Positions 1-64,000 of a DNA stretch of 64,000 bases are shown piece after piece. Source of the stretch: Octopus vulgaris (taxonomy: Eukaryota); NCBI GenBank assembly GCA_951406725.2, contig OX597815.1:147126001-147190000 (forward strand), read 5' to 3'. Each line of letters opens with the position of its first letter. Within the stretch, counting starts at the first letter, position 1. The translations under genes were made by a program, and so were the position numbers. The notes below the pieces were generated by a model. That model searched no databases. It worked only from the letters and a program-made list of their open reading frames with translations, and was not told the DNA's origin.

Positions 1-266
1 TAAAATTCTAGGCATATAAAATATCATCGCATTCCTTTTATTGGATTTCCGGCCGTCTCTGCAGACCAACTAAGAAGCTAAGAATATAAAAGTCCATTTC
101 TGATCATTTCATATTAAGAGCAGAAAAGGAGGTGTAGAAAATAAAACAGAATTTATTGCCGTCAATTTGTAATGAGATCATCGATGCAGTCCTATAGAAT
201 TTTCTCTTACAGATCTGTAAATTATAGACATATATGTGAGCTAAATTATTATCATGTTTTATGTTA

Positions 267-400
<134 letters not shown>

Positions 401-635
401 TTCTTTTTTGTCTTTGCATTATTGCTGTTGATCGTCTTCTTACTTTTCATGTTAGTATTCTTATTATTTTCCAGAAGTGTTATGTTATTTTGAGTTTTCA
501 ACAACAGTGTTCTCGTTTACTTTAGCTACTTGCAGTTTTGTGTTTGTTCACACCTATGTGGAAGTTGCGCTATATAGAATAATGTTCAGTGTCTAATATT
601 GCCAGGTTCCGTATGTTTTGTATGTGTTTGTTTAT
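401..635 (-). mobile_element. Highly decayed 3' end of an R4/Dong-type LINE ending in (TAA)n
   Basis: Minus strand ACAAACACATACAAAACATACGGAACCTGGCAATATTAGACACTGAACAT resembles 5734-5780 (TNTYNIQKIALLGTAH); runs into minus-strand (AAT)n. Confidence 0.4.
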
Positions 636-719
636 ATATCCAAACACACATCCGCATGCGTATATATGTTATGCATATACACACATAGTAAACGAATAAT
701 AACGGACAGTTCAAAACAT

Positions 720-765
720 CATTACACACGTTTCAATAGCGTGTTTAATTATTTTTTCAACAATG
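720..765 (-). ncRNA. Degenerate type I hammerhead-like motif, U3-A8 core
   Basis: CATTG-TTGAAAA-AATA(11 nt)TATT-GAAA-CGTGT-G-TAATG; stem I and a short stem II pair, but position 17 is G (cleavage unlikely). Confidence 0.4.
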
Positions 766-1133
766 TATACTACATAGCGTAATATTGCTAATTTCATATC
801 ATTGCATAACTATACCTTTCAACGGGTAATGGTCAGCTAATATCGGTGAAATACGATCAGTTTATGAGGGTAGGGGTAATAGTGAACAAATTATGTGAAA
901 AGCAAGATTTCCAAGCAATGCTCTGTTTCTAAAATGGCAAAGAGATGTTAAGTCTTACAACAAATAAAACCATCACATTTGCTGTAAAGTAGTGGCGAAA
1001 AGACCATATCACTTTTCAGATGCTTGATGAACATCTACATCGTTCCAAAAATAATGCGATTGTTAGCATGGACATTTTGTAGACTGCCTTAAGTAAACAT
1101 AGGTTTGTGTCAATACAATGATTGTGTCAATAC

Positions 1134-1228
1134 CAAAGTTCACCTCGATGGTATTTGAACTGAAAGCGCATCAGTCAAAAGAAATGCTGCTGTTTTCTCT
1201 GACGCATTAACGATTCTGCCACCTCCCG
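1134..1228 (-). mobile_element. Decayed tRNA-derived SINE head
   Basis: Minus GGAGGTGGCAGAATCGTTAATGCG...CAGTTCAAATACC matches the SINE head at 10918 and 60461. Confidence 0.5.
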
Positions 1229-1368
1229 GTCTCAATAACGATATGTAATATCTATGTACCAATCCTTACAATTTGTGGAAAGAGACACTGTGAGAAATTT
1301 TAAAATGGGCACTTTTCCGCTCTCACAAAACTAACTAGAACAACTAAAATCGAGCGCTCTCAGAAGTT

Positions 1369-2748
1369 AAATAATAAATCGCCGATACCAGCTCCTATCC
1401 GAGCATTGGGTTCGTCACTTTCTATCCAGTTCCTCGGCAGACGTTTGTGCTGAATATGACTGTGGAGTCCAAGTTGGTAGTGACACAGTTGTGGGCAGAA
1501 TACGCACAGAACGGTCGGTGCGGGTCGAGGATGTTGAAGACACTCTTTTCTTCTCCTGCGTTTAACCTCCTCATTCTGTTGTCTATTCTGCTCGAAGGAG
1601 CTGGCTGCATTGCGAATGGCAGTCTCCCAGATTCTCCTATCCTTAGCAATCAGTTCCCATGAGCATGACTGTATGTTAGTTTGAGTCAGGGTCCGTTTGA
1701 GCTGGTCTTTAAAACGGAATTTTGGGCCTCCTCTGGGTCTTGTTCCGATTGCAAGTTCTCCGTAGAACATGATCCTCGGGAGACGAGAGGGTTCCATACG
1801 TTGAACGTGACCTGCCCAGCGGAAAAGATAGCAAAGAATGGTGGCTTCAATGCTTGGCAGCGAGGCGCGACGAAGAGAGTCGGTATCGGTAATGTCATAT
1901 TCCCATCGAATATTGAGCTTGGATTGCTGGTTGCATTCAAGGCACTTGAATTCACGGCGGTACAGTGTCCAAGTCTCACAAGCGTAGAGAAGTGTTGACA
2001 GGACAATGGCACGGACGACCATGATATTTGTCCGGCGGGTCAGAGCGTGATTGAAGAATACACGTTGGCTGAGTCTACTGAAGGCGGAGTGAGCCGCTCT
2101 GATCCGGTTATCCAGGACCAGTTCACACGTGGAGGAAGAGTTCCAATCACGGTTCGTGGTTCGATACCTCAACAACTCCTCTATAGGATCCAGCGGCTAA
2201 AAACATCATCGGGGGGAACCACGTCTACTTTCAGCCCCTGCTCCTCTACCGTCTTCAAAATGGCAGTTCCCCCACTTTTGGAGGTATATTGATCTCTGGT
2301 GTTGAATGTGTTTCTTCTTTCTCCTTTTTTCTCTTCTTCTTCGATTCAGCGTCAACGAAGGTCAGCGGGCGTGAAAGTCTTCGAAAGAATACTTCCAATG
2401 TATGAGATGCGTTCAACGTTTTCTAGGAGTTGGCCGTTGATGCTAATGTTCTGGCCTGGTGCATATTGGATCAGGGTGTTGTTCTTTAATATGGTTACCT
2501 GCATCCCGAAGCGTTCATAAGCCTAATCCTAAAGATAGGCCGTCCTTTGTAGGCCATCTACTTTACGGCTCGAGGTGGCATTGACGTTGGCACGGTGCAT
2601 CTCACAGACTGAGATGGCGGAGGTCTTCGTCTTTGCGCGGAGACATGTGAGGTTGAAGAGTCAGCCATCCCAGCGACAGTGCATGTTGATGGAAGGCGAG
2701 TCCAGTGGGATTTCGTTGAACATGGCAGCCATGTACAAAGACTGATGT
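1369..2748 (-). mobile_element. 5'-truncated, decayed RTE-clade LINE (RT C-terminal part and thumb/C-terminus), interrupted at about 2130-2376
   Basis: ORF 1360-2175: RIRAAHSAFSRL, STLLYACETW, RWAGHVQRM, GTRPRGGP..RFKD, terminal CxxC..H..H; upstream frames give LFNL..LRAKTKT and YIGSILS; short TTA tail. Confidence 0.85.
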
Positions 2749-2751
2749 ACA

Positions 2752-4420
2752 TGCCTATTACTGATTCCACACTCATGGATAAATGAATGTTTGAGTATAT
2801 TCAGTATAACAGACAACATAAGAGAATTCATTAGCCTTAGAAAGAAAAAAAATGGAAAGTAGATTTCTACTCAGCTAACACAATCTTGGGGAAAGTTAAT
2901 GAATTTTCCAAAGGGAATCGTTGACTTCTATAATACTTTTTCTATGTTCAATGCCTCTCAGTTTAACATTAAAGAAGGCAAAGGCAGGGTGTCAGTTCAG
3001 AAATAGGAATAGAAAAAGTAACCATTTGCTCTACATAGATGATTTGAAGCGTTATATAAGAATGAAAAAAGATTTGTTAATACAGACTGTAACACTCTTC
3101 AGCAAATATATTTGGTGAAGGTAAGTGTGCAGTATCAGTAGAGGTCAGGTAGTCAACAGGTATGGCATTCAAATGCCAGATGGCCAGACATGGAAGTCAT
3201 TAAAAGAAAGAGAGAGTTATCTGTATCTTGGAATAATAGAATCTGATAATGTACTAACTATAGAAAACAAACTAACTATAGAAAACAAAAAATGAGAAGC
3301 AGTACATCAGAAATGGTGATGAAGTTCAGACTTAATAGTCCGAATCTAGTGAATGCTGTAAATACTTGGACAGAATAACTAGGAAGGAATTCAATATGAA
3401 TGGGTGACTCCACCCAAGGGCAGGTGTAGCAAGATTATTCCTACCTAGAAAGGAAGTGGGGAAGATGGTTAATATCAGTGAAAGACTGCATGGAGTTAGC
3501 TAGAGCAGATAAAGACTCCTATGTAGGTAATAGTGAAGAAAGGTTATTAAAAGCTGCTTGAGTAACAGCAAGACAGGGAAACCAACACACCAAACGAACT
3601 TCAAAACCAGAAAAAAAACAGAAATTATCTGACTGGCAAGATGAGGTGTTGCATGGTAGATTACAAATGCTAGGTTCAGCACATAGTAGCAGTGAGACAT
3701 GGTTATGGCTACAGAATGGAAAGATGAAGGAGACAGTAAGTTTGTTAGTAGCTGCATAAGAGCAAGCATTAATGACCAATTGAATAAAACCCAAAATAGA
3801 CCAAATCCAACTAGATTCCCAATGTAGATTATGCAAATCAAAAGAGGAAAGTGCTAGTCATATAGTAAGTGAATGTAGAACATTGGCTTAGAAAGAATAC
3901 AAGAATACATGATAATCAGGGGAGATCAATCCACTGGGAAATGTGTAGAAAGCTAGGATTTAAACATACTTATAAATGGTAGGAACATGAACCTAGTAAA
4001 GGACTAGAACGTAAGAAATACAAGATGTAATAGAAAGAGTAATAGAAGCTAGATGGCCTGATTTGGTAGTAGTAGATAAAGAGTGTAGGAAGTACAAGGT
4101 AATTGACTTTACAGTCCCAGATGATGAAAACAATATGAGATGTATAGAAAAAATAGTTAGGTACTAGGACCTAACCATTGAATTGCAGAGACTATGGGCA
4201 GTGCGGGTAAAATGTATTCGTCATAGGAGTATTGGAGACTATCGCTTGTGATCTGAACAGACGGATAGGGGAAATAGGCTTAAAACCTAGTTTAGTACAG
4301 CTGCAGGAAACAGTGTTTGTTAAGGACAGCTAAGATACTTGAGAGGTTCTTGGCATCTAAGGTTACGTGTAGCTTGATGTTAGGATTCGTTTCGTTTCCA
4401 ACAGTCTAATGGGTTGGGGG
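2752..4420 (+). mobile_element. 5'-truncated, decayed R4/Dong-clade LINE (RT, CCHC, RLE)
   Basis: IPHSWINECL at about 2764, NHLLYIDDLK at 3020-3049, CRLCKSKEESASHIVSEC at about 3823-3876, RWPDLVVVDK RLE motif at about 4050; ends in (ACT)n(AAT)n. Confidence 0.85.
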
Positions 4421-4469
<49 letters not shown>

Positions 4470-4485
4470 ATAATAATAATAATAA

Positions 4486-4930
4486 AATATGGGCTACAGC
4501 AAATATTCTGCTCAATACCACAGATTTGCTTGTCAGTTGTTTGAGCTTAATCAGTTGAGCTGACGATATGTCCATCACTGATTATGAGCAGAAGTAGTGG
4601 AGGAACATCATAGCCGTGTGTTGAATGGAATTCTTAAAGGTTTGGATAATTCGCCTTTAGAAACATGGTGGTTCGTTCAACATCCTTAAACAATCCTTAT
4701 TCAGGGGCCTTTGGAGTGAGATGCGCTACTCGGCCAGAAGAAAATTGTAACTGAGCCCTACCGGTAAGGTCATGCACTGTTTATCTTGATACGAGATCAC
4801 TATATCCTGCACATATGGTTGTGATGCATGAGCCTGGTGTACCCTTATCAGACAGATAGTCATGAGCGATATACTGGGCTTCGTATATTTTACCCGTGTC
4901 ACTTTAATAGCATGCACTACTCTCTCACTC
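4486..4930 (+). mobile_element. Unclassified ~445-bp non-coding interspersed element between trinucleotide tracts
   Basis: Complex sequence bounded by (AAT)n on the left and (AAC)n(TAC)n on the right, like the neighbouring Dong copies; no coding similarity recognised. Confidence 0.4.
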
Positions 4931-4954
4931 AACAACAACAACTACTACTACTAC

Positions 4955-5153
4955 TTCAAATTTTGGCACAAGGCCATCAATTTAGGGAGTGGGGATAAAT
5001 ATTTTATATCGCCTTCCCTGTTTCACCGGTACCTCTTTTATTGATTCCGAAAAAATAAAAGTTAAAGTCAACCTCGGCGTCATTTGAACTCAGAACATAA
5101 AAAGCCGTTAAGAATTTTTGTCCGGCGTGGAATCGATTCTACCAGCTTGCCGG
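4955..5153 (-). mobile_element. tRNA-derived SINE (same family as 10918, 51530, 60461, 61660)
   Basis: Minus GCAAGCTGGTAGAATCG...TTCTGAGTTCAAAT..GCCGAGGTTGACTTT...GGCCTTGTGCCAAAATTTGAA. Confidence 0.75.
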
Positions 5154-5160
5154 CAATGTT

Positions 5161-5392
<232 letters not shown>

Positions 5393-5394
5393 AA

Positions 5395-5907
5395 GATGGT
5401 ATAGGCACACACCAGAAAAGGTCACAGAAAACGAGAAAGCAACCATACTCTGGGATATGCCGATACACACAAATAGAGAAATTAAGGCCAACAGACCAGA
5501 TATAGTTGTCAGAGATCATGAAGAAAAAAATGCTTTCTAATTGATGTATCAATACCGGCAGATGACAACGTGTCTCTAAAAGAAATGGAGAAACTCTCAA
5601 AATACAAAGACCTGGAAATAGAGATAACTAGAATGTGGAACCTGAAAACAGAAACAATTCCTATCATAGTAGGTGCATTAGGCATGCTAAAAAAATATTT
5701 AGACAAATACATAACAAAAACACCAGGACTTACAAACACATATAACATACAGAAAATTGCACTACTAGGCACTGCACACATCCTACGCAGAACACTTTCC
5801 ATACAATAACCATCAGAGCATCACAACAAATCACAGCACATACCCAAGGCACACAGAGCTGCGCTCGGTAGTGAATTGAAAGCACGCTATAAAAATAAAA
5901 CTACTGA
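5395..5907 (+). mobile_element. 3'-terminal fragment of an R4/Dong LINE (RLE domain and 3' UTR)
   Basis: WYRHTPEKVTENEKATILWD..NRPDIVV; frameshift; ..LIDVSIP..EKLSKYKDL..IPIIVGALG..QKIALLGTAHILRRTL*; about 100-bp UTR then (AAT)n. Confidence 0.9.
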
Positions 5908-8326
<2,419 letters not shown>

Positions 8327-8723
8327 TTAAAATTTCGATTATTTTATCATAATGGTCATCTAATGCTTAGAGATACATGTATGTTCTAATTCCAATCTTT
8401 TTTAAATGTAATATTTTCATCCAATTTTCTTTTGGCATTATATCAGTTTGGATAATCTATAGAATGTAAATCTGAGCAGAATAAAGCAAGGTAGCTAATT
8501 TATATTTTTATTATATTTTTATCCTTACGCGTATGACAGTCGCGAATACTAATATAATAATCGTCATGTACAAGGTTGCATAATCACTCTGAAAGTCAGT
8601 CAAAACTTAGCACTATCCAACAGCCGATGCTGTTTTGTAATAATGACTTAAATTACTATTTCACCCCAAGATCTGTCGTTCCCGTATTATTATGGAATGA
8701 CCTACTCAACGATTACCGCACAT

Positions 8724-8726
<3 letters not shown>

Positions 8727-8795
<69 letters not shown>
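8727..8795. repeat. (CA)n microsatellite
   Basis: Direct reading. Confidence 0.98.
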
Positions 8796-8797
<2 letters not shown>

Positions 8798-9977
8798 TAA
8801 TATAAACAGCAGATTGCAATATTTCACCAGGAGGGAGAATTACAAATGTCACTAAATGCGATTAGGGTATTAGGAAACGCCTACATTGCTAGAAATAAGA
8901 GCTAAACCACACTAATGCAAAAGTTAACGCGCATGAATGGAAACATATACACTAACAGGGAGCATTTATAGTTATAACAACAATGAATCTCGGATGGAAT
9001 TTATAATCATTAATTGCATCGCTACGCGCGTTTCCACAAATAACAAATCTCTTAACATCATAGTGTGTATTCATTGGATAACTTACTTAACCTTTATACT
9101 AGTAAATAGCAATAAATATCCCTCTGTTGTACGTCTATTGATGTGATATCGCCTAAAGAAATAAACCAATGAAGATGATCAACCACGGACTGCATTTTAA
9201 TCATAGCAGGAATACGGACAGTAATCTTAAAAAGCATTTGATTTGTGCTAACGCACTTAGCAATGCATTAAATATTTATGAATTCTATCAATTATTATTG
9301 TTATCATTATTATTTTTATGCTACAATATATCGGTACAGCTCGATGCAACTCGGAAAAACTGGTTCACCAGTCAGCGTCTTTAAACTATGACCAGCATAA
9401 TGATATAGGAGCTTCATTTACATATTCATATCATATTCATTACATAAACATTTCCAGCAAACACATTACTGTATCAACCAACGAATCGGATATGGTTATA
9501 CACCGCTAATCACAATGTCATTTCTAGCATTCTTTTAGATTTCGAATGATACCACCCCATAGACAAGACAGGCAGGTGTCAACATTCACCTTGTTCGAAA
9601 CGGTAGTTTGGTTCATGGTAGCCATTTATACCTGAGTGGACTGGAGAAACGAGAAATGAAATATTTTACTCAAAGATATAACGCAACTCTAGTCTGGGGA
9701 TCGAAACCACGATCTTACTATCGTTAATATCACACCTTAGGCCACGTATCTTCCCGCACGCCCTCGCGCACTCTAACACATACCTATATATACTGGATGA
9801 AAGGGATTATAATCCAGCTGTCTCCACATGGGGAACATCTTTGTATTCCAGGTATGAATTGAATGTATGTAAATGTTTTTATTTTTAAACTAAAAAAGCC
9901 ATTGATACTAGATAAATTTACTCGTAAATTATATTTTCAGAATATGTATTAAAAGAGAGACTGGGGCATGTTGTACC

Positions 9978-10130
<153 letters not shown>

Positions 10131-10815
10131 ATCATACATTCATACATACACAAATACCTACATACCTATAAAGAGAGGTAGTTTGATGGATAGAGCGCTA
10201 TCGTTAAGTTTTCATGATTAATTTTGCGTAAATATATTAATGATTTAAAAATACAAACATATTTCTGTACATTGAATTTATAGTTTTCTCAACGTATTCG
10301 GTGTAAAGATAATTTTCTACGCTTGTCAAACAATCACCAATGTTGAAATTAACTTTCTCTCATGTGTAAACGGAAACATATACCAATATAGATACATGTA
10401 ATTATGGAAATAGAAACAGTGTTAATACTGTATGAAAGGTTAAATTATAACTGCTGGGAAATTATTATCTCAGACTTGCCCTTGGAACTTGTTGGAAATA
10501 TTCACCACGAATATTTTTGTAATATGCCAAACTTATTACCTAACAGAACTATGAATTCATGTGAGACGCACACACACACAGACACATTCGAGCACGCACA
10601 CACATGCAGACAGAGAGAGGACACCCACACACATACTCACACACACATATCCTAGTATTTATGTATAAACTTATGTATATGTTACTAATATATATATATA
10701 TATATATATATAAATATATATTTATATATATATATAATTGCAGCGTGGAAGGTGTTTATAAGCCATTTAAGATACACACAAAAACCATTAGATTCACTCC
10801 AACATTTAAATTTAA

Positions 10816-10866
10816 TTTATCAAAATATTTTCGTCGCTTTGAGACCGCGACTTGATCACTGATAAA
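10816..10866 (-). ncRNA. Type I hammerhead ribozyme motif, G3-C8 variant core
   Basis: TTTATCA-GTGATCA-A-GTCGC(GGTCTCAAA)GCGAC-GAA-AATATT-T-TGATAAA: 7-bp stem I, 5-bp stem II, palindromic stem III. Confidence 0.6.
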
Positions 10867-10917
10867 ATTCTGTGCTGCATCTGAAAAAGTAACAGTTCAT
10901 GATATATACGCACGTGT

Positions 10918-11925
10918 AGGCGGCGAGCAGGTAGAATCGTTAGCACGCCGGGTGAAATGCGTAGCCGTATTTCGTCTGCCGTTACGTTCTGAGTTCAAAT
11001 CCCGCCGAGGTCAACTTTGCCTTTCATTCTTTCGGGGTCGATAAATAAAGTACCAGTTACGCACTGGAGTCGATGTAATCGACTTAATCCGTTTGTCTGT
11101 CCTTGTAGCCCCTTATGGGTAATAAAGAAACAGATATATACGTACGTGTGTGTGTGTATGTACGCATGCATGTATGCATGTGTGTATATAAGACTGTATG
11201 TATGTATGTATACGCGTATGTATGTATTCGTCTACATGTATGTGCGCATGTCTATACGCATGTATGCATGTATTTTGTGTGCCGTTACGTTCTGAGTTCA
11301 AATCCCGCCGAGGTCAACTTTGCCTTTCATTCTTTCGGGGTCGATAAATAAAGTACCAGTTACGCACTGGAGTCGATGTAATCGACTTAATCCGTTTGTC
11401 TGTCCTTGTAGCCCCTTATGGGTAATAAAGAAACAGATATATACGTACGTGTGTGTGTGTATGTACGCATGCATGTATGCATGTATGTATATAAGACTGT
11501 ATGTATGTATGTATACGCGTATGTATGTATTCGTCTACATGTATGTGCGCATGTCTATACGCATGTATGCATGTATTTTGTGTGCCGTTACGTTCTGAGT
11601 TCAAATTCCGCCGAGGTCGACTTTGCCTTTCATCCTTTCGGGGTCGATCAAATAACTACCAGTTACGCACTGGGGTCGATATAATCGACTTAATCCGTTT
11701 GTCTGCCCTTGTTTGTCCTCTCTGTGTTTAGCCTCTTGTGGGTAATAAATAAATAGGTATTTCTTCAGCCGTTACGTTATAAGTTCAAATTCCGCCGAGG
11801 TCGACTTTACCTTTCATTCTTTCGGGGTCGATATATAAAGTACCAGTTACGCACTGATTCAATTCCTTTGTCTGTCCTTGTTTGTCCCCTCTATGTTTAG
11901 CCCCCTGTGGGCAATAAATAAATAA
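10918..11925 (+). mobile_element. tRNA-derived SINE followed by three headless tandem copies (303-bp period for the first units)
   Basis: Head GGCGGCGAGCAGGTAGAATCGTTAGC; units restart at GCCGTTACGTT 10978, 11281, 11584, 11768; central GCCTTTCATYCTTTCGGGGTCGATAAA..AGTACCAG resembles the Meta-type SINE domain. Confidence 0.85.
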
Positions 11926-12399
11926 TTATTATAAATCTATAGCACTCTGTCTGTGCTACAGTGTTGGCTGTAGTATGCATTATTTTTATTTCTATAATAT
12001 AAGCTGAGAAAAACATTTGAGTGAGGAATATATTCGATTTAATCGAATCCAATAATTGACACTTGTGCATTTTTTCATTGACCTCTGAGGCGGAAGTTGA
12101 AGTCAGGATTTTACTTGAAACTCCTGAACATTCTGGGTTGCTAAATACCGAAAATATTTAATCTGTTTCTCTACCGAATGTAGAATCCATGAATACAATG
12201 GTTTTGATAGAAATACTTTGACTGTAAAACGAAGCGTAAACGCATAACAAAATTAATCTTTCCAGTGATGTGGTAGGAAATATTGAGAACAACAGAGAAA
12301 TGTATAAGGTTTGTAGCTTGTCTTTGTTGATGTTCGTGATAAGTGTGTCGTGTTTATCACTGCTACTAGTAAGAATAAGGATGGAGATAGAAAATAAAG

Positions 12400-12790
12400 T
12401 ATTGACGCATGAAGTAAATCTCTATTATATGGATGACTTCGAGATGTTAACAAAGAATGAAGAAGATCAAATATATGTGGATTTGGTAAAGAGATATTGG
12501 GTTGGGATTTGGGATTAATAAAATTCGATAGTATAATAATAATAGAAAGAGGTAAGAAGGAGGAATGTAATGGGGGAGAGGATTCCCAAATATGGAAATC
12601 AAGTAGATAATATTTATAAATTCTTCGATATAAAAGAATTGAAGAACAAAAGAACCAGACATGAAAGGCAAGTCTTTGAAAAGCACATCTAAGAAACATG
12701 AACGTTTTACTATAATCTAAAGTAAATGTGGATAAGTTCTTTGGTAAAATGTTAATTATTTGAAATGCAGTTATGCAGTTAACTGAAGAT
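12400..12790 (+). mobile_element. Very decayed R4/Dong RT fragment
   Basis: VNLYYMDDFEMLTKNEE..IG(L)GFG resembles HLFYMDDLKLYGK..DIGMEFG at 6540-6650; abuts (CTA)n. Confidence 0.45.
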
Positions 12791-12796
12791 ATTTAA

Positions 12797-12797
<1 letters not shown>

Positions 12798-12890
<93 letters not shown>
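12798..12890. repeat. (CTA)n microsatellite
   Basis: Direct reading. Confidence 0.98.
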
Positions 12891-12899
12891 ATGATTTAA

Positions 12900-14090
12900 A
12901 ATTTTAGCACCAGATGGAATGAGAACCCAGGTTTAAAATTGCGTTGCAATTAAACAAGTGCCTACCGAGTGCTGCAGTTCCGGAGTGGATTGTAGACAAC
13001 ATTGTTGATGAAAGATCGGTCAAAGGGCGATGAGGTTGATAGTTATCAATTCGATGCTGGTCTAAACCTGCTATGGAAGCTATTAACAAGTATCCTCGCA
13101 GGGAAAATATATACATTCTTTGCAGAAAACAATCTACTTCCAGTAGAACAAAAAGGATGCCGAAAAGGATCCAAGGACAACGTTGTAATGAAGAAATATA
13201 AACGGTACCAAAAAATTTGTGCATGGACTGGATAGATTTTAACAAGACTGATGACAAGTTGGTGCATTGATGTATTTTGGAAACATTCGACATGTGTGGA
13301 ATAGCTGAGAACGTGTGTGCACTGATTAAGAACGGCATGCCTAGTTGTTAAACACGTCTTTTCTACAACAACCATCACTTAGCCTAGGTAACAATCAAAA
13401 TAGGTACCTTCAAGGGAGACTCTTGTTAACCATTCTTATTTGTTATAGCCGTGATACTACTTTCTGTAGTGAACGCGCAATATGAACTGAGAAAGACTTG
13501 ATCTCGTCTCAACCACCTTCTTTTCATAGATGATTTGAAACTGTTCGCAAAAACAGAGCCTGAAATGGAGAGGTTGGTTGAGACCGTACAGATGTGCAGC
13601 AAAAATAAAGGAATGGAATTCGGCATCTTAATGTGTGCGGTGCTCAATTTGTAACAGAGGAAAGAGCAGATTGTAGGGACATAGAATTGCCAAAAGTAGA
13701 AATAATAGAAGACCTGGATGATGATGAGTAGAAGTATCTCGGGATCCTGGAGCTGGAGAATATATTGCACAGAGAAAGGAAATTCAAGTTCATCACTAAA
13801 TATTTCAAGTGCCTCAAGCTTCTCTTGAAATCAAAACTGAACTCAAAGAACTTTGTAACTGCCATCAACATATGGGCTGTTGCTGTAGTCCGCTATATTA
13901 CACGTAACCTGAAATGGACACAAGTGGAGATTGACCTACTGGATCGCACTACCAGAAAGACAAAATAAAGCATGGTGCCCTCCACACTAAGGCGAATGCA
14001 CACAGGCTCTACATGAAGAGGGTATAAAGGTGGACGTGGGCTGATTAGCGTACGGGAGGGCATCAGCTGTGAAAGAAGAAACATACAGAA
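12900..14090 (+). mobile_element. Decayed R4/Dong LINE RT fragment
   Basis: LWKLLTSIL..ENNLLPVEQKGCRKGS, FQG(D)S, NHLLFIDDLKLFAK, GMEFG, KYLGIL, LLLKSKLN..AINIWAV, GGRGLI; followed by AAT repeats. Confidence 0.85.
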
Positions 14091-14796
14091 TATTAATAGT
14101 AATATTAATAATAATAATGAGGCTAAATTTGAAGCAAATCTTGAAAATCATGAAATTGTTAACTATGTATGTATATATATTAAAGAAAAAGCTTTGTGTA
14201 TAAAAACAAATGCGCTGACGCACCCATGTACACATATTTTGTACAAGACCTCATACACACAGAAATACACTCAAGCACATACATATGCATCCACACACAC
14301 ACCTACCAATCCACACACTTATACATACACATACAAACACGCTCACACATTCCATGTTAGGGAAAAGTTCAAGAAAGCTATGTCTTGCAAGAGAAGAATA
14401 AAGATCTCAAAGATAAGCCTGAGAGTAAATAAACATTTAAAACATGATTGTTTGACAATATATACTTTATTTCGCCTATATCCCTAGACATTTATGGAAC
14501 ACGACTATCATCATATAAATCTGAGGATTGCGTGACGCAATGAAAGGACTATCTTATTCCAATATTACAAAGTTGTAAACATTGCAAATAGTGAAATCAG
14601 ACATTGATTAATGTCTGTATGTGTGTGTGTGTTTGTGTGTGTGTTTGTGTGTGTTTGTGTAAATATACATACACACATAAATACACTATATAAATATAAA
14701 ATATAGATAAATAAAAAAATATTTATATTTAAAGGGCTTATGATTAAAAAGGCAAAAAACACCAAAAAGACATAGATAGAAAGACGCCTAACTATA

Positions 14797-15394
14797 TCTT
14801 CTATATAAATGGCAATTTCTGTCTGTCAATTACCATCTTACTGCCTAAATCAGAGAACCAACATGCACCAAACTTTGCATATATGTTGCACAAATATTCA
14901 GTTCATTAAAAGGCTAATTGATTTTAATAAATATCTATATGCTCCCTAGATGGGTTGGGTAAATCATGTGATAAAATGAGAAGAGTGCAAAAATCATTAG
15001 TCTGAGGGAAATATAGTAACAGAGTGAGTGTGATTTATATAGGGGAAGGGGCGTACTGCATTCTGTAAGCGACAAATATGGAGTAGCAATGGGGTTTATA
15101 TTAAAGAAACGAAAGCAAACCATTACGACGACCAAAGTTGTAAGATCTCTTGATGTTTTGATAAGTTTTAGTGAATGAAGTCACGTGAAATAGTCCAACA
15201 GACATGTAAATAATTTTAAAAGTAAAAAAAAAAAAAAAATCCTCAACGAAATCTTTTGACGGAAAATTGCACAAATCTATCCTGATTATGAGGCCTATCT
15301 GTCAGGGAATGCATGCTCTAACATGGATTAAATATAAATTTACATAATGCATTCTATTGCAAAATTGCCTGGCAACGACGGATTATTCAGCTAG
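14797..15394 (+). mobile_element. Probable non-autonomous Helitron
   Basis: 5' A|TCTTCTATATAAATGGC..CTGTCTGTC; 3' degenerate GC hairpin CCTGGCAACGACGG then CAGCTAG end; diverged second copy of the 3' part at about 15465-15625. Confidence 0.5.
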
Positions 15395-15649
15395 ATATTC
15401 TAGTAATTTTATATGAACACACATACACACATATACATATATACAGGCATGTAAATACTTTGAAGAGGAAAAAAAATCCTCAACAATTTTTTTCTATACG
15501 TAAAATTGCACAAATCTGTCCTGAGCAAGAACCCTATCTGTCTGGGAAGGCATACTCTGCCATATAATAAACAAAGCTTTATACAAGACATTCTATTATA
15601 ATAATTGCCTGCCAATGACAAGCTATTGATATATACAGATAATCGCATA

Positions 15650-15723
<74 letters not shown>

Positions 15724-16344
15724 GTAAATATAAATGCTAACACGTATAGGAAAATACACACGTAAAAGCAGACATTCACACACTTATAAATATAGAAACA
15801 CACATATGCATTCTCGCAAAAAAAACCTGAGTATGCAAAACACGTGTACTACAGTAAATATATAATGCCTGTTTCTGACTTATATACATCTGTATATGCA
15901 CACGCACATGCATGCACCCAAGCACACATATACACCTACATCTATACACGAACAAATGCACAATCTATAGTATATAAATATTGTAGGCATTGGAATGACA
16001 TTTTTAGCGGTGAAAAGAGGCGAACGATTATGTTCGTGATAGGGGTGATACGCTGGCATGGATACAAACATAAAACCTTATCTTATGCACACCCAGTTTG
16101 CGATGCGTAGATTGTCGGCGTATGATATTTACCATTTCGCGCATGTACATAGATTTTTGCTTAACTTGTCGAGTATTGAGTATAGTAGGGTCAGCTGGGC
16201 ACTGTCTGTGAGAAATACAGCATCATGACGCAATTCAATCTGATAGAAATTTGGAAACGATATGTTGTACTGCAAGGTATTCACAGCGGAAACTCCAATA
16301 CAAACATTTGATAGTTTTTTCGGTGTCAATCTGAGGACAGAACA

Positions 16345-16512
16345 ATCTGAGGATATGTACCGAGAGAGATAAAGATCAAACATCCAGTCAACATCATGGT
16401 ATTTGGAGTGATCACTGGTGACTGCCACGTTATGCTTCTCTTCATCTTCCCTCATGGCCTCGGACTTAACACTGGGCCTACATCAAATACCTGGAGGTGG
16501 TTGTGCTGCCCG
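16345..16512 (+). mobile_element. Tc1/mariner-superfamily transposase fragment (catalytic domain, maT/DD37D-like)
   Basis: KHPVNIMVFGVITGDCHVMLLFIFPHGLGLN..YIKYLEVVVLP with frameshifts. Confidence 0.7.
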
Positions 16513-16529
16513 GGGGGGGGTGATTCCAG

Positions 16530-16790
16530 CTGCGGGAACGTAAACACTCCAACACCAAGTGTTGAACAGTGGAGGGCGGGGATGCACAGGGACAAACATA
16601 CACACACACACACCTACAGGAGCACGCTCACACACACACACACACGATACGTTTTTTTTAGTTTCTGTCAATGAAATCCACTCACGTGTCTTTGGTCGAC
16701 CTGAGGCTATAGAACAAGGCACACGAGCAGAATATCAGGCAATGGAACTGAACCCGGAACGATGTGCTTCACAAAAAGCCAAGCCTGCGC
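16530..16790 (-). mobile_element. Decayed composite tRNA/CORE-like SINE with internal microsatellite
   Basis: Minus GTTCCGGGTTCAGTTCC..CTATAGCCTCAGGTCGACC..GTGAGTGGATTT matches 54708-54865. Confidence 0.6.
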
Positions 16791-16800
16791 ATATCTAATT

Positions 16801-17076
<276 letters not shown>

Positions 17077-17509
17077 AATTATACATACACATCCACATAA
17101 CACACGCGCAAGCACACAAATAGACATATACACACGCACATACGATTACACACACAATCGCGCACGCGCACCCACACACACGGAAACAAATACGCACAAG
17201 CGTAGTAGAAAACTTGGATTCAGAGTAAGCTCCCATTACGACATCGGCTATCAGTTTAAGTAATAATCAATTACCGCTTATGTAATGTAAAATGTCTGTT
17301 TTACTGAAAATGAAACCTAATTTTGCATACTGACATTAATAAATATGAAAATGATGAAACTTACGAAACTGCAATAATCATGCGGAAATCGTCTGGAAGA
17401 AAACAATCGGTTTTCTACCTGACGCACCTCCGGAATTCATCTGTGTGTGTGTATTTATACACACACACAGGCACACACATACATACATACATACAAATAT
17501 ACGTGCATA

Positions 17510-18030
17510 TGTAGAAGAAATAACCAGCAGTATGGTAACAGTCATAGCAACTGATATTAAAAAGGAGTACTGCTGCAATGTCTCTGTGAAAATCTCAACA
17601 AAATGTAAGCACAACAGATCTGATATAACGATTTGAGATAAAGAAGAGAAATTGTGTAGAGTTGTGGAAATCAGCTGTACAACTGATGCTAACATAAAGC
17701 TGAATATCTATGTAAAATAGAATACCTACGCTTAACTATTGAAAAATCTGCAGTTACTCTTCCCAGATTACAAGATCAGGTTTATACCTGTAACTATTGG
17801 GGCACTGGGATATATAACACGCTGCCTAAATACAAATCTTGAGAAATTAGACTTTTTCAAAACCAGAAAAGAGAAAGCTATTTCGAAGATTACAGATCCA
17901 ATCCATCACTGGAACTATAAAACTCTGCAATACTTTCCGTAAGTTTTTCATTTGAATATATATATGAGCATGTCTAGATATGCATGAGAATACATACATA
18001 AAGCAAAACATACAAATCAGCATATACATA
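17510..18030 (+). mobile_element. 3' RLE fragment of a divergent R4/Dong-like LINE with a (CATA)n tail
   Basis: KKEY..NVSVK.STKCKHNR(S)DITI*DKEEKLCRVVEISC..NLQLLFPDYKIRFIPVTIGALG; both flanks CATA-rich. Confidence 0.75.
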
Positions 18031-19259
18031 CATACATATGCATGTACATATATTTCAACTTCACTGGCGGTGCTTCATGCAATACATTTTCTCTTAAACA
18101 TTCTTTTAAAAACTGTATATCACCTAACTTAAGTGTCAAATTGATTATGTACAAAACAGCCTATTATTGTCCTAATTAGCTCTTATCAAAACAGGAACAC
18201 CGAAATCAATTTCTTCAAAACCAACTGAAAATGGAATAGCGTGAGTGTTCTATAAATATGTAGAAAAAAATTGGTTAAGTGTATAAATCAACTGCATAAA
18301 AATAACTCCAGTATAGAACAATTTTTTATAATTTACTCCTATATGTAGGAAAATCTGATATAAATTCTTTAAACTTTGATATGAATTAAGAAGGAGTTCT
18401 TATTCTAAGAGAAGAAAATAATGGAATTGATACATTAGTAACATATGTTATTTATCATCATAAAATATTGAACTAAAATGCAATATTGATTTCTAATATG
18501 GACGCTGTGTTTCAAATTTAAGCGATTGGTAATCAACCACATTATTTAACTGGATATCGCCAGGAGAATGAAAAAGTGAAGTCAATCAAGGTGGAGCCTG
18601 AACGCAGGATGTAAAAGTACATAGATAAACACGCACAACATTTTACCCATCACTCCACCAATAATGAGAATATACCAGCCTTAAGGGAAATATAATATTA
18701 TGGAGGTAAAAGAGATTTGATGTCCAGGAATATTCCAAACAAACACTAAGTGATTCATAGTATAGCTGAAATACATCTGTTGTCGTTTTTTTTTTATATC
18801 TCAGTATCAGGTTATCGAACAGCTGTATCCCAATATCAATTATCTTCATATCAGATTTTATTGATCAGAGGAGTTTTATCCCTGACTATCTTTTATCTCC
18901 TTCATCTTGGAGTTTGTTATCTAATGTGCCATTCAATCTTTTCAGACAGAAATGTATGATTTGGTAGAGATTTCTCTAGTATTTATAGCAAGACGAGAAA
19001 CCAAACACATACTCTCTCTCTCGTTGATGCTGACATAGATCTATTCAGCAAAGGAGGACATCTGCTATTATTGACTCTCTTAGGAAAAACTGTTACAAAC
19101 TTCAGTTAATTAGGCTAAGAAGACTATGAAATCAATATTCACTGCTGCAAACATATCCTCTCAAGATACGGTATTATATCTCAACGCATAGCTTCTAAGT
19201 ATAATAAACTATATATATATATATGTATACATACATACATATCTACATACATACAAACA

Positions 19260-19309
<50 letters not shown>

Positions 19310-20153
19310 TACTTCTATACATATATACACACACATATATATATATATTCATATATATACTTATATATGTATATATACATGGATATACATATATATGTAT
19401 ATATATGAATATACAAATATACATACACACACACACACATATATATATATATATGTCTGTGTGTGTATGTGTGCTTGTACGTGTGTGTACGATCCTGTCT
19501 GTCTGTTTGTAAGTCTCTGTATGAAGAAAGGCCCATATATCAAGAACATAGCTGGTGGCCTACTCCAATTAAATGTACTTTAAATAACCAATAATAAGAA
19601 AAAAAACCCAGCATCTGCTATATAAGACAGGTCATCAGAACTTAACGCTTTGACAAAAATATCTAATATAACTGCAATATAAATATAGCCTAATGCTTAA
19701 ACATATCTTTTGAGTGTCTTTTTCCGAATAAATTCACAATTATTTTAGCAAGTAATCTAACATTAACTCTCTGATAATATCATTTATTTACTCGATGTTG
19801 ATTTACATATATATCAAACCTGTGTGGAAATTAGCAATATGGATTTGAATTATTCTCCTGGGGTATCTCTGTTTCACAACAGAGTATCAACAATGACATA
19901 AGTGTGGCGTGTTTCTATAACTTCGGCCGAATAATATCACACCGTAAACTGAGTAAATGCATAGCTTTATGCGCAATCACAAACTGAAGCATATTCTTTC
20001 ATTCAATTTAGGAGAGACAAACACACTGGCACATTCATAGATAAAGAAACATAAAAAAAACTTAGATAAAAACTTAGATATGTTTCGACCAGAGATTGGT
20101 CCAGGCCATGTCTAACTTAATAGCACCACCTGATAGGATTATTCGAATCCTGT

Positions 20154-23135
20154 TTAAGTCAAGTTTTGTTCAAGTAGTGAGTTCTTGTTGGGTGAGTTGT
20201 ATCCAATTATGGGTGGCTTGTCTGGTATTCTTTGAAGGAATCCATCCAGACTCTGTTTGAAGTTGATGGGATCCTTTTCCTCTTTGATCTCCCTCGGGAC
20301 AATGTTAAATAGGGCAGGGCCTGTTGAGGAAAAGAAATTATGTTGCAGTGTACATGTATGTTGTGATCTTGAATTTGGCAGGGGACGTATAGCCCGTGGT
20401 CCAAGTCTCGGATGAACCTTGAAGCTAATGTTTAGGTCGTTTGGGCAAAGTTGGCGGTATATTTTCCACATCGTACAAATGATGTACCGCTCACGGCGAC
20501 GCTGGAGGGAGTAAAGTTTCAAGGCTTTAAGGCGATCCCAATAGTCGAGAGCAGCCATGCCTTCAATTTGTTTAGTGAGAGCCCTCTGGGGTGACTCAAT
20601 TCTGGAGATGTTTTGTCTTGTGTGAGGAGACCACAGTGGGCAGCAGTATTCAAGGTGTGGCCGTACAAAGGATGAAAAAAGTGGTATGATGACACCTTGT
20701 TCTCTGGACCGGAAAGTTCTTAAGATCCAGGAACTCATCCTACGAGCTGTATCGACCTTCTTGTTGATGTGTGCACTCCAACTGAGATCGTCATCAACAA
20801 TTACACCCAGGTCTCTGATATTGTTAGAGGCTGTGAGCGGTTCCCCTGAAGGAAGAGAGTATGGTTGTTTTAGTGAGGAATTTCTTCCAAAATGCATCAG
20901 CTCAAATTTTCCCTCATTCAGTTGCATTTTGTTTCTGTCTGCCCATTGACTCACAGCATATAGGTCAGACTGGAGTTGAGTTCGGTCTGCTTCTTCATTG
21001 ACGATTTGCTGGAGCTTAGTGTCATCAGCGAATATTTTCACTTTGCAGTGATGTACGACACTGGAAAGGTCGTTTACATAAATTATGAAGAGTAGCGGAC
21101 CCAAAACAGTTCCCTGGGGAACACCGCTGGTGACTTTTGCTGGGTTTGAGTGGACTCCATCAACTACAACATGTTGTGTTCTATTCGCTAGGAAATACTG
21201 AATCCAGTGTAGAACTTTTCCACGGATTCCAACATTTGCCAATTTTGAGAGTAGGATGTTATGGTCTACCCTGTCGAACGCTTTACTGAAGTCAAGGTAT
21301 ATGACGTCAGAGTTCGAACCTGTTCCCAAGGCTTTGAGTACATCTTCAATGTGGTGTAAGAGCTGTGTTAGACAGTCCCTGCCACAGCGAAAGCCATGTT
21401 GATTTGAATTTAGGAGTTTGTGGGTCTCCAGGAAGTCAGCTATCCTTGATCTTAACACTCTTTCAAACACTTTAATGATGTGGGAGGTGAGTGAGATTGG
21501 GCGATAGTTGACTGCGAGGGATCTGTTTCCCTGTTTGAAAACCGGGATGACCGACTGGGATAGAAACTTATTCGGTATATAACCTGCGTCTAATGAGTTT
21601 CTCCAGAGGTTGGTCAGAGGGACTGCAAGTTGATATCTACATTCCTTCAGGAGACTGGCGGGAAATCTATCAGGGCCTACAGCGGAGTAATGTTTGACCT
21701 CATTTATTGCTGCTATGATGTCGGTGGCAGTGAAGGTTATGTCTGCGATTTTGTGTTGGGAGTCAGCTTCGTTCGTTTCCCTCACATCAATATCAGTGGG
21801 AACACTGAAGACAGAGCAATATTGTTTCTGCAGTATTTCTGCCATTTCTTTAGCATCGTGTTGGGGAATGCCGTTTTCATCAATCAATGGCCCAATAGGT
21901 GAGACAGTGGTTCTATGCTTATTTGCATAAGAATAGAACACTTTTGGGTTCTGTTTGATGTTTTTGATTACCCATTGTTCCTCCACAGCTCTTTGATTTT
22001 CAATGGAGGTTTTCATGTTAGTCTGCAGATGAAGTTTTTCCAGCTCTAGTCTTTTCATTGTTGTTGAATGTGGATGTTGCGTGTGGGAATATTTTAATTG
22101 GTTGATTTTTTTGTTGAGTCTTTTGATGCGCCTGATGAGTGTTTTTTTCTTTTTAGGGAGCCGGTTTCTGTTTGTGTTAGTAGATTTCTTGGGAGCGTGT
22201 TTAGAGCATGTGTCGGTGACAATGGTTTCAAAGTGCTGCCACGCGGTCTCAATATGAGGGGAATTGAGAGTAAAAGACCAGTCGATGGAAGACAGATCCT
22301 TTCTGATTGTTCCCCAGTCCGCTTTGTGGAAATTTATGTTGTCAAATGGGTGCCATGGAGTGGGATTGGCTGGTTTGGTTTTTATACGTCGGGAATTAAG
22401 ATTGCAGAGTACCATGTCGTGGTCTGAGAGGAGAGTTTTTTCGACTGAAATGCTGTGAACGTAGCTAGAGTGATTGGTCAGTACCAGATCCAAGATCGTT
22501 TTATTCTGTCTCGTTGGTTCAAGCACTAGCTGAGTCAGGAAATACTCATCCATCAGATTAAAGAGCAGTTCTGCTGCTGCCCTATCTGATGTAGAGCACT
22601 TGCCTAACTTCGGAGTATTTGTGGGCCAGTTCACATGAGGGAGGTTAAAATCACCCATCACTATTATGTTTCCGGAGTGGTACTTCCGAAGGAAGGACTT
22701 GACTTTGCTAAGGCACTCTTCAAAGTACTTTAGAGGTGCCTGGGGAGGCCTGTAAAGACCAACAATGGTTATGTCCTTGGCTTTGTTGTATACTGATACC
22801 GATTCACAGTAGCCATTGGAAAATGTGTCCTTGGCATCAAGTGAAAAGGAGTCGTGGATAAAGATGGCTGTCCCTCCCTTATTTCGGTCTGTGCGATCCG
22901 CACGAACAATGGTGAAATCTTTTATTTTCACCTCTGCGTCCATATGGGTGTTGTTCAGGTGAGTCTCGGTAAGGATAAAGAAAGGGAAGCAATGTGCCAT
23001 TTCGGCAAGCCAACTCTCTATATATGGGATCTTCCATTTTTGGGCAATAATTGATGGGTTGATGCCACGTACATTTAACAGGAATGTCGAGGTAAGGGAA
23101 GTTGGTAATGGGTGAGTGGTCCTTGTGATTTGCAT
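20154..23135 (-). CDS. LINE ORF2: apurinic-type endonuclease + reverse transcriptase (993 aa)
   Basis: APE: NVRG, LTETH, GLYRPP, GDFN, LDLV, SDH; RT: NYRPISLTS, QHGFR, YLDFSKAFD, SGVPQGTVLGP, FADD, DLGV; C-terminal LYSLQRRRER; no internal stops. Confidence 0.96.
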   Translation of the reverse strand: MQITRTTHPLPTSLTSTFLLNVRGINPSIIAQKWKIPYIESWLAEMAHCFPFFILTETHLNNTHMDAEVKIKDFTIVRADRTDRNKGGTAIFIHDSFSLDAKDTFSNGYCESVSVYNKAKDITIVGLYRPPQAPLKYFEECLSKVKSFLRKYHSGNIIVMGDFNLPHVNWPTNTPKLGKCSTSDRAAAELLFNLMDEYFLTQLVLEPTRQNKTILDLVLTNHSSYVHSISVEKTLLSDHDMVLCNLNSRRIKTKPANPTPWHPFDNINFHKADWGTIRKDLSSIDWSFTLNSPHIETAWQHFETIVTDTCSKHAPKKSTNTNRNRLPKKKKTLIRRIKRLNKKINQLKYSHTQHPHSTTMKRLELEKLHLQTNMKTSIENQRAVEEQWVIKNIKQNPKVFYSYANKHRTTVSPIGPLIDENGIPQHDAKEMAEILQKQYCSVFSVPTDIDVRETNEADSQHKIADITFTATDIIAAINEVKHYSAVGPDRFPASLLKECRYQLAVPLTNLWRNSLDAGYIPNKFLSQSVIPVFKQGNRSLAVNYRPISLTSHIIKVFERVLRSRIADFLETHKLLNSNQHGFRCGRDCLTQLLHHIEDVLKALGTGSNSDVIYLDFSKAFDRVDHNILLSKLANVGIRGKVLHWIQYFLANRTQHVVVDGVHSNPAKVTSGVPQGTVLGPLLFIIYVNDLSSVVHHCKVKIFADDTKLQQIVNEEADRTQLQSDLYAVSQWADRNKMQLNEGKFELMHFGRNSSLKQPYSLPSGEPLTASNNIRDLGVIVDDDLSWSAHINKKVDTARRMSSWILRTFRSREQGVIIPLFSSFVRPHLEYCCPLWSPHTRQNISRIESPQRALTKQIEGMAALDYWDRLKALKLYSLQRRRERYIICTMWKIYRQLCPNDLNISFKVHPRLGPRAIRPLPNSRSQHTCTLQHNFFSSTGPALFNIVPREIKEEKDPINFKQSLDGFLQRIPDKPPIIGYNSPNKNSLLEQNLT

Positions 23136-24346
23136 AGATGGTTGGTGATGGCTCGCTGGATCTCCTGGCTTAGGTCGGCCTTCATATTTTCCAGGTATGT
23201 CAGTAAAAAAGAGTTACTTGTTTGGTTTGCCACTTGGTCAGAGGATACATATTTCAAGTTGGCGTTATTTGGTGTTTTTTCCTGGTTCTGTCTACGTAGT
23301 TTGATTGTAGGAGGGGAAACGTGGTTGTATTTTGTTCTTGTTGTTGTCCTAGATTTCCTCTGTTCCTGTTCATATCTATTCTGTGATCGTTTTGTGCCCT
23401 TCAGATGGTGGTTGTTGCATTCTGGGTTCAGGCACATCCTTTGTGAGACAGAAGTTTGGCACAGTTTAGGATGGAATAAGGTGCATCTATTGCCTCTTAT
23501 GCATCCGTATTTAGGGTCAGAACCATAGATTCTGTATTTAGGACAGTATTTGGGGTGGAGGTGGGGGCAATTTTTTCCTGTTATACCGTATGGACATGTG
23601 CCCATAGCAAGTCTACGACATAAGGTCGGGTGGGGAAAAGCACAGCGTCCATTTTTGTTTGTGCCGCTGGGGCCAAATCTACAAGTGCCTTTAGAATAGT
23701 AACGGCAGGGGGTTTTATTTGGTTGTAGTAGTGGTTTTTCTATTTTGGCAGTAGTAGTAGTGGTGGTGGTGGTGGTGGTGTTAGAAGCAGCTTGTTGATT
23801 TTGTGATGGTGGGTTCTGGCTTGCCAGTATGTGGTCAAATCTGCAGCTGCCTTGAGAGTAGTAGTGGCAGATGGTTTTACGCGGATGTAGTAGTGGTTTT
23901 CCTATTGTGGCAGTAGTGGGGTGTTGTAGCAGCATTGGAACTTGACTAGTGGTAGTATTAGAGTGTTGTTGTTGTTGTTTTTGTTGCTGTAGCGAAGGTG
24001 AGACTTGACTTGGTTCATCAGGTGCTGTTGTCAATGGAAGTAGGTCAGTTGATTGTTGCTGTTGAAGTGACCACTGACCTGTTGGGATTTGGTCATTTGT
24101 TGTACTGGATTCGTTGGCAAGAATGGCTTTTAGTGTAGCCATGTGCGCGTGAAAAATAGGGAATATCCTAACAATTTCTTTTAATTTATTTTCTATCTGT
24201 TTTACAGATCTGTGAAAGGATTTTTTCGTTAAATCCTCAGTTATTTTGCTATAAACATTAGCTTCGTTTTGATGGATGAACCAAGCGTTAATCATTGCAG
24301 TAATTTCATTTTCAACCCAGCGGCGTTTTTGAAAATTATTGGCCAT
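23075..24346 (-). CDS. LINE ORF1 (423 aa from first ATG): trihelix/Myb-like N-terminus, Q/T-rich linker, tandem CCCH-type zinc fingers
   Basis: RRWVENEITAMINAW..VYSKITEDL..SFHRSVKQIENKLK; CRYYSKGTC..C.FPH, CRRLAMGTC..CPHLH, CPKY..C..CTLFH, CQTS..C..CNNHH. Confidence 0.85.
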   Translation of the reverse strand: MANNFQKRRWVENEITAMINAWFIHQNEANVYSKITEDLTKKSFHRSVKQIENKLKEIVRIFPIFHAHMATLKAILANESSTTNDQIPTGQWSLQQQQSTDLLPLTTAPDEPSQVSPSLQQQKQQQQHSNTTTSQVPMLLQHPTTATIGKPLLHPRKTICHYYSQGSCRFDHILASQNPPSQNQQAASNTTTTTTTTTTAKIEKPLLQPNKTPCRYYSKGTCRFGPSGTNKNGRCAFPHPTLCRRLAMGTCPYGITGKNCPHLHPKYCPKYRIYGSDPKYGCIRGNRCTLFHPKLCQTSVSQRMCLNPECNNHHLKGTKRSQNRYEQEQRKSRTTTRTKYNHVSPPTIKLRRQNQEKTPNNANLKYVSSDQVANQTSNSFLLTYLENMKADLSQEIQRAITNHLCKSQGPLTHYQLPLPRHSC

Positions 24347-25059
24347 ATTCAGTGGGGTAGTGTTGTCTAATATATATATGTATGTATGTGTATGCGTGTG
24401 TATGTATGTGTACACCAGTTATTGATGGCTTGATGTAAAATAGTGAACACACTGTTGAAAAGTTTGTGTCGATATACTCGGTAAATAGTGAATACACCGT
24501 TGGAAAGTTTGTGTCGATATACTCGGAAATTCGTGGCTTGTGTGTGTGAGAGTTCAGTGTAATTAGTACAATCTAATTTAATTAGTACAATCGGGATGAG
24601 CGGTGTGTTTGATACAGACCAAGAAAAAAGAATTGTACTCACGGGACTAGTTTTAGAACTAGTCTTGGGTTTAGTATTTAGTTTTGGGTTCCTCTTTCTT
24701 CAGGTTGTATATAGATTTGTATAAATTTATCCTCCGATGGTAGTAAAAGAGTAGTATAGTAGGATTGTAGAGTTCAAAAGTCTTGAGATTAAAGACAAGG
24801 AGAGATTATGTTAGCTTGAGTTGAGTTGAGTTGAGTTAAATTGAGTTGAAAAATGCTTCTTTGGTTAGTTACTGACTGGAGCTATAGAAAGTACGTCTTG
24901 TCACGACGACTGCCTGACTGGCTATATCAGCATATATCAGCCTGACTGGCATACATTCCTTTTATACTTAAATACTTTTAATGGTTTCAGTCTCATGACT
25001 GTAGCCATGCTGGAGTACCCCCTCAATTTATTTCCTTTCAGTTTTGTTGTGTTATAGGT

Positions 25060-25260
25060 GGAAGTTAGACTATCATTGAGTTTGTAGCAACTGATCTTCT
25101 CCGGGCGTATCTTTCAAAGGTTGGCTTGTTCGGTAACGTTATTAGGAGTTTATTCAAGGAATATTTGAATGTTTCAGTTGAGGTCCCTTCTATATTTCTT
25201 TATCATGTTCGCAGGGGAAAAATTAACAATGACTTCAAATTTTTGATTTTGTCGAGGTCC
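25060..25260 (-). mobile_element. Decayed 3' end of another CR1/L2-group LINE
   Basis: Minus TETFKYSLNKLLITLPNKPT..NSMI resembles the ORF2 C-terminus NFKQSLDGFLQRIPDKP..NSLL. Confidence 0.45.
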
Positions 25261-25733
25261 TCAAAAAATGACTGATAAAGATTTTGAAGTCACTGTCGAC
25301 GTTGGTTTTTGTGTATAAAATTAATATATATATATGTAAATTCTATTTGAATTCCTTGAGTTATCTCACAGTAAATATTTAATTTGGTTTTATACAACTA
25401 AGTACATAACCAGCAAGTTACATATGTCTGTGCTTATACGTGTATGTTTGAGTTGGGGGTACGTGTGTACGCTCACTCGAAAGAGAGCAGGTCCTGCAAA
25501 TAACATTTGTAGGTATTTTACAAATGTCTTCACTTTTGTGCGCTGAAGCCGAAAATAACTCTGCAGTTAATAAATTTCAGCTGCTAATTTACCGGTTCGT
25601 GTTATTTAAATATTAAATAATGAGAGTAGAAATTGATATTAATCAATTAAAACAATCACACATCATAACGATTGTCTCTTTCGGTTGAGTGTTCTGTGTC
25701 TAGTTCTGGAAATTGTGTTTTGTAAGCGACAGA

Positions 25734-25798
25734 CTACACTGATGAGCTTGTAGATATTTACATACGTAAATACTAACAAGTGAAATCAGGGTATGTAG
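25734..25798 (+). ncRNA. Type I hammerhead ribozyme, canonical core
   Basis: CTACA-CTGATGA-GCTTGT(..TATTTAC ATAC GTAAATA..)ACAAGT-GAA-ATCAGGGT-A-TGTAG; GUA site. Confidence 0.8.
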
Positions 25799-25974
25799 GT
25801 AATCGGCTTTATATTTCTTATATTTTCATTTGTCTTGTTCATTTTTACATTTTGGCATTTTGCTGAAATTTTTCTTCGTGGTAATGGCGATTTGACGTCT
25901 GTATTTAGCGTATTAGGAGTCCACTTTGGTGGTCATTCCTGTTAATCTTGTATATATAAATATGTGTGTATGTT

Positions 25975-26082
25975 ATAGGCACAGCCGTGGCACCTTTGGC
26001 AAGTGACGTCTACTATAGTCTTGGGTGGACTATAGCCTTATGAGTGGATTTGGTAGAGAGAAAATGAAAGAAGCCCGTCGTG
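25975..26082 (+). mobile_element. Internally deleted composite SINE head followed by (TA)n
   Basis: GTGGCACCTTTGGCAAGTG..CTACTATAG..GAGTGGATTTGGTAGA..GAAAGAAGCCCGTCG. Confidence 0.7.
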
Positions 26083-26093
26083 TATATATGTAT

Positions 26094-26184
<91 letters not shown>

Positions 26185-26411
26185 GAATAGAGACTAGAAA
26201 AGTGAAGGAAGATGCTGTCTAGCAACGCTTATGCTAAAATAAGAGTTAAAATTAACTCCCTTTATCAATCATTATGTATAGTGCTTTAGAGGACTTAGAG
26301 TTATTTTAACATTTATTTTAGCATAAGCCACCCTTTTAATTTGTTACATATACATATTCTCACAGACACACACACACATATATATATACATATACACATA
26401 CACTCTCAAAA

Positions 26412-26652
26412 ACACACACACATATATATATGTATGTATGTATCTATGTATATGCCTCTTTGTGTATTTATGTCTGTGTTTGTCCCTCCACCACTGCTTG
26501 ATAACCTGTTCAAACGTTTACGTCTCCGTAATATAGCGAACCGACGATGAAACCGATAGAATAAGTATCAGGTTTTGAGAAAAATAATAAGTACTGGAGT
26601 TGATTCATTCAACTAGGAATCCAAGGCGATGCCCCAGCATGACCCCACTCTG

Positions 26653-26691
<39 letters not shown>

Positions 26692-26984
26692 CAACAAGCT
26701 TCTGAACATTTCTCACATTAATAAATTTAGTTTAAAAGGTGTTACACACACACATATATATATGTATGTATGTATCTATGTATATGCCTCTTTGTGTATT
26801 TATGTCTGTGTTTGTCCCTCCACCACTGCTTGATAACCTGTTCAAACGTTTACGTCTCCGTAATATAGCGAACCGACGATGAAACCGATAGAATAAGTAT
26901 CAGGTTTTGAGAAAAATAATAAGTACTGGAGTTGATTCATTCAACTAGGAATCCAAGGCGATGCCCCAGCATGACCCCACTCTG

Positions 26985-27051
<67 letters not shown>

Positions 27052-27103
27052 CAACAAGCTTCTGAACATTTCTCACATTAATAAATTTAGTTTAAAAGGT
27101 GTT
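26412..27103 (+). repeat. Recent tandem duplication (332-bp period) of a SINE tail plus flank
   Basis: 26412-26743 and 26744-27103 appear identical except for (CA)n length. Confidence 0.92.
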
Positions 27104-27769
27104 GCCCAAATCCTTTGTTAGAAGAGAATTTACCGAGCTGAGGCGGATAAGGATCGAACCAGGAACGTGGTGATTCTGAAGCGAAATTGTTAATCACAAA
27201 GGTATATTTGTAGCTCGACTTCACTTTACGCTTCTAGCTATCTACTTTCAGGAATATTTCTTTCTTAGTCATGTGGATATATAGATGTCCAAATGAATAG
27301 ACAAAGACGAAGCAATGATTTCATGAAATTTTTGCATACGAGAATTTCAATATCAAAATATGACATCTCTTTAAATAGCGAAAATGTGAATAGTACTTAA
27401 GATTGACACCATAGTGCTGAATGAGTATATTATGTAGGAACTATCTGAAAACCCGAAGAAATAGCTCTCACTTAGGTATTGAAATGGAAGTATTATAGCA
27501 TGTAAGAAATGTGTCCATCATTTGTAATTGGTATAACTGCAATGATTCATACTTGCTTTCTATAGATATCGACATGTAACACATAATGTCAGATGGAGGC
27601 TCATTTCATAAAATTGCAATAAGTGTTACAGTCGTATTTAGATTTTCCTCTCAAAAGATAATTTCAGTTTGAATGCCTGTATGAATATCTTACGAGATGT
27701 ACGTAATAGAGTGCCAAGCGGAGAAGAAAAACTCCTATTATATACCTAAAAATAAATAAATAAAGGATA

Positions 27770-28020
<251 letters not shown>

Positions 28021-28885
28021 TTAATAATACTTGTTTCACAATTTAATTGAAGGTCAGAAATTGAGGGTAAGTGTGTGTATATATATATATAAATATATCT
28101 TAAACTGTTACAAATGTTTATCTGTCACTTGCTGTATGGTTAGTAAGAAATGTACGAACTCTGACAAAGTTTCGAGAAGGGTTATCTTAATATAATCGAC
28201 TAAATACAAAATTATTACTGATATTTATTTATTTTTATCTATTAGATCGTATTGGTAAACGTGGAGCCTGATGGAATTTGAATAATGTCATTCTAAAAAT
28301 ACGAGAATGTCGTCGATTTGTATGCGTAGCAGATGTTAAAATAATTCCTTTTCATTGGATACCTGTAGTAACACATTCATGTTAGCAGTCTACGATATGA
28401 ATATACATATATATATTAATTCTACGCTGGAGGTACGAAAGTAAAGGAGCACACACTTTGGAATACAAATCAAAAGTTATGGAATGCGCATGCAACAGCA
28501 AGAATCGAAACAGTTACCTAGGTAATCATTTGTATTACATTCTGGCAGATTCGAACGTGAATATCATATCATATATTTCATAAATATGTGAAAAGAGACT
28601 GTCATTAATAGAGATATACGTATGTCAATAGGGGTATGTCCGTGAACAAATATTGTATATTGTCTTGAGTAACCAATTCTCCATGTTAAATGACGTAACT
28701 GTTAAATATAGCATTTATAACGACATGTAAATATTAGTTACAGGCTATGGATTCAAACCCGAAAGCTTCATAAAGGGAAATATATTGCATGTTCGTATAC
28801 ATGTAATTGATACCCATCTCTCACGATATATGTATATATCATTCCACTTCTCTCTTCGTACATCCCTCTCTTTCTGACTCACCTC

Positions 28886-28998
<113 letters not shown>

Positions 28999-29094
28999 AC
29001 CAGCAACAGGGGAATGCAACAACAAAAACTATTTGTTGTATACAGAGAATATATTAGATTGATGCTTAGTGAAAGTTTAAGGAGAGAAAGGATT

Positions 29095-29130
29095 GGGAAT
29101 GACGTTTCGAGCATGGTTCTTCGTCGGAAA
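29095..29130 (-). ncRNA. Degenerate minimal hammerhead-like motif (CCGACGA core, extra A before stem II)
   Basis: TTT-CCGACGA-A-GAACCATGCTC-GAA-ACGT-C; stem I poorly paired. Confidence 0.4.
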
Positions 29131-31048
29131 GAGGAAAAAAGTGCACAGAATAGAGGAAAGAAGGAGCATATAGTCCGGAGAAAATTATGTTTATCGTTGG
29201 TTTTATGTCAGGTTGCCACAAATGTATTTCAATATTAAACTGAAGGATTAATAAACTTTCATAATTTTGTGGCGTGCATGTTTATTAAACTTATACAAGA
29301 AGGGTACCTCAACCGCCCCGCCACCTCAGGAACAGGCACCCTTCGAACCTATCAACATGAAGAAACTCAATCGCTGTCTACAGATCTGCTAGTCAGATAC
29401 GTGTTAACGACGACGATAAAACGGAAGTTAGTGACTTCGAAGTATTGCGCATGTAGTGAATTATCAAAATTTTGGTTATTAGCTTACATTCAGATTAGAA
29501 AAAATATAACATACATGCATCAAATGTGATCGAAATCGTTTCTCTGCTGTTACACGCAGAAAAGCTACCTTTGTCCTTCGTGTATATACATACCTGTGTT
29601 ATGTATGTATGTAATACTTAATACAAAGAATTAATTCTTCAAGTTTAGTTTATTTCAAGTGCAGTGATGTACCCTGCCTTAGGTAATTCAGTTAACGGTT
29701 ACAGTAACTGATGCTTTTATAGCTAGTGCCAGTCTTATAAACATAAACTACTCGTTCAATGTTCAATGGAACATTAAACTATTTAAATCTCATAAAGAAA
29801 ACGTGAATCTGACATTTTCGTGTCATTTCTTTACAAAAATATCGATCTGAATATAGCGAAATATTGATTTTCACTTACCTATAATCTTGTTAGTTTTCAT
29901 TTGCCGTTGAATATAACGATTTAAATTGTTATTACCTACGCAGTTTTTATTGAGACGATTTTCAGTTGAACTTTCACCTTTTTAAAGAGAGCAACACGGT
30001 TGATCTTACAAACTACCCCAATAAGTTCACTCAAACAAAGTGTCGTCTCACAAAGGAGTCAGTGCGATATATCCTTTGTTGTTCAACGTTGTATTTTCTT
30101 TGAAATAAGCTCTTAATTATTTGCGGAACATTTGAATTATTAAATCTTTTGCGCAGAAGTAGAACATGTAAAGTTAAGTTTTAACATGGCGCGCTTCTCT
30201 ATATGAAGAGGAAATATTTACACGAGTACAACAAAGAGGTGTTGCGATAATAGATTAAACAACCGTCATTCTTTTAATATGTGTAAATTGTGGCTCGCTT
30301 CCATTTGAACGCACATTGTACTAAATATCTCCTTGCACGTTAATTAATCTTTTCTTTCTTAAATGGCTTAAAAACATATCAAATAAAACAGCAATCGGAT
30401 AATATATAACCACTGCTACGTTGCTGCATTGATTGAAATAAGGTCAGTGATATACATGTAACCCATTCCGAAAAGAAAAGCTTTTACAAGGCACGAATGA
30501 TGCTATAAATAGGTACACGAGAAAGGCTTTCATTTGTATTGTATAATGAATTGTTAATTATTATTCAAAGGCTTACTACTTTCGATACGACGCTGATGCA
30601 TCAGTAAACAAATTCCATTGAATTTTGCAAATCAACGGTATATTCAGTATATTTTCTATCGTTTTAACTCTTGTTAAACAGGGATATGCCAACCGCAATC
30701 GGTGAACCACAATATGGCGAGGGTTACTGTATACTCATGGATTAACACGCACACACACACTCTCACACACACAGAGGCACACACACATACGTTAGATAGC
30801 TTCATAAACTCATATACGTATACACAGGTCTAGAAACACGCACACAGAAATACATGGATCACAAACGCACATGTCACTCGGCACACGTGCACGTATTTCT
30901 TTTTCGCTCAAACACAAAGCATACAGAGTCATCCTCCGATACATACACAAGCATGCTTGCGCACGCACACTTTAGCCGCCACGATGCTGTTTTCTACCTC
31001 GTCACCCTTGTCACCAACCATTTCCATCCTTCCGATTGAACCAACATG

Positions 31049-31112
<64 letters not shown>

Positions 31113-31294
31113 ACATCGCCGCAGCTCTGAGCTGAACAAGAAAAACGAAATATATATATATAAAATTTAGAGACAAACAACAATTTTGTTATTCAATCTA
31201 TACTGAACGATATTATCTATAATAACCACATAGAAAGTAATGAAATATATAATGAATATTATTCTAAATATCACAACACAAAACAAATTTTATA

Positions 31295-31392
31295 TCGACT
31301 ACGCGCGTTTCATGACTAAATATATAAATCGATAATATTAAAAAAGTTAATAATAATTCGATTTAAAGATACATAACCACTCGTCAGGTCAA
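31295..31392 (-). ncRNA. Type I hammerhead ribozyme, canonical core, long stem II
   Basis: TTGAC-CTGACGA-GTGGTTA(..AAATCGA..TCGATTT..)TAGTCAT-GAA-ACGCGCGT-A-GTCGA; palindromic stem III, GUA site. Confidence 0.78.
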
Positions 31393-32066
31393 AAAACATA
31401 AAATAAATTAAGAAATTGTAATCAAACAATAAATATATATATCTTAACAGTAAATAATCCAATAAAATTTAACAAAATAAATGTAAAGCAAAGACATAAC
31501 TTATCTCAGTGATAAAAACGAGTTATATGAAATTTTAAACTTTAAACTATCGAATCTAGAGTGTAAAAAAATCTCGTTAAACGTGACGTAAACAATAAAT
31601 ATACAATAAATATAGAGATATATGTATTTTAACGATAGAAATAAAAGTAATCAAATAAACGTGTCGTAACATACCATTTACGGGGAAATAATGCTAAATT
31701 CTCAATAATTTAAAACTACGACATTATATGTAAAAAATATATAAAATAAAACTAGACTAAATGTCCATAAATTAATATACATTCTTCAAATTATTTTATT
31801 AACCCCTTGGTTTAATCTTATTCTAGTTATGTTCATACACTACATAAGCTACAACTAATATATACTCATTATAGTACTACATAATATAACTACATAAATT
31901 AATAACATAAATCAAGGTATATATATTCACTCGTTATCTAAACTTATTATATAAGTAATACAACCTATGTCTACATTTAATTTAATATATAGAATATATT
32001 GTGAATTTTTGTTTTAGTGTGCTAATTTGAATTTGTCGGCTCGGAATTATTATATTCCCTAACTAT

Positions 32067-32136
<70 letters not shown>

Positions 32137-32224
32137 TACATATATATATCTTTCTCTCCCAGACTTTCTCACTAACTATCTACTTTTCTGTCTCACTCCG
32201 ACTCTCTCTCTCCCCCTCTCTCTC

Positions 32225-32275
<51 letters not shown>

Positions 32276-34294
32276 GTCTGTGTGTTCATGAATTTGTGGT
32301 AAGAATGATACATCTTGTGAAAAAGTGTATAAAATGCGTAGAGTTATGCACATATTGAGTAGATAGGTGGTAAAGATAGTTATATATGTGTAACTATGTG
32401 CTAAAGATAGTTAAGGCTGCCTTCATGTGGCCCACATTTTTCTAGCCTGGCTTGTACGCCTTTAATGCTATTCGACTGGAGTAAAACGAAATAATGTCCA
32501 GTTATCAAGGACACAGTATGCCAAGCTGAGCAAGCAGAAGTAGATTTTATAATCATAATCGAACACTGTAAGTTCGCACTACTCCACCCCCAATGTACTC
32601 ACGTGACGTGTTACACATATACTTATAAACACACAAATACGTTTATATTCATCGAAGTAACCATTTTCAAACTGATTTGTGCATCTTCTAATCAGGCCTG
32701 GATTACCAAATGTACATACCCTTTCTACTATAGTTTCCTTTAAATAGAAGTACATATAGTCTCGTCTATCAATGATTCATCCTTTACTGATCCAGAAAAA
32801 TATGCTGAACCATGTTATGCTTATCACGGATTGGTCTACAATAATACGGGTCGGCGATGAAAATTCTGCCTCTACTATAAAATCGTACCCCAGTGATCTC
32901 CCATCTGATTATCACTTGTGTTCACATTGTCTGCATGGATTTATGTACCCGTACCTATCGACATGGGGCCAGAGAGTTAAAACAATAAAGGCGCTTGATC
33001 CTAGCAGATGACAGACGAATGTATTTTCGACAGGAACAGTAGAAATAATCGAGAAAATAATTGATGGTCGAAGATTCGTTGTTGACGATCGCGAGTTTGG
33101 TGTCAAATAATTTGCCTTTGTTCTAAATACGAAGTGGCTGCACCGAATTAAAAAATAATAATAAAGACGACATTCCCCCCATAGAGATAAGCGATGATAG
33201 ATGTTTATGATCTAACAGGGATTTCGCTACTATTTTAGGATTTTTGGAAACCAAGGCAATCCTGAGGCAGTAATTCTAGTTTCTGATATTTCTAATCGAT
33301 GAGTGTGTCGCTTGCGTGTGAATGTGTTTACAAACCAAATATGTATGTTTTCTGTGACACGTGAACAAGTAGACACTAATATATGTAGCTGTCCCTTCAC
33401 ATCAATTTTTATTCAAGCATACATGATGTGTAAAATACGAGGAATAAGTATGAAAATTCTTTTCAATCTAGCATTATCATTTCATGATTCTTCTCTTCTC
33501 TTCAAATACATCACTGGTAACGTATAACATATGATTTCGTTTGACAGAGAAATATCTAATACTCTAATACTATATTCGTAGCTTATAATACAAAATGCTA
33601 CATCACAAATGGAAATCTGAAGTCAGTGCTGAATTGTTGAAAAGGATAATCTATATTCAGCGAATATTGCCGATTGCAGATGCCTCCGTGTTTCTTTACA
33701 ACGCTATTTGTAACTTTTTTTCTTTTTATTTCCGAAGCGGTTAAGAGACATCCTGACCTCAGTGAAATTTGAACTTTATATATACAAGCTTGCAACAAAC
33801 TATGGTGTATATTTAATAGAAAACTACGGCATTTTCACTAATATTGATTTCCGATACAAGCACACGAATACAATTTTGTAGTGAGAAGGAATAGATGATT
33901 TTATCGGTTCAGTACATATTTGTTTCTTCATTTATCGATGCTAAAATGATGAGATGGAACGTCAATCTAAATTTATCAATTCTACAAATTCTCGCTTTTA
34001 GGTGGAAATGTGGAACACATTACCAATGAAAAATATTTGAACGCACAAAAGTATGAGCACATAAAACCAGACGCATAAGGATTATAATTTCTTAGGAAAC
34101 TTACGCACGCACATTCACACAAATTTATTCGCAAGGGAGTGTAAATATATAACACAATGCAAATACGTAGAGTCACAGACACATCCATACACGAAATAAC
34201 ATACGCACGCGCGCACACTCACACACACACACACACAAACACGTAAACACGATCACACACGCGTGCACACACACATGCTCACATACGCACAGCC

Positions 34295-34468
34295 GCACAT
34301 GCACGCACGCATACGCACATGCACGCACGCATACGCACATGCACGCACGCATACGCACATGCACGCACGAATACGCACATGCACGCACGCATACGCACAT
34401 GCACGCACGCATACGCACATGCACGCACGCATACGCACATGCACGCACGCATACGCACATGCACGCAC
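34295..34468. repeat. 20-bp minisatellite GCACATGCACGCACGCATAC, about 8.7 copies
   Basis: Direct reading; one substitution in the array. Confidence 0.95.
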
Positions 34469-34726
34469 ACACTCACACATTTATCTTAAGCTAGTTTTCG
34501 TCATTAAACCACGGCAATGCTGGAGCACAATCTTAAAGTCTTTAGTCGAATTAATTGACCTCAGTACTTGAATGATTAGCATTCTGTTTATCGGCAACAT
34601 TTGCCGCAACGGTAAACCACTACGCGTTAAATTTCAGGAGCGTGAATGCATAAAAATATACATATATACCTCTTAGCCTCTCACATATATATACACACCT
34701 ACATCCCACACATTCACACGCACGCA

Positions 34727-34759
<33 letters not shown>

Positions 34760-35336
34760 GTTAACTGATACACAACCAAACCACGCTCCCATACGCATAC
34801 AGAGGCTCAGAAAATTTAAAGTTTACCCATTCATTTATTTTTACACATTGTTAAACACATACGCTCACTTGCGCACCGCTGTTCGACCGGCTCAATGCTA
34901 TGCCTCCTTCATGGGAAACCGATAGTTCCGTCAACATATTGCTCTCATCGTCTTATCATTCTCTCTCCAAATTTTCCCCTCTCCCTCTTTGCTACAGAGG
35001 GTCGGCTCGAAACGTGAAAGACTTTTCCAAACATCCCATACCGCCAAACTTATACACCTACTATTTACTCCCTCACATGCCTTTGTATTTTGTTTTCTGT
35101 ACATATGAACCATATATGTACACACACACACAGACACACACACATATCAAACATCAAGATAAAGGGGAGATCAAAATTGTCATTGTCCCCATAAGAACTG
35201 CAGAGTAAAACCCATACCTAGACTTAAATCACGCTCACGTATCCATCAGAAATAGATGTTTCCTTTTTTTAAACATTTATTTTCAAAGTTGATTTCCCTT
35301 GTCCTCTCTCATGTATATATATATATATGTGTGTGT

Positions 35337-35630
35337 GGAGGCACAATGGCCCAGTGATTAGGGCTGCGGACTCGCGGTCGTAGGATAACGGTTTCGATTC
35401 CCAGACCGGGCGTTGTGAGTGTTTATTGAGCGAAAACACCTAAAGCTCCAGGAGGCTCCGGCAGGGGGTGGTGGTGATCCCTGCTGTACTCTTTCGCCAC
35501 AACTTTCTCTCAATCTTTCTTCTGTGTGCCTGCCCGCTTAGCCAGCTGGGTGGCGTCATTTAAAGGCTAAAACAATGCGAAGCGCATTGTGACCAGCGAT
35601 GTGTAGCAACATCTGATAGCCTGGTCGGTG
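35337..35630 (+). mobile_element. tRNA-derived SINE (third family)
   Basis: A box TGGCCCAGTGA, B box GTTTCGATTCC, anticodon-arm-like GGACTCGCGGTC, unrelated 3' body. Confidence 0.75.
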
Positions 35631-35656
35631 AAAGATAAAAGATGATATATATATAT

Positions 35657-36036
35657 ATTAATTGTTATCACCATATTAATATGGCATTCTTATAGATATA
35701 AGAATAATCGCTGCCGCTGGTCAGCTCCATGAGGCCACCGCCTTAAGATAGCTATTGATACACGATCTGTATCCATTATAACCTTCGAACAAGGGAGGTC
35801 AGCCGCTTCACACTGCCAGTCCGACAGCTACAGACGCGTTTCGGGGTATTGCCCCTTGTCAATGTAGCGCAGTCAGACCCCGCAGGTGTCGCCACTGACG
35901 TCTCTGTTCGAAGGTTTCTATTTACCTAGTTTCTTATATCTATAAGAATGCCATATTAATATGGTGATAACAATTAATTTCCAGTAAACGCTGCCGTAAT
36001 CTCTTTTATAGAGACTTAGTAATTTTAATATTTCTA

Positions 36037-36038
<2 letters not shown>
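35657..36038. mobile_element. Hammerhead-containing element with nested inverted repeats in (TA)n (Penelope pLTR/retrozyme-like)
   Basis: Perfect 48-bp IR 35657-35704/35931-35978; inner IR 35780-35791/35905-35916; TA tracts on both sides. Confidence 0.7.
35827..35868 (-). ncRNA. Minimal type I hammerhead ribozyme, U3-A8 variant core
   Basis: GCTACA-TTGACAA-GGGG(CAATA)CCCC-GAA-ACGCGT-C-TGTAGC; all helices perfect, GUC site. Confidence 0.82.
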
Positions 36039-36091
<53 letters not shown>

Positions 36092-37026
36092 CATACCAGT
36101 GCGACTCCGTCGCACACGCTGTTCGACCTTAGCCTGAGTACAAATTTAGCGAAGTGGACGTATATTTGCAAGCTGATTTAATTTCTGCCAACTTCAAGTA
36201 TGTAATTGCGACCAACAGCTAGAGCTCCTTTTATTGAGTCTGGTGACAGTTCATTTATTTTCGTTTAGCGTCTTGTGGCCGTCTTAGACGTGTCCTTTGT
36301 CAAAAAATATCACTTGTAGCAGACGTTCTCTCGACATTTTTCACACGCACCGTGTTGTTATCTATAATCGTAAACATTAAAATTAATTCAAATTCAATTT
36401 TATCTTGAAACAATACATTTCTATAGAGATTAGGATTTAAATTCAAATTCATGGTAATTTTCCTTTCTACAATATTCTTAAAAGATACGAACACTTATCT
36501 AGCAACTGGAACTAATAAAAATGAGCCTGGTAGGTGCAAAAGACTGACTGGAATCCATTGTCACGTGTACAAGCGACAATCAGATCCCTGATATTTGTTG
36601 TGCACTCTATCGTTATTTGATAGCTATTATTCTGTGCATCAGAGCGTAAATATCGGTTGATTTACAGGGGTGCTTTATTTTTATCCTCAACTTACAAATG
36701 GAGAAAGACATAGTGCTATATATAAAAAAATAAACCATTTGGAGCTAGAAATAAAGCGGAAAAACTTGAAATTCATTGAGCAGGCTTGTGTCTTATGCGA
36801 AATCTGTGATGAGTCAAGTGACGAAATCTGTCACAAGCCATGTTACCTGGAATTTAAGGGTAAGGTATATTTCACATTATAGTAATCGAAGCAAAAGTAA
36901 GGTTTTCAACGGTGCTTACTTCCGTAAAGCGGAACAACTAAACAATATTTTGTCTGTAGGCACAGTTTGAACAAAAGAATACTCAGGTGTATATATATAT
37001 ATATACATTCTCTCACATGCAGGCGT

Positions 37027-37068
<42 letters not shown>

Positions 37069-37858
37069 ACACGTATATATACAAAAACGCGCGCATACAC
37101 ACATATACATAAATAAATAAATAAACGTAGAGAAGTGCATTTAGCTATATTTAATGAGTTAGATAACTATCTATGTAATTACACTTGAATTATTACATAT
37201 GCAATGGTTCAAATTCATACGTGTGTGCTTGTTTGTAAGTGTATGTCCATATATATATAGATATATATATATATATAGACATATACACAAAAATATTACA
37301 TCACAATCGAGTTAGATATCTATCTAATTACATATATTGGAATTTATATATAATTAGAGATAACTATCTCCCTAATCGGGAATCTATAAATGCACACTTA
37401 CATACGAACACAGACACAAATACAAACACACACACTCACAAATTTACTTACGTACGCTTTTATTTTCACTGTTTTGAAATTACACAGACACGCTCATTCA
37501 ATAGAGACACTCATATATGACAATTCAGCTTGTTTGATTTATATCTGCTATTCCCTACGTTATGAAATCAGCAACATTTATTTTCTTTTATATCTTTATA
37601 GAAATTAATTCTGTGATCTTTCAAGACATTCCGTCGCACTTCTATCAACTGTACATTGACACAACTCCTATGTATTTCATTCGTATCAAGCAGTTACTTA
37701 AATTGATTAAAACCGTCACGAACAAGGCATGCTTTGTCTCTTCTTTCAGAAAATATCAGCAAACACCAAGAGTCTAACAGGAAAATGACAGAATGATTAG
37801 GTGCAGATCTACGTGCTGGTACGCACACACATAACATATCTATCTATCTATCTATCTA

Positions 37859-37995
<137 letters not shown>

Positions 37996-38006
37996 TTTTA
38001 TAAAAT

Positions 38007-38482
38007 AAAGAATGGAGTTGAACGACAAATTAACAAATTTCCTTTATTTTCGACATATGTTTCGAAGGCTGCATATTCCTAATTGTGATGGAATAAGGGG
38101 TACATTATGCCGCTTTCTCATCAGGAAAAACAAGGAATTTATGTCAACATCAAGATTCACAAATACTTTTAGATGACTGCTCTCACGGAGCGCATAGCGG
38201 TAATGAGTGTCTCTTTAATAATGTACTCCTTATTCCTTCACAATTAGGAATATGCAGCCTTCGAAACATATGTCGAAAATAAAGGAAATTTGTTAATTTG
38301 TCATTCAACTCCATTCTTTCGTTTATTCATAAATTTTATAAAAATACACACAAATTTCCACGCGAAAACACGTAGTCTCTGCCCTAGGCACGTAACTTCA
38401 ACCGTGTTATTTCTGATGTGAATTTGCTACCCAGGTATCGGTTAAACGAATTATCCATAAAAAGATATTTCATTTTTCTACT

Positions 38483-38485
<3 letters not shown>
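38007..38485. mobile_element. Hammerhead-containing element with ~102-bp inverted repeat in (TA)n (inverted pLTR-like)
   Basis: Arms 38007-38108 and 38218-38319 with about 3 mismatches; TA tracts at both ends. Confidence 0.75.
38047..38129 (-). ncRNA. Type I hammerhead ribozyme, canonical core
   Basis: TTTTC-CTGATGA-GAAAGCGGCATA(..)TATGCAGCCTTC-GAA-ACATATGT-C-GAAAA; palindromic stem III, GUC site. Confidence 0.8.
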
Positions 38486-38531
<46 letters not shown>

Positions 38532-38880
38532 ATAGATAGATATAAATAATACATATGGCTTGTTCGTAATTTTACAAACTGAAGCAAAAATATAGACGCC
38601 ACTAAAGTTTGAAAGGGCACCTATCAGCATCAGTATTGCTAAAAATAAGAGTCAAAACAACTCAATAGTCACGGAAGCACTATCTTAATGACTGGCAAGG
38701 GTGGTAAGCTACCTACAGCAGCGCACAGAGCCAAACATTGCCCTTTGTCACTTTAATAACGAATAATTGCGAATAAGCCAACCATAATTTTTATAATTTT
38801 CACTTCTGCCGTTTATGGAACCAGTATGACTTCAACGGAACACTTATAAACTGACTAGGTGAGGTTAGTTTAACCCTAGG

Positions 38881-38950
38881 TGCCGTGAGAAAAACTGATG
38901 AGTATTAAATTGTAGAAACATTTAAATGCGAAATCATCGATGATCTGGCA
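38881..38950 (+). ncRNA. Hammerhead-like motif with displaced stem I
   Basis: TGCCG(9 nt)CTGATGA-GTATT..AATGC-GAA-ATCATCGATGAT-C-TGGCA; 12-nt palindromic stem III. Confidence 0.45.
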
Positions 38951-39084
38951 ATGTCCGCAGTTGTAAGAATCAGCCTTCCTTGTCATTCATAATACTTTCC
39001 ATGGCTACGGAGTTGTTTACACACTTATTTGAAGCAATACTGCTGCTGATTCGTGCCGTTTGTTACTTTTGTCAGGTATGTAAG

Positions 39085-39117
<33 letters not shown>

Positions 39118-39153
39118 TGCAAGATTCTTGATGTGAAATCGTGTGTTGAAACA

Positions 39154-39388
39154 GATATTGTTGTATTTAGGGATGATAATGTTGCCAGTTTAGCCAATAA
39201 AAACACATTCACTATATATTTGGTGTTAATTTGCTTCAGCTTTATTTTATGTTTACATTAATTGTAAATACAAAATGCGATTAACGTAAAATATAAAATA
39301 AAGCTGAAGCAAATTAACACCAAATATATAGTGGATGTGTTTTTATTGGCTAAACTGACAACATGGCCATTCCTAAATACAACAATAT
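39154..39388. repeat. ~110-bp inverted repeat with ~14-bp spacer between microsatellites
   Basis: 39154-39263 vs 39278-39388; a relative of the left arm recurs at about 62305-62420. Confidence 0.88.
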
Positions 39389-39392
39389 ACAT

Positions 39393-39446
<54 letters not shown>

Positions 39447-39525
39447 TATATATTTATATATATATATATTTATATATTATATATTTATATTATATATATA
39501 TACATATAAATATAAATATAAATAT

Positions 39526-39562
<37 letters not shown>

Positions 39563-40164
39563 CAAATCGCAATGGACATACACCATATTCTACCACATGC
39601 AAATCCAAGATGATTCTCTGAAGGACACAGATGTGCATGTTTTTTTCGACTACTGTAGCAAAAGATCTATGATGCTTATGATGTTTATGGCTCCAAGAAA
39701 ATAATATTTATGGCCCCTGAAAAACAGAAAAGAAAAGAAAAAAAGTAGCCTCACTGTCTACTTTATGGAGACAAACATTTCCGTGAGTGGAATGCTATTC
39801 AGTAATTGATTTTATCAAATTATGCAGGATTGCCAGTGCCGGAAAACAGATAAGGGTGCAAATGAACATATCGTTCTCTCAATCCATTTGCATATAAGTA
39901 CACATGAACACAGAAGCATAAACACATATACACAAGCATTAGGGATGAGCGTATGTGCACAATAATACATGGTCGTAACGTCTCATGTTTCCTATGGAAG
40001 GTCTTGAATTTTGTAACGCGGTTTATTCCCTGATCACGTTCTTATCTAGGCAACATGGATGACATTGACTTTTTTAATCACCAATGAACTTATGCGTAGA
40101 TTTTATGCATGTCCGTTGTCGTACGCGTACACACAACCACACATTCACACATTGATATATTCTT

Positions 40165-40370
40165 TTATTCTTGTATTTCTTCCAGTCATTTGACTGCAGT
40201 CATGCTGGAGCATCACACTTAATCGAAGAAATCGATTACAAGATTTGTTCTTTGTAAGCCTAGTACTTATTCTATCAGTCTCTTGTGTCAAACCGCTATA
40301 TTTCGGGGACATAAAGACAGCAACATCGGTTGTCAAGCAATTGTGGTGGGAGAAGCACAGACACACATAC
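40165..40370 (-). mobile_element. Composite SINE 3' part
   Basis: Minus GCTTGACAACCGATG..GATAGAATAAGTACTAGGCTTACAAAG..GCTCCAGCATG..CAGTCAAATGACTG. Confidence 0.75.
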
Positions 40371-40392
40371 AAATATATTAATATATATGTTA

Positions 40393-40421
40393 CAGGGGCT
40401 GGACAAAATAATGAAAACACC
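40393..40421 (+). mobile_element. Orphan Tc1-like terminal repeat
   Basis: TA|CAGGGGCTGGACAAAATAATGAAAACACC resembles Tc1-type termini; no partner end seen. Confidence 0.4.
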
Positions 40422-40499
40422 TAGCATCATAGCATTATGATTTTGAAATGTCTATAAAGCCCATCGTATAGGTATATATATATATATATGTATATGTAT

Positions 40500-40720
40500 G
40501 TGTGTATATGTTTGTGTGTCTGTGTTTGTCCCCCACCCTCACTTGACAACCGATGCTGGTGTGTTTACGTCCTCGTAACTTAGCGGTTCGCCAAAAGATA
40601 CGGATAGAATAAGTACTGGGCTTACAAAGAATAAGCTCTGGGGTCGATTTGCTCGATTAAAGGCGGTGCTCCAGCATGGCCACAGTCAAATGACTGAAAC
40701 AAGTAAAAGAGTAAAAGAGT
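40500..40720 (+). mobile_element. Composite SINE 3' part
   Basis: CTTGACAACCGATGCTGGTGTGTTTACGTC..GGCGGTGCTCCAGCATGGCCACAGTCAAATGACTGAAACAAGTAAAAG. Confidence 0.8.
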
Positions 40721-40761
40721 ATATATATATATATATACACACACACAAGCACAAACACACA

Positions 40762-40792
<31 letters not shown>

Positions 40793-41571
40793 CACTAGCT
40801 GCAACATTTGATCGAGTATTCAAATAAATATTCGTTAGGGAGAGTACATTCACCCAAAAAACATGTTTGCTATAAATTTAGATGTTTTACTGTTAGATCC
40901 GTTTTTGCAAACGTCTAATTCTCATACTCTAAAATCGAATAATAATTAGCTTATCTGAATCTGATTTCGAATTTTAGATACTGTGCAACGTACATTTATT
41001 TCAATTACTAAAGAATTCATGTGGTACTTGAGCAAACACACCTTCTCTCCCGTCACACATATGCATATATATGTATCAACTCCACGGCCAAATACCATCA
41101 TATCCATATGTTAACAGTATACTCACATATTTTATATTATACTCATCATTTGATTTATTTTCCGTTTTAACGTATACTGTTTCAAACTGTGTATGACAAA
41201 ACTCATAATTATTATTTATTTCGTATTTTCAGGAAGTTTTTCTCATTTATTGTTTCATTACATATTTCCCACAATTTTAATAGTGCATTTTATGAAATCT
41301 AAAGTGGCAGGCATACGGTGTATAATTTTTAGTTATATATATTTTGCCTTGGCATATACAAATAAATGAGACGGGGGCTAATTGTTTTTACTTCATTCAA
41401 ATTGTTTATTAAATTTCATAGTAATTTGATTTAGTTATACCAACGTGTATAAATATGAAATGAATGAATGAGAGTTGACTTGACTTGCTTTGTTCAGTAA
41501 TCAAGTACCGAGACATGTGTGTGTGTGTGTGTATACACACACACACACATACATATACTTTGATACTTTCA

Positions 41572-42000
41572 TAAGTTTCAGCCAGTATGGGTCCAGGCTA
41601 TGTCTGACTTATTAGCACCACCTGGCATAGTCATTTAAATCAGGAATCAGACAACATGGACCACTCAAGGAGAGAGTTATTGTTTACAGATATATCCGGG
41701 ATTTTTAAAGCGATTTGTCCAAAGACTTATTGAATTTTAAGGGGTCTGTTTCTGCTGTAATGTATTTTAGTTAAATGTTGGAGAACGCAGTGCTAATTGA
41801 GGTGAAATAATTGTGGTGTATTGTGTGGTGCGAGTATGATTTTATATTGTAGGCGGATAGTACGGGGTTCAGGTCTTGGGTGTATCTTAAAGGTGAGGCC
41901 TACAACATCTGGGCAAAGCTAATGGAATATTTTCCACATCATGCAGATGATGTAGCGTTCACGGCAGCGGCGTTGGAGAGAATAAAGCTTGAGGTTTTCT
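41572..42000 (-). mobile_element. 5'-truncated relative of the 20-25 kb LINE
   Basis: LKLYSLQRRCRERYIICMMWKIF..LTFKIHPR and a conserved 3' UTR block GGTGGTGCTA.TAAGT.AGACAT.GCCTGGACC. Confidence 0.88.
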
Positions 42001-42049
42001 GGTGCACCCCAATAATATATATATATAGACACACACACACACATATATG

Positions 42050-42113
<64 letters not shown>

Positions 42114-42118
<5 letters not shown>

Positions 42119-42775
42119 TTAATGTAGGATAAAATTTTTTCGGAAAAAATTTTTTTTATCAATGGCCAGCATATTAAAAAATACCTTTAAAGGTTAAAAT
42201 TATAAATCACTTATAAATAAGGGCAAACGAAAAAAATTCTAATGCCAAATATGCCGAAATTGGAACTATTGTCCGTAACCATGTAATTTTTCTCAATATG
42301 CACGTTACTCGAAAAAAGGCCGACAGAAATTTCTAAAACATTCCATTATTACCATATCAGACCGATTTCAGGGTTAGTTCGTAAGAACCCTCCCTTCGTC
42401 AGTGATAAATGTGGCAAAAGAAATAAATGAGATACTTACTAATACCCATGGAAGAAGCAAAACACTAAGTCATGAGCACAATTAAGTACTCCAAATACGT
42501 CCCAAATAGAAATACTCCAGCCCATTCAAGACAGGTGCGATTTGAACTGAGGCTCTCACAGAGTGAGAGTGTCCGGAAGTGAACACTTAAATTTATATTT
42601 AATGTAGGATAAAACTTTTTCTAAAAAAAATTTTATCAATGGTCACCATATTAAAAAATACCTTTAAAGGTTAAAATTATAAACAACTTATAAATAAGGG
42701 GAAACGAAAAAAAATGCCAAATATGCCGAAATTGGAGCTATTGTCCATAATCAAATAATTTTTCACAATATATGC

Positions 42776-42777
<2 letters not shown>
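42114..42777. mobile_element. Hammerhead-containing partial tandem unit (480-bp period) in (TA)n
   Basis: About 185-bp direct repeats at 42114-42302 and 42594-42777; TA tracts on both sides. Confidence 0.75.
42355..42407 (-). ncRNA. Type I hammerhead ribozyme, canonical core
   Basis: TATCA-CTGACGA-AGGG(AGGGTTC TTAC GAACTAA)CCCT-GAA-ATCGGT-C-TGATA; GUC site. Confidence 0.8.
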
Positions 42778-42852
<75 letters not shown>

Positions 42853-42887
42853 CATATATGTATATATATATACATGTATATATATGC

Positions 42888-42968
<81 letters not shown>

Positions 42969-43022
42969 TATACATATGTATATGAAAGAAGGTTTGAAAA
43001 TGCAATTTTAAAAGATGTTTAT

Positions 43023-43068
43023 TTTCTTGACCGGTTTCACTTTTCTCGTAAATGATTCTCAAAAGTAA
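43023..43068 (-). ncRNA. Hammerhead-like motif, U3-A8 core, weak stem II
   Basis: TTACTT-TTGAGAA-TCATTTACGAGAAAAGT-GAA-ACCGGT-C-AAGAAA; palindromic ACCGGT. Confidence 0.5.
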
Positions 43069-43483
43069 CATGTAAAAAGATTTGTTGTGTTAGGTACTGG
43101 TTCTCACAAAATATTACAATACATATATACATTCTTTGATAATAATAAGGACATGTTAAAAACAGTTTACAAGGAAAAATCTTGGGAAAATATAAAAAAG
43201 TTCATTAAAATATTGGACACAATGTTGATAATAATAAGATGTTAAAAACAGTTTGCAGGAAAACTTTTTTTGAGAAATTATTAACAAGTTCATAAAACCT
43301 ATTAGGATTTCATTAAACATCATGTTTGTTTGGAAGTATCTATAAATATACACAGAAAATCATAAGTTCAAAAATGTCATATATATATATACACAGAAAG
43401 AGATATATGCACATGCATAAATACGTACATATACATAGTGCAAACATGTACAGGCACACAGACACGTGTATATATGTTTATAC

Positions 43484-43538
<55 letters not shown>

Positions 43539-43620
43539 GGTCCTGGGTTGAGCCGGGGTTAACCACAGTAAATAAGGTACTCAATACATAGCAGAGTAAA
43601 TTAATTTATTTTATAGAAGG

Positions 43621-43671
43621 AGCTTCTACAGGACTAGAACTGTTTCATTCAAATGAAATCATCAGGAAGCT
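43621..43671 (-). ncRNA. Type I hammerhead ribozyme, canonical core, 4-bp stem III
   Basis: AGCTTC-CTGATGA-TTTCATTTGAAT-GAA-ACAG(TTCTAGTC)CTGT-A-GAAGCT; GUA site; stem II short with a mismatched closing pair. Confidence 0.72.
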
Positions 43672-44846
43672 TGGTGTCAAGAATAGTTTTGGCAATTATA
43701 CATTTAGGCAGATTTAATGGGGTGGTGGTGGGGGACTTTTTTGGGGTAGGCAGGGCACAAACTGTCTTTCTTAGGGGAGTGGTCAAAAGAATCAGTGGTA
43801 AAGTAGATAAATGAATAAATAGAATAATAGAAAAGAGTTTTAGGTAAATAAGAAGACTATCGCTTATATATATATATATAGATATACATATATATATACA
43901 CATATACATATATATATATACATATACACATATATACATTTACATATATACAAATACACATACTCATACATACACACACACATATATACATACACACATA
44001 TACATATATACATACATATATATATACAAATACACATACACATACATGCCAACATGCAAGCACACGCACACATATATCTACATATATATATATATATATA
44101 AGAATATACACACCCATACACACATACATATATATATACAAATATATATATATATACATATATATATGTATACATGCACACACATACACACACATTTCCT
44201 CCCTTATTTTATTTTTATTTTTATTTTGACCTCTTCAGAGTCATAGAGGGTGTAATATATGACCTACCTACCCGCCGACACACATTCAGTGGCGCTGGAG
44301 AAGACCGTCCCCAGGGTGCTAGCCGGCCTAAATGAAATCCCTTCCTTCCTATCTCTCTTCCCACAGATACGAACGCCAACACTCACACCCACACACACAC
44401 ACTCACACGCACACTCATACACATACACAAACACATATGTTCTCTCGCTCATTTCCTTATCATCCACTCATACTTATGTATGTATCTCTCTCTACAGGCG
44501 CATATATACATATATATGCATATATGTATACACATACATATACACACACAAGTACACATATTCATACATACATAAATGTACCCACTTTCACATAAACGCT
44601 AAATTGCTAATTCTGGATAACTCATCTCTACTGAGCATAGAAACAGATGTGCTATGTAAGATTAATTTTGAGGATCTGTTCAAAAACTTTGTTATTAAAA
44701 AATAAAGGAGAAAACTTTTCAAATATAAAGTGGAAGTATATATAAATAAACACTATTTACTATCTTACTGTTTGTTTTGTCTCATTTTGAAAAAAAAAAT
44801 TTATGTTTGGCTTTTGAACTACTTATATGTATGTATGTGTATATAT

Positions 44847-44891
<45 letters not shown>

Positions 44892-45651
44892 AATATGGGG
44901 GCTCCAAAGTATTTTAGGAGCTTAGGGCTTCTATGTATCTTAATCAGGCCCTGTATTAAGAAAAGTGTATCAAACACTAGATATAATGGTAATTAGCATC
45001 GGTACAGATTCACAGGCAGACCCTTTTGAACTCCATCCTGCTTTAATACTCGACTGGTATTCATTTTTGTTTACCACACAGTTGGAAGTTAAAACATATA
45101 AAAAATAGGATCTCAATGCGTAACGTAACCTTAAGCCACTCAGCTTATAAATAATTTTGGTTTTTCAAACCAATCTGACCCGAACTCTTTTACTTATAAG
45201 AAAAAAAATATGCACTTTATAGTGTGAAATTAAAAACAATACTTAATTACTTTATCTCTCCTGTAAGTGTGTGATGGTAGGACCATGTGATAGCATGTGA
45301 GTATGTGCGTATGTGTGACAGAGAAATAGAGAGAGAGAAAGAGAGAGAGAGAGGGAGAGAGAGAGAGGGAGAGAGAGAGAATATGTATGTGTTTTTGTGT
45401 TAATGTACGAATTATTATGTGCGCAAGCGAGCGTGCATGTATGTGCTATTGTGTGCGCTATGTATATATATGGTAAAATTTGTGAAAATTTTTTAAGATA
45501 GGTGATCAGTTTTATAGTTTGTATCTAACCCATTAGAAATAATGGCGCTTTTTTCCTGTTTTATGAGGTTCTTTCTTTTTTGATAGTTTCATTTATTACT
45601 TTTGAATGCTCATTGTCAGCACAATCGCAACATAAAATTTTAATGCAGCTC

Positions 45652-45708
<57 letters not shown>

Positions 45709-46449
45709 TGTGTGTGAATGCTTTCATTTGCTTTCATTTGCTTATCTTCGTATTTTTGCTTTGAGTGCAATCCCATTTATTTTGCTACCCCTATCTACAT
45801 TTATTTTCTTTACATATAATAATGGTTTATTTCTATTTTATTTTATCGCTTAGTTAGGGGACATGTGCAGTCCTGTGTTTTCTTTGCGGAACTTTCAAGA
45901 CCTGTGACCGGAAATACGAAGAATGCTCTTGACGAAATTGGAAAGGAATGAATTCTGCTGAAATTACCTCGGTGGGGAAGACAGACGAGCCAACAGATTA
46001 AAGGTACCAATCCATTAGGGACACGGCAGCCGGAACAAGTACAAGAAAGCAGCCCTATATTACTCTAAAGATTGCGCAAGTCCTTACTCATGGTTGGGTT
46101 TTTATTCGAAGATCCTGAAGGAATAAACTTGAACGCATCCGGATTTAAGTGAAGTAGAGTAAATTTTCTTCAACAATATGGGTTTATTTCTGGTGCTGAT
46201 TGCTAGTACTCCAAAATTTCTAGTTGCGGAATTGCGTTACTATCAAGCGATAAAAGTGTTGATTGTTCTTTTAAACCTTCTCCTGAGCGAACAAGCTCTA
46301 TGCAAATTATTATTGGATATTTATTAAGGGTACAGGCGTGGGTGGAATACAGAATGATTACATGTTGATTTCTTTGGAAGGCTGCTCTATTGATGCGTTT
46401 AACGGGTACACTTGTCGTTGTAACAGACGGAATGTCAGTTCTTATATTT

Positions 46450-46518
<69 letters not shown>

Positions 46519-47884
46519 CTTATCTCCGAGGGCGACAATACTAAGTTTTGGTTTAAATCTGCTTCTCTTGCAGGTATCTGAGTAGACATTGAGATTCTAT
46601 GTATATCGCTGACAGAGGAATCCCTGCTATCTCTTAACGTTCATTTGTGATAATTATTAAATGATTTGAATGCGGAAAATTAGATAGTTGATGATGGCGA
46701 CGTTTAAACAAGTCAAGGAAGGCATAGTTCCATGAGAAGTTCTCTTGAGGTAAATTTCGCAGCATTTTGTTTCCATAACAACGTCCAATTTTAAGCAGGT
46801 ATTAATATAAATTTACACAGTTTTATATATATAATGAAACAGCTGTTGGAAATTTTGCTCTGTTTACGAAACTGTTGTCATTCACTAACTTGATAGAAGT
46901 TTGTAAGGTACATACGCAAGAAATAACGTTCCGCAACACATACTCGTTAGTTCGATTATTCCTTTTCTAGTGGCATTTATCCTTGCTTCAATTGCCCATT
47001 TATTTCAATTTGTTATTGTCTGCAGTTCTTCAGGTTGGCTTCATGTTTTCTGTGCACTTTAACATACACTTTCAAGGTTATTAACAGACCTCCGTAACAC
47101 TTATTTCTTTGACAACGGGAGCTAGTAGAATTCCCGCTGAGCGGAGGCACGTGAATCCATTAATCTTCATGATATTTATTAAGTGTGACCGACAAAAGAC
47201 TACACATTTTTAGTTAAACTATAAGTTTTCTTCTTCATAATGTCGTGGTCTACAGCTATCTGCTTTTCCACATTCAGATCACTGACTGATTATCATAACT
47301 GAACGTAAAACCATCGCATTCAGTAACTGCATTGCCTTAATTCGACAATTACACACACATATACCCACATCATTAACCAACATCTCATTATTATGTAAAT
47401 ACTGTCATTATGTACAGTAATGAATTCTGTTAAATCTATCTAATGAAAGAAGCTGTCACCAAGGCACTTCTGATAACAGATTCAAACAATTTAACCTCGT
47501 GCTAGCTAATATACCCATGATGATATTTAATCTCTTCTTTCTTATCTACATCTACCCAACAGACGAAAAAGTGGAGATAGTGTGATATATTACGAGGAAT
47601 GTTAATTTTCAGATAAGACTTACCACATTACAATGTTATCACATCCAGATCTTACGGGTTCTCCTAAGGGTCGTCTTTTCTTATCAAATTTTCTTAGAGC
47701 CTTGTCTTACAAAGTTTTGTCCATTTAGTTCATTTAGTCTAGCACCATTTTATATTTTATTTCGAACCTTAGCCATCACTATTGTCTAAATTGCACCATA
47801 ATCTGCTACAGTTATCTTGAACAAGTGCAAAATACTTTACGTGGTATCTTAGCATACAATAAATGGTAGTTATATGTTTCTCTA

Positions 47885-47922
<38 letters not shown>

Positions 47923-50427
47923 CTGTAAAAAATGAAAAGACTCAATATGAAAGGAGTATTAAAGAGAGTTGCGTATAGGTAGTCAAACCTTGATCTCAGC
48001 TAAACCCCGCCACCAAACAATCTTTGATCAAAGATGTACTCATTAGGCCTCTCTACCACATCGTTGGCAGATGGTGCTCTCTCTCATTTACTCTTTCTCT
48101 CTCATTCACTCTCTCTGAATTTTGCATATTCTCTCAGTTGCGGTGAGAACAACCAATAGTTGTCATATGAAAACTGTTTTATATTTAAAAAGATAAATGT
48201 TCGGATAATATGCTTTGCATACGTATATCATGGGATTAAAAGCTTCACACAATTTACAAATGCTTGGTTACAACATTTGGTATCCTATGTAATCAGGGGT
48301 AAATCTTTTCAAATTTCCCTTTTCAACCTAAGAAATGAAGGGCATATTGTATGATAAAGTCCAGAATACAGTATTCCTTAGAGTGGATAAACTGTCCGTC
48401 TATTATTATTACGGTAGAAGAAATTGCTAGTCGTCGTAATATCATCTAGTTACATGCCATAAGTCAGATCAAGGGCGACCTTTATGTTAAACATCAAGAA
48501 CTAAAATAGTCACGGCTATAACGAAGAAGAGTGAAACATTCATTCTTCGGGCTAGAACGTTGCTTATAGAAATTGAATAAGCCTTTGGTTAAAATCTCAC
48601 TAATGAAGGAACATCGGCCTACTAACAATTTCTTATCACAGGCTGAATCTTAGAATGCAAGGACGGAGGGGACGCCTCTAAGAATGTTGTCTGGCATGTT
48701 AACAAGTCTGCCAGCTCACGGCCTTTCTGCCAATAAATAATAAAGAGTTATATTGATAAACGTAACCAAATATAAATAACAAGATATATCTTAATAAATT
48801 GTAAGGAGAATCAGTAGTGTTGTGACTGAAGATTAAATGTATTCCTCTAGTCTAGTTTTCTCTCTTTTCTATTCCAAATAAAAATTCCCTCTAAATTCAA
48901 CTTGCTCACTATATTAGACATATATCATCAAAATACTTGGTTTATATCATTCCATTATATATTTTGCTTTCTTTATGCAAGACATTATTTTTTCGGAAAT
49001 ACCTAACATATGAATTGTTCGATCATACAACTTCTATTTACATATTCATCGACTAACTCATAAATGTACGAACATAAATATCTATTATCCTTGGACATTT
49101 ATTGAAATATGTACAGATGTATTCGCAAGTATATTACCTGATAACGATATTATTTCGCACAAGACGAAATTGCGTAAGTATTTACAAATGATACAAATCA
49201 AACATACACCCATAGGCAGTTAAATCATTAAATATATTATTGTAGTATTGATTGTGGTATGAATAACATCACAGAAAAATATGTCCACACTGCTACGATT
49301 AGTTTTCATGATTGTGCAGTCTCTTCCCAACAATGCCAATCTTTATTATTTGCAATATTGGCTAAACATCTCATATTTAGAATAGGTTTGGTGCTATCAA
49401 AATTTACTATTTACTTTACATTGAACAGCTTTCAAAGGGGTTTACTTTGGCACTCGTTGTTCCATGGAGAAATTGTCATTTAGTTTAGTTTTCATGCGGT
49501 TGATTGCAGTGTTAATGGAAGTTTCGAGTCTCTGTTGTCATTAGTTTTATCATGTGATTGAAATACCAACGTCTATAATATCGTATTTTGTAAACACCTG
49601 CTCCTAAGAGTGCAAATCGAGATATATTGTCAGTGGTAATAGATGACAGAATAGAAGAGTAGAACTGCAGAATATAGAATGAGAACTGTTGTTTATTTGG
49701 TAGCTAGGGAATAGATCTTAATATCAATAGCATCAGGAGGAACCAAATACAAAGAAAATGTTGATATACGAATAAGTTTGTTTTTAGCGGAAATAATACT
49801 GTGTTGATTTACAGCAGTTATCGTTGTAGTACTAATGTTGTCGCAATCTCGTGACAAGGTGCCATTTACAATTCACAAACACCTCTCCAACAAATTTTAA
49901 CGATTCTCCGAACCAAATATATAAACTACATAATATGACATTCGTCCGTTTGAAGATTGTATAACGTCCAATCCCAGGTGTAACATGTGTTATTATGATT
50001 AAGGATTGACAAGTAAAGCAAACGAAATACAAACTAAGCCAGATAATGTCAAGAGATTGCAAATGATGTTTGTTTAACAAACTATAAAAAAGAAGAAACT
50101 AAAATCTATCATGAAATTTTTAGTGTGTCCTTTGTAGTTTAACATTTTGAAAACAAAGTTGAACTATTTCGCTATTCATGCAAATGTTCATTTTTTAAAC
50201 CTTACACATGTGACACATGTGACATTCTTATTTAATAGCCAAAGTGTTTATAGCGATATTACTACAACTGCTTGTCAAATCCAGATTACCATGTCAATAT
50301 TCTGGATGACTATCTCTGTTCCTCAGGGCTAGCTACAAGGATCTCTTGCAAAAATAGACAACTGATGACTGTTGCAAAATCAAAGAATACTTTAATTATG
50401 GATAATTATGTGAACAAAGTCTCATAC

Positions 50428-50458
<31 letters not shown>

Positions 50459-51316
50459 CATACATACATACATACATACATACATACATAATTATAGGTG
50501 CATCATGTTACGTACCAACAAATTAGCACACAATCCTAGAAACACTTTGTGTTACGGCCAAAGATTAAAAGAAACTGACGCGGATTCTCCAAATCCAATC
50601 TGTTGGCGACACAGTGATGTGAGACATTCCAGAAATTTTCCATGTGAGATTCTTTATGGAATAGATGCGCATACTTGGGTGTATGCATCGAGAGTTCAAC
50701 CAACGCACCAACTCAAAGACATATTTTCAAAAACAACAGGAACTCCCTTAACTCAAAACGTGTTGTCACTTTATCAGCAACTTAAATTAAACTCAAAGAA
50801 AAATTATACATATATATAGGTACATACATGCATACTACCTTCCCACATACACATAGACAGACAGACATATATTTACAAATTGCATTGTTTATTATTAAAA
50901 CAGTCACACATCATTGGACAGATCTTAGTCAATACCTACATGATCCGTATTGGCTTTGGAACGACTCTACTAGTTACAACAATAGAAAATGTGGCAAAGT
51001 TTCAGTAGAAATGGAACCTAATTCTGTTTTCGTCATCTATGTATCCTACATGTAGTGCACCATCAAAATGACAGTGTTACTAAATCACCAACAAAAATGT
51101 AATATATATATTTTCTTCCCTTCGGACTACAAAATTTAAAATGAACACAAAGAAATGATCCAATTACAAGAATGGATACATTATTTCATGGGATTTCGCG
51201 TTTGAATCATTTCTAAATATTTATCCAATCGCCATCCTCGTTCCGTGTTCTAATAATCACAACTAAGTACAGGGTTACCACTGCAAGATCGTATGTTTTA
51301 AACTTTAGAGTTCTCT

Positions 51317-51364
<48 letters not shown>

Positions 51365-51529
51365 ATATATAAGAACTCTTGCATAATGTACACACACATA
51401 CACACGCACACACATACACATGCACACACATACACACACTAAAAACATGTTTAATGTATAGGACTGTTTGTTAACGCAGAGTGAAATATTATGTGATGAA
51501 ACAGTCTCAAAATTACTAGTAAATTTAAG

Positions 51530-51740
51530 GGGGCAATCTCGCAGAATTATTAGCACGCTGGACAAAATACTTAGCAGTATTTCACCCGTCTTCATACTGA
51601 GTACAAATTCCAGCGAAGTCGACTTGACTTTTCATCATTTTGGTGTAGATAAAAATTTAGCAGTTCAGCAGTGGGGGTCTAGGCAATCGACTTAATCCCT
51701 TCCGCGAAATTGCTGACCCTGTGTGAAAATTTGAAATCAA
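51530..51740 (+). mobile_element. Decayed tRNA-derived SINE
   Basis: GCAGAATTATTAGCACGCTGG..AAATTCCAGCGAAGTCGACTT..CCTGTGTGAAAATTTGAAA. Confidence 0.7.
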
Positions 51741-51777
51741 TATTATGCATAAAGTAAAATGTTAAGCTGGTAAAATA

Positions 51778-52331
51778 TTGGGTTCAATGCCGATTTATAG
51801 TAGCTTATCTTTCGACTTATTTTAGATCATGGTTGAGTCCATAATTATGAATTGACTACACACCAACTTAGAACACAGTTTACGCTATCTTTTCGTGGAA
51901 GAAGATTTATGTTCTTATGACCTGTGTTAATTATGTAACCTTTTAAAATGGAAGATAAGAAAGTTCCATTTCGGCATTTGACGCTTTGGGAACCAGGCAA
52001 AAGTTGCTGCAGCTCGGTTGGTATGTGTTAATCCACCCTCCATATTCACCAGAAATTGCTACTTCGGATTTCCACCTATTGAGGTCTGTGCAGAATAATT
52101 TTAATGATAAAAATTTCAATTCCTTGGATGACGTAAAAAGATACCATGATGCATTCTTTGCCATGAAACCACCTCAATTTTGGGAGGAGGGTATCTTCAA
52201 GTTAAAGGACAGATGGAGACGCATTGTGCAACAAAATGGTTCATATTTGGTTGATTAAAAATGTAATAGCAAGTATTTATTGACCTTTTTCTTTCCTTTA
52301 AAAATCGGCACGTACTTTCCGGACAACCCAA
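51778..52331 (+). mobile_element. Internally deleted mariner (DD34D) element with TA target duplication
   Basis: Ends TA|TTGGGTT..TGCCGATTT and AAATCGGCA..AACCCAA|TA; N-terminal MEDKKV/HFRH at 51948 joined to LGW.VL.HPPYSPEIATSDFHL C-terminus. Confidence 0.85.
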
Positions 52332-53205
52332 TAGTTACCGTACCAGCCAAAATGTTTAGCGGCATTTCTTGCAATTTTACCTTCTGTGTTCGAACGCCAC
52401 TGTAGTTGACTTTGTCCTTCATCCTATCGAGATGAAACCAACATTATTAATAAAGGAAAATCACATTTTTGTCATGAAAAATAGCACTTTACAAGTATGT
52501 CTGCGTTGTGCTTTACTCAATATGTAGTTGAATAAGATTTAGAGGTTTACTCGTGACGTAAGTTGGATGCGATAAGTTTATATTACGGTTGGACAGTCGA
52601 AAAACGTAAATTAGTTGTGGTATCTGGAATGGTCATCACAGCGTGAAATCTAACTGGAAATAGCCGGAAGATATTCGCTGGTGTTGGAGACTGTATGTGT
52701 ATGTAGGTGGGTACATATGTGTTTCTATGCACAGGATTGAGTTACGGATTTTAGTTTAGCCAAATATTTAAGAGACTGTAAAAAAAATAACGTTTATATC
52801 TAAATGTAACGCCGTAGCAGGTAGAGCCACAGAACTGTGTTTGCCATATTGCTGAAAACGATGTCATATGTTTATTGTTATATGTAACTTAAAGGAAAAT
52901 ATGTTCATGATTTTATATGATTATTTAGAAGACATTTACTCATTTACTCTTTTACTTGCTTCAGTCATTTGACTGCGGCAATGCTTGAGCACCACATTTA
53001 GTCGAATACGTCTTGTAGTTATTCTACCCGTCTCTTTTTGCCGAGCCGCTAAGTGACGGGAGGTAAACACACCAGCATCGGTTGTCAAGTGTTGTCGGTG
53101 GGAGGGAGGCAAACACAGACACACAAACTTACACATACATAGTTACACACACATACATACATTCATACATACATACGTACATATATATACATATATATAT
53201 ATATA

Positions 53206-54639
53206 CAGTTGCGGCCAAAATATTCAGAAAGGCATTGTTTTCGTCAGAAAAGTAAGTATAAGTTTTTATCAAAGTAGTTTTATATTCTATAATTTTCACA
53301 GATAATACATACAATGTAAATTGTTATTGTCTGAGATTTCGGTGTAATTTGAGGGGATAATATAAAAGTTATGAAACATTTAGTGATTCACTGCAAAACC
53401 CAAGGCGGCCAAAATGATCAGAACGGTTGAAAAAATAATAAAATAATCATAAATGACAGAGAATACTGGAATTATTTAATATTTAGTGTGAAGCCCTTTA
53501 GCTTCAATCACACTTTGACTTCTTCGACTGCATGAGGAAATTAAATTTTCAATTTCTTGCTGGTTGATCTTATTCCATTCTTCCTGAAGGGCATTCCATA
53601 ATTGCGCAGTAATTTTAGGATTTCTGGCTTTCGAACGTTCTCCTAGAATATTCCATACGTTTTCAATAGGATTGAGATCTGGGCTTTGAGCAGGCCAATC
53701 CATAACAATAACCTTTTCAGCCTTGAGGAAGTTCATGACCACCTTAGCCTTGTGACATGGGGCATTTTCCTGCATGGATATGGGTGGTCGCTTAGTTGAA
53801 TTTCTCAGCACAGGCAAGACATGATCTTTTACAAGTTGTTTATAAACTCCTGCATTTACCTTTCCATGTAATCGCCCCAAAGGGCCCACACCATCTCCAG
53901 ATATCATCCCCCAAACCATGACACTTCCTCCATCGAATTTAACACTAGTCTTAAGGCATTTAGGCGACAATTTTTCACCTACTTTTCTACGAAGGTACCT
54001 TTTCCCATCAGAGCCAAATAACATAAACTTAGATTCATCACTGAAATGCACCGTTTGCCATTTTTCTTGAGACCACAACACATGTTCGGTTGCAAAGGTA
54101 AGACGACACTTTTTATTCTTGGAGCTGATCAGTGGCTTCACTGCAGGTGCTCTTGCTTGTAGGTCATGTTCAACTAAACGATGAGACACAGTTTTTCGAG
54201 ATAAAGTTTTCTTCACTACGATGCTCATTTTCCGAGAAACGGCAGCAGCAGTTTTAAATCTGTCCTTTTTAACCAACTTTACCATAGCACGATCTTCTCT
54301 CTTGGTCGTTTTTCTTGGCCTACCTGTAAACTTTCTTGCTTCACACGAACCATACAATCTTCGTAGACCTTAAGAATACCGTGTACAACACTTTTTGACT
54401 TGTTAACAATCTTTGCAATAGATCAAGTACTTAAATTATCCTTCCTTCGAAGCTTAATAATCTGCTGACGAATTGGTAACGGAGTAAGTGGCATTATATT
54501 AACAAAGTACACTGCAAATATTCTTACTAATGTTTAGTAAACGTACCGTCACATAAACAAATTCAAAACATTAGAGTTCGCCGGTTCAATATACTAAAAC
54601 ACGGAGTAAAAGCAACCGTTCTGATCATTTTGGCCGCCA

Positions 54640-54642
<3 letters not shown>
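53206..54642 (-). mobile_element. Tc1-family DNA transposon (1437 bp) in (TA)n
   Basis: Termini TA|CAGTTGCGGCCAAAA and TTTTGGCCGCCACTG|TA; internal repeat of the terminal motif at 53404-53429. Confidence 0.93.
53476..54494 (-). pseudogene. Tc1 DD34E transposase, inactivated
   Basis: GRPRK, FSDESKF, VMVWG, QENAPCH (second Asp replaced by Glu), WPAQSPDLNPIE with 34-residue spacing; N-terminus from ATG 54494 has TGA at 54423 and a frameshift near 54360. Confidence 0.9.
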
Positions 54643-54709
<67 letters not shown>

Positions 54710-55116
54710 GACGGGCTTCTTTCAGTTTCTGTCTACCAAATCCACTCACAAGAGTTTGGTCGGCCCGAGGCTATAGTATAAAACACTGGCCCTAAGTACT
54801 ACGCTGTGGAACTCAACCCGGAACCATGTGGTTGAGAAGCAAGCTTCTTACCATACAGCCACTCGAGCTTGCTTCCTTATATAAATATTTTACCTATACA
54901 TTTTTAATTGCAATATTTGATTTGGTGGGAAATCAGGACCTTTTATTTTTAATACACTAAACTCAAAATAATAACTTTAGTTATTAGTTATGACGAAGCT
55001 AAAAAGTAACATGCACTAAATCAACATGGAATATAGATGTTAGTCCATGCGTAGTAATCGGAATGTTAGGTTGCAATGTTGGTAACAGATTTCATTTGAA
55101 ATGACACCACATTTAC

Positions 55117-55364
55117 CGAGCTCTAGATTACGTTTTGTACTTTAGACCTCAATGAAAAAGAAAGAGCACACGATCCGGGCATTGGATTAACGTAATTGTC
55201 TGATCGTTGGCCAAAATATTTTGCCTCATCGAAACAGACTCTAGGTGTTCTAACGGCAACGCTTTTGAGGAAATTGTTTCCTATCGTAACAAATGCAGTT
55301 CTTTTTGAGAATTCTGACGGCGTTGATTGCGATCTAGAGTGTATGAGCAATGGACAATCCTACA
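55117..55364 (-). other. Candidate exon
   Basis: Long polypyrimidine tract TTTTGCTTTTGTTTTTGCTCTTTTTTTCTAG acceptor and a weak CG|GTAAAT donor; product unknown. Confidence 0.3.
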
Positions 55365-57767
55365 CTAGAAAAAAAGAGCAAAAACAAAAGCAAAAATAAA
55401 ACGTCACCTGACATGCAGACAGGACCGTCGGTGACTTAACACAAACCTACAAATATATATCAAGCTACCAACCAACCAACCAGCCAACCAATCAGCCGAA
55501 CAACGAAACTGCCTAGTTACATATATAATTACCTACACAAACACAGACACACAGGCACACAGAGGCACAAGCACAGACACAAACACACATATGTGTACGT
55601 ATATATATATAGGCATACATACACATATGCATACATACATATGTACATACATGCATATATATATATCCATCCATCCATCCATCCATCCATCCATCCATCC
55701 ATCCATCCATCCATCCATCCATCCATCCATCCATCCATCCATACATCAATCCATACATACATACATACATACATACATACATACATACATACAAACATAC
55801 ATACATACAGGTATCCATGAATAAAAATCTTGAGGGAATGCGGCACAGTATTAAGTAACCACATAGTGAGGCTTTCTTCGAAAACACCCTGACAGGTGCC
55901 ACTACACCATATCAGAGTATAGTCGGGAACAGTACTGGCCAAGATGTCGTCCCGTAGTCTTCGAAATTCTGGAACTCTTAAATAATGTCCCATACTCGAG
56001 TCCAGCTTAAAGTAATGCTTAAGAATAATACACACATACACACACGCGCGTACACACACGCGCTCGAACATACTCTATCAACTCAAACTACATCCAAAAT
56101 AATCTTTCGGCATATGTGTGTAGTGATACGACGGATATAACGTCATAAAGTGCGAGTTTATTGATCTTTATATTGTTGCAGAATTTAATGAGAATTTTCC
56201 CCTTATTGATTTCCGCTTATATAGAGATGATGGGTTGGCTAGATCCCAATATGTCAATGAATTCACTCTTGTCTCACTAAGAAAATATTTAATACTAAAT
56301 TTAAAAAAGGAAATTAGTTTAAAACGGACTGAATCAACATGCGCAGTGTTATGGTCTAAGATATCTTCCCTGAAAACCACGCAATCACTTGCCTTAATTA
56401 AATAGAATGTTGTCACAAACTCCAATCAACAGCACGCAGGGTAGTGATAACACATTCTATTAACAGTGGAAACATCTTTGTGTGACAGAATAGAATTATT
56501 CTCAACAAGAAAGAGCCTGAAATCTAAGTTTTCTAATGTTATTATCATTAATGAAATATTTGATATTAAAGCAATAGTCGCGAGTTTACATCGTCAGGAA
56601 ACTATTTACTGTCAGGATATCCATACATTGCAACATATACAAGTAGAAATAGGAAGGTAAACGGTTTGGGTTAGAGAGAGTGCGAAATAAAAAGTGGAAA
56701 ATGAAAAGAACGGAGAACGTGGTTGAAGTATTTGTAGTGAATACAAGTTTTGTTTCTCGTTCTAGTATGCATAATCTACCACTTCAGTTACTAGATAAGA
56801 TGTGGAAAAGAAGGTGGAGGGAAACTCAGTAGTCTTAGGCTTTTATCAGTTTACAAAAATTTCGTACCTGAAGATTCGTTACTAAAAATAACGCTTGGAT
56901 AGTACACTTTTTCTTGACAGGTATAAATACGACTGGCTGAAGTTTGTCACGTGAAAAATCTATCGACTAAGAGTTGAATTTTTCATATCTCTCATTATGA
57001 ACTTGCAATTATACCGATGGATTGTAATCAATATGTAGCTGTGATAGCGAACCGCTTTTCTCTAGTTATTATTGTCGGTCTTCTCTATGTTGCTCACGGA
57101 AGATGTATACCAACAAAATATTTAGCGTTGGTTTGTCGAATTTTGCAAAAACATGGAGGAAGATTCCCGGGGGAATAAACGTTCTATGAACAGAAGTTAC
57201 ACTGTCTCAAATGCACCAGGGCTGAACTATGTACGCTACTGAACGACGTCAGCAGGGTAAATTCAATATTTGCTATTCTGAAAGAGATATTATATATTCA
57301 GAGTAGCAGTTCATAATGATAGTAATAAAGAAATAGATAATGACCATAATACTTAATTGTGACAAGGCACAATACATTTAATATTTAAAGGAAGATAAAT
57401 AAGCTATTCCGATCTTCCAATTTTTCTCAAGAGTATTCACAGTAAAGTTAATGTGATACAAATTCGACTAAGAATTATAACCATCAGACGATATAAATTT
57501 TACAAGGAGGCAACAGGACACACATCGATGCTGACAACAAATATCAATATTGTAAGAAATATTCGAATCAATATTGTAAAAATTGCAGTGAAGCAGAAAT
57601 TTCTAGTCAATTTGTTATGAAAAAAAAAGGAAAGAAACAGCAAATATAGCAACCAATAGTTAAAAAATATACAACTTTTTTTAGAAATAAGTTGCATGAA
57701 TCGTTGTGGAGCAGTGCATATTGTTATTTCATAGTTGTAATTTTCTCCGTTTGCCATGGTTAGTTTC

Positions 57768-58183
57768 ATATTTATGGCACATATTACAGGTCAAGTCTCA
57801 GATAGCGGTCACTATTAGCACATTTTGAAGCACATATTATTGGTGAAAGTAGTGACCAAAAATAGAATATATTTGTTGCATATATTACAGATGAAATAGC
57901 GAATGGTAGTCAAAATATCAAATATTTGTGCCGCATTTTACAAATGAAATCTCAAATAGGGTCAGAAATAGAGTATACTTGTAACGTATGTTACAGGTGA
58001 ACATTTAAATATCGGCCATAAATAGAACATACTTATAGCATAAATTATAGAAGTTTTAAACAATGTCAGCTAATAGCACATATTTGCAGCATATATTATT
58101 CCAGTGATGCCTCAATCAACGGTCACTTATGGTAGATATTTGTAGTATATATTACAGTCGAAGCCTCAAATAGCGGCCACATG
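57768..58183. repeat. Old degenerate minisatellite, ~53-bp unit, about 8 copies
   Basis: Recurrent ATATTTGTAGCATATATTACAGGTGAA..CTCAAATAGCGGTCA..AATAG. Confidence 0.75.
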
Positions 58184-58325
58184 TTATTCGCACAACCTAC
58201 GTCCGTTTCTACAAAGGTAAATTAATTATCCCATTATTATGAGCAGAGTAAACTAAGTGCTACAATAATATCAGGCTAGGTTACATATGGGGGCACGTGC
58301 CATTGCCGCGCGACAATATACTCAC

Positions 58326-58479
58326 CATTTTGCAGGTATTTGCTTGGGTTTCCCCGTGTAACCCTTCGAGTAGTGTCCCAATTAGCCCTCATCGCTACGA
58401 CGTTTTCTGCGGCTGACCTACACAAGCCGTCACTGCAGCCGATCATCGGGTCAGTGAACACGGTATACAGGATCAAACT
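58326..58479 (-). other. Candidate 154-bp CpG-rich exon
   Basis: Acceptor TTTCTTGATTTTCTAG, consensus donor CAAAATG|GTGAGT, GC/CpG content far above surroundings. Confidence 0.45.
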
Positions 58480-59449
58480 CTAGAAAATCAAGAAACATAA
58501 CCAAACAATTTGTATTGATGCTCCCGAAACCTAAAAGTAACATTCATGGCGATTTCCAGATTTCAGAAACGAAACATCTCTGGAAAAAGTTTCTTAGTAG
58601 TGTCACTATTTCATAAATATTAATGCAAGAAAAACTAGAACATTATGCCTGTAAAGCTTAAAAATACAATGGAGGTAGGAAATAGATAGTAAGTGAAGGT
58701 CGAGAGATGTGAATGGTGTACATGCTTCTAAGATGCACGTACATTTGAAAGATCAGTTTTTTTGGCCACACAAAATTACAAACATTACGACGTGGAGTGA
58801 TAAGAAAAATATCTTGAAAATTGCTACTGCTAACGCTTAGTGAAATTCGCAAATTACAAGGAAAATCTTAATATATGAGACATAAAACATTCATGTGAGA
58901 ATATTATATGGCCGTATGATAGATCGTTAGCCACTACACACATTTTTTCTCTTCTTGTTTTTTCTGCGTCCCTTTCTGTAGAAGAGCGTATGCTCAAAAA
59001 GTAAAATACTTTTTCTATTCCTGAGCGTTATACTAATACATCTGTTTGTTTTGTACACTACCTGTCTTCATCTTTTTAATTTTTCTAAACTCTCCCTGTA
59101 TATATTGCATAATATAGCTGTCATGGGGGTTCTAATTATACATAAAATATAAAGTATAACGAAGCAGGTGTTGTACTTAGATAATATTGCAGTCTGTGTT
59201 TAAGCTGTGGAAGAAAAAGGAAACCATTTAGTTCGAATGAAGCAGTGGCATGAGTAAAAGAAAGCTCAGTAAAAGGTTTGATGAATGAATTCTAATCAAG
59301 TAGAGAAACAAAGTAAGTTGTGAAAAGTTTTCGTCTGTTCTGCAGATACAAGAGGTGGGTGTGTAAAAACGTCATTGAAGAGAACGAATGTGTCTGAAAT
59401 AGCCGAAATTATTGTAACCTTCATGCTGGTAGAATAACTGACCAGCATA

Positions 59450-59511
<62 letters not shown>

Positions 59512-59734
59512 ATGCTGCTGCTACTGCTGCTGCTGTTACCACTACTACTACCACCACCACTGCTGCTGCTACTTCTACCACTGCTAATACCATCACCATC
59601 ATTGCTGCAGATACTACTACTACTACTACTACTACTGCTACTAATACTACTACTACTACTAGTACTACTGCTGCTGCTACTACTGTTGCTGCTGCTACTA
59701 CTACTACTACTACCACTACCAACACCAACACCAT

Positions 59735-59775
<41 letters not shown>
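59450..59775. repeat. Compound (CTA)n/(CTG)n/(CCA)n microsatellite
   Basis: Direct reading. Confidence 0.97.
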
Positions 59776-60460
59776 TTTCTATGTTCAATAGTTGGATTTT
59801 TATCAACTTTATTTTGAAAAAAGAAAAAAGAGGCAAATACCGAAGTGTTAGACGAGAGAATCTTATTATCCGTCAAGTGCGAGAATAATAATAACGCAGA
59901 TTACAAGATACATAGACAAACCGTAAGAATTTGTGCAATACGGAAAGAGACGGCTTCGGTATCTTTCCTTTGAATTTTAGAGAAATAGAATTAATCCATA
60001 ATAGAGGCACGGAAGTGTTCAGTGGATTGATAGAAAAGGAAAGAACGTGTATTTTCTGATACACATAAAAGGAGAGAAAGCACAAAAGAGAGAGAATTGA
60101 TAAGCCATAACAGTGTTCAATAGATTTGGCTTATCGTAACTTGAGTAAAATATTTCCGATATCTCTTTGAAGGTACGAGATATCACGGCTCACACAGGAA
60201 ACGGATGTTGATATATATATCAAGTTGAAGGTCGACATTACGTTACGTGGTTTAGGAAGGGGAAATTGCACAGAAATTACTTGATGAAAAATAAGTTTCC
60301 TTTCGTGAATCACGTGTGAGATGAAATATATTAAACTGTTATAGCATTCACGTTGTTTAATGTTATTGCAGTGATGCAAATTTTAACGTAATCGGTATTA
60401 TTAGATAGGGGTAGAAGTGTGGTGAGAGGCTTGGATATGCTATTATGTTTTCCAGATCTG

Positions 60461-60675
60461 AAGGCGGCGAGCTGGCAGAATCGTTAGCGCTCTGTGCAAA
60501 ATACTTAGCGGAATTTCGTCCGTGTTTACGGTCCTAGTTCAAATTCCGCTGAGGTTAACTTTGCCTTTCATATTTTCGGGGTCAATAAAATAAATACTAG
60601 CTGCACCCTGGGGTCGAGGTAATCGACTTTTATCCTTCCCCGGAATCGCTGATCTTGTGACAAATTTAAAATGAA
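60461..60675 (+). mobile_element. tRNA-derived SINE
   Basis: AAGGCGGCGAGCTGGCAGAATCGTTAGC..AGTTCAAATTCCGCTGAGG..GCCTTTCATATTTTCGGGGTCAATAAA. Confidence 0.8.
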
Positions 60676-61659
60676 TAGGTTTTCCAGATTTCGAGAGCCT
60701 CGTACGACTACGACATTACCAGGATAAATAACTTTCTTTGAGTCTGTTATAATTGTTTTGAACGACGTGGTTTTGTGTTCAGTCCTACTGTAGAACACCT
60801 TGGTGAAGTGCCTTCTTATATGTACGCGTGTATGTATGTGTATTTTTGTTTGTCCTCACCGCTGCCTGACAATCGGTTTTAACTTGTTTATCCTATCCAT
60901 CTCTTTTGTGATGGATAGGATAAGTATCAGACTTAAAAATAAATACTTGGATTGATTTTTCCCCAGACCCCTTCAAGGGCGTATCCCAGCATGACCACAG
61001 ATAAATAACACTTTTAAAATAGAAGATGAATAATTACCAGATTACTTACGACTGAGGAAACACTGTAATTCCAATGGAAAATCTCAAGCGGATTACCAAT
61101 CCATTAAAATAACTACTTAGTTAAAATATATCTTTCAATGTTATTTTCATTGAATAGGAATATAATTTGTAAAAATATTTTGCTTCTGACGTTTATACAA
61201 CCAACAAATTTATATACACTTTGTACATTTATAAGGCAGGTGGTCTTTGGTATTCATATGAGAACTTCTTGTTCCATATATTGTAAACTGTTTTCATTTT
61301 CGCAAAACCGTCATAAGAAATAATAAAATATAACATGAGAGAAATATACAAACAAGAAAGGAGACATACGGATATTAAAACAACCAAATTATTCGTCAAC
61401 GTGACAACATATTCGATAAAACTCCACAACTCTGCATACTTGGGGAAGATTTCAGACTATCTTACTCGAAGTAATTTGCTTGATACAGATTTGATCTCGA
61501 AATAGCTACTGTCTAATTACTAGGTCTAATATGATGGGAACCGGGCATAGATTTGTATGAAAAAACTTTAAAAAGGAATTCTCTTGGTAAATATCGAATG
61601 TTTACATTCACATCGATAAAGTCAACTTGCTGCCCACCAATAACTTTTTTCTTTTCCAC

Positions 61660-61862
61660 TCAAGGTACAAGGACCGAAAATTTGGGGAAGGGGGACAGTC
61701 GATTAGATCAACCACAGTACATAACTGGTACTTAATTTATCGACCCCAAAAGGATGAAAGGCAAAGTCGACCTCGGCGGAATTTGAACTCAGAAAGTAAA
61801 GGCAGACGAAATATCCCTAAGCATTTCGCCCGGCGTGCTAACGTTTCTTCCAGCTCGCTTCC
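61660..61862 (-). mobile_element. tRNA-derived SINE
   Basis: Minus GCGAGCTGGAAGAAACGTTAGCACGCCGGG..GAGTTCAAATTCCGCCGAGGTCGACTTTGCCTTTCATCCTTTTGGGGTCGATAAATTAAGTACC. Confidence 0.85.
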
Positions 61863-62399
61863 TTACCAATAACTTTTTCTAGAAATGCAAAGATTGAAGT
61901 ACCAACAAAGCAGCAGTAACTAAAATGTAAAAAACAAGACCCGCATGATGATAACTTTGATTCCAAACGCCTCATCTTGATTTTAATTTGACCCAGAGCT
62001 TCAGTTACATTATAGACGAGATTGCGAAAAGTCATACCAGATAACTTCATCAGCACAAAATCTGGGAATATTCATATTAAAGATTCCCAACACCTGCATA
62101 CACATCATTTACAATATGTTGGAGGTGGACGGGACTTCTGCCAAGCTGAATTCTTTCCACAGAATAATCTTACTTCTACTCTGTTGTAATCTATCTATAA
62201 ATTTGTTTTGGTAAGTATTGACGTATAAATTTATAAAAGCGTTCATTAGAAAACTTTCCTTATTTCTCTAACGATAAGTAATTTACGTTTATATTTTCGT
62301 TTTCCAAGATTCTTGATGTGAATTCGTATGTTGAAACCAATATTGTTGTATTTGGGGGCGGTCATGCTGCCAGTTTAGACAACGTAGACACACGCACTG

Positions 62400-64000
62400 T
62401 TTCAGCTTTATTTCATATTTATTGTATTTCGGCCGGAGTTCTTTCGCCGCATTTCTGTGATCTCATCAGTGGTCCTTTGCTTTCTTCTTTCTTTTGTGTC
62501 TTTCCTTCCTAACAATTTGCCATTTTGCATTCCTGTTGTTTTTGACTTTATTTGCGCATGCGTATATCCCTGTATATGTCTATATATAAGTGTGTGTGGT
62601 GGGGTGTATGGTACTTGCATGATCAGTATCTCCTGTCTATTCACGTTCCATTAATTTACTTTTATTTGTTATATTCATTAGATTTTATCTACTTAAATTT
62701 TCATTTCTTTCTTTTTTTTATTAATTTAATTTAATTTATTATATTTTGTTTATGTATATAATTATTTAATGCTATATATTTATCTGTCTATTATTGTATT
62801 AGTTTCATATTATTATTAGTTTATGGGGATCGTATTCTGTCATAGGTTGTGGTGTGTGTGTGTGGGGGGTGATAGTGTTCCATTTTAGTTTTTCTATTTA
62901 GTCTATGTTTTTTCTTTTATTATGTGTGTAGCTTCAGTAAATTTTCTTAGCGTTGTGTCCGTACTATGTGTGGACAAAATTTTAAATTCTGTTGTTGAGC
63001 CCTCATTCCAGCTCGGCACGTTGGTATAGAACAGCTGAGCTCTTCTCTTCCTTAAGTTCCCTCCAATGCTCATTTACACGTTCTTCTATGCTCCGTGCTG
63101 TCTTCCCTGCGTACTTTGTTGTCTTGTTCCTGCACCGTCCCTCTGTACATCTTATACTATAGACTACACTCCGAGCTTTATAGTTTGTTTGTGGGCTAAA
63201 TCTACATACAATACAGTTCTTATCAGTACAGGGGTTTCTATTAAAAGGGTAGGTTCTACCGATTAGCGATGTGATAGGGTTACCTGTCTTTTCTACAACC
63301 TTAACTCTTAGCCTAAGCTTGTCTAGGGCCCTTCTAAAGCGATACGCTGGTTCGCCTCTAGGGGTTGTTTCGACGAACATGACACTTTTTATTTGTGGGT
63401 ATTATAACATGAGTTGGACTTCTCTGTTTTCTTCTTAGTCCTTTCAATAGTATTTCAGGACTTGCTCCTATAAAATGAGCAAATCCCATTCCTATCATTA
63501 TGTATGTTGGCTTCAAATCTCCTCATGACTCTTTTATATACTGTAATCATTTCTCTATGACAGTATTCTGATAACTGCATGCGGTGAACGAAGTGTTGTA
63601 TGTGTCTATTTAACTCTGTAGGATCGCACATGTGCGACACATATCTCATTACTCTGATGAGGTCTGCCATCAATATATTGAATTTGCCATTGTTCCCGAA
63701 CCTAAGTTCCGGTGGATCAGGTATTTGGAGGCCATAGGTTTGGCATAGAGTGAATAGCGGATTTAGGTTTTACTATTCACTGTTTCCAGCCAGAGTTCTA
63801 TATCTGGTACTGGTAGTCTATGGTTAGCGTGCTTTGTAGTGTAGTCAATCGTCACCTTAATACTTTGGGGGATGGAATTAGCTATTTGCTGGATGCTCTC
63901 CATAGTATTAGTTTCTCTTTCTATTTCAAGGTTACTCTCTTGTGGGGGATTTCCTTTACCACTGTGTTAATATCATCGACATAACGAGAGTACATGTGCA
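62400..64000 (-). mobile_element. Decayed Penelope-like retroelement (RT, Cys linker, C-terminal GIY-YIG; Naiad/Neptune-like), truncated by the window edge
   Basis: YSRYVDDI at 63968-63991, IANSI..IKVTIDY..RLP, YAKPMAS, FVETTP.GE, VKVVEKTG, CTDKNCIVC, VVYSIRC..YAGKTARS..RVNEH; stops and frameshifts; 3' boundary approximate. Confidence 0.88.
62431..62475 (-). ncRNA. Hammerhead motif at the 3' end of the Penelope-like element (core intact, stems eroded)
   Basis: GGACCA-CTGATGA-GATCACA(GAAA)TGCGGC-GAA-AGAACT-C-CGGCC. Confidence 0.55.

Follow-up and report, generated by a model that had tools for sequence, protein, structure and literature searches.

The 64-kb stretch of Octopus vulgaris DNA analysed here, called the window below, is microsatellite-rich animal DNA with 31-44% GC in most 2-kb bins, and it holds LINE, Tc1-type and Penelope-like remnants. 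Runs of (TA)n make up 2.9% of it. Between two such runs lies a short element with two nested inverted repeats and a hammerhead ribozyme motif. The features of this element, together with those of a Penelope-like element (PLE) found farther along the window, are as follows.

35645..35658, unstranded: left (TA)n target at the end of a SINE-like element, placed by sequence and by the drop in family depth
35657..35933, minus strand: main insertion body, 277 nt of a ~364-nt unit, with the hammerhead sense on the minus strand
End of the 35657..35933 body, minus strand: putative priming site 1 (AUUAAU)
35657..35704, minus strand: left outer arm, the 3' 48 nt of the body, with two local hairpins (repeat search and fold)
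35705..35779, minus strand: variable branched segment, with many variants between copies (placed also by the fold of the modelled unit)
35780..35916, minus strand: 137-nt imperfect rod, an extended helix I with 48 predicted pairs and the 12-bp inner repeat as its closing stem
35868..35827, minus strand: type I hammerhead motif of 42 nt, with core UUGACAA (U3-A8), GAAA and a GUC triplet; predicted cut 35833/35832
35931..35933, unstranded: TTC microhomology of 3 nt where the inverted part joins, at the base of a near-perfect 18-nt palindrome (35931-35948)
35931..35978, plus strand: right outer arm, the 48 nt of the left arm again in inverted form (repeat search)
35979..36039, plus strand: 61-nt tail, present at just one end and belonging to the family unit by family depth, ending at putative priming site 2
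36040..36085, unstranded: right (TA)n target, from the sequence
62300..64000, minus strand: decayed Penelope-like element, with an RT carrying YVDD, a CX4CXXC linker and, at the C-terminus, a GIY-YIG

The outer inverted repeat (35657-35704 / 35931-35978) is perfect over exactly 48 bp and contains the CCATATTAATATGG palindrome, read from the sequence, just as the original prediction had described it. The inner repeat, for which at least 12 bp had been claimed, is perfect over exactly 12 bp (35780-35791 / 35905-35916). Folding of the whole stretch that carries the element gave a z of -15.3, and folding of the inner 137 nt gave a z of -7.4. The hammerhead had been placed at the centre of the palindrome; this is true of the inner repeat, in which it is centred (35848), but not of the outer repeat, whose centre is 30 nt away. 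Between the inner and outer stems lie spacers of 75 and 14 nt. These unequal spacers and the off-centre hammerhead thus indicate a 137-nt rod, a branched junction and a 48-bp stem, rather than one continuous rod. A fold-back assembly artefact was considered and rejected, since beyond the right arm comes family sequence that the left end lacks, followed by a flank unlike the left one.

The 42-nt motif has a helix I of 6 bp, a helix II of 4 bp with a CAAUA loop and a palindromic helix III (ACGCGU), and at the descriptor level its core boxes (UUGACAA, GAAA and GUC), which lie between helices I and II and include the 3-8 pair, A15.1-U16.1 and an NUH triplet, are those of a type I hammerhead. A strict hammerhead descriptor matched once in the window and in none of 200 block-wise dinucleotide shuffles, and the descriptor scan found the hammerhead on only one polarity of the stretch. 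Rfam returned no hammerhead in the window at the gathering threshold, and with E values of up to 10 it gave 11 weak matches in 35200-36500, none of them over 35740-35975. The perfect U3-A8 hammerhead of the original prediction therefore stands as a motif, given the shuffles, but its helices are not all paired. In the monomer, helix III amounts to 2 bp with a 2-nt loop and has predicted pair probabilities of 0.0; the five helix I and helix II pairs that were tested have predicted probabilities of 0.89-1.0. For two 42-mers, the lowest-energy fold is a double hammerhead that shares a 6-bp helix III, and in the modelled dimer, enforcing this shared helix costs 6.9 kcal/mol relative to the unconstrained fold, which counts against the retrozyme reading given below. 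The lone copy of the window is predicted to cut poorly by itself.

The U3-A8 pair is a known natural core variant (PMC4209133), and a C3G/G8C swap gave only partial rescue (PMC11167929); our literature search found no measurement on a natural U3-A8 hammerhead. The word "minimal", which had been applied to the motif, does not suit it. The minimal hammerheads of PLEs are described as having a helix II of 7-8 bp with an extra preceding nucleotide and a helix I of 4-5 bp (PMC4209133). Here, helix II has 4 bp without a bulge and helix I has 6 bp, a canonical type I geometry rather than the PLE form described in that source. U3-A8 covariation is likewise found in the hammerheads of the Schistosoma mansoni PLE Cercyon, with ~1,300 matches there, but these are minimal, with a 7-8-bp helix II and without a real helix III (PMC4209133).

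Within the window, blastn and local alignment found no second copy of the element. Two candidate resemblances were rejected: an old copy at 9475-9604, because 27 of 60 shuffled queries scored equally high, and a shared-looking motif at 41870-41990, which is a 72% match to the LINE at 20386-20519.

The search for further copies, which the original prediction had named as its own test, had a positive outcome in public sequencing data, where 20 of the 24 runs listed, from 10 studies and under 4 organism labels, contain the stretch. Coverage and contigs were examined in four of these 24 runs, X1, X6, X12 and X15. None of the 24 is on record as RNA; X12 and X15 are RNA by guess only, and X1 and X6 are apparently DNA, with 867 and 506 contigs mapping to the stretch, respectively. 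Summed depth in X1 was ~1e4-3e5 across 35650-36039, compared with 8-30 for apparently single-locus contigs, and it dropped from 21,664 in the bin at 35650-35664 to 42 in the left-flank bin at 35620-35634. The tail (35979-36039) showed the highest depth of the stretch in both X1 (up to 315,623) and X6, and the element therefore spans from (TA)n to (TA)n, at 35657-36039. As a rough inference there are thousands of genomic copies, to an order of magnitude only, as depth is not copy number. Pattern scans of metagenome contigs, viral contigs and prokaryote genomes gave no matches.

With overlaps of 30 nt each, three contigs of X12 (contigs 10, 9 and 14, of 270, 95 and 89 nt) join into a cycle of 364 nt, which consists of the 277-nt body, the 61-nt tail and a 26-nt linker; the depth of this cycle is 2-4, and its link from contig 9 to contig 14 was deduced from lengths. 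Contigs 9 and 10 cover the main body (35657..35933) with 1 and 3 differing letters, respectively, and contig 14 continues from the arm into the tail. In X1 and X6, the loose ends behind 35933 show the letters with which the linker begins, and an opposite-strand joint at 35934/36004 (depth 17.9, side 36) is present in X15. These loose ends and the X15 joint mean that the head-to-tail junction exists in DNA-sized runs. The window copy itself is a lone monomer, and the contig cycle could also come from tandem DNA.

The unit thus delimited is 364 nt long, has 43% GC over the 338 nt present in the window and carries no ORF of at least 120 aa. Modelled without the outer repeat, it folds with a z of -7.1 over 338 nt, and CGGCAGCG of the branched segment is predicted in this fold to pair with CGCUGCCG of the tail. 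The inner 137-nt rod, as an extended helix I, belongs to the unit. The window copy differs from the 364-nt cycle at about 4 of 338 sites, in keeping with the recent formation that had been proposed for it, and an abundant family with head-to-tail junctions and a 364-nt cycle bears out its description as retrozyme-like.

Contigs of other make-up were also seen. Some in X12, X15 and X6 have the branched segment and the tail in common (35720-35809, 35987-36039) before they continue as other sequence (X12 records 11 and 15). Related hammerheads occur in two long contigs of X12, of 1011 and 2302 nt. All these contigs hint at sub-families, at derivatives that lack the rod or at copies within longer transcripts.

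Variation between copies was compared with the position of the hammerhead. None of the 33 listed variant places falls on the 13 hammerhead core places that were checked. The 42-nt motif has 2 variant places and the adjoining 47 nt have 11 (Fisher p 0.016); set against the rest of the element (2/42 versus 31/279), the difference is not significant (p 0.28). Among 17 variants in the rod, 4 leave a pair intact, 6 lie at unpaired positions and 7 would, each on its own, disrupt a pair. Reading loose ends by eye, we found other palindromes in helix III, ACUAGU in X6 and ACGU in X12, and the U3-A8 pair in both X12 variants with a visible core. An X12 5' strand and an X6 3' strand, which come from different contigs and have five diagnostic letters in common, would give a helix I with two compensatory changes.

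The family and the window copy part at a single point. In the family, 35933 is followed by the linker, which leads to the tail; in the window copy it is followed by the inverted arm and the tail. The window copy is thus a 277-nt body joined to an inverted 109-nt unit end (48-bp arm and 61-nt tail; 35931-36039). The four listed contigs that reach the junction from the left stop at 35932-35933, and loose ends at this point show family linker. As it is this linker and not a second arm that comes after 35933 in the family, the 48-bp stem is likely a by-product of insertion.

This bears on two readings in which the 48-bp repeat belongs to the element itself. Perfect arms, a TG...CA within an ATTAAT boundary and an AT-rich target would suit a MITE that has terminal inverted repeats of 42-48 bp and has picked up a hammerhead. 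Yet the family extends 61 nt past the right arm, at its highest depth, its neighbour at 35933 is linker rather than arm, and the inversion junction is not spanned by any of the 32 pieces listed (out of 1,426), so that shared terminal inverted repeats were not found among them. The MITE is therefore largely refuted, and we give it hardly any credence. The other reading, an endogenised viroid-like RNA with a long rod closed by the 48-bp stem as its functional form, draws on the very stable fold and on the 137-nt rod tipped with a hammerhead. It is extremely improbable in our judgement, given that the hammerhead is present in one polarity only and is predicted to be exposed rather than sequestered, that the outer stem lies outside the family unit and that DNA-sized runs under several organism labels hold the family in abundance. 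The long viroid-like rod that had been envisaged is likewise not supported as the functional form, since the outer stem is not in the unit.

A rare allele is informative about how the two arms arose. Both arms carry it, as T at 35965 mirrored by A at 35670, at a site where the family reads C (110,383 of 110,801 X1 depth, and all depth in X6, X12 and X15); the allele of the arms accounts for 0.4% of X1 depth and for none in X6, X12 and X15. A rare allele common to both arms points to one template molecule or source copy. It would seldom be expected from two independent insertions, and this weighs against a history in which a plain monomer came first and the inverted arm and tail were added later, through a second insertion or a template switch of replication at the hairpin. 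Such a history would explain why the junction lies at a hairpin and has 3 nt of microhomology, and PLEs do tend to land beside earlier copies (PMC6765202). However, a template switch on the left arm cannot supply the 61-nt tail, which is missing at the left end, and we consider the two-step history very improbable.

Insertion in a single event, as in PLEs, gives a better account of the ends. X15 holds a second body-to-arm inverted junction with the same arm start, from 35799 to 35932 (side 45, depth 2.8); body-to-tail joints were also seen in X1 at 35778, 35821 and 35869, but with sides of 21-27 letters these were flagged as unreliable. In the window copy, an inverted 5'-truncated copy (35931-36039) yields flanking inverted repeats, and (TA)n lies on both sides of the element, within which a target-site duplication is unreadable. 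PLE insertions have been described with an inverted 5'-truncated copy, a tail at one end and a bias for (TA)n (PMC8557442), and palindromes occur at the inverted junctions of rotifer PLEs (PMC3846280). With the purified PLE protein of an anole, nicking and extension take place on both strands at ATT, and there are two internal start sites, the tail being the stretch between them (PMC11167929). The octopus copy thus resembles the insertions described in these three sources in its inverted 5'-truncated copy at the 5' end, its one-end tail, its junction palindrome, its AT-rich (TA)n target and the two putative start sites that bound the tail. It differs from them in having no ORF, a canonical hammerhead and a one-sided tail of 61 nt rather than the 30-40 bp described for PLEs.

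An autonomous PLE would leave similar ends, and the locus might accordingly be read as the 5'-truncated end (pLTR) of such an element, with the inversion and tail arising likewise. PLE insertions are mostly 5'-truncated and have the same inverted end and tail (PMC8557442, PMC3846280), the X12 contigs of 1011 and 2302 nt hold their related hammerheads amid other sequence, and X1 depth is 12-17 thousand over the 5' strand of the rod (35875-35934) compared with ~250 thousand over the hammerhead. This lower depth over 35875-35934 could reflect truncation or divergence. We nonetheless regard an autonomous PLE as unlikely. The unit closes through a linker of 26 nt, which is too short for an ORF, in the X12 cycle, the X1 and X6 loose ends and the X15 joint alike, and the canonical 6-bp/4-bp geometry of the hammerhead is one that the available accounts assign to tandem repeats rather than to the PLE minimal form (PMC4209133, PMC7229834).

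The class that the unit fits best on the tests run is that of the animal non-LTR retrozymes (Cervera and de la Pena 2020, PMC7229834). These are described as non-coding units that span 150-450 bp, have <50% GC and carry a single canonical type I hammerhead; they occur as head-to-tail copies in thousands per genome and include a mussel family of 350-390 bp. The octopus unit is like them in size, GC, lack of an ORF, single hammerhead, tandem form and copy number, and also in a hammerhead that is free to fold in the monomer and has a weak palindromic helix III. It is unlike them in its U3-A8 core and in a helix I grown to a 48-pair rod. The inverted end, the tail and the (TA)n target of the octopus copy go unmentioned for animal retrozymes in the available text of PMC7229834, which has no match for "inverted", "microsatellite" or "cephalop". 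Judged by its sequence, the octopus unit likely belongs to this class, and its RNA may be circular.

Taken together, our findings make it probable that the locus is a dispersed copy of an abundant ~364-nt repeat that likely acts as a non-LTR retrozyme, a non-autonomous parasite of PLEs, and that its 48-bp repeat was likely built at insertion. Direct support comes from the anatomy, the abundance, the head-to-tail junction in DNA and the shared rare allele; for the remainder of the cycle we infer cleavage, circles, PLE enzymes and two-site priming.

Such a retrozyme would need a helper, and candidate helpers exist in the genome. The PLE remnant at the end of the window has a CX4CXXC linker of the Neptune/Nematis type, and its fragment at 63006-63401 (minus strand) is 71% identical to an 803-aa Octopus vulgaris RT-domain protein (P0001; 2 matches among 137 candidates). 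Its GIY-YIG match (E 0.0013) is below Pfam's cut-off. Sequence comparison within the window found no similarity between the retrozyme unit and this remnant, which therefore represents a candidate helper class only: it indicates that candidate helpers exist, not that its own family is the helper. Hammerhead core boxes were also noted in the remnant at 62440-62475, ~550 nt beyond the ORF, with decayed stems (z -0.3).

In the cycle that we propose for the retrozyme, head-to-tail copies would be transcribed, and paired hammerheads would join through the palindromic helix III, cut after GUC and release monomers, which would then be ligated into circles. A PLE RT/GIY-YIG protein would nick both strands of a (TA)n tract, and reverse transcription would be primed at two internal AU-rich sites in the RNA, 61 nt apart. 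From site 1, the cDNA would copy 277 nt through the intact hammerhead; from site 2, it would copy 109 nt, comprising the tail and the arm. The two cDNAs would join in head-to-head orientation at the TTC microhomology, next to the hairpin, and the product would be a body with an inverted arm and a tail at one end only. Because the 277-nt cDNA crosses the scissile bond, this would require a template that is circular or uncut. Hammerhead cleavage is dispensable for insertion of the anole PLE (PMC11167929), and the template thus need not be a cut or circular RNA. The scenario in full, a cephalopod retrozyme with a circular, hammerhead-processed RNA that a Neptune-type PLE copies from both (TA)n strands at two fixed sites, making a new inverted end and tail at each landing, is tentative, and we hold it to be possible rather than probable. 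If true, the locus would be a direct genomic footprint that links the circles of a retrozyme with the enzymes of PLEs, and the family concerned would retain a U3-A8 core while the sequence of its palindromic helix III varies.

That retrozymes are non-autonomous PLEs is already in print (PMC7229834; bioRxiv 10.64898/2026.07.22.740005), with the case for which enzyme spreads them still resting on co-occurrence and, in frogs, on pLTR homology (PMC7229834, PMC7761336, bioRxiv 10.64898/2026.07.22.740005). The bioRxiv study reaches the same conclusion as ours about the helper and likewise finds dispersed monomers to be common. It differs in its evidence: the available text relies on co-occurrence and on the homology of pLTRs in Xenopus, and neither molluscs nor inversions nor tails enter into it. 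Our literature search, which covered the text of papers, found no cephalopod retrozyme, though one may be listed in supplements or in repeat libraries such as Repbase/Dfam. In the available text of a 2026 repeat annotation of O. vulgaris (PMC13282606), there are no matches for hammerhead, ribozyme or retrozyme. The family is thus likely a cephalopod addition to the known retrozymes, the concept itself not being new. The locus is useful as a structural footprint of the mobilisation of a retrozyme by PLEs, and with thousands of junctions from a non-coding family with PLE-type ends, priming sites and the form of the template can be mapped computationally.

Several other elements in the window were noted in passing. 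The retrozyme lies antisense in the terminal (TA)n of the SINE-like element (~35338-35644, plus strand), in which stretches resembling an A-box and a B-box lie at 35347 and 35390. A search of the window with ARAGORN gave no tRNA, and a bacterial promoter scan was at chance level (3 versus 2.7), its bacterial model being irrelevant to animal DNA. An inverted element at 38000-38326 has 109-bp arms of 95% identity, 109 nt apart, with ~160 nt more on one side up to a (TA)n at 38486. Its arm has a stretch of GAAA, palindrome and UC, in which a search for the hammerhead 5' core box found none; the element is possibly another PLE-type inverted insertion. A second hammerhead-like motif, at 42355-42410 (minus strand), has the usual C3-G8 core and a weak fold (z -1.8). 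It lies between (TA)n-flanked direct repeats of ~180 bp and 87% identity (42108-42299, 42600-42771), and this region looks like an old partial tandem of PLE pLTRs. The relaxed descriptor alone gave a loose hammerhead-like match at 25733-25798 (plus strand), with a canonical core and a 36-nt helix II region, which may be due to chance. A Tc1/mariner-type transposase ORF of 297 aa lies at 53476-54369 (minus strand). Finally, an apparently intact two-ORF LINE occupies 20154-24418 (minus strand), with one ORF of 447 aa that has Myb-like and CCCH zinc-finger matches and another that encodes a 1019-aa endonuclease-RT without stops.
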